NCBI GenBank assembly: GCA_964603535.1
Contig: CAZRVJ010000003.1
Location: 1 to 29,189, forward strand
Direction of reading: 5' to 3'
DNA length: 29,189 bases
From: an uncultured Candidatus Saccharibacteria bacterium
GTDB lineage: Bacteria > Patescibacteriota > Minisyncoccia > UBA6257 > JAAZHW01
In this document: positions 1 to 29,189 of the stretch, piece after piece
How the letters are laid out: every line of letters starts with the position of its first letter
Numbering within the stretch: the stretch's first letter is position 1
Translations under genes and position numbers: made by a program
Notes under the pieces: model-generated
What the model saw: the letters and a program-made list of their open reading frames with translations, nothing else
Databases searched by the model: none
What the model was told of the DNA's origin: nothing

Positions 1-2
1 AA

Positions 3-1139
3 TCTATATTCGCCTCCAATCAATTGTTGGGCATTTTAAATGTTTTCTCCGGTGGTACTATGGATAATCTTTCCATTGTTATGCTTGGAGTGGGACCTTA
101 TATTACTGCTAGCATTATTATGCAGCTTTTAACCATGATCTTCCCAAAGATGAAGGAAATGTATCATGAAGAAGGGGAGGCTGGTAGAATGAAATTTAAT
201 CAAATTACTAGATATCTTACTATTCCTTTGTCATTAATACAGGCTTATGCTTATTTGAATATATTAGTTTCACAAAAAGCGCTGAGTGCTTTAGCTTTCC
301 CGACAATGATTAAAGATATCATTTTAATCACTGCCGGCACAATGTTAGTAATGTGGATCGGTGAACTTATCTCTGAATATAAAATTGGCAACGGTATATC
401 CTTGATTATCTTTGCTGGTATTATTAGCCGTATTCCTAATACCATTCGCACGGCTATTATTTCTTATCAACCTTCTATGCTTACTGGTTATATTGCCTTT
501 TTGGTTGTGGCTATAGTAATTATTGCTGGCGTAGTTATTGTTAATGAAGCAGAAAGGAAAGTGCCTGTTTCTTATGCTAAACGTGTAAGGGGCAATAAGA
601 TGTTTGGTGGCGTTTCTACTTATTTACCGTTAAAGGTTAACCAAGCCGGTGTTATTCCAATCATTTTCGCTATTTCCATTATGCTTTTCCCTCAATTTAT
701 TGGTCAGATTATTGCCGCTTTGAAAACTACCTGGGCTTTGAAGATTTCTAGCTTTTTAATCAATTTGTTCAATAATCAAATACTTTATTCTAGCTTGTAC
801 TTTATTTTAGTTTTGTTGTTTACCTATTTTTACACGATGGTAACCTTTGATCCTAAAGAAATATCACAAAATCTTCAAAAAAATGGCGGGTTTATTCCTG
901 GCATTAGACCGGGACAACCAACAGCTACTTTTTTGAGTCAGATTTTAAATCGTATTACTTTAGTGGGAGCTTTATTCTTGGGTTTAATCGCGGTTTTCCC
1001 ATCATTGATGAAATTAGTAAGTGATAATGCTGCTTTAACCATTGGAGGTACTTCCGTTTTGATCGTAGTGTCTGTAGCATTGGAAACAGCTAAACAAATC
1101 AAATCTCAATTAGTAATGAGAGAATACGAAGGATTTTAA
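3..1139 (+). CDS. secY: Preprotein translocase subunit SecY (5' part lies outside the window)
   Basis: Frame is open from position 3. Motifs LGVGPYITASIIMQLL, IGNGISLIIFAGI, YLPLKVNQAGVIPIIFA, GGFIPGIRPG, IGGTSVLIVVSV. Followed by adk-map as at the end of the spc operon. Confidence 0.98.
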   Translation, partial: SIFASNQLLGILNVFSGGTMDNLSIVMLGVGPYITASIIMQLLTMIFPKMKEMYHEEGEAGRMKFNQITRYLTIPLSLIQAYAYLNILVSQKALSALAFPTMIKDIILITAGTMLVMWIGELISEYKIGNGISLIIFAGIISRIPNTIRTAIISYQPSMLTGYIAFLVVAIVIIAGVVIVNEAERKVPVSYAKRVRGNKMFGGVSTYLPLKVNQAGVIPIIFAISIMLFPQFIGQIIAALKTTWALKISSFLINLFNNQILYSSLYFILVLLFTYFYTMVTFDPKEISQNLQKNGGFIPGIRPGQPTATFLSQILNRITLVGALFLGLIAVFPSLMKLVSDNAALTIGGTSVLIVVSVALETAKQIKSQLVMREYEGF

Positions 1140-1150
1140 TAGATTTTTGT

Positions 1151-1180
1151 AAACGACCGCCTTATGGGTGGTCGTTTTTT
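1151..1180 (+). terminator. Intrinsic terminator after secY
   Basis: AAACGACCGCC / GGTGGTCGTTT stem (one G-U pair) followed by a T-run. Confidence 0.75.
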
Positions 1181-1236
1181 GTTTTTTTTGGTTTTTTGTT
1201 GGTGGGGTATAAGATATTTAACAAACGAGAAAAAAT

Positions 1237-1944
1237 ATGATAAAATCCAAGATATTTATGAATACACCAAGAATAGTTATTTTATACGGTTTTCCTGGCG
1301 CAGGAAAAGATACTCAAGCTGAAATTATTGAAGAAAGTTTGGATTTTCAGCAGATTAGTTCTTCTCAGTTAATAGAAGATCAAATTTTTAATCCAAATCT
1401 GCAAAATAATCCTATTGTTCAAAGGGAGAGAAAATTGTATGAAGAGGGCAAGTTGTGCACACCGGAATGGGTAACTGATATTATCAATAAAAAGGTTGCA
1501 GAAATGCATGAGGAAAAAAGAAGTCTAGTATTTAGCGGTTCTCCGAGGACTCTTTATGAAGCCGAAAATGAAATCCCTTATTGGGAATCAATTTATGGAA
1601 AAGAGAATATTTTTATTCTTTTAATCAAAATTGACGAAGCCACTTCTATTTTTAGAAATACACACAGAAGAGTTTGCTCCGTTTGCCGTCATCCCATTGT
1701 TTATTCTGAAGAGAGTAAGAATCTTACTCTTTGTCCAATGTGTGGCGGAATTTTGAAGAAGAGATTATTGGACACGGAAGAAATAATGAAAACTAGAGTA
1801 AAAGAATATAAAGAGAGAACAGAGCCGATATTTAGTTATTTACAAAATAGAGGATATAAAGTTGTAGAAGTTGGCGGTGAAGATTCTCCTGACGGAGTCG
1901 CGCGTAATATTATTAATTATTTAAATGGTCAAATTGAAAACTGA
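1237..1944 (+). CDS. adk: Adenylate kinase-family nucleoside monophosphate kinase with Zn-type LID
   Basis: P-loop GFPGAGKDTQA, GSPRTLYEA, LID CxxC...CxxC (CSVC, CPMC); secY-adk-map synteny. Start could be ATG 1258. Confidence 0.9.
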   Translation: MIKSKIFMNTPRIVILYGFPGAGKDTQAEIIEESLDFQQISSSQLIEDQIFNPNLQNNPIVQRERKLYEEGKLCTPEWVTDIINKKVAEMHEEKRSLVFSGSPRTLYEAENEIPYWESIYGKENIFILLIKIDEATSIFRNTHRRVCSVCRHPIVYSEESKNLTLCPMCGGILKKRLLDTEEIMKTRVKEYKERTEPIFSYLQNRGYKVVEVGGEDSPDGVARNIINYLNGQIEN

Positions 1945-2683
1945 AGAAGAAATAAAAATAATAAAAGAAGGTGGAAAAATCTTAGGAAGAATTTTAAGAG
2001 ATTTAGCAAAAAAAGTTAAGCCCGGTGTTTTTACTAAAGAATTAGATTGGTTGGCGGAAAATTATATTAAGCAAGCTGGAGGGAAACCTGCTTTTAAAAA
2101 TTATAAACCAGATTTTGCGATTCGCGCTTATCCGGCAACTTTGTGCGCTTCGGTTAATAGTGTAGTCGTCCATGGTATACCTAATAGTCAACCTCTACAG
2201 GACGGAGATATTTTATCTTTAGATTTAGGTATGGAGTACAAGGGGTTGTTTACGGATTCGGCTATTACCGTTGGAGTGGGAGAGATTTCTCAACAAGCTA
2301 AAAAATTAATTAGTGTTACAAAAAAATCTTTGGACTTGGCTATCAAAGAATGCAAAGTGGGATCCACTTTAGGTGACATCGGTTACACTATAGAAAAATA
2401 TGTAAGAAGTCAGGGAATGAAAGAAGTGAGAATGCTCACCGGTCATGGTGTTGGTTATAAACCACATGAAGATCCTGATGTTTTAAATTTTGGTGATCCT
2501 GGTAGAGGAATGAAATTAAAAGAAGGATTGGTGATCGCTGTTGAACCAATGGTGAGTCTTGGATCGGGAGACGTGGTAGAAAGATTTGATGGAAGTTTTG
2601 TAACCAAAGAAGAATGTTTGTCAGCTCACTTTGAACATACTATTGCTATTACTAAAAAGGGAGCAATAATTTTAACTAAGTGA
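1925..2683 (+). CDS. map: Methionine aminopeptidase type I
   Basis: SVNSVVVHGIP, GDILSLDLG, DSAIT, GHGVG..PHEDP, AVEPM, SAHFEHT metal-binding motifs. Confidence 0.98.
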   Translation: MVKLKTEEEIKIIKEGGKILGRILRDLAKKVKPGVFTKELDWLAENYIKQAGGKPAFKNYKPDFAIRAYPATLCASVNSVVVHGIPNSQPLQDGDILSLDLGMEYKGLFTDSAITVGVGEISQQAKKLISVTKKSLDLAIKECKVGSTLGDIGYTIEKYVRSQGMKEVRMLTGHGVGYKPHEDPDVLNFGDPGRGMKLKEGLVIAVEPMVSLGSGDVVERFDGSFVTKEECLSAHFEHTIAITKKGAIILTK

Positions 2684-2684
2684 T

Positions 2685-3107
2685 ATGAGAATTTTAGGAA
2701 TTGATTTTGGTACAAAAAAAATTGGTTTAGCTTTTGCTGATGTTGATATCAAGATTGCTATGCCCGGAGATATTATTTATTTTTCCAACAAAAAAGAATT
2801 GATGGAAAAAATAAAAAAGATTATTCAAGAAAAAGAAATTATCAAAGTAGTTATTGGTTTACCTTTATCACTGAACTTTCAAGAAACGGAAATATCTCAG
2901 AAGGCGCGCGAGTTTGGAAAAGAGCTTGGTGACGAAGCTGGTTTGCCAATAGAATTTCAGAATGAAATTTTTTCTTCCAAACAAGCAGAGAGCGCTGACT
3001 TTGAATCGCGAAGAAAAATAAAAAGTAGAAAGCCAATGGTCATTCGTGATGTGGATAACCATGCAGCCGCTTTGATTTTAGAAAGTTATTTAGCGGGTAA
3101 ACAATAG
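2685..3107 (+). CDS. ruvX: Holliday junction resolvase RuvX / YqgF-like pre-16S rRNA nuclease
   Basis: MRILGIDFGTKKIGLA, VVIGLP, NE..SS..A, D..AAALILESYL. Confidence 0.93.
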   Translation: MRILGIDFGTKKIGLAFADVDIKIAMPGDIIYFSNKKELMEKIKKIIQEKEIIKVVIGLPLSLNFQETEISQKAREFGKELGDEAGLPIEFQNEIFSSKQAESADFESRRKIKSRKPMVIRDVDNHAAALILESYLAGKQ

Positions 3108-3140
3108 TCCGAGCAAGTTATTGACTCGGACTATTTTTTT
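3103..3140 (+). terminator. Intrinsic terminator after ruvX, overlapping the next -35 box
   Basis: AATAGTCCGAG (3103-3113) / CTCGGACTATT (3125-3135) perfect 11-bp stem followed by a T-run. Confidence 0.8.
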
Positions 3141-3150
3141 CAGGTATAAT
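3121..3150 (+). promoter_or_regulatory. sigma70-type promoter facing an ORF-poor region
   Basis: TTGACT (3121-3126), 18 nt, TATAAT (3145-3150). Confidence 0.65.
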
Positions 3151-3320
3151 TAAATCAGCAAGAGTTGTTAATCAACTTGTTAAAATATTTTGAGGATTTT
3201 ATAAAAATTCTTACTTGTCCTTCGTTTTATTATTATTTTTTTCAGGAGTGTTTTTAAATAAACACTTTTCATTTTGAGTATTTTCTCACATCAGATTGCT
3301 CAAGCAATCTATAATTACAA

Positions 3321-3404
3321 ATGAAAAAGAGACACAGTCTCTGCCTGATAGTACAAGTACTATTTTATATAATCCTCCAACAGCTTATGGGCCACTCAAC
3401 GTAG
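3321..3404 (+). CDS. Possible 27-aa small hydrophobic peptide MKKRHSLCLIVQVLFYIILQQLMGHST
   Basis: ATG 3321 to TAG 3402-3404, basic N-terminus plus hydrophobic core; stop codon lies within the terminator hairpin. No homology recognised. Confidence 0.25.
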   Translation: MKKRHSLCLIVQVLFYIILQQLMGHST

Positions 3405-3417
3405 TGGCTCTTTTTTT
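3389..3417 (+). terminator. Intrinsic terminator
   Basis: GGGCCACT / AGTGGCTC stem, 6-nt loop, then T7. Confidence 0.75.
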
Positions 3418-3443
3418 ACTTTATATTATTATTTTGTTAGAAT
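3415..3443 (+). promoter_or_regulatory. Promoter for tspO
   Basis: TTTACT, 17 nt, TAGAAT, with a TG extended -10. Confidence 0.5.
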
Positions 3444-3478
3444 TAAAAGCAGAGAGTCGTTTTTTAATAAAATAATTT

Positions 3479-3943
3479 ATGTTAAAAATTAATTATATTG
3501 TTATTCCTTTAATTACGATTTTCGTTTCCGTGTGCGGTAGTTGGGTTGTTGGCAATGGAATGGATTGGTATAATAATTTGCATTTATCATCCATTGTTCC
3601 TGAAGGATATGTTATTGGAATTGTTTGGACGATAATTTTTATTTTGTCGGCTATTTCCGCTTTATTGTTTTATAATAAATTTCCACGCGACAAAATATTT
3701 AAATGGGTTGTGTTTCTATTTTTATTAAATGCCTTTTTAAATGTCTTTTGGAATTTTTTATTTTTTGGTTGGCATTTGTTGTTGTTGAGTTTTATAGAAA
3801 TGATACTCTTGGAAGTAACGGTAGTCGCGTTAATATTTCTTCTTTGGCGAAAAGTTTCCTGGGCTGGAATTTTATTAATTCCTTATGCCTTGTGGGTGCC
3901 CTTCGCCACTTATTTAACTTGGTTAGTGATTCAGTTAAACTAG
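3479..3943 (+). CDS. tspO: TspO/MBR family tryptophan-rich sensory membrane protein
   Basis: WYNNL...P...IGIVWTI, LNVFWNFLFFG, LLIPYALWVPFATYL; five hydrophobic segments. Confidence 0.93.
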   Translation: MLKINYIVIPLITIFVSVCGSWVVGNGMDWYNNLHLSSIVPEGYVIGIVWTIIFILSAISALLFYNKFPRDKIFKWVVFLFLLNAFLNVFWNFLFFGWHLLLLSFIEMILLEVTVVALIFLLWRKVSWAGILLIPYALWVPFATYLTWLVIQLN

Positions 3944-3970
3944 TTTGATATTTTAGATAAAAAATTATTT

Positions 3971-4747
3971 ATGGCAAAAAGATTATTTGATGCAAAATCA
4001 AAAGAACCGTTTGAAATTAGTAGAACAAAATTGGAACTATTTTTAAATTGTCCACGTTGTTTTTATTTGGATAGAAAGTTTGGTATTAGTCGTCCTTCTT
4101 TCCCGGCTTTTACTTTAAATAGCGCCGTGGATGCTTTATTGAAAAAAGAGTTTGATATCCATCGTTCTAAAAAAGAAGCTCATCCGTTAATGAAAAATTA
4201 TGGTATTGATTTGATTCCGTTTCAGCATGAAAAAATGGAAGAGTGGAGACATAATTTTACGGGCGTGCGTTATCTGCATAGAGCTACCAATTTTTTGGTT
4301 TTCGGCGCTATTGATGATTTATGGGTTGATAAAGACGGAACTTTATTTGTTGTTGATTATAAATCTACCAGCAGTGATTATGAAGTGAACTTAGACGGCG
4401 AATATAAAGTAGCTTATAAAAGACAAGTAGAAATTTATCAATGGCTTTTGAGAAAGAATGGTTTTAAAGTTTCCGATATCGCGTATTTTGTTTACGCCAA
4501 TGGCCGTAAAGATTTGAAGGCTTTTGATGCGAGATTGGAGTTTAATATTTCAGTCTTGGCTTATAGTGGCAATAGTGATTGGGTAGAGCAAGTTGTGATT
4601 GATGCTAAACATTGTTTGGAGCAGCCTAATATTCCCGAAGCGGAATATGAATGCGAATATTGTAATTATAGAAAGGCAGCTGGTTTGCAAGAAAATAAAA
4701 AGATTGTTAAGACTTCGAAAAAGACCGGAGATAATAGTTTGTTTTAA
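3971..4747 (+). CDS. PD-(D/E)XK nuclease family protein (RecB/Cas4-like, standalone)
   Basis: GAIDD...VVDYKST catalytic motifs, QVEIYQWLL helix, N-terminal CPRC and C-terminal CEYC cysteine pairs. Confidence 0.85.
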   Translation: MAKRLFDAKSKEPFEISRTKLELFLNCPRCFYLDRKFGISRPSFPAFTLNSAVDALLKKEFDIHRSKKEAHPLMKNYGIDLIPFQHEKMEEWRHNFTGVRYLHRATNFLVFGAIDDLWVDKDGTLFVVDYKSTSSDYEVNLDGEYKVAYKRQVEIYQWLLRKNGFKVSDIAYFVYANGRKDLKAFDARLEFNISVLAYSGNSDWVEQVVIDAKHCLEQPNIPEAEYECEYCNYRKAAGLQENKKIVKTSKKTGDNSLF

Positions 4748-4750
4748 AAA

Positions 4751-5908
4751 ATGAGAACTCTAAATCTTTTGCGACAATGGGGGAAAAAGATATTATCCGA
4801 TAATAAAAATAGCCATCTTTTACGCATTGAAATTAGTGGGGATAATTTATTGCATAATATTAAGGAGTTTAGAGATAAATTCCCCGATAAAAAATTAGCC
4901 GCTGTTTTAAAGAGTAATGCCTATGGCCATGGCTTGAGAGAAATGGCTATGTTTTTGGATAAAAACCCAGATATTTCCTTTTTTGTGGTTGATAGTTTTA
5001 TGGAGGCCAAACTATTGAGGGATATCGGGATTAAGAAGGAATTAATTATCTTAGGCCATGTTTTGGAGCCTCTTTTTGGGCAACTGAAAAGAATGAAAAA
5101 TAAAACATTATCTATCAATTCTCTCAGGCAAGCGGAGGTTTTTAGCCAAAAAATAGACTTTCCTTTAAGGGTACATATTAAAATTGATACCGGGATGCGC
5201 CGACACGGCGTTGCTTTGGATGAATTGAATAAAACTATTGATGTGTTACAAAGTAATAAAAATATTAAAATTGAGGGGCTTCTGACGCATTTGGCAGATG
5301 CTGATAATGCTAATAGTGATGATTTTACCTTAAGGCAATTGGAAGTTTGGCAGAAAGCTTTAAAGATTTATAAGAGTTATTTTCAAGATGGGATATTCCA
5401 TTTTTCTGCTACAACCGGGACTAGTTATCTAGATAAGGCGGAGAGTAATTTAATAAGAATGGGCGCTGCTTTGTATGGTTTTGATGTTACTAGGGATAAA
5501 AAATTGAATTTGAAGCCAATTCTTTCTTGGAAAGCAAAAGTCGTTAATCTTAAAGAATTAAAGAGTGGAGAAGCAATTAGTTATAATTGTATTTTTAAAG
5601 CCGATCATGATATGAGGGTGGCCTTGGTGCCTTGTGGTTATTTTGAAGGAGTACCCAAGAGTAGTAGCAACAAGGGTTATATGTATTATAAAGATCAACC
5701 ATTAAAGATTTTGGGTAAAGTATGCATGAATTTAACTGCTTTGGATGTTTCAAATATTGATATTAACTTAGAGGATGAAGTTGAAGTGTTTTCTAATGAC
5801 CCCCGACATTTAAATTCTATAGAAAATTATGCTAAAATATGTGAGACGAGTATTCATGATATTCTAGCGCAGTTGGCGCCAACAATAAAAAGAATTATTA
5901 ATCATTAA
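4751..5908 (+). CDS. alr: Alanine racemase
   Basis: PLP lysine motif AVLKSNAYGHG, HIKIDTGMRRHG, THLADAD, ISY, GKVCMN. Confidence 0.95.
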   Translation: MRTLNLLRQWGKKILSDNKNSHLLRIEISGDNLLHNIKEFRDKFPDKKLAAVLKSNAYGHGLREMAMFLDKNPDISFFVVDSFMEAKLLRDIGIKKELIILGHVLEPLFGQLKRMKNKTLSINSLRQAEVFSQKIDFPLRVHIKIDTGMRRHGVALDELNKTIDVLQSNKNIKIEGLLTHLADADNANSDDFTLRQLEVWQKALKIYKSYFQDGIFHFSATTGTSYLDKAESNLIRMGAALYGFDVTRDKKLNLKPILSWKAKVVNLKELKSGEAISYNCIFKADHDMRVALVPCGYFEGVPKSSSNKGYMYYKDQPLKILGKVCMNLTALDVSNIDINLEDEVEVFSNDPRHLNSIENYAKICETSIHDILAQLAPTIKRIINH

Positions 5909-5994
5909 AACATATCCAGTGTAAAATAATTTTTATTTGATTATTTCTACGGGTGTGAATATAAAAGGTCTATTTTAATAAAAATAATGAGCAT

Positions 5995-6276
5995 ATGAGT
6001 AAAGCAAATTTTACGGCTGAAGAAGCCAAGCAAATCGGCGATACTTTAGGCGTTGATTGGAAACATTTTGATGTAGATCAGTTTCGTCTTGGTTTGGACA
6101 TTGAATTGGAACACGGCACAAAGAATTCCAAAACCAATGTCTCTAACGACGATTCCATTACTACTGGGAAAATAGCTCTAGTCCATCTTTTAGAATTTCC
6201 TGACTATTATACTCGTCTTAATAAATTAGAGGTTGAAGCCGAAGAGTTCTGGGCTAAACAAGGCTATGTTGGTTAA
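5995..6276 (+). CDS. Small conserved hypothetical protein (DUF5661-like)
   Basis: QF..GL.IELEHG and KIAL.HL.EFPDYYTRL..LE pattern recalled for DUF5661. Confidence 0.75.
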   Translation: MSKANFTAEEAKQIGDTLGVDWKHFDVDQFRLGLDIELEHGTKNSKTNVSNDDSITTGKIALVHLLEFPDYYTRLNKLEVEAEEFWAKQGYVG

Positions 6277-6484
6277 GGTTAAAGCTTTTCCTAATTCCAA
6301 AAAAAGGGAAATTATCAAAAAATCAGATGATAGTTTTGAAGTTAAGGTGAAAGAAAAGCCAAAAAATAATGAGGCTAATTTGGCTATTTTTGAGGTTTTG
6401 GAAGAATATTTTAATGTTGGGCGCTCTCAAATTCGTTTAATTAAAGGCGCTAAGGAGAAAAATAAGATTTTTGATATTAAATAA
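6266..6484 (+). CDS. DUF167 (YggU/UPF0235) family protein
   Basis: VKVKAFPNSKK, VKVKEKP..NEAN..I..L...F.V....I.LIKG..EK.K. ATG 6266 is preferred over 6233; overlaps the upstream gene by 11 nt. Confidence 0.88.
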   Translation: MLVKVKAFPNSKKREIIKKSDDSFEVKVKEKPKNNEANLAIFEVLEEYFNVGRSQIRLIKGAKEKNKIFDIK

Positions 6485-6536
6485 TATTTATTGCCAGAAG
6501 TAGTTGTGATATTGCTGTATTTTTTTTATTTTATGT

Positions 6537-6545
6537 TGTTATAAT
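6537..6545 (+). promoter_or_regulatory. Extended -10 promoter, probably giving a leaderless mRNA
   Basis: TGtTATAAT, then 6 nt to ATG 6552. Confidence 0.5.
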
Positions 6546-6551
6546 AATTAT

Positions 6552-7193
6552 ATGTTGAATAAAACTATTATTAATTTAACTATTAGCGTATTTTTGATAT
6601 TAGTAATTTTTGTTGTGGCGATTCGTTTTTTGGGTGGCGATGAGGATGCGTGGATCTGCGTTAATGACCAATGGGTTCGTCATGGTAATCCTGCTGAGCT
6701 TATGCCGGAATCGGGATGTGGCGCGTCGGCAATTGAGAAAACCAGTTTTTCCGTTTATTTTGGTAATTCACAAAAAAATGCCAATATTCAGGACTGTTCC
6801 TTGGTTTATCCTGTGAGTAGGGAAATCCCCAAGACTTTAGCTGTGGGCCAGATGTCTTTGGAGGAATTATTTAAGGGTCCTACCGCTGAGGAACAAAAAA
6901 ATGGCTATACTTCATTTTTTTCCAGCGCTACTAAAGACATTTTGAAGAAAATCAATATTGATGAAAAAACAGCTTATGTTGATTTGAAGGATATTCGTTC
7001 ATTAGTTCCTAATGCTAGTTCTAGTTGTGGGTCTGCTCAATTTTTGTCGGAAATGACCAATACCTTAAAGCAATTTGCTAATATAGAGAAGGTGATATTT
7101 GCTATTGAAGGTGATCCAAAGGCTTTTTACGAATGGTTGCAGTTAAGTTGTGGCATGGAAAATAATAATTGCGATGCCACGCCATTTAGATAA
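6552..7193 (+). CDS. Membrane-anchored GerMN-domain protein
   Basis: N-terminal TM helix; LEELFKGPTAEE, AYVDL, SSCGS......M..TLKQFANIEKV typical of GerMN. Confidence 0.82.
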   Translation: MLNKTIINLTISVFLILVIFVVAIRFLGGDEDAWICVNDQWVRHGNPAELMPESGCGASAIEKTSFSVYFGNSQKNANIQDCSLVYPVSREIPKTLAVGQMSLEELFKGPTAEEQKNGYTSFFSSATKDILKKINIDEKTAYVDLKDIRSLVPNASSSCGSAQFLSEMTNTLKQFANIEKVIFAIEGDPKAFYEWLQLSCGMENNNCDATPFR

Positions 7194-7201
7194 TTATAAA
7201 T

Positions 7202-7603
7202 ATGACTTCTTTTTTTAACTCCTCAAGTCTTTGGAGGTATTTGGTTTATTTTTGGACATTAGTTTTTTATACCGTGATTATTTTTGATCTCGTAAAGGGG
7301 AATGCTCTAGTTAAATGCTTGGGTCCTTTGGCTGCTATTTATATTGGCATCTTGGCTATCTATGCTGGACAAAAAGAATTTGAAAGATGGTGTCATATTC
7401 ATGACGGTCATCATCCTGGAGAGCTTTTTGTCATCGGCTGGACAATCCTTGTTTTTGGCCTTTGGGTTTTGGACTTATTTTTGGGCAGTTTTTATAAATT
7501 GCCGGAGATTTTAATTTATACTTATATCGCGGTTTTGAGTGTCCTGGCTATAACCATAAAGTCTAAGAAGATTTATCGCGCCAAGCATAAATGGTTACTT
7601 TGA
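7202..7603 (+). CDS. Small integral membrane protein (about 4 TM) with a His-rich loop
   Basis: Four hydrophobic segments; loop KEFERWCHIHDGHHPGE. Confidence 0.7.
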   Translation: MTSFFNSSSLWRYLVYFWTLVFYTVIIFDLVKGNALVKCLGPLAAIYIGILAIYAGQKEFERWCHIHDGHHPGELFVIGWTILVFGLWVLDLFLGSFYKLPEILIYTYIAVLSVLAITIKSKKIYRAKHKWLL

Positions 7604-7836
7604 TTATTGGCTTCGTGGGGGCTTCATTGATTTTGGTTGCTTTTATCCTTAACGAGAATAAAAGATGGAGCAATGAGAGCTTTAAATATGACCTGGCCAA
7701 TTGTCTCGGTAGTCTATTTTTGGTGATTTATGGGGTTTTGAGTAAAACCTGGCCCTTTGTCATTTTGAACGCAGTTTGGTTTTTGGTCTCCCTGCGCGAT
7801 GTTGCCAGGGGTGTAAAAAGTGGCATAAATAGATGA
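7591..7836 (+). CDS. Small 3-TM membrane protein (CBU_0592-like)
   Basis: IGFVGASLILVAF, Y.LAN.LGS..L.IYG, WPFVILNAVW. Confidence 0.75.
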   Translation: MVTLIIGFVGASLILVAFILNENKRWSNESFKYDLANCLGSLFLVIYGVLSKTWPFVILNAVWFLVSLRDVARGVKSGINR

Positions 7837-7925
7837 TTTTTGACAAAAAGCTTTCATTTTGACGATTTTTATGCTAAAATAACAATAGGTGGAAAGTCGC
7901 GTTAAATCCGCCTTTATCAGTTTAT

Positions 7926-8870
7926 ATGAGTAAATTTATTGTAGTTTTTTCTTTAATTGTGTCATTGTTGCCGACAATGGCTGGTTTTGCTTCAGCTCAA
8001 GGGGTTGCAACGCCCACCTCTGAGCCATCTGCTTCTGCTTCTCCGAGCATTAGCCCGATTATCACAGCAAATCCAGTTGGTCCGTTTATTAAAAATATTC
8101 CGGAAGCAGATTTGAAGCAGTCATTATCTATTAAAGAGATTAATGGCTCTAATCTTTGCAGAGAATCTAGCGAATGTTCATTTACTAGCGATGGTTCTTA
8201 TTCTGAAGTGTTGGCTAATTCAGCTAAAATTACCGACATTGGCGCTAATGTAGTTGGTATTTCTATATTCGGATATGATTATTCTGTGAATATTGAAGAG
8301 GCTAAGTTGGTTCGCCAATATTGGGTAGAGTCAGGATTGGACGAATTTTCTGTTGGAGATGTTATTAATGTTTTTGGATATTTAGACCAAACAGATAGTC
8401 ATTTGATCCACGCTAAAACTATCAGAAACATTTCTCTTCAAAAAAGAATTACTCTTTTCAAAGGAATAATCGGTTCGGTTAATAATGTAATGAATACTTT
8501 TGTTTTACAAACATTATCTCATGGTGATCAGACAGTAGCGGTTACTAGTGAGACAAAAATAGTAAAATCAGAGCCGGTTTTTTGCATCCAGGTTGTAGGA
8601 GCTCATTGTCCTGCTACTAGTAGCGTCTTAGCAACTATCAATGATTTATCTGCTGGTGATGCTGTTGTAGTAAGGGGTATTTGGAATGAAGGCTCTAAAA
8701 AGATTACAGCAGAATCCGTTATTACCGGTTTTGATGGCAGACCTTTATTTAATAATATAAATCAATTGCAGAGCCAGATTAAAGAACGCGCTCAAGTTGA
8801 AACTGTTAAAGAGAGCGTGGGGATTTGGCAAAAAATAGGTAATTTCTTTGATAAATTGAGAGGTAAATAA
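7926..8870 (+). CDS. Secreted protein with OB-fold-like (DUF5666-like) repeats
   Basis: Signal-peptide-like N-terminus ending AFASA, Ser/Pro linker, two similar units (FSVGDVINVFG...IHAKTI; LSAGDAVVVRG...ITAESV). Confidence 0.7.
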   Translation: MSKFIVVFSLIVSLLPTMAGFASAQGVATPTSEPSASASPSISPIITANPVGPFIKNIPEADLKQSLSIKEINGSNLCRESSECSFTSDGSYSEVLANSAKITDIGANVVGISIFGYDYSVNIEEAKLVRQYWVESGLDEFSVGDVINVFGYLDQTDSHLIHAKTIRNISLQKRITLFKGIIGSVNNVMNTFVLQTLSHGDQTVAVTSETKIVKSEPVFCIQVVGAHCPATSSVLATINDLSAGDAVVVRGIWNEGSKKITAESVITGFDGRPLFNNINQLQSQIKERAQVETVKESVGIWQKIGNFFDKLRGK

Positions 8871-8906
8871 CAGAATTTATTTGTTTTTTCAATTAGTTCA
8901 AGCCGA

Positions 8907-8945
8907 CCTTCCGTCTTTAATAAAGATGGAAGGCGGATCTTTATT
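8907..8945 (+). terminator. Probable terminator hairpin
   Basis: CCTTCCGTCTTT / AAAGATGGAAGG 12-bp stem (one G-U pair) with an AT-rich tail. Confidence 0.55.
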
Positions 8946-8960
8946 TAATAATTAAAAAAT

Positions 8961-9854
8961 ATGATGGGATTACTTTCATTTATTCAAAATTTTATTATTA
9001 ATTTTAATTTAGCGAACGCCATTGATGTATTAATCGTGGCTTGTTTGGTGTATATTGTCTTATTACTTGTAAAACAAACCAATTCTTCTTTGGTATTGGG
9101 CGGTTTTTTAACTATTATTTTCTTGTATTCTGCAGCAAACTTTTTTGGTTTTAATCTAACCAGTAAAATATTGAGTTTTATTGTTACTTTTTTAGTTATT
9201 ATTTTTATAGTAGTTTTCAGACAAGAACTAAGAAGGTTTTTTGAAATGTTTGCTGTTTTTGGTAAAAATGTTTTTTCTTTTAAACGTAAAAAACCTTTAC
9301 TTCCTAGTTTTATCAATGTTTTAATCCAATCTATTGATTATTTAGTAAATAAAAAGATAGGAGCATTAATTATTATTCCTGGCACACAATCAGTTGATGC
9401 TTATCTTTCTGGTGGGCATTTTTTAGGTGGAGCTATCTCTATGCCTATATTATTAAGTATTTTTGATCCGAGTTCTCCTGGGCACGATGGAGCCGTGATT
9501 ATTGAAAATAATATGATCAAGAGATTTGCTGTTCATTTACCTTTGGCTGAAGGAATCAAAAAACTAGGCGATTTGGGTACTCGTCATCGCGCTGGCTTGG
9601 GTATCTCCGAAAAGACTGATGCTTTGGTTATCATTATTTCAGAAGAAAGAGGCGAGGCTTCTGTGGCTTATGAAGGGAAGCTAAAAAAAGTTCCCAATTC
9701 TTCTTGTTTGCAAAATATTATTGATACTTTTCTTAAAGAAAAATTCCCCGAAAAGAAAGGGGCTTGGTACGGTTTTATCACCAATAATTTTGGCTTAAAG
9801 GCTCTTTCTTTGGTTTTGTCTTTAGTTTTGTGGTTCGTTTTTGTTGCCAAATAG
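8961..9854 (+). CDS. cdaA: Diadenylate cyclase CdaA/DacA (c-di-AMP synthase)
   Basis: Three N-terminal TM helices, VFRQELRRFFE, catalytic HDGA and GTRHRAGLG motifs, SEERG. Confidence 0.95.
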   Translation: MMGLLSFIQNFIINFNLANAIDVLIVACLVYIVLLLVKQTNSSLVLGGFLTIIFLYSAANFFGFNLTSKILSFIVTFLVIIFIVVFRQELRRFFEMFAVFGKNVFSFKRKKPLLPSFINVLIQSIDYLVNKKIGALIIIPGTQSVDAYLSGGHFLGGAISMPILLSIFDPSSPGHDGAVIIENNMIKRFAVHLPLAEGIKKLGDLGTRHRAGLGISEKTDALVIIISEERGEASVAYEGKLKKVPNSSCLQNIIDTFLKEKFPEKKGAWYGFITNNFGLKALSLVLSLVLWFVFVAK

Positions 9855-10002
9855 CATTGTTTTTGTTTTTGTTGTCATTTTTTGTTATAATAAAAATAAG
9901 ATAGTCTAATTAATAAGCAAGATTCTTAATTATCTGTTTTTTTAAGATTATTAAAAAGCAGATCTATATATTTTTTATAATTATTGATCTTGTTTTAAAA
10001 AA

Positions 10003-10752
10003 ATGGCCAAACCTTATTTATCAGTAATTATTCCCGCGTACAACGAAGCGGAACGAATCACTAGTACGCTTTTTGATATAGATAAATTTTTATCACAAGC
10101 TGAATATTCTTATGAAATTATCGTTGTTAACGATGCTTCCAAAGATAATACTGCCGTAGTTGTAGATAAGTTGATGCCGGTCATCAAGAATCTTCATTTA
10201 ATTGATAATGCAGAAAATAAAGGTAAAGGGGGAGTAGTAGCGCAAGGAATGATGAGTGCTAAGGGCAATATTCGTCTTTTTATGGACGCGGATAATTCCA
10301 CTCAAATTGAGGAGTTTGCAAAATTACAACCATTTTTCAAAGAAGGTTATAAAGTTGTAATAGGTTCACGCGCTATTAGTGGCGCTAGTGTAGAATTGTA
10401 TCAACCGCTTTTGAAACGCATTTTGGGTAGAGCCGGTAATTTATTTATCAGGATAATGGCAGTGCCTAATGTAAAGGATACACAATGCGGATTTAAAGCT
10501 TTTACAGAAGACGCGGCTGAAAGAATTTTTTCTCGTTTAACTATTACTCGTTGGGGGTTTGACGTGGAAGTTTTAGCCATCGCCAAGCTTTTGGGTTATA
10601 AAATTAAAGAAGTGGGTATTACTTGGGTTAATGATACACGTTCACACGTTAAAGCCTCAGCTTATCTAAAAGTTCTTTTAGAAGTAATCAAAATTAGATT
10701 TAATCTTTGGAGAAAGGTTTATCATCGTGCGTCAGATGATTATGGAGCATAA
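10003..10752 (+). CDS. Glycosyltransferase family 2 (polyprenyl-phosphate glycosyltransferase-like)
   Basis: LSVIIPAYNE, VVNDASKD, NKGKG, FMDAD, DTQCGFKAF, WGFDVE. Confidence 0.93.
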   Translation: MAKPYLSVIIPAYNEAERITSTLFDIDKFLSQAEYSYEIIVVNDASKDNTAVVVDKLMPVIKNLHLIDNAENKGKGGVVAQGMMSAKGNIRLFMDADNSTQIEEFAKLQPFFKEGYKVVIGSRAISGASVELYQPLLKRILGRAGNLFIRIMAVPNVKDTQCGFKAFTEDAAERIFSRLTITRWGFDVEVLAIAKLLGYKIKEVGITWVNDTRSHVKASAYLKVLLEVIKIRFNLWRKVYHRASDDYGA

Positions 10753-11764
10753 TCAAATTAATCCATCAAAAAATATTTCTGAATTAAGACAAGATCCCGT
10801 TTCTGGTGATTGGATTGTTATTGCTACAAGTAGAAATAAAAGGCCATCGGAAATGGCTTCTAAAAAATTAGATCGTTTGGTAACTCCTATTGATAAATGC
10901 CCTTTTGAAGATTTTGAAGCTTCTGGCAATGGCCCTGTTTTAATGGAGGGCGGTTTACCGGGCTCTAAAGATTGGCTCGTAAGATTTATTGATAATAAAT
11001 TTCCTGCATTAAGCGGGCATATTAAATCCGTAAAGAAAACGGGTATTGGACCTTATGAAAAAATAAATGGCTACGGTCATCACGAAGTAGTTGTTCTCAG
11101 AGATCATGCTAGGCCATTAAGCGATTATTCTATTGAAGAATTGACGGTTTTGTTGCAGTCATTGCAAAAAAGATATCGGGAATTAGCTCAAGATAAAAAA
11201 GTTAAACATATCTCCATTTATCATAATTGGGGGTTTTCAGCTGGCGCTTCTATTTATCATCCGCATTTGCAAATGATTGCTTTGCCGGTAGTTTCTTCAT
11301 CCGCTCAGAGAGTGTTTGACGGCGTGAGGCGATATTGGAAGAAGAATCAGAAATGCCTTTATTGTGAAATAGTTGATTTTGAATTACAGGATAGAAAAAG
11401 AGTTATTTTTGAAAATGAAAAATCAGTGCTCGTTACTCCTTATATCTCTCGTGAGCCATTTGAATTAAGAATTTATCCTAAAGAGCATTCTCCCTTTTTT
11501 GAAGATGCGAATTTTGAAGAAACCAAGTCGGTGGCTGAAAGTTTAAAAAGGGGATTGATGGTTTTAAGAGATAAGGTCTCAGATCCGGATTTAAATTTTT
11601 TCATTCACACAACTCCGGTTTGTGATAAAAATAAATCTCGCGATTTTCATTGGCATATTGAAATTATTCCTAGGGTTTGCATCTCAGCTGGTTTTGAAAT
11701 AGATACGGGGATAGAAATCACACCTATGGATCCTGATGAAGGCGCAGCTTTTCTGAAGTCATAA
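10727..11764 (+). CDS. galT: Galactose-1-phosphate uridylyltransferase (GalT/HIT superfamily)
   Basis: ELRQDPVSGDW.VIA..R.KRP, NKFPAL, G.HEV, GAS.YHPHLQ active-site HPH, HWHIEI.P. Start may be a downstream ATG. Confidence 0.92.
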   Translation: MRQMIMEHNQINPSKNISELRQDPVSGDWIVIATSRNKRPSEMASKKLDRLVTPIDKCPFEDFEASGNGPVLMEGGLPGSKDWLVRFIDNKFPALSGHIKSVKKTGIGPYEKINGYGHHEVVVLRDHARPLSDYSIEELTVLLQSLQKRYRELAQDKKVKHISIYHNWGFSAGASIYHPHLQMIALPVVSSSAQRVFDGVRRYWKKNQKCLYCEIVDFELQDRKRVIFENEKSVLVTPYISREPFELRIYPKEHSPFFEDANFEETKSVAESLKRGLMVLRDKVSDPDLNFFIHTTPVCDKNKSRDFHWHIEIIPRVCISAGFEIDTGIEITPMDPDEGAAFLKS

Positions 11765-11772
11765 AATTAATC

Positions 11773-11805
11773 AATCAAAAAACCGCTTTAAGCGGTTTTT
11801 TGATT
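11773..11805. terminator. Bidirectional terminator between convergent galT and prfA
   Basis: AATCAAAAAACCGC / GCGGTTTTTTGATT perfect 14-bp inverted repeat; the prfA stop codon lies in the loop. Confidence 0.85.
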
Positions 11806-12531
11806 AGCATTTTGTTTGTAATAATCAAATATTTGATCTAAATCTCCTTCCATAATCTTTTCTAGATTGTGCCAATTCTTTTTGTGGCGATGATCGGTGA
11901 GTCTGTCTTGTTGGAAGTTGTAGGTTTTTATTTTTTCGGAGCGATCTCCGGTGCCGATTTGTTGTCTGCGTTCGTCAGATAATTTCCCTTGGCTAGCGTT
12001 CCAATTAGCTTCGTATAGTCTAGCTTGTAATATCTCCATAGCTTTCTCGCGATTCTTGAATTGAGATCGTTCGTTTTGACAGGCAACGATTACGCCACTG
12101 GGCTTGTGTAAGATTCTTACAGCTGTTTCTACTTTATTAACATTTTGTCCGCCGGCTCCGGATGATTTGCAGAAGGTAATTTCTAAGTCTTGCGGGCTAA
12201 TTTGTATATTTACATTTTTGGGTTTAGCTAAAATAGCTACAGAAGCGGTTGAAGTGTGAACTCTCCCTGATTTTTCTGTTTCTGGGACCCTTTGTACACG
12301 ATGCACTCCAGCTTCATTTTTTAAAATGTCAGCTCCTATCCCGGAAATTTCAAAGCTTACTTCTTTGATACCTCCAATAGAAGTGTTGTTGGAATCCAAC
12401 ATGGTCATTTGCCAATTTTTTCTGGCGGCATATTTCTGATACATTCTAAATAATTCAAAAGCAAAAAGAGCCGATTCTTCGCCACCGGCTCCGGCTCTAA
12501 TTTCAACAATAACATTATTGACTTCGTCCAT
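11788..12531 (-). CDS. prfA: Peptide chain release factor 1, lacking N-terminal domain 1
   Basis: [26 protein letters not shown] (PxT-type RF1 motif), GGQ, ERSQFKN, IKTYNF; downstream of rpmE; only 247 aa. Confidence 0.93.
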
Positions 12532-12544
12532 AAGATGATGAAAA

Positions 12545-12778
12545 TTAAGCCTTTTTGGCTTTTTTATTCAATTCTTGTTTTTTGGCAACGCGTTGTTTGA
12601 ATTTTTCTACTCTTCCGGCAGTGTCAATCATTTTTTCTTTGCCAGTATAAAAAGGATGGCAATGAGAGCAGATTTCTACTTGAATTTCTTCTTGAGTAGA
12701 TCCTACTTCAAAAGAATTGCCACAAACGCATTTAACCTTCGCTTTTTCGTGATATTTTGGATGTATATCTTTTTTCAT
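12545..12778 (-). CDS. rpmE: 50S ribosomal protein L31 (Zn-binding type)
   Basis: [35 protein letters not shown] 12778 preferred as start. Confidence 0.97.
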
Positions 12779-12785
12779 ATATTTC

Positions 12786-12814
12786 ATCTTAATACAAAGT
12801 TTTGAAAAAAGCAA
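12786..12814 (-). promoter_or_regulatory. Promoter for rpmE-prfA, probably leaderless
   Basis: Minus strand TTGCTT, 17 nt, TAAGAT, 7 nt, ATG 12778. Confidence 0.6.
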
Positions 12815-12835
12815 TATTGTTAAAGAAGGGTCTTA

Positions 12836-12929
12836 CCTCGTACCTTTTGTGAGCTTGGCTTATCTCGTATAAAAAAGTGAGATAAGCCCGGTAAATGTTA
12901 TTCACAAAAGGTGCGGGGCTTGCTTTTTT
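12836..12929 (+). ncRNA. Long rod-like structured element between rpmE and rpsB (candidate sRNA, S2 leader or terminator)
   Basis: 17-bp outer stem with two G-U pairs valid only on the + strand, 10-bp perfect inner stem, asymmetric internal loop, trailing T-run. Confidence 0.5.
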
Positions 12930-12947
12930 CCTATTTTTTTATAGAAT
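12920..12947 (+). promoter_or_regulatory. Promoter for rpsB-tsf
   Basis: TTGCTT, 16 nt, TAGAAT, 7 nt, ATG 12955. Confidence 0.5.
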
Positions 12948-12954
12948 ATTAAAT

Positions 12955-13701
12955 ATGTTAAATATAGACAATAATTCAAATATGAGTGAAGTATCTCAAG
13001 AGAAAAGCCAAATTTTGCACGAAATGATTACAGCTCGTGTTTACTTTGGTCATCGTACTTCTAAGACCAATCCGCGCATGAAGCAGTATATTGCTGGAGC
13101 TAAAAATGGTCTAGAAATCATTGACTTGGAGAAGACTTATGATCAATTAGAAGAAGCCAAAAAAATTATTGGAGATTTAAGTCAAAAAGGAAAAATGTTA
13201 ATGATTGTCGGAACAAATCCTATGATTAGAGATTTGGTTCAAACTACTGCAGAAAAAGCCGGATGTTGGTGCGCTATTAATCATTGGATTGGAGGACTTC
13301 TTACTAATTTCAAAACTGTTTATACTCGTTTGAAATATTTAAGAGAATTAAGAGAAAAAGATTCCAAAGGTGAATTACAAAAATATACCAAAAAAGAAAG
13401 AATTAAATTTCAAAAAGAAATTATTGATTTGTCCGAAATGTTTAAAGGTTTGGATAAATGTGATAGATTGCCCGATGCTTTATTGGTTGTTAATACCAAA
13501 TTGCACGAAACAGCAGTAAAAGAAGCAAAGAAAATAAATATTCCAATCATCGGCATTCTTGATACCGATTCTGATCCCAGGATGATTGATTATCCTATTA
13601 TCGCTAGCGATCATACTCGCTCCAGCGTGGAATATATTTTGAATCAGTTAATCTCGGCGTTTAATGAGAACAAGCAAAAAATTGTCGTTGAGAAAAAATA
13701 A
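12955..13701 (+). CDS. rpsB: 30S ribosomal protein S2
   Basis: ARVYFGH...NPRM..YI, WIGGLLTNF, LPDALLV, AVKEA....IP..GILDTDSDP. Start is ATG 12955 or 12982. Confidence 0.97.
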   Translation: MLNIDNNSNMSEVSQEKSQILHEMITARVYFGHRTSKTNPRMKQYIAGAKNGLEIIDLEKTYDQLEEAKKIIGDLSQKGKMLMIVGTNPMIRDLVQTTAEKAGCWCAINHWIGGLLTNFKTVYTRLKYLRELREKDSKGELQKYTKKERIKFQKEIIDLSEMFKGLDKCDRLPDALLVVNTKLHETAVKEAKKINIPIIGILDTDSDPRMIDYPIIASDHTRSSVEYILNQLISAFNENKQKIVVEKK

Positions 13702-13721
13702 ATTTAATATTTATTAAAAAA

Positions 13722-14303
13722 ATGGACATTAATATAGTTAAACAATTAAGAGAAGAAACTGGCGCTTCAGTGATGGAATGTAATAATGCTTTAGATGAAT
13801 CTAAAGGAGATTTGGAAAAGGCTAAAGAGATTTTAAAGAGAAAAGGGCAGGCAACAGCTTTAAAAAAGAGCTCCAGAGAAACAAAGAGTGGTTTGATTGA
13901 ATCCTATATTCATGCTAGTGGTAAAGTAGGAGTTTTATTGGATTTGCGCTGTGAAACTGATTTTGTGGCAAAAAATGATTTGTTTAAAGAATTGTCTCAC
14001 GAAATTTGTTTGCAAATTGCAGCTATGTCTCCAGAGTTTGTAAGCGAAGATGAAATTTCTGAAGAATTTAAAAACAAAGAAAAAGAAATTTCTAAAGAAG
14101 AAATGAAGGATTCTGGAAAACCGGAAAAAATTGTTGAACAAATCATTGAAGGAAAATTAAAGAAAAGATTTTCTGAGCTTTGTTTGTTGAATCAAGCGTA
14201 TATCAAAGATCCTAATCAAACTATTAGTGATTTGATCAAGGGTTATATTTCTAAGACTGGTGAAAATATTAAGGTCTTAAGATTTTCACGTTTTGAAATT
14301 TAG
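13722..14303 (+). CDS. tsf: Elongation factor Ts (short form)
   Basis: VKQLREETGA.VMEC..AL, GLI.SYIH, LRCETDFVAKN, QIAAMSP, ENIKV.RF.RFE; follows rpsB. Confidence 0.97.
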   Translation: MDINIVKQLREETGASVMECNNALDESKGDLEKAKEILKRKGQATALKKSSRETKSGLIESYIHASGKVGVLLDLRCETDFVAKNDLFKELSHEICLQIAAMSPEFVSEDEISEEFKNKEKEISKEEMKDSGKPEKIVEQIIEGKLKKRFSELCLLNQAYIKDPNQTISDLIKGYISKTGENIKVLRFSRFEI

Positions 14304-14312
14304 TGATATAAT
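14304..14312 (+). promoter_or_regulatory. Extended -10 promoter
   Basis: TGaTATAAT just after the tsf stop codon. Confidence 0.45.
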
Positions 14313-14344
14313 AAATACGCGCAATTTTTTGTGCGCAATAAGAT

Positions 14345-14989
14345 ATGTTTTCTTTAATTCCGCAAATTATATTATTGCTTTGTTTCGGCTTGATTGTTTG
14401 GCTGATTATTAAGAATTTGCCAAAAGTAAAAGACGAAGAAGGGGGAACTGAACATAATGTTGAAGCTGGTTCTTTATTGAATAAAAAAAGAAAATTTATT
14501 CATAAAATTCCTATTGAAAAAATTGATGCCAAGGTTAATAGTTTTTTGGAAAAAGTTCTCAGACGTTCTAGAATAATTTTGATGAGGATAGATACTTATC
14601 TTCAAAAACATTTGGATACTTTAAAAAGCCATTCTAAACCAAAAACTATTTTTAAAGCTGATGATAATTTGATAGCTAAGGAGGAAATAAATATTGATAA
14701 TGTTCAACAACAAGATGAATTTAAAAATCCAGAAGGGGATATTGAATTAATTACTGGGGTTGATAAAAATATTGATGAATCATTGCCAAAACCAGAAAAA
14801 ACAGTTAATCTTAATAATAAAGTTGATGTATTGATAATTGGTAAGGAAGAGGTTGTTAAAAAGTTTGATTTAGATCCGAACGTTGAGGTTGTTGTACAAA
14901 AGAAAAAAACAACGCGACGTCCTAGAAAAACGAAAGTAGCACCTCAGTTACAAAAAGAAAGACCGGAAGAAAAAAGCGAAGAGGTTTAA
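14345..14989 (+). CDS. Hypothetical membrane-anchored protein with a charged low-complexity tail
   Basis: N-terminal TM helix, FLEKVLRRSRIILMRID helix, acidic/basic C-terminal region. Confidence 0.75.
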   Translation: MFSLIPQIILLLCFGLIVWLIIKNLPKVKDEEGGTEHNVEAGSLLNKKRKFIHKIPIEKIDAKVNSFLEKVLRRSRIILMRIDTYLQKHLDTLKSHSKPKTIFKADDNLIAKEEINIDNVQQQDEFKNPEGDIELITGVDKNIDESLPKPEKTVNLNNKVDVLIIGKEEVVKKFDLDPNVEVVVQKKKTTRRPRKTKVAPQLQKERPEEKSEEV

Positions 14990-15036
14990 AAATATTTGTT
15001 GGATGAGGTAGTATTTTTACTTGTCCCACCACCTTT

Positions 15037-15108
15037 GCCATCTTAGCTCAGTGGTAGAGCAACTGTTTTGTAAACAGTAGGTCCCCGGTCCAAATCCGGG
15101 AGATGGCT
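15037..15108 (+). tRNA. trnT: tRNA-Thr(UGU); non-canonical T-loop UCCAAAU; CCA not encoded
   Basis: Acceptor GCCATCT/AGATGGC, anticodon arm ACTGT-TTTGTAA-ACAGT, T-stem CCCGG/CCGGG. Confidence 0.93.
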
Positions 15109-15152
15109 CAGATATAAAGGCGGTGGGATAAATAAAGAATAAATATTGTTGC

Positions 15153-15236
15153 GGGTAGGTGGCGGAGTAGTCAAACGCAACAGACTGTAAATCTGTCGGC
15201 CACTGGCCTACGCAGGTGCAAATCCTGCCCTACCCA
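15153..15236 (+). tRNA. trnY: tRNA-Tyr(GUA); long variable arm; A18 and G55 variants
   Basis: Acceptor GGGTAGG/CCTACCC, anticodon arm ACAGA-CTGTAAA-TCTGT, T-stem GCAGG/CCTGC with loop TGCAAAT. Confidence 0.93.
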
Positions 15237-15245
15237 CCGAAATAT

Positions 15246-15318
15246 GCCAATGTAGCTCAGTTGGTAGAGCAACCCCATGGTAAGGGGTAGGTCACCAGTT
15301 CAAGTCTGGTCATTGGCT
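15246..15318 (+). tRNA. trnT: tRNA-Thr(GGU)
   Basis: Acceptor GCCAATG/CATTGGC, anticodon arm ACCCC-ATGGTAA-GGGGT, T-arm ACCAG-TTCAAGT-CTGGT. Confidence 0.96.
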
Positions 15319-15447
15319 CCGAGTCAGAAAGTGGCACTATTTTAACTATTATGAAGTGACACTCTTCAGTTCTTCCGCCACTTATAATAGAATTAATGAT
15401 GGCGGGACCCCGCCATAGGCGGGGAAGTCTGGTCATTGGCTCAGAGT
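15302..15447 (+). repeat. att-like direct repeat of the tRNA-Thr(GGU) 3' end bracketing a 123-bp unit
   Basis: AAGTCTGGTCATTGGCTC exact at 15302-15319 and 15425-15442, extending to 23 bp with one mismatch. Confidence 0.85.
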
Positions 15448-15498
15448 TAAAAGTAGTCGTTAATGTCAGTTTTGATTTTTAGCTTTTAATTTAAAATT

Positions 15499-15657
15499 AT
15501 GTCTCAAGACAGATTAATTAAATTGCAATGCACAAAATGCAAAGGCATCAATTACTATTCCACTAAAAATAAGAAGACAGTGGAAAAGAAAATTGAATTA
15601 AAAAAACATTGCTCCAAGTGCAAAGCTCATACTAGTCATAAGGAAATGAAGAAGTAG
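15499..15657 (+). CDS. rpmG: 50S ribosomal protein L33 (not in the ORF track)
   Basis: Translated by hand: MSQDRLIKLQCTKCKGINYYSTKNKKTVEKKIELKKHCSKCKAHTSHKEMKK; two CxxC motifs; canonical position before tRNA-Trp. Confidence 0.95.
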   Translation: MSQDRLIKLQCTKCKGINYYSTKNKKTVEKKIELKKHCSKCKAHTSHKEMKK

Positions 15658-15835
15658 AAATCCCCATAGCTTCGCTATGGGTCGCCCTAACGGGCTCTTC
15701 GCATTTTTGCGATTCGTCCTTACTAATTGGCGGACGGCAAAATCTCGCAAAAATGCTTTGGGGATTTATATATTTTCTTTCGCTTCGCTCCAGGCTGACA
15801 TTAGATTCGCCTTCGGCGAAATGTCAGAAAATATA
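15658..15835. repeat. Nested palindromic (REP/MITE-like or structured RNA) element
   Basis: Several perfect inverted repeats of 8-12 bp with recurring CTTCG loops between rpmG and tRNA-Trp. Confidence 0.6.
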
Positions 15836-15851
15836 AAATAACGGGGATTCG

Positions 15852-15923
15852 GGGTCCATAGTTTCAATGGTAAAATGTCGATCTCCAAAATCGAAGTTCT
15901 CCGTTCGAATCGGAGTGGGCCCG
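15852..15923 (+). tRNA. trnW: tRNA-Trp(CCA)
   Basis: Acceptor GGGTCCA/TGGGCCC, anticodon arm TCGAT-CTCCAAA-ATCGA, T-arm CTCCG-TTCGAAT-CGGAG. Confidence 0.95.
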
Positions 15924-15991
15924 CATCTAATTTCTTTTATTGAAATTTTATTTTATAAAAAATAATTTTGTCGCGTTTTTATTTTAAAACA

Positions 15992-16618
15992 ATGACAACA
16001 AAAAAAGATTTAATCTTTGCGGCAATAATCGGCGAAATGATCGCCTGGTTAATTTGGCCGGTTTGGATGAATCTAGGTATTTTAAATGATTATTGGCAAT
16101 GGCGCTGGGCGTTATTGGTTCTTTTGCCCATTATTTCCGTTGTGGGCGTGATGGTTGCTAATTTCATTGGTAAAAAAATAGCCATCTTCCAACAATTGGC
16201 CAAATATGGATTAGTTGGCATCTCTAATACTTTATTAGATTTTAGCGTGTTGAATTTATTGAGTTATGCTTTTCATATTTATTCCGGTTCTTCTTTGATT
16301 TTGATTAATGTTTTTTCTTTCTTAGCAGCCAATATAAATAGTTATTTTTGGAATAAATATTGGACTTTCCAAAGCCAAAGTAAAAAAGTGGCTGGAGAAT
16401 TTTTAAGATTTCTTATTGTTAGTATTATTGGCTTTTTATTGAATAGTATTATCTTGTGGTTCTTTACTACTATTATGGAGCCATCATTGGGTCTCAGTCC
16501 GCAGATTTGGGAGAATATTGCTAAGCTAATTGCTACCGGAGGTTATATCATTTGGAATTTTATCGGTTATAAATTGATTGTTTTTAAGGGTAATACCGAA
16601 AATAAGATTTCAGCCTAG
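15992..16618 (+). CDS. GtrA-family membrane protein (lipid-linked sugar flippase-like)
   Basis: QLAKYGLVG.SNTLLDF, NSYFWNKYWTF, RFLIVS.IG, WNFIGYK..VFK. ATG 15992 preferred over TTG 15968. Confidence 0.9.
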   Translation: MTTKKDLIFAAIIGEMIAWLIWPVWMNLGILNDYWQWRWALLVLLPIISVVGVMVANFIGKKIAIFQQLAKYGLVGISNTLLDFSVLNLLSYAFHIYSGSSLILINVFSFLAANINSYFWNKYWTFQSQSKKVAGEFLRFLIVSIIGFLLNSIILWFFTTIMEPSLGLSPQIWENIAKLIATGGYIIWNFIGYKLIVFKGNTENKISA

Positions 16619-16619
16619 T

Positions 16620-16648
16620 TTGCTTTTTTTCTTGATTTTTGGTAAGAT
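16620..16648 (+). promoter_or_regulatory. Promoter for the holin-like gene and secG, probably leaderless
   Basis: TTGCTT, 17 nt, TAAGAT with TG extension, 7 nt, ATG 16656. Confidence 0.6.
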
Positions 16649-16655
16649 AAAAACA

Positions 16656-17018
16656 ATGTTTAAGCTTATTTCTAAGTTTATCATCCAAATTTTAGTTAAT
16701 GGTTTGGGCATCTGGATTATTGCAGAAGTTGTTCCGGGTGTTGGTTTTAGTGGTGATTGGTTGGTATTGGCGGAAATATCTGCTGTGTTGGCGGTATTGA
16801 ATGTATTAGTAAAGCCTATATTAAAATTTTTCTTCGGTCCTTTAATTGTTTTAACTTTTGGTTTGGCAAGCTTGCTTCTCAATGCCTTAATTTTATGGGC
16901 AGTGACGCAAATTTTCCCAGCTAATTTAGTTATCCCTGTTGGTTGGTCATTGATTTGGGCGAATTTAATTATTTCATTGATTAACTTTGCATTTAATTTA
17001 GCAAAAAAAAGTGATTAA
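16656..17018 (+). CDS. YvlD-like 4-TM membrane protein ('phage holin family' Pfam, not prophage evidence)
   Basis: LNVLVKPILK....PL.VLTFGL..L..NAL.LW. ATG 16656 preferred. Confidence 0.88.
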   Translation: MFKLISKFIIQILVNGLGIWIIAEVVPGVGFSGDWLVLAEISAVLAVLNVLVKPILKFFFGPLIVLTFGLASLLLNALILWAVTQIFPANLVIPVGWSLIWANLIISLINFAFNLAKKSD

Positions 17019-17027
17019 ATAAAAAAT

Positions 17028-17261
17028 ATGAATTTAAAGAATATTGTAGAAATTATTCAAATTGTAGTATCCGTGCTTTTAATTGTGTCTGTTTTGTTAC
17101 AACAACGCGGTTCTGGATTAGGTGGCCTTTTTGGGTGTGGAGATGAACAAGGAGAATTTTATCATAAACGTAGAGGGTTTGAGACTCTTATTTTTAGAAG
17201 CACTATCGTATTGGCTGCGCTTTTATTTTTATCCAGCATAGCCATATTTTTATTGAGTTAA
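17028..17261 (+). CDS. secG: Preprotein translocase subunit SecG
   Basis: LI.SVLLQQRGSGLGG.FG, two TM helices, RRG.E..I.R.T. Confidence 0.93.
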   Translation: MNLKNIVEIIQIVVSVLLIVSVLLQQRGSGLGGLFGCGDEQGEFYHKRRGFETLIFRSTIVLAALLFLSSIAIFLLS

Positions 17262-17320
17262 TTTTTTTTAATCAATTTTGATAATTGATTAATTAAAAGA
17301 GTTTTTAATTAATAATCCTT

Positions 17321-19033
17321 ATGGATATTAAAAAATTTATTTCTCGCTCTTATTGGAGAAATTTTTGGAGTGTATTAACTCCAAAGGAAAAAAAGATTTT
17401 TCAAATTGCGGCAATTTTTATTATTATCTGCTCTGTTTTTTTGGCGGTTCGTTGGTATTTAGCCAATACTGTCAAAATAGCTAAAAGAGGAGGTGATTTG
17501 AGGGAAGGCCTTGTTGGACAACCTACTAGTTTAAATCCTATTTTAGCGCAAAATGACATAGACAAAGATTTAAGTTCTTTGGTTTTTAATGGTTTGGTAA
17601 AAAGTGATGGAGCCGGTGGTATTGTTAATGATTTGGCCGAGTCAATAGAAAAGAGCGAAGATGGTAAAAAATGGATAGTACATTTGAGACAGGATGTTTC
17701 GTGGCACGATGGAGAGCGTTTTAGCGCCGATGATGTTGTTTTTACTATCAAAGCTATTAAAGATCCAGCAAGCCGAAGCTCATCTACATCTTGGCAAGGA
17801 GTGGAAGTTCAAAAATTTAATGAATACACGGTTATTTTTGAATTAAAAAATCCTTACTCATTTTTTGAAGAAAATTTAAAGCAAAAAATAATTCCCGAAC
17901 ATATTTTTAGCGCCATTCCTTTGGCAAACTTGTATTTATCCGATTATAATTTCCAACCTATTGGTACAGGCCCGTTTGTTTTTGATAAATTTGAAAAAAG
18001 TAAAAATGGTTTTATTAATTATTATAAATTTACTGCTAATGAAAAATATTTTCAGGGTTGTCCTTATATAAATTCTTATACAGTTAAGCTTTATCAAAGC
18101 GAACCAGAAGCAATTAAAGCTTTTAATTCCCGACAAATTGATTTGTATTCTGGCGTTAATAGCAACAATTTAGAAAACATAGATAGACATTATGGAGAAA
18201 AGGATGTTAATTTGGCTAGATATTACGCCGTGTTTTTCAACCAAAGCATTTCTAAAGTTTTGGCTGATAAAAATGTGAGATACGCTTTAAATTATGCTAC
18301 TAATCGTCAAGAATTGATTGAAAGAGTTTTTGGTGGTAAATCGGAAGAGGTTACTGGTCCTATCTTATCAGATATGAATGGTTATGAGTCTAGTTTGAAT
18401 TGGGAATTTTCTTTAGAAAAAGCCAGTGATATTTTAAGTAAAAATGGTTGGAAAGATAATGATGGTGATGGAATTTTAGAGAAAAAATTATCAAAAGACT
18501 CAGAAACCTTGTCTTTGCTTTCTTTCAGATTAATCGTTCCGGAATCAGCGGGGTTAATTGAAGCAGCCAGTATTTTAAAGGAACAATGGGCTAAGATCGG
18601 ATGCCGCGTAGAAATTCAAATTGTTTCTACTAAAGAATTGCAATCAAATTATTTGGAACCACGAGTATATGATGCTTTGATTTTTGGTAATATGTTGAAT
18701 TATAATCCTGATCCATTTTCTTTCTGGCATTCTTCTCAGAAGCTCAGTCCTGGTTTTAATTTGGCGCTTTACGAAAATTCTGGAGCTGATAAAGCTTTAG
18801 AATCATTGAGACAAACTTTTGACACAACAGAACGAGTGGATAATTTAAAGAAGTTCCAAAGTTTTGTTTATTCTGATGCTCCGGCTGTTTTTCTCTTTAA
18901 CCCTCATTATATTATGGTTTCTTTAACTAATTTAGATTTAAATAATATGACTAAGCTTAATTCTTTGTCTGACAGATATTATGATGTTAATCATTGGTTT
19001 TTAAAGACTAAGAGAGTTTTTAAGTCAGAATAA
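17321..19033 (+). CDS. Peptide ABC transporter substrate-binding protein (family 5, OppA/DppA-like), TM-anchored, no permeases adjacent
   Basis: LVFNGLV, LA.S, LRQDV.WHDG..FSADDV.FT, PIGTGPF, VRYAL.YA.NR.EL, GW.D.DGDG.LEK. Confidence 0.92.
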   Translation: MDIKKFISRSYWRNFWSVLTPKEKKIFQIAAIFIIICSVFLAVRWYLANTVKIAKRGGDLREGLVGQPTSLNPILAQNDIDKDLSSLVFNGLVKSDGAGGIVNDLAESIEKSEDGKKWIVHLRQDVSWHDGERFSADDVVFTIKAIKDPASRSSSTSWQGVEVQKFNEYTVIFELKNPYSFFEENLKQKIIPEHIFSAIPLANLYLSDYNFQPIGTGPFVFDKFEKSKNGFINYYKFTANEKYFQGCPYINSYTVKLYQSEPEAIKAFNSRQIDLYSGVNSNNLENIDRHYGEKDVNLARYYAVFFNQSISKVLADKNVRYALNYATNRQELIERVFGGKSEEVTGPILSDMNGYESSLNWEFSLEKASDILSKNGWKDNDGDGILEKKLSKDSETLSLLSFRLIVPESAGLIEAASILKEQWAKIGCRVEIQIVSTKELQSNYLEPRVYDALIFGNMLNYNPDPFSFWHSSQKLSPGFNLALYENSGADKALESLRQTFDTTERVDNLKKFQSFVYSDAPAVFLFNPHYIMVSLTNLDLNNMTKLNSLSDRYYDVNHWFLKTKRVFKSE

Positions 19034-19037
19034 ATAA

Positions 19038-19676
19038 ATGAAAAAAGAAAGTAAAAGGATAAGCGATTTAAAGCCAGTTCTTTATGATAATGGTGTAATC
19101 GGAGATGCTGTTGTTTATGATGTGGAAAGAGATATAGAGGCGCAGAATGGATGGCGTCGGGATTTAACCATTATTTATCCGCAGATGCTCGGACAGGAAC
19201 TTCCGAAGACTTTTGGGCATTATCATAAAAATAATGAAGTAGAAATTTACGAAATTTTAGATGGTAAAATAGGTTTTTTATGCCAGAAACATCGCGCTGA
19301 TTCACCATTAGAAATAGAACAAGTTTATTTAATAGAAGCAGTTAAAGGAGAAAAAATTATTATCCCGCCAGAATTCAGTATGACCTCTATTAATTTGGGA
19401 GAGACGGAAGCTTCCATGTTTAATTGGGTCAATGAGAAAATTGAAAATGATTACAGCTTATTTATTCAGAATCATGGCGCTTGCTATTATCTAGTAAAAA
19501 AAGAAGACGGATCATGGAAGGCGATTAAAAATAATCATTATCAAGAAGTCCCGGAATTAGTGAGACTAAGACCAGTGACCTTGCCCCAAGAGTTAGAAAA
19601 CTTGGACTTTTTAATTAATCAATCAAAATATAAAAATTTTTTAACAGTCGATAAATTATTTGAAAAAATAAATTAA
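19038..19676 (+). CDS. Cupin-type (archaeal-like) glucose-6-phosphate isomerase
   Basis: RRDLT.I....LG.E.PKT.GHYH, E.YE.L.G, IIIPP...., N, N..HGA.YY. Confidence 0.82.
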   Translation: MKKESKRISDLKPVLYDNGVIGDAVVYDVERDIEAQNGWRRDLTIIYPQMLGQELPKTFGHYHKNNEVEIYEILDGKIGFLCQKHRADSPLEIEQVYLIEAVKGEKIIIPPEFSMTSINLGETEASMFNWVNEKIENDYSLFIQNHGACYYLVKKEDGSWKAIKNNHYQEVPELVRLRPVTLPQELENLDFLINQSKYKNFLTVDKLFEKIN

Positions 19677-19690
19677 AGCCAATTCTTTTT

Positions 19691-19774
19691 GCCCTCATGG
19701 TGGAATTGGTAGACACGCAGGCTTCAGGAGCCTGTCTCTTAACGGAGATAGAGGTTCAAATCCTCTTGAGGGCA
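19691..19774 (+). tRNA. trnL: tRNA-Leu(CAG)
   Basis: Acceptor GCCCTCA/TGAGGGC, anticodon arm CAGGC-TTCAGGA-GCCTG, long variable arm, T-arm AGAGG-TTCAAAT-CCTCT. Confidence 0.96.
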
Positions 19775-19793
19775 CGTTAAAGTAAAGAAAAAT

Positions 19794-21521
19794 ATGATAA
19801 CATCAAGAAAGTTTATAAGCAGAAGACCGCAGCATCGACATCCTGATGGAGCGGGTGAGCATATTAAAGTATGTTCTTTAGGGGGCCTTGGAGAAGTAGG
19901 TCGTAATTTGAGTTTTATAGAATATAAGAATCAAATTGTAGTAATGGATTGCGGGTTGCGTTTTCCGGAAGAAGATATGCCGGGCGTAGATTTTATTATC
20001 CCCAATATTGAGTATTTAGAAAAAAATAAAAAGAAAATAGTCGGGGTGTTTATTACTCATGGACACCTTGATCATATCGGAGCCATACCTTACATTGTCA
20101 CTAAATTAGGTAATCCGCCGATATATACAGCTCCTTTAACTAGAGCTCTTATTTTGAAGCGCCAAGAGGATTTTCCGAATCAACCTCGTCTCAAAATAGA
20201 AGTAATTGATCCAACCAAATTAAATAGCATTAATCTCGGTTATTTTAAGATTCATCCTTTTAGAGTGAATCATAATATTCCCGATTCAATGTGTTTTGCT
20301 ATTGAAACAGAAGTCGGTACTATTTTTTACATGACCGATTTTAAATTTGATTATAGCCCGATTATTGATCCTCCGGTTGATTTGGGCAGGATTTCTAGAT
20401 TGGCTTCACGCGGAGTTTTGTTATTGATGGCTGATTCTACTGGCGCCGAAGAACCCGGGCACTCTATTTCCGAAAAAAATATTTATGAGGATTTGGAGAG
20501 AATTTTTGAAAAATCCCAAGGGAAAATTATTGCAGCAACATTTTCTTCTTTGGTGGGCCGTGTTCAGCAATTGATTTGGTTGTCTGAAAAATATGGTCGC
20601 CGAGTAGTTATTGATGGTTTTTCTATGAAAAACGTCGTAGCTATAACGAGAGCATTGGGTTATTTGCAAGTTGGTAAAAATACAATTATTTCCGCGCAAG
20701 AAGCGGAGGCTTTGCATAGAAACCAATTAACTATTATTTGTACGGGATCACAGGGTGAAGATCGCGCGGTTTTGATGAGAATAGTTAATCGCGAGCATAA
20801 ATATTTTAAGATTGATAAAGGAGATTCCATTATATTTTCTTCATCAGTTATTCCGGGTAACGAACGAGCCGTACAAAACTTGAAAGATAATTTTTATCGT
20901 CAAGGAGCAAAAGTATTCCATTATAAGATGTTGGATATTCATGCCGGCGGACACGCGCAGCAAGATGATTTGAAGTTGATGCATAATTTGATTAGGCCGA
21001 AGTTTTTTATGCCGATTCACGGTCAGTACTCCATGCTTCAAGTCCATGCTGATTTAGCTGAGCAATTGGGATTGCCTAAGAGTAGTATTGCTATTGCTGA
21101 CAATGGACAGATTCTAGATCTCACAAAAAACACCATGAAGTTTGAAGGGGAAGTACCGGCTAATTATGTTATGGTTGATGGTTTAGGTGTTGGTGATGTG
21201 GGAGAGGTGGTTTTACGCGATAGAACGCAATTGGCGCAAGATGGTATGCTTGTAATCGTTGCTATGATTGATGGAGAGTCGGGATTATTGAAGGGAGAGG
21301 CGGAAGTTCATTCTCGTGGATTTGTTTATTTGAAAGAATCTAAAGATTTTATTAGAGAGATTAATGTTTTAGTTAAAGATATTATTAGTAAAACTTCCTC
21401 TAAAGATCGCACAACCAATTGGGCTTATGTAAAGGAAAATTTGCGTGATAAAATTGGAGAATTTATTTTTAAACGCACCGAACGCAGGCCTATGATTTTA
21501 CCGTTTATTGTGGAAATTTAG
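19794..21521 (+). CDS. rnj: Ribonuclease J
   Basis: LGGLGEVG.N, THGHLDHIGA, DFKFD, GSQGE, HAGGHA, P.HG, ERRPMILP. Confidence 0.98.
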   Translation: MITSRKFISRRPQHRHPDGAGEHIKVCSLGGLGEVGRNLSFIEYKNQIVVMDCGLRFPEEDMPGVDFIIPNIEYLEKNKKKIVGVFITHGHLDHIGAIPYIVTKLGNPPIYTAPLTRALILKRQEDFPNQPRLKIEVIDPTKLNSINLGYFKIHPFRVNHNIPDSMCFAIETEVGTIFYMTDFKFDYSPIIDPPVDLGRISRLASRGVLLLMADSTGAEEPGHSISEKNIYEDLERIFEKSQGKIIAATFSSLVGRVQQLIWLSEKYGRRVVIDGFSMKNVVAITRALGYLQVGKNTIISAQEAEALHRNQLTIICTGSQGEDRAVLMRIVNREHKYFKIDKGDSIIFSSSVIPGNERAVQNLKDNFYRQGAKVFHYKMLDIHAGGHAQQDDLKLMHNLIRPKFFMPIHGQYSMLQVHADLAEQLGLPKSSIAIADNGQILDLTKNTMKFEGEVPANYVMVDGLGVGDVGEVVLRDRTQLAQDGMLVIVAMIDGESGLLKGEAEVHSRGFVYLKESKDFIREINVLVKDIISKTSSKDRTTNWAYVKENLRDKIGEFIFKRTERRPMILPFIVEI

Positions 21522-21522
21522 T

Positions 21523-21554
21523 AAAAAGCCCTGCTTCGGCAGGGCTTTTTTTTT
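21523..21554 (+). terminator. Intrinsic terminator after rnj
   Basis: AAAAAGCCCTGC-TTCG-GCAGGGCTTTTT with a C(UUCG)G tetraloop and a long T-run. Confidence 0.9.
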
Positions 21555-21581
21555 ATTTATTTTAATGTAAAATGTAAATAT

Positions 21582-22634
21582 ATGAAAATATTAAGCGGAA
21601 TTAAACCATCTGGAACATTGCATCTTGGCAATTATCTCGGAGCTATAAAAAACTGGGTTAATTTACAGGAAGACAAAGATAATTTTTGTTTATTTTTTGT
21701 GGCTGATCTTCATTCTTTAACAGAGAATACCAGTTCGGCTGAAGAAAAAAGAAAACAAATTGAGCAATTAGCCATTGATTTTTTGGCCTTAGGTTTAGAT
21801 CCTAAAAAATGCGCTCTTTTTATTCAATCGCATGTATTGGAAACAACGGAATTATCTTGGCTTTTGAGTTGCGTGACGCCAATGGGGGATTTAGAAAGAA
21901 TGACCCAATATAAAGATAAGTCTAAAAAACGACCAGAAAATATTAATGCTGGATTGTTTACTTACCCTATTTTAATGGCAGCGGATGTTCTACTTTATAA
22001 ATCTGACATTGTGCCGGTGGGTGATGACCAGCTACAACACTTGGAAATATCTAGAGAAATAGCCAGACGTTTTAATCGTCGCTTCGGAGAAGTTTTTCCT
22101 GAGCCTAAAGCGTTATTGACTAGAACCGTTCGTTTAATGAGTCTTAAAAATCCTTTAGAAAAAATGTCTAAAAGTTCGGATTCTTATATTGGTGTTTTTG
22201 ACGACCCGAAAACAATTCAAGAAAAAATAAAGTCTATGACCACTGCTTCTAATGATTTGTTTGAAAAAATTTCTTTGGGCAAAGAAGAACTGATTATTGA
22301 ACCAAGTGAAAAAGGAAAGAAAAGCAAGGATTTTCCATTGATGACTGCGGCCATTGATAATTTACTAACTTTACTAAGAGAATTTGATTCGTTGCAATAT
22401 AAGTCTTTGTTTAATGGCACAGAAGTTAATTTAGAAAAATTAAGATATAGTGAAATTAAAGAATCTTTGGCTCAGGCTATTATTGAGCACTTTGCTCCGT
22501 TTAAGGCCAAGAGAGAAGAACTGATGAAAGATAGAAAGGCAGTAATGAAAATTTATGAGGACGGCGCAAGAAAAGCCCGAGAAATAGCGCAAGCTACAAT
22601 GAAAGAAGTCAAAGAAAAAATTGGATTAATTTAA
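21582..22634 (+). CDS. trpS: Tryptophan--tRNA ligase
   Basis: SGIKPSG.LHLGNY.GA, MTQYKDK, YP.LMAAD, VPVG.DQ.QH, KMSKS. Confidence 0.98.
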   Translation: MKILSGIKPSGTLHLGNYLGAIKNWVNLQEDKDNFCLFFVADLHSLTENTSSAEEKRKQIEQLAIDFLALGLDPKKCALFIQSHVLETTELSWLLSCVTPMGDLERMTQYKDKSKKRPENINAGLFTYPILMAADVLLYKSDIVPVGDDQLQHLEISREIARRFNRRFGEVFPEPKALLTRTVRLMSLKNPLEKMSKSSDSYIGVFDDPKTIQEKIKSMTTASNDLFEKISLGKEELIIEPSEKGKKSKDFPLMTAAIDNLLTLLREFDSLQYKSLFNGTEVNLEKLRYSEIKESLAQAIIEHFAPFKAKREELMKDRKAVMKIYEDGARKAREIAQATMKEVKEKIGLI

Positions 22635-22636
22635 AT

Positions 22637-22664
22637 AAAAAATCCGCCAATCGGCGGATTTTTT
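22637..22664. terminator. Bidirectional terminator between trpS and elp3
   Basis: AAAAAATCCGCC-AATC-GGCGGATTTTTT perfect 12-bp stem. Confidence 0.88.
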
Positions 22665-24231
22665 AAATATCTTTTGTCATATAAGTACCTTCTAGTTTGT
22701 AACCAAGGTGGCGATAGTAATCACGGACTCCAATGCCGGAGATGACGGCTATTCTTTTTAGTTGGAATTCTTTTTTGGCAATTCTTTCCGCTTCCGCTAC
22801 TAATTTTTTACCCAATCCTTTATGTTGAGCTGCAATAGATTTCTGCCCAATACCCAAAAGTTGACCATAAGTATGGACTTCTCTGATTAAGGCTGTTTTT
22901 TCTAATTCTTTAATAAAAAATGGTTGTTGTTTTAAAACATGTTCCGGAATGCGTAAACGTAACAAGCTAAATAATTTTGTTCTATCTTTGTTTTCCCAAG
23001 ATAAGAATATCTCTTTTCCATCGGATGCGTCATAGTCAATTCTGAATAATTGGATTTTTTCTTTGGGATCGTATAAATCTTTTACTTCTCGTGAGCGGAT
23101 GTCTTTGCATCTTTCTCCCTTTTTGGTTATTTCTCTATCAATCATTTCTCGCAAATTGGAGGTTTTAGACCCAGCAATGATGCTAGTGGCCGGAATATCT
23201 CTAATAACTCTTTGCATGCGGCAGTAATAGGGAATTTCCAGCATTATTTTTTTCATTAATTGATTTAATGTTTTTTCAGGGTATGGTTTGTATTCTCCCT
23301 TTAAATATGATTTATAAAGTTTAGATTCTTTTAAAACTACGCATGGATATATTTTTAATAAGTCCGGTTGGAAGTCGGAATTTCTAAATATCTCTTTAAA
23401 CATCGCCAAGTCTTTTTGAGGGGTGGAACCCATTAAATTGGGCATTAAATGATAGCAAATTTTAAACCCAGCTTCTTTTAGAAGTTTGGTAGCCACGATA
23501 GATTTTTCAACGGAATGTCCTCGTTTATTTAATTTTAAGACATTGTCATAAATACTTTGTATTCCCATTTCTACTCTAGTAACGCCTAATTCACGCATCA
23601 TGGCAATTTCTTTTTCATTAATAAAATCGGGACGAGTTTCAACTGTGAGTCCAATAATGCGGTTGTTAGATTTTTCATTAAGCATTTGCGCTTGCTTTAA
23701 AGTCTTACTGGTTTTTTCGTTGGCAGCGTCAAAAGCGCGTTTAATAAACCATTTTCTGTATTGTGCTGGTAAAAAAGACCAAGTGCCGCCAATAACGATT
23801 AATTCAATTTTATCGGTTGGGTGCCCGCTGATTTTTAAATCTTTTATTCTGTTGGCCGTTTGTTTATAAGGATCAAATTTGTTTAAAATAGCGCGCATAA
23901 TAGCCGGTTCGTTACTTAAATAACTTTTCGGCATTGCTTTTTCAGTGGGACAATAAATACATTGACCGGGGCAAGGATATTGTTTGGTAGAAATGGTAAT
24001 AATCGCTACTCCAGACAAAGAACGCATTTTTTTTGTTTTTAACAAGGCATATAATTTTGCGTCTTTCTTATTTTTCTTATTTTTAGTAAAATCTAAGTAA
24101 GCCATTGATAAGCGGCGATTGGATATTGGGTCTTCACCAGAGGATTTGGAAATTTCTCTTTTAAAATCATTCAAATCTTTCTCTGTATGAATCTTGGCTT
24201 TTATTAATTTTTTGATTATTTCGTTTTTCAT
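22663..24231 (-). CDS. elp3: Elp3-family radical SAM / KAT protein (tRNA U34 carboxymethyltransferase)
   Basis: CPGQCIYCP Fe-S motif, MPKSY...EPA.MRA, GGTW, ETRPD, RVEMG.Q, HLMPNL, LKIYP, R..RDIP, LRLR, REVHTYG, QH.GLG..L, VISGIGVRDYYR.LGY. Confidence 0.95.
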   Translation of the reverse strand: MKNEIIKKLIKAKIHTEKDLNDFKREISKSSGEDPISNRRLSMAYLDFTKNKKNKKDAKLYALLKTKKMRSLSGVAIITISTKQYPCPGQCIYCPTEKAMPKSYLSNEPAIMRAILNKFDPYKQTANRIKDLKISGHPTDKIELIVIGGTWSFLPAQYRKWFIKRAFDAANEKTSKTLKQAQMLNEKSNNRIIGLTVETRPDFINEKEIAMMRELGVTRVEMGIQSIYDNVLKLNKRGHSVEKSIVATKLLKEAGFKICYHLMPNLMGSTPQKDLAMFKEIFRNSDFQPDLLKIYPCVVLKESKLYKSYLKGEYKPYPEKTLNQLMKKIMLEIPYYCRMQRVIRDIPATSIIAGSKTSNLREMIDREITKKGERCKDIRSREVKDLYDPKEKIQLFRIDYDASDGKEIFLSWENKDRTKLFSLLRLRIPEHVLKQQPFFIKELEKTALIREVHTYGQLLGIGQKSIAAQHKGLGKKLVAEAERIAKKEFQLKRIAVISGIGVRDYYRHLGYKLEGTYMTKDI

Positions 24232-24243
24232 CGTTATAAAACA

Positions 24244-24271
24244 ATTTTACGCTGAAAAAATATTAAAGCAA
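24244..24271 (-). promoter_or_regulatory. Promoter for elp3 in the 66-bp divergent gap
   Basis: Minus strand TTGCTT, 16 nt, TAAAAT, 12 nt, ATG 24231. Confidence 0.5.
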
Positions 24272-24297
24272 GTATAAAAATATTTTATATTAAAATT

Positions 24298-25011
24298 ATG
24301 AGACAAAAAAGAGCTGAAAAATTATTAAGTGATGTTAAGGCTGATTATAATAAGATTGCCGGTCATTTTTCTAAAACTAGGGCTTATTTTTGGCCGGATG
24401 CCAAATTTTTATTGGATTATATAAAGGATGGCGATTTGGTTCTGGATTTGGGCTGTGGTAATGGACGGGCTTTTCGGGAAATTAAGGAAAGGGGGGCTCA
24501 ATATATTGGAGTAGATTTTTCCGAGGAATTAATAAAGGAAGCTAAAGATATTCATTCTGAAGCTGATTTTAGAGTAGCCAATGCTTTGCAGCTACCGTTC
24601 GTTGATGAATATTTTGATAAAATTTATTGCTTTGCTGTTTTGCATCATATTCCATCAAAACAATTACGCCAAGAATTTATGGAAGAGGCGCGTAGAGTTT
24701 TGAAACCAGGAGGTACTTTAATTTTAACGGTTTGGGATTTATGGTCAAATTCGCGCGCTAAGAAGATTTTATTTTGGAATAGATTAAAGAAATTGTTTTT
24801 TGCTTCATCTTTAGGCTGGAATGATGTTTTTTATTTATGGAAAGACGCTGAAGGGAAGATATTGGTTAAACGTTATGTGCATATGTTCAAAAAGAGGGAA
24901 TTGATAAGATTGGCGAAACGGTCAGATTTTGAAATAGTAAATTCCGGGAAGATTCAAAAAACAGGAAATGAAAATGGCAATATCTATTTAGTAGTGAAAA
25001 AGCCGCGTTAA
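24298..25011 (+). CDS. Class I SAM-dependent methyltransferase, Trm9/ALKBH8-like
   Basis: VLDLGCGNGR (SAM binding), FAVLHHI, LKPGG.LILTVW. N-terminal YNKIA.HFS.TR..W and C-terminal DVF..W...RYVH.F...EL resemble Trm9 as recalled. Methyltransferase call is firm; Trm9 orthology is less so. Confidence 0.85.
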   Translation: MRQKRAEKLLSDVKADYNKIAGHFSKTRAYFWPDAKFLLDYIKDGDLVLDLGCGNGRAFREIKERGAQYIGVDFSEELIKEAKDIHSEADFRVANALQLPFVDEYFDKIYCFAVLHHIPSKQLRQEFMEEARRVLKPGGTLILTVWDLWSNSRAKKILFWNRLKKLFFASSLGWNDVFYLWKDAEGKILVKRYVHMFKKRELIRLAKRSDFEIVNSGKIQKTGNENGNIYLVVKKPR

Positions 25012-25025
25012 TAATTTAAATTATT

Positions 25026-25355
25026 ATGAATTTTAAAGAATACCAAGAAAAATCTCAACAAACCGCGATTTATCCCAATTTGGGAAATAATTTTATCTAT
25101 CCGTCTTTGGGTTTGGCTGGTGAAACCGGTGAAGTGATGGAAAAAATAAAAAAATTGATTCGTGATCAAGATGGAAAAATCAATGATGAATTTAAAAAAG
25201 AAATTAGTAAAGAAATGGGCGATGTGTTGTGGTATTTAGCGCAATTAGCTACGGAATTTTCTTTATCCTTTGATAAAATAGCTGAGGAAAATATTGAGAA
25301 GCTTTTTTCCAGAAAAGATAGGGGAGTATTACATGGGGATGGCGATAATAGGTAA
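25026..25355 (+). CDS. MazG-like nucleoside triphosphate pyrophosphohydrolase
   Basis: YQ.....TA.YP, LGLAGE.GEV.EK.KK..RD, E.GDVLWY.A, N..KL.SR..RG.L.G.GDNR. Confidence 0.9.
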   Translation: MNFKEYQEKSQQTAIYPNLGNNFIYPSLGLAGETGEVMEKIKKLIRDQDGKINDEFKKEISKEMGDVLWYLAQLATEFSLSFDKIAEENIEKLFSRKDRGVLHGDGDNR

Positions 25356-25394
25356 AAATTCGTAGATTTTTGATTTATTTTAATGTTTTTCTCA

Positions 25395-25422
25395 AAAAAC
25401 CGCATTAAGAAATGCGGTTTTT
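25395..25422. terminator. Terminator hairpin after the MazG-like gene
   Basis: AAAAACCGCATT-AAGA-AATGCGGTTTTT. Confidence 0.8.
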
Positions 25423-25452
25423 GCTGCTAATATTGGGCCACCTTTGTGGGGG

Positions 25453-25481
25453 TTGACTTTTATATTAAGGTATGATATAAT
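25453..25481 (+). promoter_or_regulatory. Strong sigma70 promoter for the surface protein gene
   Basis: TTGACT, 17 nt, TATAAT with TG extension. Confidence 0.75.
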
Positions 25482-25544
25482 GATATCACTTTTCGTTTAG
25501 TATTTGAAAAGTCGAAAAAAAGCTTAAAACGTATAAAAAATAAT

Positions 25545-27755
25545 ATGAATATGAAAAAAACTATTAATTTAATACTTGGCTTTGGTTTGATGACCGGAAT
25601 TATTTTATTATCTTTTATAATGATAAATGGTTTGAATTTTAGACCGGTTTTTGGTATGGCCGCTGTTGCTAATGGCGCTGTTTGTCCTCCAATAACCGCT
25701 CATCCAACCGGTATCAATTTTAATCCGGAACCAGCTAATGTAAATCAATCAGTAAATATCAGAACTGATCATATTTATGAATGTGATTCTGCTTCTTGCA
25801 CATGGTATTGGTCTGGTAGTGCGAATAATACAAATTCCAACAAACCGAATGGTTCTTTCAATACTACCTTTTCTTCAGCTGGTACAAAGAGCGTTTGCGT
25901 TGAAGTTCGTGCTGATTGGGCTGATGGTTGTGGCAGTGTAAGAGTCGCTTATGGTTGTGATAACCTTGCGGTAAATAATACCTCTGATGCTCTTCCTACG
26001 GTTAACCTCTTAGTTAATGGATCTAATGGTCCGATCACTGTTTCTCCTGGAGAATCTGCTAGATTATCTTGGACTTCTACTAATGCAGCTTTTTGTACTG
26101 CTTCTGATGATTGGTCTGGTAAGAAAAATCCTGAGGGATCAGAATCAACTGGTAAAGTTTATAGTACTAAAGCATACGTTATAACTTGTACTGGTGATGG
26201 AGGTTCTGCTTCTGATAAAGTTACTGTGAGAGTATCTGGTTCTGGAACACCGACTCCGTCTCCATGGCCGACTTCAACTCCGTATCCAACTTATACTCCA
26301 TGGCCGACTTATACCCCTTGGCCAACTTACGGACCGACTTGTATTCCTCCTGGAATTAATACCGTATCTATTTATCGTGATCCAACTCCGGTTTGTGCCG
26401 GACAGCAAAGTCTATTCAAGACTCAGGACATTTTTGAATGTTACGGATATTACTGCGAATGGCGTTGGTCAGGAGATGTTGGTAATACTACCAGCACAAA
26501 TAATCCTAATGGAAGTTTCTACACTACTTTTTCTAATGGAGGAACTAAAAATATCTATGTTGGCGTTTGGAAGAAAATGTATGTAGCCAATTGTGGCGAA
26601 CAATATTTCCAAATTGCTACCGGTTATTTGAACTTTACCGTTGGAGATTATTGTTCTTACACTCCGACCCCAACCGTAAGTCCTACTACCACTCCAACCC
26701 CTCCGATCTGTCAGCATAATCTTTTGGCTTTACCTTTAGCTCAAACATCTTGTGTTGTTACAGCCAATAATGGCGGAACTTGTAATGTTTCCACTTCTGA
26801 TGGTTTTAATGTTAGATACAATGTGTTAGCTGGATCAGTGAGTGCCAATACTAATATTAGCGTTTTCGTTTATCGCGCTAGCGATCTATCAGCGCTTAAT
26901 GTAAAAGTTGGAAACTTGTCTATCATTGGTAATAAGGTTGTTCAGGTGATTGCTGAGAATGATAATTGTCATGCAGTGACTCTTTCTAAGGATGCGATAA
27001 TTAATTTTACCTATCCGAATAGTTATACCTCTGGGTATATTGAGAGCTCATTCACTAACTATCATACTCCAACTTATGCTAATAATTGGTTTATGTTGCC
27101 GACAGCTAGAAGCACCAGTGCTAATACATTAACTTCATTAACAAGGAATTTGGGATACTTTGCTATCTATGGTCCGAAATACATCTATATTCCGACCGCA
27201 ACACCGACAGCAACTGCAACTCCTAGTCCGACTCCTGAAATTTTAGGCACTACCTGTGTTTATCCGCCGGCCGCGCCAACTGATAATGACTTTTTAGATT
27301 CTTTGTTCTTGGCCGCTTTAATTGACCAATTCAAAGGAATTAAAATTACTTGGTGTCAATTCTTAGCTCTATTGAATTTATTGCTTTTACTTTTGATCTT
27401 GTGGTTTGCTTTTTACAGAAAGGAAAAACAACCAACTAAACAAGAATCATTAGCTTTTAACGGATCTGTGGCTCAATCTAAAAAAGGAAAATCCTTTTGG
27501 CAATGGTTAGCTATCCCATTCGTTGCTTGCTTCGCTTATTTCCGTAAAGTATGGAAAAATCGTCAGGAAAAGAATAAATTCTGGAAAGAATTCAAGAAAA
27601 ACAATGTTTCTTTAAATTCTCTTTTAGATGAGATTAAAGAAAGCGACGGTAAAAACATTAATGCTTCAATTGCTCCAAATGATTTGCCAGTTGAAGTCAT
27701 TAAGAAAGACGTTCAGGACGATGAGAAAGGATCTCAATTCGTTATCATCAAATAA
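25545..27755 (+). CDS. Large modular Cys- and Pro/Thr-rich cell-surface protein with a C-terminal membrane anchor
   Basis: N-terminal hydrophobic signal, duplicated beta-rich domains, Ig-like segment (LSWTSTNA..CTA...WSG), PT-rich linkers, TM FLALLNLLLLLLILWFAFY. Confidence 0.85.
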   Translation: MNMKKTINLILGFGLMTGIILLSFIMINGLNFRPVFGMAAVANGAVCPPITAHPTGINFNPEPANVNQSVNIRTDHIYECDSASCTWYWSGSANNTNSNKPNGSFNTTFSSAGTKSVCVEVRADWADGCGSVRVAYGCDNLAVNNTSDALPTVNLLVNGSNGPITVSPGESARLSWTSTNAAFCTASDDWSGKKNPEGSESTGKVYSTKAYVITCTGDGGSASDKVTVRVSGSGTPTPSPWPTSTPYPTYTPWPTYTPWPTYGPTCIPPGINTVSIYRDPTPVCAGQQSLFKTQDIFECYGYYCEWRWSGDVGNTTSTNNPNGSFYTTFSNGGTKNIYVGVWKKMYVANCGEQYFQIATGYLNFTVGDYCSYTPTPTVSPTTTPTPPICQHNLLALPLAQTSCVVTANNGGTCNVSTSDGFNVRYNVLAGSVSANTNISVFVYRASDLSALNVKVGNLSIIGNKVVQVIAENDNCHAVTLSKDAIINFTYPNSYTSGYIESSFTNYHTPTYANNWFMLPTARSTSANTLTSLTRNLGYFAIYGPKYIYIPTATPTATATPSPTPEILGTTCVYPPAAPTDNDFLDSLFLAALIDQFKGIKITWCQFLALLNLLLLLLILWFAFYRKEKQPTKQESLAFNGSVAQSKKGKSFWQWLAIPFVACFAYFRKVWKNRQEKNKFWKEFKKNNVSLNSLLDEIKESDGKNINASIAPNDLPVEVIKKDVQDDEKGSQFVIIK
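26262..26333 (+). repeat. In-frame 18-bp tandem repeat, 4 copies (PWPTST PYPTYT PWPTYT PWPTYG)
   Basis: Degenerate CC(a/g/t)T(gg/at)CC(g/a)ACTT units read directly from the sequence. Confidence 0.85.
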
Positions 27756-27778
27756 ATCCAGCGTTTTTACGGATTTAT

Positions 27779-27810
27779 CCGACCGCCCCTAGTAGGGCGG
27801 TCGGTTTTTT
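27779..27810 (+). terminator. Intrinsic terminator after the surface protein gene
   Basis: CCGACCGCCC / GGGCGGTCGG 10-bp stem followed by T6. Confidence 0.88.
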
Positions 27811-27836
27811 GTCATTATTATCTGCAATATTCGGGG

Positions 27837-27865
27837 TTGTTTTTTACTGGCAAAAATTATATACT
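27837..27865 (+). promoter_or_regulatory. Promoter for tyrS
   Basis: TTGTTT, 17 nt, TATACT, 10 nt, ATG 27876. Confidence 0.5.
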
Positions 27866-27875
27866 ATTATTGAAT

Positions 27876-29111
27876 ATGAGTATATTTTTTAAGGAAAAAG
27901 TTAAAACTCCAATAGAGGAGCAATTAAATATTTTAAAAAGGGGTGTTTTTGAAATTTTGCCAGAAAATTCTTTAAAAGAAAAGCTGGAAATTTCTCAAAA
28001 AGAAAATAGGCCATTACGCATTAAATTGGGAGTAGATCCGACTTCTAAGGATTTGCATCTCGGTCATGCCGTTGTTTTAAGAAAATTAAAGCAGTTTCAA
28101 GATTTGGGTCACAAGGTGATTTTGATTATTGGAGACTTCACTGCTTTAATTGGCGATCCTTCCGGGCGTTCTAAAACTCGTCCCGTTCTTTCCGATAAAG
28201 AAATTAAAGAGAACGCGAAAACATATTACATGCAGGCCAAGAAAATTCTCAATCCCTCTCAGACAGAAATACGTTATAATAGCGAATGGTTAAAGAAGAT
28301 TGATCTGAAACTTATGCTGAAATTAATGTCTACTATAACCGTAGCGCAGATGTTGGAAAGAGATGATTTTAAAAATCGTTTTAAATCCGGTAGTGAAATT
28401 TATCTTCATGAATTTTTATATCCTTTGATGCAGGGTTATGATTCCGTGGCAGTTAGAGCTGATATAGAAATTGGCGGCTCTGATCAAAAATTTAATTTGT
28501 TAGTAGGCAGAGATCTGCAGCATTTTTATGGACAAAAACCGCAGGCTACTTTATCTATGCCGCTTTTGGAAGGCCTAGACGGGGAGATGAAAATGTCCAA
28601 ATCTTTAGGCAATTATATCGGTTTAACGGAAAAGCCAGAAATGATGTTTGGAAAAGTGATGTCTTTGAGAGATTCTTTGATTTTGAAATATTTTGAATTG
28701 TGCACTGATTTAAAGAATGCGGAGATAAAAGAGATGGAGAGTGGATTAAAAAATAATGCTAATCCTCGTGATTTAAAATTGCGTTTAGCCTCTGAAATTA
28801 CCAAACTTTATCATGGAGAAGAAGCGGCGCGATCCGCTAAAAATAGTTTTATTAAAACTTTTAGTCAGAAAGAAACTCCTACTGATATAGGTGTTGTTGC
28901 TTTGGATTTTCAAAATCAGCCTCTTTTTAAATTATTGCCTCAAATAGACAAGAGCATTAAAAGTAATTCGGCTAGTCAAAATTTAATCATGGCTGGTGGT
29001 GTTGATATTGATGATAAAAAAATTAAAGATCCATTTATGGTTTTAGAAAAAGGAAAGGAATATATCATCAAAATAGGAAAGAAGTATTTTGTGAGAGTGA
29101 AGATGAAATAG
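27876..29111 (+). CDS. tyrS: Tyrosine--tRNA ligase
   Basis: KLGVDPTSKDLHLGH, IGDFTA.IGDPSG, YPLMQGYDS, GG.DQ.FN, KMSKS, C-terminal S4-like domain. ATG 27876 preferred. Confidence 0.98.
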   Translation: MSIFFKEKVKTPIEEQLNILKRGVFEILPENSLKEKLEISQKENRPLRIKLGVDPTSKDLHLGHAVVLRKLKQFQDLGHKVILIIGDFTALIGDPSGRSKTRPVLSDKEIKENAKTYYMQAKKILNPSQTEIRYNSEWLKKIDLKLMLKLMSTITVAQMLERDDFKNRFKSGSEIYLHEFLYPLMQGYDSVAVRADIEIGGSDQKFNLLVGRDLQHFYGQKPQATLSMPLLEGLDGEMKMSKSLGNYIGLTEKPEMMFGKVMSLRDSLILKYFELCTDLKNAEIKEMESGLKNNANPRDLKLRLASEITKLYHGEEAARSAKNSFIKTFSQKETPTDIGVVALDFQNQPLFKLLPQIDKSIKSNSASQNLIMAGGVDIDDKKIKDPFMVLEKGKEYIIKIGKKYFVRVKMK

Positions 29112-29167
29112 GAAAGCTTTAGGATTGAAGCTCTATTGAGAATTGAATTAATTTATGGGAGTAATAG

Positions 29168-29189
29168 ATGATGTCAAAAATCGTTTGGA
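29168..29189 (+). CDS. Possible start of the next gene (MMSKIVW..., truncated by window end)
   Basis: GGGAG SD-like motif upstream of ATGATG; frame open to the window end. Too short to identify. Confidence 0.35.

Follow-up and report, generated by a model that had tools for sequence, protein, structure and literature searches.

A head-to-head elp3 and Trm9-type methyltransferase gene pair in Patescibacteria: a predicted bacterial route to mcm5U34

In textbooks and reviews, (c)mnm5(s2)U is the bacterial nucleoside and mcm5(s2)U the eukaryotic one (PMC5400242). In the canonical bacterial route to xm5U34, MnmE/MnmG act together with MnmC or MnmM to place a side chain at C5 of the wobble uridine of split-box tRNAs, with thiolation by MnmA. 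The eukaryotic enzymes are the fungal Trm9-Trm112 (S. cerevisiae; Yarrowia lipolytica, 5CM2) and the animal ALKBH8-TRMT112, and Trm112 is obligatory for yeast Trm9 (PMC4678810, PMC5372719). The archaeal Trm9 of Haloferax volcanii (HVO_1032) and Sulfolobus is a single-domain prokaryotic enzyme that works with Trm112, and in Sulfolobus the Elp3 and Trm9 genes are clustered (PMC6144793). For bacteria, a 2017 review gives no detectable relatives of the Trm112-dependent methyltransferases (PMC5372719), and the bacterial stand-alone Elp3, represented by DmcElp3 of Dehalococcoides mccartyi (5L7J), was described in a 2020 review as a Dehalococcoides curiosity, with no biochemical or mass-spectrometric evidence of cm5U or mcm5U there (PMC7663514). 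In the literature that we searched on bacterial Elp3, bacterial Trm9 and bacterial mcm5s2U, no published description of an Elp3/Trm9 pair was found. The supposition made from the sequence alone that such a pair is undescribed thus stands as far as papers are concerned, but not for database labels, since TRM9 is already the label given to some bacterial homologues by the automatic annotation of JGI, and the partner is called Elp3 at NCBI.

The DNA analysed here comes from a tiny wastewater bacterium of the Patescibacteria whose genome is 95.9% complete, and by the window we mean the whole stretch of 29,189 nucleotides. The elp3 gene (22663..24231, minus strand) encodes a full-length radical-SAM/GNAT protein of 522 aa, a predicted tRNA U34 carboxymethylase with a basic N-terminal extension, while the methyltransferase gene (24298..25011, plus strand) encodes a SAM-dependent enzyme of 237 aa, predicted to be a Trm9-type tRNA (carboxymethyluridine34-5-O)-methyltransferase acting without Trm112. 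The head-to-head arrangement with a 66-bp gap, as described in the sequence-only reading, is borne out by the coordinates of the open reading frames: the divergent start codons are separated by exactly 66 bp of AT-rich DNA (24232..24297), the presumed site of both promoters. Matches to the promoter consensus in 24232..24297 were no commoner than in shuffled sequence, and co-regulation from this gap, probable according to the sequence-only reading, is kept here only as a possibility. At the homologous loci the divergent gaps are typically short as well (6-70 bp). The MazG-like gene downstream was also considered as a further part of the module and was rejected, as it was found at none of 80 loci (0/80).

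The Elp3 of the window is intact, as had been claimed. In a profile search it matches TIGR01211 with 561.6 bits (cut-off 350) over residues 4-521 of 522, and its PDB matches are the Elp3 of M. infernus (3e-137) and that of D. mccartyi (2e-118). The radical-SAM [4Fe-4S] triad is C87/C91/C94 in CPGQCIYC, which aligns with CPGKCIYC of DmcElp3 and is kept in 63 of the 64 Elp3 homologues from the loci; the acetyl-CoA motif of the KAT/GNAT domain (Q/RxxGxG/A) is QHKGLG at 469, which aligns with QHRGLG of DmcElp3. The GNAT Pfam matches over residues 467-512 score under the gathering threshold, as is usual for Elp3. The window Elp3 and DmcElp3, a bacterial stand-alone Elp3, share the CPGxCIYCP and KAT motifs. 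By contrast with DmcElp3, the window protein is nearer to archaeal MinElp3 (461 versus 399 bits), has a long basic N-terminus (21 K/R among residues 1-75) and retains only one of the three zinc cysteines. At the zinc CxCxxC position (23092..23109, minus strand) it reads C375-D377-S380, where the alignment gives CRCIRC for both MinElp3 and DmcElp3. The three-Cys zinc site is that of bacterial and archaeal Elp3 and was reported to be strictly conserved in prokaryotes (Lin 2019, PMC6367351), and the three cysteines are retained in 62/64 Elp3s from the loci and in 103/120 nearest proteins, with the loss common to the eight closest relatives. The incomplete prokaryotic zinc site counts against the pathway reading. 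Since eukaryotic Elp3s are also without it, the site defines a prokaryotic subtype rather than the Elp3 family. The predicted activity of the window Elp3 is the synthesis of cm5U34 on tRNA.

The methyltransferase is harder to name from profiles. Pfam and NCBIfam give generic models only, with Methyltransf_11 at 1e-25, and UbiE/MenG, ArsM and BioC were rejected as its identity because no curated cut-off was passed, the matches being generic or below cut-off. Its identity to named Trm9/ALKBH8 enzymes is 20-29%. With phmmer and with a profile of 40 sequences, the first PDB match and the sole full-length alignment is 5cm2_Z, the Yarrowia Trm9; however, the margin of the profile is narrow (85.9 bits for Trm9 versus 81.9 bits for an unrelated methyltransferase), which counts against the Trm9 reading. 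The profile raised the Trm9 match but parted it poorly from PH0226, so that the score by itself does not decide the question. Using the AlphaFold (AF2) model, with pLDDT of 94.2, Foldseek ranks 1-10 among 550,129 Swiss-Prot structures are all Trm9/ALKBH8 or close homologs (7e-21 to 2e-16), namely the Trm9 of S. pombe, S. cerevisiae and Arabidopsis, five ALKBH8s and two microsporidian homologs, and the generic MenG/UbiG enzymes rank below this set. Against the PDB, Foldseek places 3SM3, an uncharacterised methyltransferase of M. mazei, first and 5CM2 second, which again counts against the Trm9 reading; 3SM3 was rejected as the identity and taken as generic fold similarity, its alignment lacking the HH motif. 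In a maximum-likelihood tree of 80 homologues and the own-genome paralog, with no eukaryotic sequences, the paralog is split off on a branch of 4.69, the Chloroflexota and archaeal clades are clean (archaeal 100/99) and the backbone is unresolved, so that no donor or direction of transfer is claimed. As the tree holds no eukaryotic Trm9, orthology rests on the fold ranking, the active-site residues and the gene context.

The active site can be compared residue by residue with the mutagenesis of yeast Trm9 (ScTrm9; Table 2 of PMC4678810). The motifs that had been read from the sequence, VKADYNKIAGHFSKTRAYFWP, LGCGNG, FAVLHHI, ILTVW, DVFYLW and RYVHMF, are all in the translation. The SAM core consists of motif I (LDLGCGNG) with D50, plus D73 (= ScTrm9 D72), both invariant, and the active-site equivalents are Y17, R28, D73, H116, H117, W146, W181, R192 and N228. 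As in Trm9/ALKBH8, the N-terminal Y..IA..FS.TR helix and the equivalents of ScTrm9 R29, D72, H115, H116, W145, W168, R241 and N271 are kept. Of the eight residues at which mutation cripples the yeast enzyme, seven are invariant among 40 family members (equivalents of R29, D72, H116, W145, W168, R241 and N271); in a set of 79 loci drawn from three lineages, the numbers of loci that keep them are 79 (R29), 78 (D72), 77 (H116), 79 (W145), 68 (W168), 73 (R241) and 60 (N271). The exception is the equivalent of Y243, V194 here, a position that is variable in the family, with Tyr at 33/79 loci; as mutation of Y243 in ScTrm9 causes a tenfold loss of activity (PMC4678810), this counts against the Trm9 reading. 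In the archaeal homologues from the loci the signature residues are complete, with Tyr at this position. Purifying conservation is strong, with 34 invariant columns in 40 sequences of 41-92% identity. The top ten of the Swiss-Prot fold search, the sequence match to 5CM2 and the seven invariant residues together favour Trm9 over other methyltransferases, as the sequence-only reading had proposed, and the predicted reaction is the methyl esterification of cm5U34.

The gene context is consistent with this. In a phylum sample of 301 genomes, with a strong orthologue defined by E<=5e-22, all of the orthologue-bearing genomes have Elp3 (75/75), against a background of 118/301, and no orthologue occurs without Elp3. 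In about 58 of these 75 genomes elp3 is directly adjacent and divergent, and in 8 more it lies at 0.8-3.5 kb. Among 80 named loci from Patescibacteria, Chloroflexota and archaea, Elp3 is within 4 kb at 69, including 21/21 loci of the Chloroflexota clade, and the divergent pair is found at about 61, in two bacterial phyla and with 30-50% protein identity. The adjacency of the two genes is far above chance, and the synteny that had been supposed to be conserved is so across Patescibacteria and Chloroflexota. The search for homologues yielded metagenome-assembled genomes only, with no cultured host of the pair among them.

By contrast, the enzymes of the other U34 pathways are missing. None of MnmE, MnmG, CmoB, TrhP and TrhO was found in the own genome at its completeness of 95.9%, in line with the expectation that no complete MnmEG pathway covers U34 there, and the expected anti-correlation holds in the phylum, where MnmG is present in 11/301 genomes, none of them among the 118/301 with Elp3. 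The MnmE/MnmG enzymes and their chemistry are unrelated to those of the pair. MnmA is present (293 bits), and the genome has ten U34 tRNAs, including Glu-UUC, Lys-UUU, Arg-UCU and Gly-UCC. A profile search of the own genome with PF03966 found no Trm112; above the cut-off this domain occurs in 5/151 phylum genomes, always inside frames of at least 313 aa. The enzyme is thus a Trm9 relative and not the Trm9-Trm112 holoenzyme. That Trm112, the obligate partner in eukaryotes and archaea, is absent had gone unmentioned in the sequence-only reading.

Based on these data, we propose that the locus encodes a two-step U34 pathway of the archaeal/eukaryotic type that is independent of Trm112 and, with MnmA, leads to mcm5s2U in place of MnmE/MnmG, a reading to which we give a probability of about 0.8. 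In the proposed pathway, Elp3, by its radical-SAM and acetyl-CoA-binding (KAT) domains, would carboxymethylate U34 at C5 to cm5U, and the methyltransferase, as a bacterial Trm9/ALKBH8-family enzyme, would then use SAM to methyl-esterify the carboxyl of cm5U, giving mcm5U, without the Trm112 needed by the eukaryotic and Haloferax enzymes. The bacterial-type MnmA would add the 2-thio group on tRNA-Glu(UUC), tRNA-Lys(UUU) and presumably tRNA-Gln(UUG), giving mcm5s2U by a hybrid pathway, and the Elp3/methyltransferase route would stand in for the MnmE/MnmG that the reduced genome is missing. The suggestion that both steps of a eukaryote/archaea-style pathway lie side by side is supported by the observed gene identity, catalytic motifs, Trm9 residues, fold similarity, synteny, co-occurrence and absence of alternative pathways, MnmEG included; from these we infer the chemistry, the tRNA substrates, the Trm112-independent state as the active one and the final nucleoside. 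With MnmE, MnmG, CmoB, TrhP, TrhO and Trm112 all missing and MnmA present, the predicted product is mcm5U/mcm5s2U by a Trm112-independent hybrid route. As the usual bacterial enzymes are missing and the pair recurs in two phyla, mcm5U, a tRNA modification that textbooks assign to eukaryotes, is probably made in these bacteria. Compared with Trm9/ALKBH8, with which it shares the class I SAM fold (as the top structural and sequence match), the Elp3 partnership and the predicted conversion of cm5U to mcm5U, the window enzyme is bacterial, lacks Trm112, has Val at the Y243 position, has no RRM or AlkB domains and is encoded head-to-head with elp3. Compared with the single-domain archaeal Trm9, it again lacks the partner, the archaeal sequences group in a clade apart, and the sole archaeal locus with elp3 nearby (L067) is co-directional where the window pair is divergent. 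A wider claim, that Elp3/Trm9 fully replaces MnmEG without Trm112 and, with MnmA, makes mcm5s2U in at least a quarter of Patescibacteria and in Anaerolineae-type Chloroflexota, as an old vertical trait and not a recent archaeal import, is one that we regard as rather doubtful.

The observations that fit the proposed pathway least well can also be read in other ways. The generic family assignments by Pfam and NCBIfam and the marginal lead of Trm9 in score over other methyltransferases would be expected if the Trm9-like fold served another substrate, be it a protein, a small molecule or some other site in tRNA or rRNA, and if the linkage to elp3 came from common regulation or from some other function of the two together. 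About 33 Elp3-positive sampled genomes have no orthologue, including all of family f31, so that Elp3 can work without the methyltransferase. However, R29, H115/H116, W145, R241 and N271, by which cm5U is positioned in the Trm9 model and which lie outside the generic SAM motifs, are just the invariant residues, the ten best named structural matches are all Trm9/ALKBH8, and in the 301 genomes the orthologue is never without Elp3; another substrate is therefore unlikely, though it takes a visible part of our remaining doubt. The missing Trm112 counts against the Trm9 reading in another manner: given the dependence of yeast Trm9 on this partner (PMC4678810, PMC5372719) and its occurrence in the phylum only in a few large frames, the methyltransferase might need a Trm112-like activator and be inactive or marginally active, with the pathway ending at cm5U or a ncm5U-type derivative. 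Strong purifying conservation and retention beside elp3 in genomes of about 0.6 Mb are hard to square with inactivity, and this outcome has a low probability; an unrecognised small partner may serve the methyltransferase.

The known bacterial analogue of the chemistry is CmoM, which converts cmo5U to mcmo5U, likewise forming the methyl ester of a carboxymethyl-type U34 side chain with the same general fold class. However, as CmoB, TrhP and TrhO were not found, the genome is without a route to cmo5U; moreover, no CmoM is within the top 30 Swiss-Prot or the top 50 PDB structural matches, and the gene is linked to Elp3 rather than to cmo genes, so that a CmoM-like enzyme is highly improbable here. 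Class I methyltransferases are abundant enough (some match at E<=1e-5 in 250/301 genomes) that a generic housekeeping enzyme could lie beside elp3 by accident. The divergent pairing conserved at about 61/80 loci in two bacterial phyla argues otherwise, as does the sole paralog in the own genome, which has neither the HH nor the W motifs and is 26% identical across the Rossmann core, and fortuitous adjacency is effectively refuted by the co-occurrence and synteny counts.

If the proposed Elp3/Trm9 pathway is true, split codon boxes may be read with a "eukaryotic" modification in much of the candidate phyla radiation and in many Chloroflexota, and, were the pair an old vertical trait, the Elongator-type pathway would be pushed back towards the bacterial-archaeal divergence. 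A natural Trm112-independent Trm9, as predicted, would help in studying the dependence of the eukaryotic enzyme on its activator and would be a simpler reagent, and as a model for biochemistry the compact, canonical-looking bacterial Elp3, with its long basic N-terminus, could serve better than DmcElp3, whose activity is weak. The routine annotation of the homologues as "UbiE" or "class I SAM-dependent methyltransferase" would also be corrected.

Finally, we note that metatranscriptome contigs partially cover both genes, where DNA carry-over is possible and the contigs bridging the gap are ambiguous. The genes trpS and elp3 converge, and between their 3' ends lies a GC-rich hairpin (22636..22665) with a 13-bp stem and T runs on both strands, which, to judge from its consensus match to a terminator-like site on both strands, is likely a bidirectional terminator.

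We propose a model in which the divergent pair of elp3 (22663-24231, minus strand, a 522-aa ORF) and a Trm9-like methyltransferase gene (24298-25011, plus strand, a 237-aa ORF), the facing start codons of which are separated by an AT-rich gap of 66 bp, would serve wobble-uridine modification. In the model, Elp3 would carboxymethylate C5 of U34 to cm5U, the Trm9-like enzyme would methyl-esterify cm5U to mcm5U without Trm112, the activator partner of yeast Trm9, and MnmA would thiolate position 2 on the Glu, Lys and Gln tRNAs to give mcm5s2U. Overall, the route would be a hybrid of archaeal/eukaryotic and bacterial parts, standing in for MnmEG in a reduced genome. We take this pathway as a whole to be the best explanation, with a probability of about 0.8, and infer its chemistry and products. 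The sequence-only reading had proposed the pair as a candidate bacterial pathway from cm5U to mcm5U, and every motif that it cited is present in the translated ORFs.

The identity and integrity of the two genes, the conservation of their residues and their linkage are shown by the analysis. Three independent lines, i.e., sequence, fold and active site, identify the methyltransferase as a relative of Trm9. Pfam gives generic SAM-methyltransferase domains and nothing more specific, and no NCBIfam model scores above its own cut-off. In the search against all PDB sequences, the Trm9 subunit of the Yarrowia Trm9-Trm112 complex (5CM2, chain Z) comes first and is also the sole PDB match aligning across the whole protein, the others covering the Rossmann core only. 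With a 40-sequence profile this match rises to 2e-23, the margin being small, as an uncharacterised Pyrococcus methyltransferase scores narrowly below it. Searching the AlphaFold model made from the 40-sequence alignment (pLDDT 94.2, pTM 0.91) against the structures of 550,129 reviewed UniProt entries placed the Trm9 enzymes of S. pombe, S. cerevisiae and Arabidopsis in the top ten, together with two microsporidian homologs and five vertebrate ALKBH8s; MenG/UbiG-type enzymes first appear at rank 11. The sole paralog in the genome, on contig C45, has 26% identity over the core and none of the Trm9 active-site equivalents.

It is noted that in the published Trm9 model both the carboxylate of cm5U and its uracil ring are held in place by the active-site residues (PMC4678810), which fall outside the generic SAM motifs, and that replacing R29, D72, H116, W145, W168, R241, Y243 or N271 of S. 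cerevisiae Trm9 (ScTrm9) by Ala abolishes or strongly reduces the activity (Létoquart et al., PMC4678810). Based on the PDB-search alignment, where the 5cm2_Z chain numbering plus 35 gives the published Yarrowia numbering at every residue checked, these residues correspond, in the same order, to R28, D73, H117, W146, W181, R192, V194 and N228 of the window protein. Apart from V194, these residues (seven of eight) are invariant in 40 family members (41-92% identity), and so are Y17 and H116 (Y18 and H115 in ScTrm9). Among 79 homologous loci, taking in Patescibacteria, Chloroflexota and archaea, R28 and W146 are kept in 79, D73 and H116 in 78, H117 in 77, R192 in 73, W181 in 68 (with Phe/Tyr in 10 more) and N228 in 60. 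The position equivalent to Y243 is Tyr in 33 of these loci, all three archaeal sequences among them.

In the host genome (582 kb in 83 contigs, the window being contig C3; estimated completeness 95.9%), no MnmG was found, no MnmE apart from a 20-bit P-loop match, and no CmoB, TrhP or TrhO; its MnmA (TrmU) scores 293 bits. Among 301 sampled genomes of the phylum, MnmG occurs in 11, none of them with Elp3, and roughly 170 have neither. In two MnmG-containing genomes (G118:C50:5591-9395 and G096:C207:394-2941) mnmG is adjoined by a radical-SAM gene that matches the Elp3 model in its middle portion only (E exponent 18-19) and is possibly MnmL/YtqA-like. ARAGORN finds 35 tRNAs in the host genome, ten with U34, including Glu-UUC, Lys-UUU, Arg-UCU and Gly-UCC, the yeast counterparts of which bear mcm5U or mcm5s2U. 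Note also that the assembly holds no tRNA-Gln detectable by ARAGORN, that the host genome has two CAU tRNAs only, and that it gives no PF01171 match (Ncs6/TtuA/TilS, TtcA), all of which could reflect assembly gaps or unusual AUA/Ile decoding.

Trm112 (PF03966) was not found in the host genome, and PF03966 exceeds the cut-off in 5 of 151 genomes of the phylum, always in open frames of at least 313 aa and never as a small free-standing protein. The two main alternatives to the model are that the methyltransferase acts on a different substrate, which is unlikely, and that it is inactive without an unrecognised activator, which we consider quite improbable. A CmoM-like role is unlikely because the host genome has no route to cmo5U.

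The Elp3 of the proposed Elp3/Trm9-like/MnmA pathway aligns with NCBIfam TIGR01211 (Elp3) from one end to the other, scoring 561.6 bits where the cut-off is 350, its best solved relatives being the Elp3s of Methanocaldococcus infernus (3e-137) and Dehalococcoides mccartyi (2e-118). The radical-SAM cysteines C87, C91 and C94 (within CPGQCIYC) are intact, as is QHKGLG, the acetyl-CoA motif. The N-terminus is basic, with 21 Lys/Arg among residues 1-75, and resembles the tRNA-binding N-terminus of archaeal Elp3; by contrast, that of the D. mccartyi enzyme is short. An anomaly is the three-cysteine zinc site (23092-23109, minus strand), which Lin et al. (PMC6367351) reported as strictly conserved in prokaryotic Elp3 and which here reads C375/D377/S380. 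This is not a sequence error, because the 8 closest relatives (84-100% identity) have the same change. The full Cys triad is missing in 17 of the 120 nearest proteins and kept in 62 of 64 Elp3s of the homologous loci, and its loss defines a zinc-less bacterial Elp3 sub-lineage. In five other Patescibacteria loci (G147:C4, G035:C34, G060:C9, G275:C27, G077:C19) Elp3 open frames of 640-742 aa match the HMM in two pieces, which suggests in-frame insertions, e.g., inteins or mobile nuclease elements.

Elp3 is above the cut-off in 118 of the 301 genomes, and the methyltransferase query gives weak generic matches nearly everywhere. At E<=5e-22, a cut-off picked after seeing the data, 75 genomes have a methyltransferase match and all 75 have Elp3; by hand count of coordinates, about 58 have elp3 within about 250 bp on the same contig and divergent, 8 at 0.8-3.5 kb, and 9 elsewhere or on another contig. 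These counts are descriptive, since related genomes are not independent observations. Named GTDB genomes, scanned independently, contributed 80 methyltransferase loci, with Elp3 inside the 4-kb flank in 69 and directly upstream and divergent in 61; at least 3 of the 11 without it end at a contig edge. The pair is present in 21/21 loci of a Chloroflexota clade (Anaerolineae, Ca. Aquidulcis), and in one Crenarchaeota locus the two genes are co-directional; clustered elp3 and trm9 orthologues were already known in Sulfolobus (PMC6144793). In the maximum-likelihood tree, one clade unites the sequences from Chloroflexota (100/100) and another the three from archaea (100/99), and because the Patescibacteria backbone is unresolved we draw no inference on origin or direction of transfer. 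One divergent pair, L011, lies on a contig (DAOPTN010000030.1) labelled Candidatus Pacearchaeota archaeon, probably by a binning or labelling error, its methyltransferase being nested among Paceibacterota bacteria (98/84).

Our literature search found no paper on a bacterial Trm9 or a bacterial Elp3-Trm9 pair; Elp3 is conceded in "numerous bacteria" by a 2026 paper (PMC13315578). For these proteins, automatic annotation has run ahead of published work: NCBI calls the Patescibacteria proteins Elp3, and in JGI many homologues from Chloroflexota appear as "tRNA (uracil-5-)-methyltransferase TRM9" and one from the CPR as "alkB family protein 8". What is new is that known enzymes occur in an unexpected domain, with the canonical activator absent and a bacterial thiolase added.

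Two wastewater metatranscriptome libraries contain contigs with >=99% identity over parts of elp3 and the methyltransferase 3' end, compatible with transcription of the pair or DNA carry-over. In both, contigs of >=99% identity also span the gap and both 5' ends (24190-24464), which could be overlapping divergent transcripts or, again, carry-over. That the two genes are co-regulated from the gap is assumed, as a consensus promoter scan was uninformative either way.

On one side the pair has the genes for RNase J and TrpRS as neighbours, on the other that for a small MazG-like protein. The latter gene (25026-25355, plus strand), the product of which has a nucleotide pyrophosphohydrolase domain, starts 14 bp past the stop codon of the methyltransferase gene, with which it is probably co-transcribed; it accompanies the pair in none of the 80 homologous loci. 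A 736-aa ORF (25545-27755, plus strand) with no Pfam match has a hydrophobic N-terminal segment, Pro/Thr-rich linkers and a membrane-like C-terminal segment, features by which its product is probably a surface protein. Upstream of RNase J, on the plus strand, lie a cluster of tRNAs Thr-UGU, Tyr-GUA, Thr-GGU and Trp-CCA (15037-15924), of which Thr-UGU has U34 and is a possible Elp3 substrate, and tRNA-Leu(CAG) (19691-19775). Finally, we note that close homologues carry the label Candidatus Paceibacterota (Patescibacteria) and that many sludge and wastewater metagenomes contain near-identical DNA.
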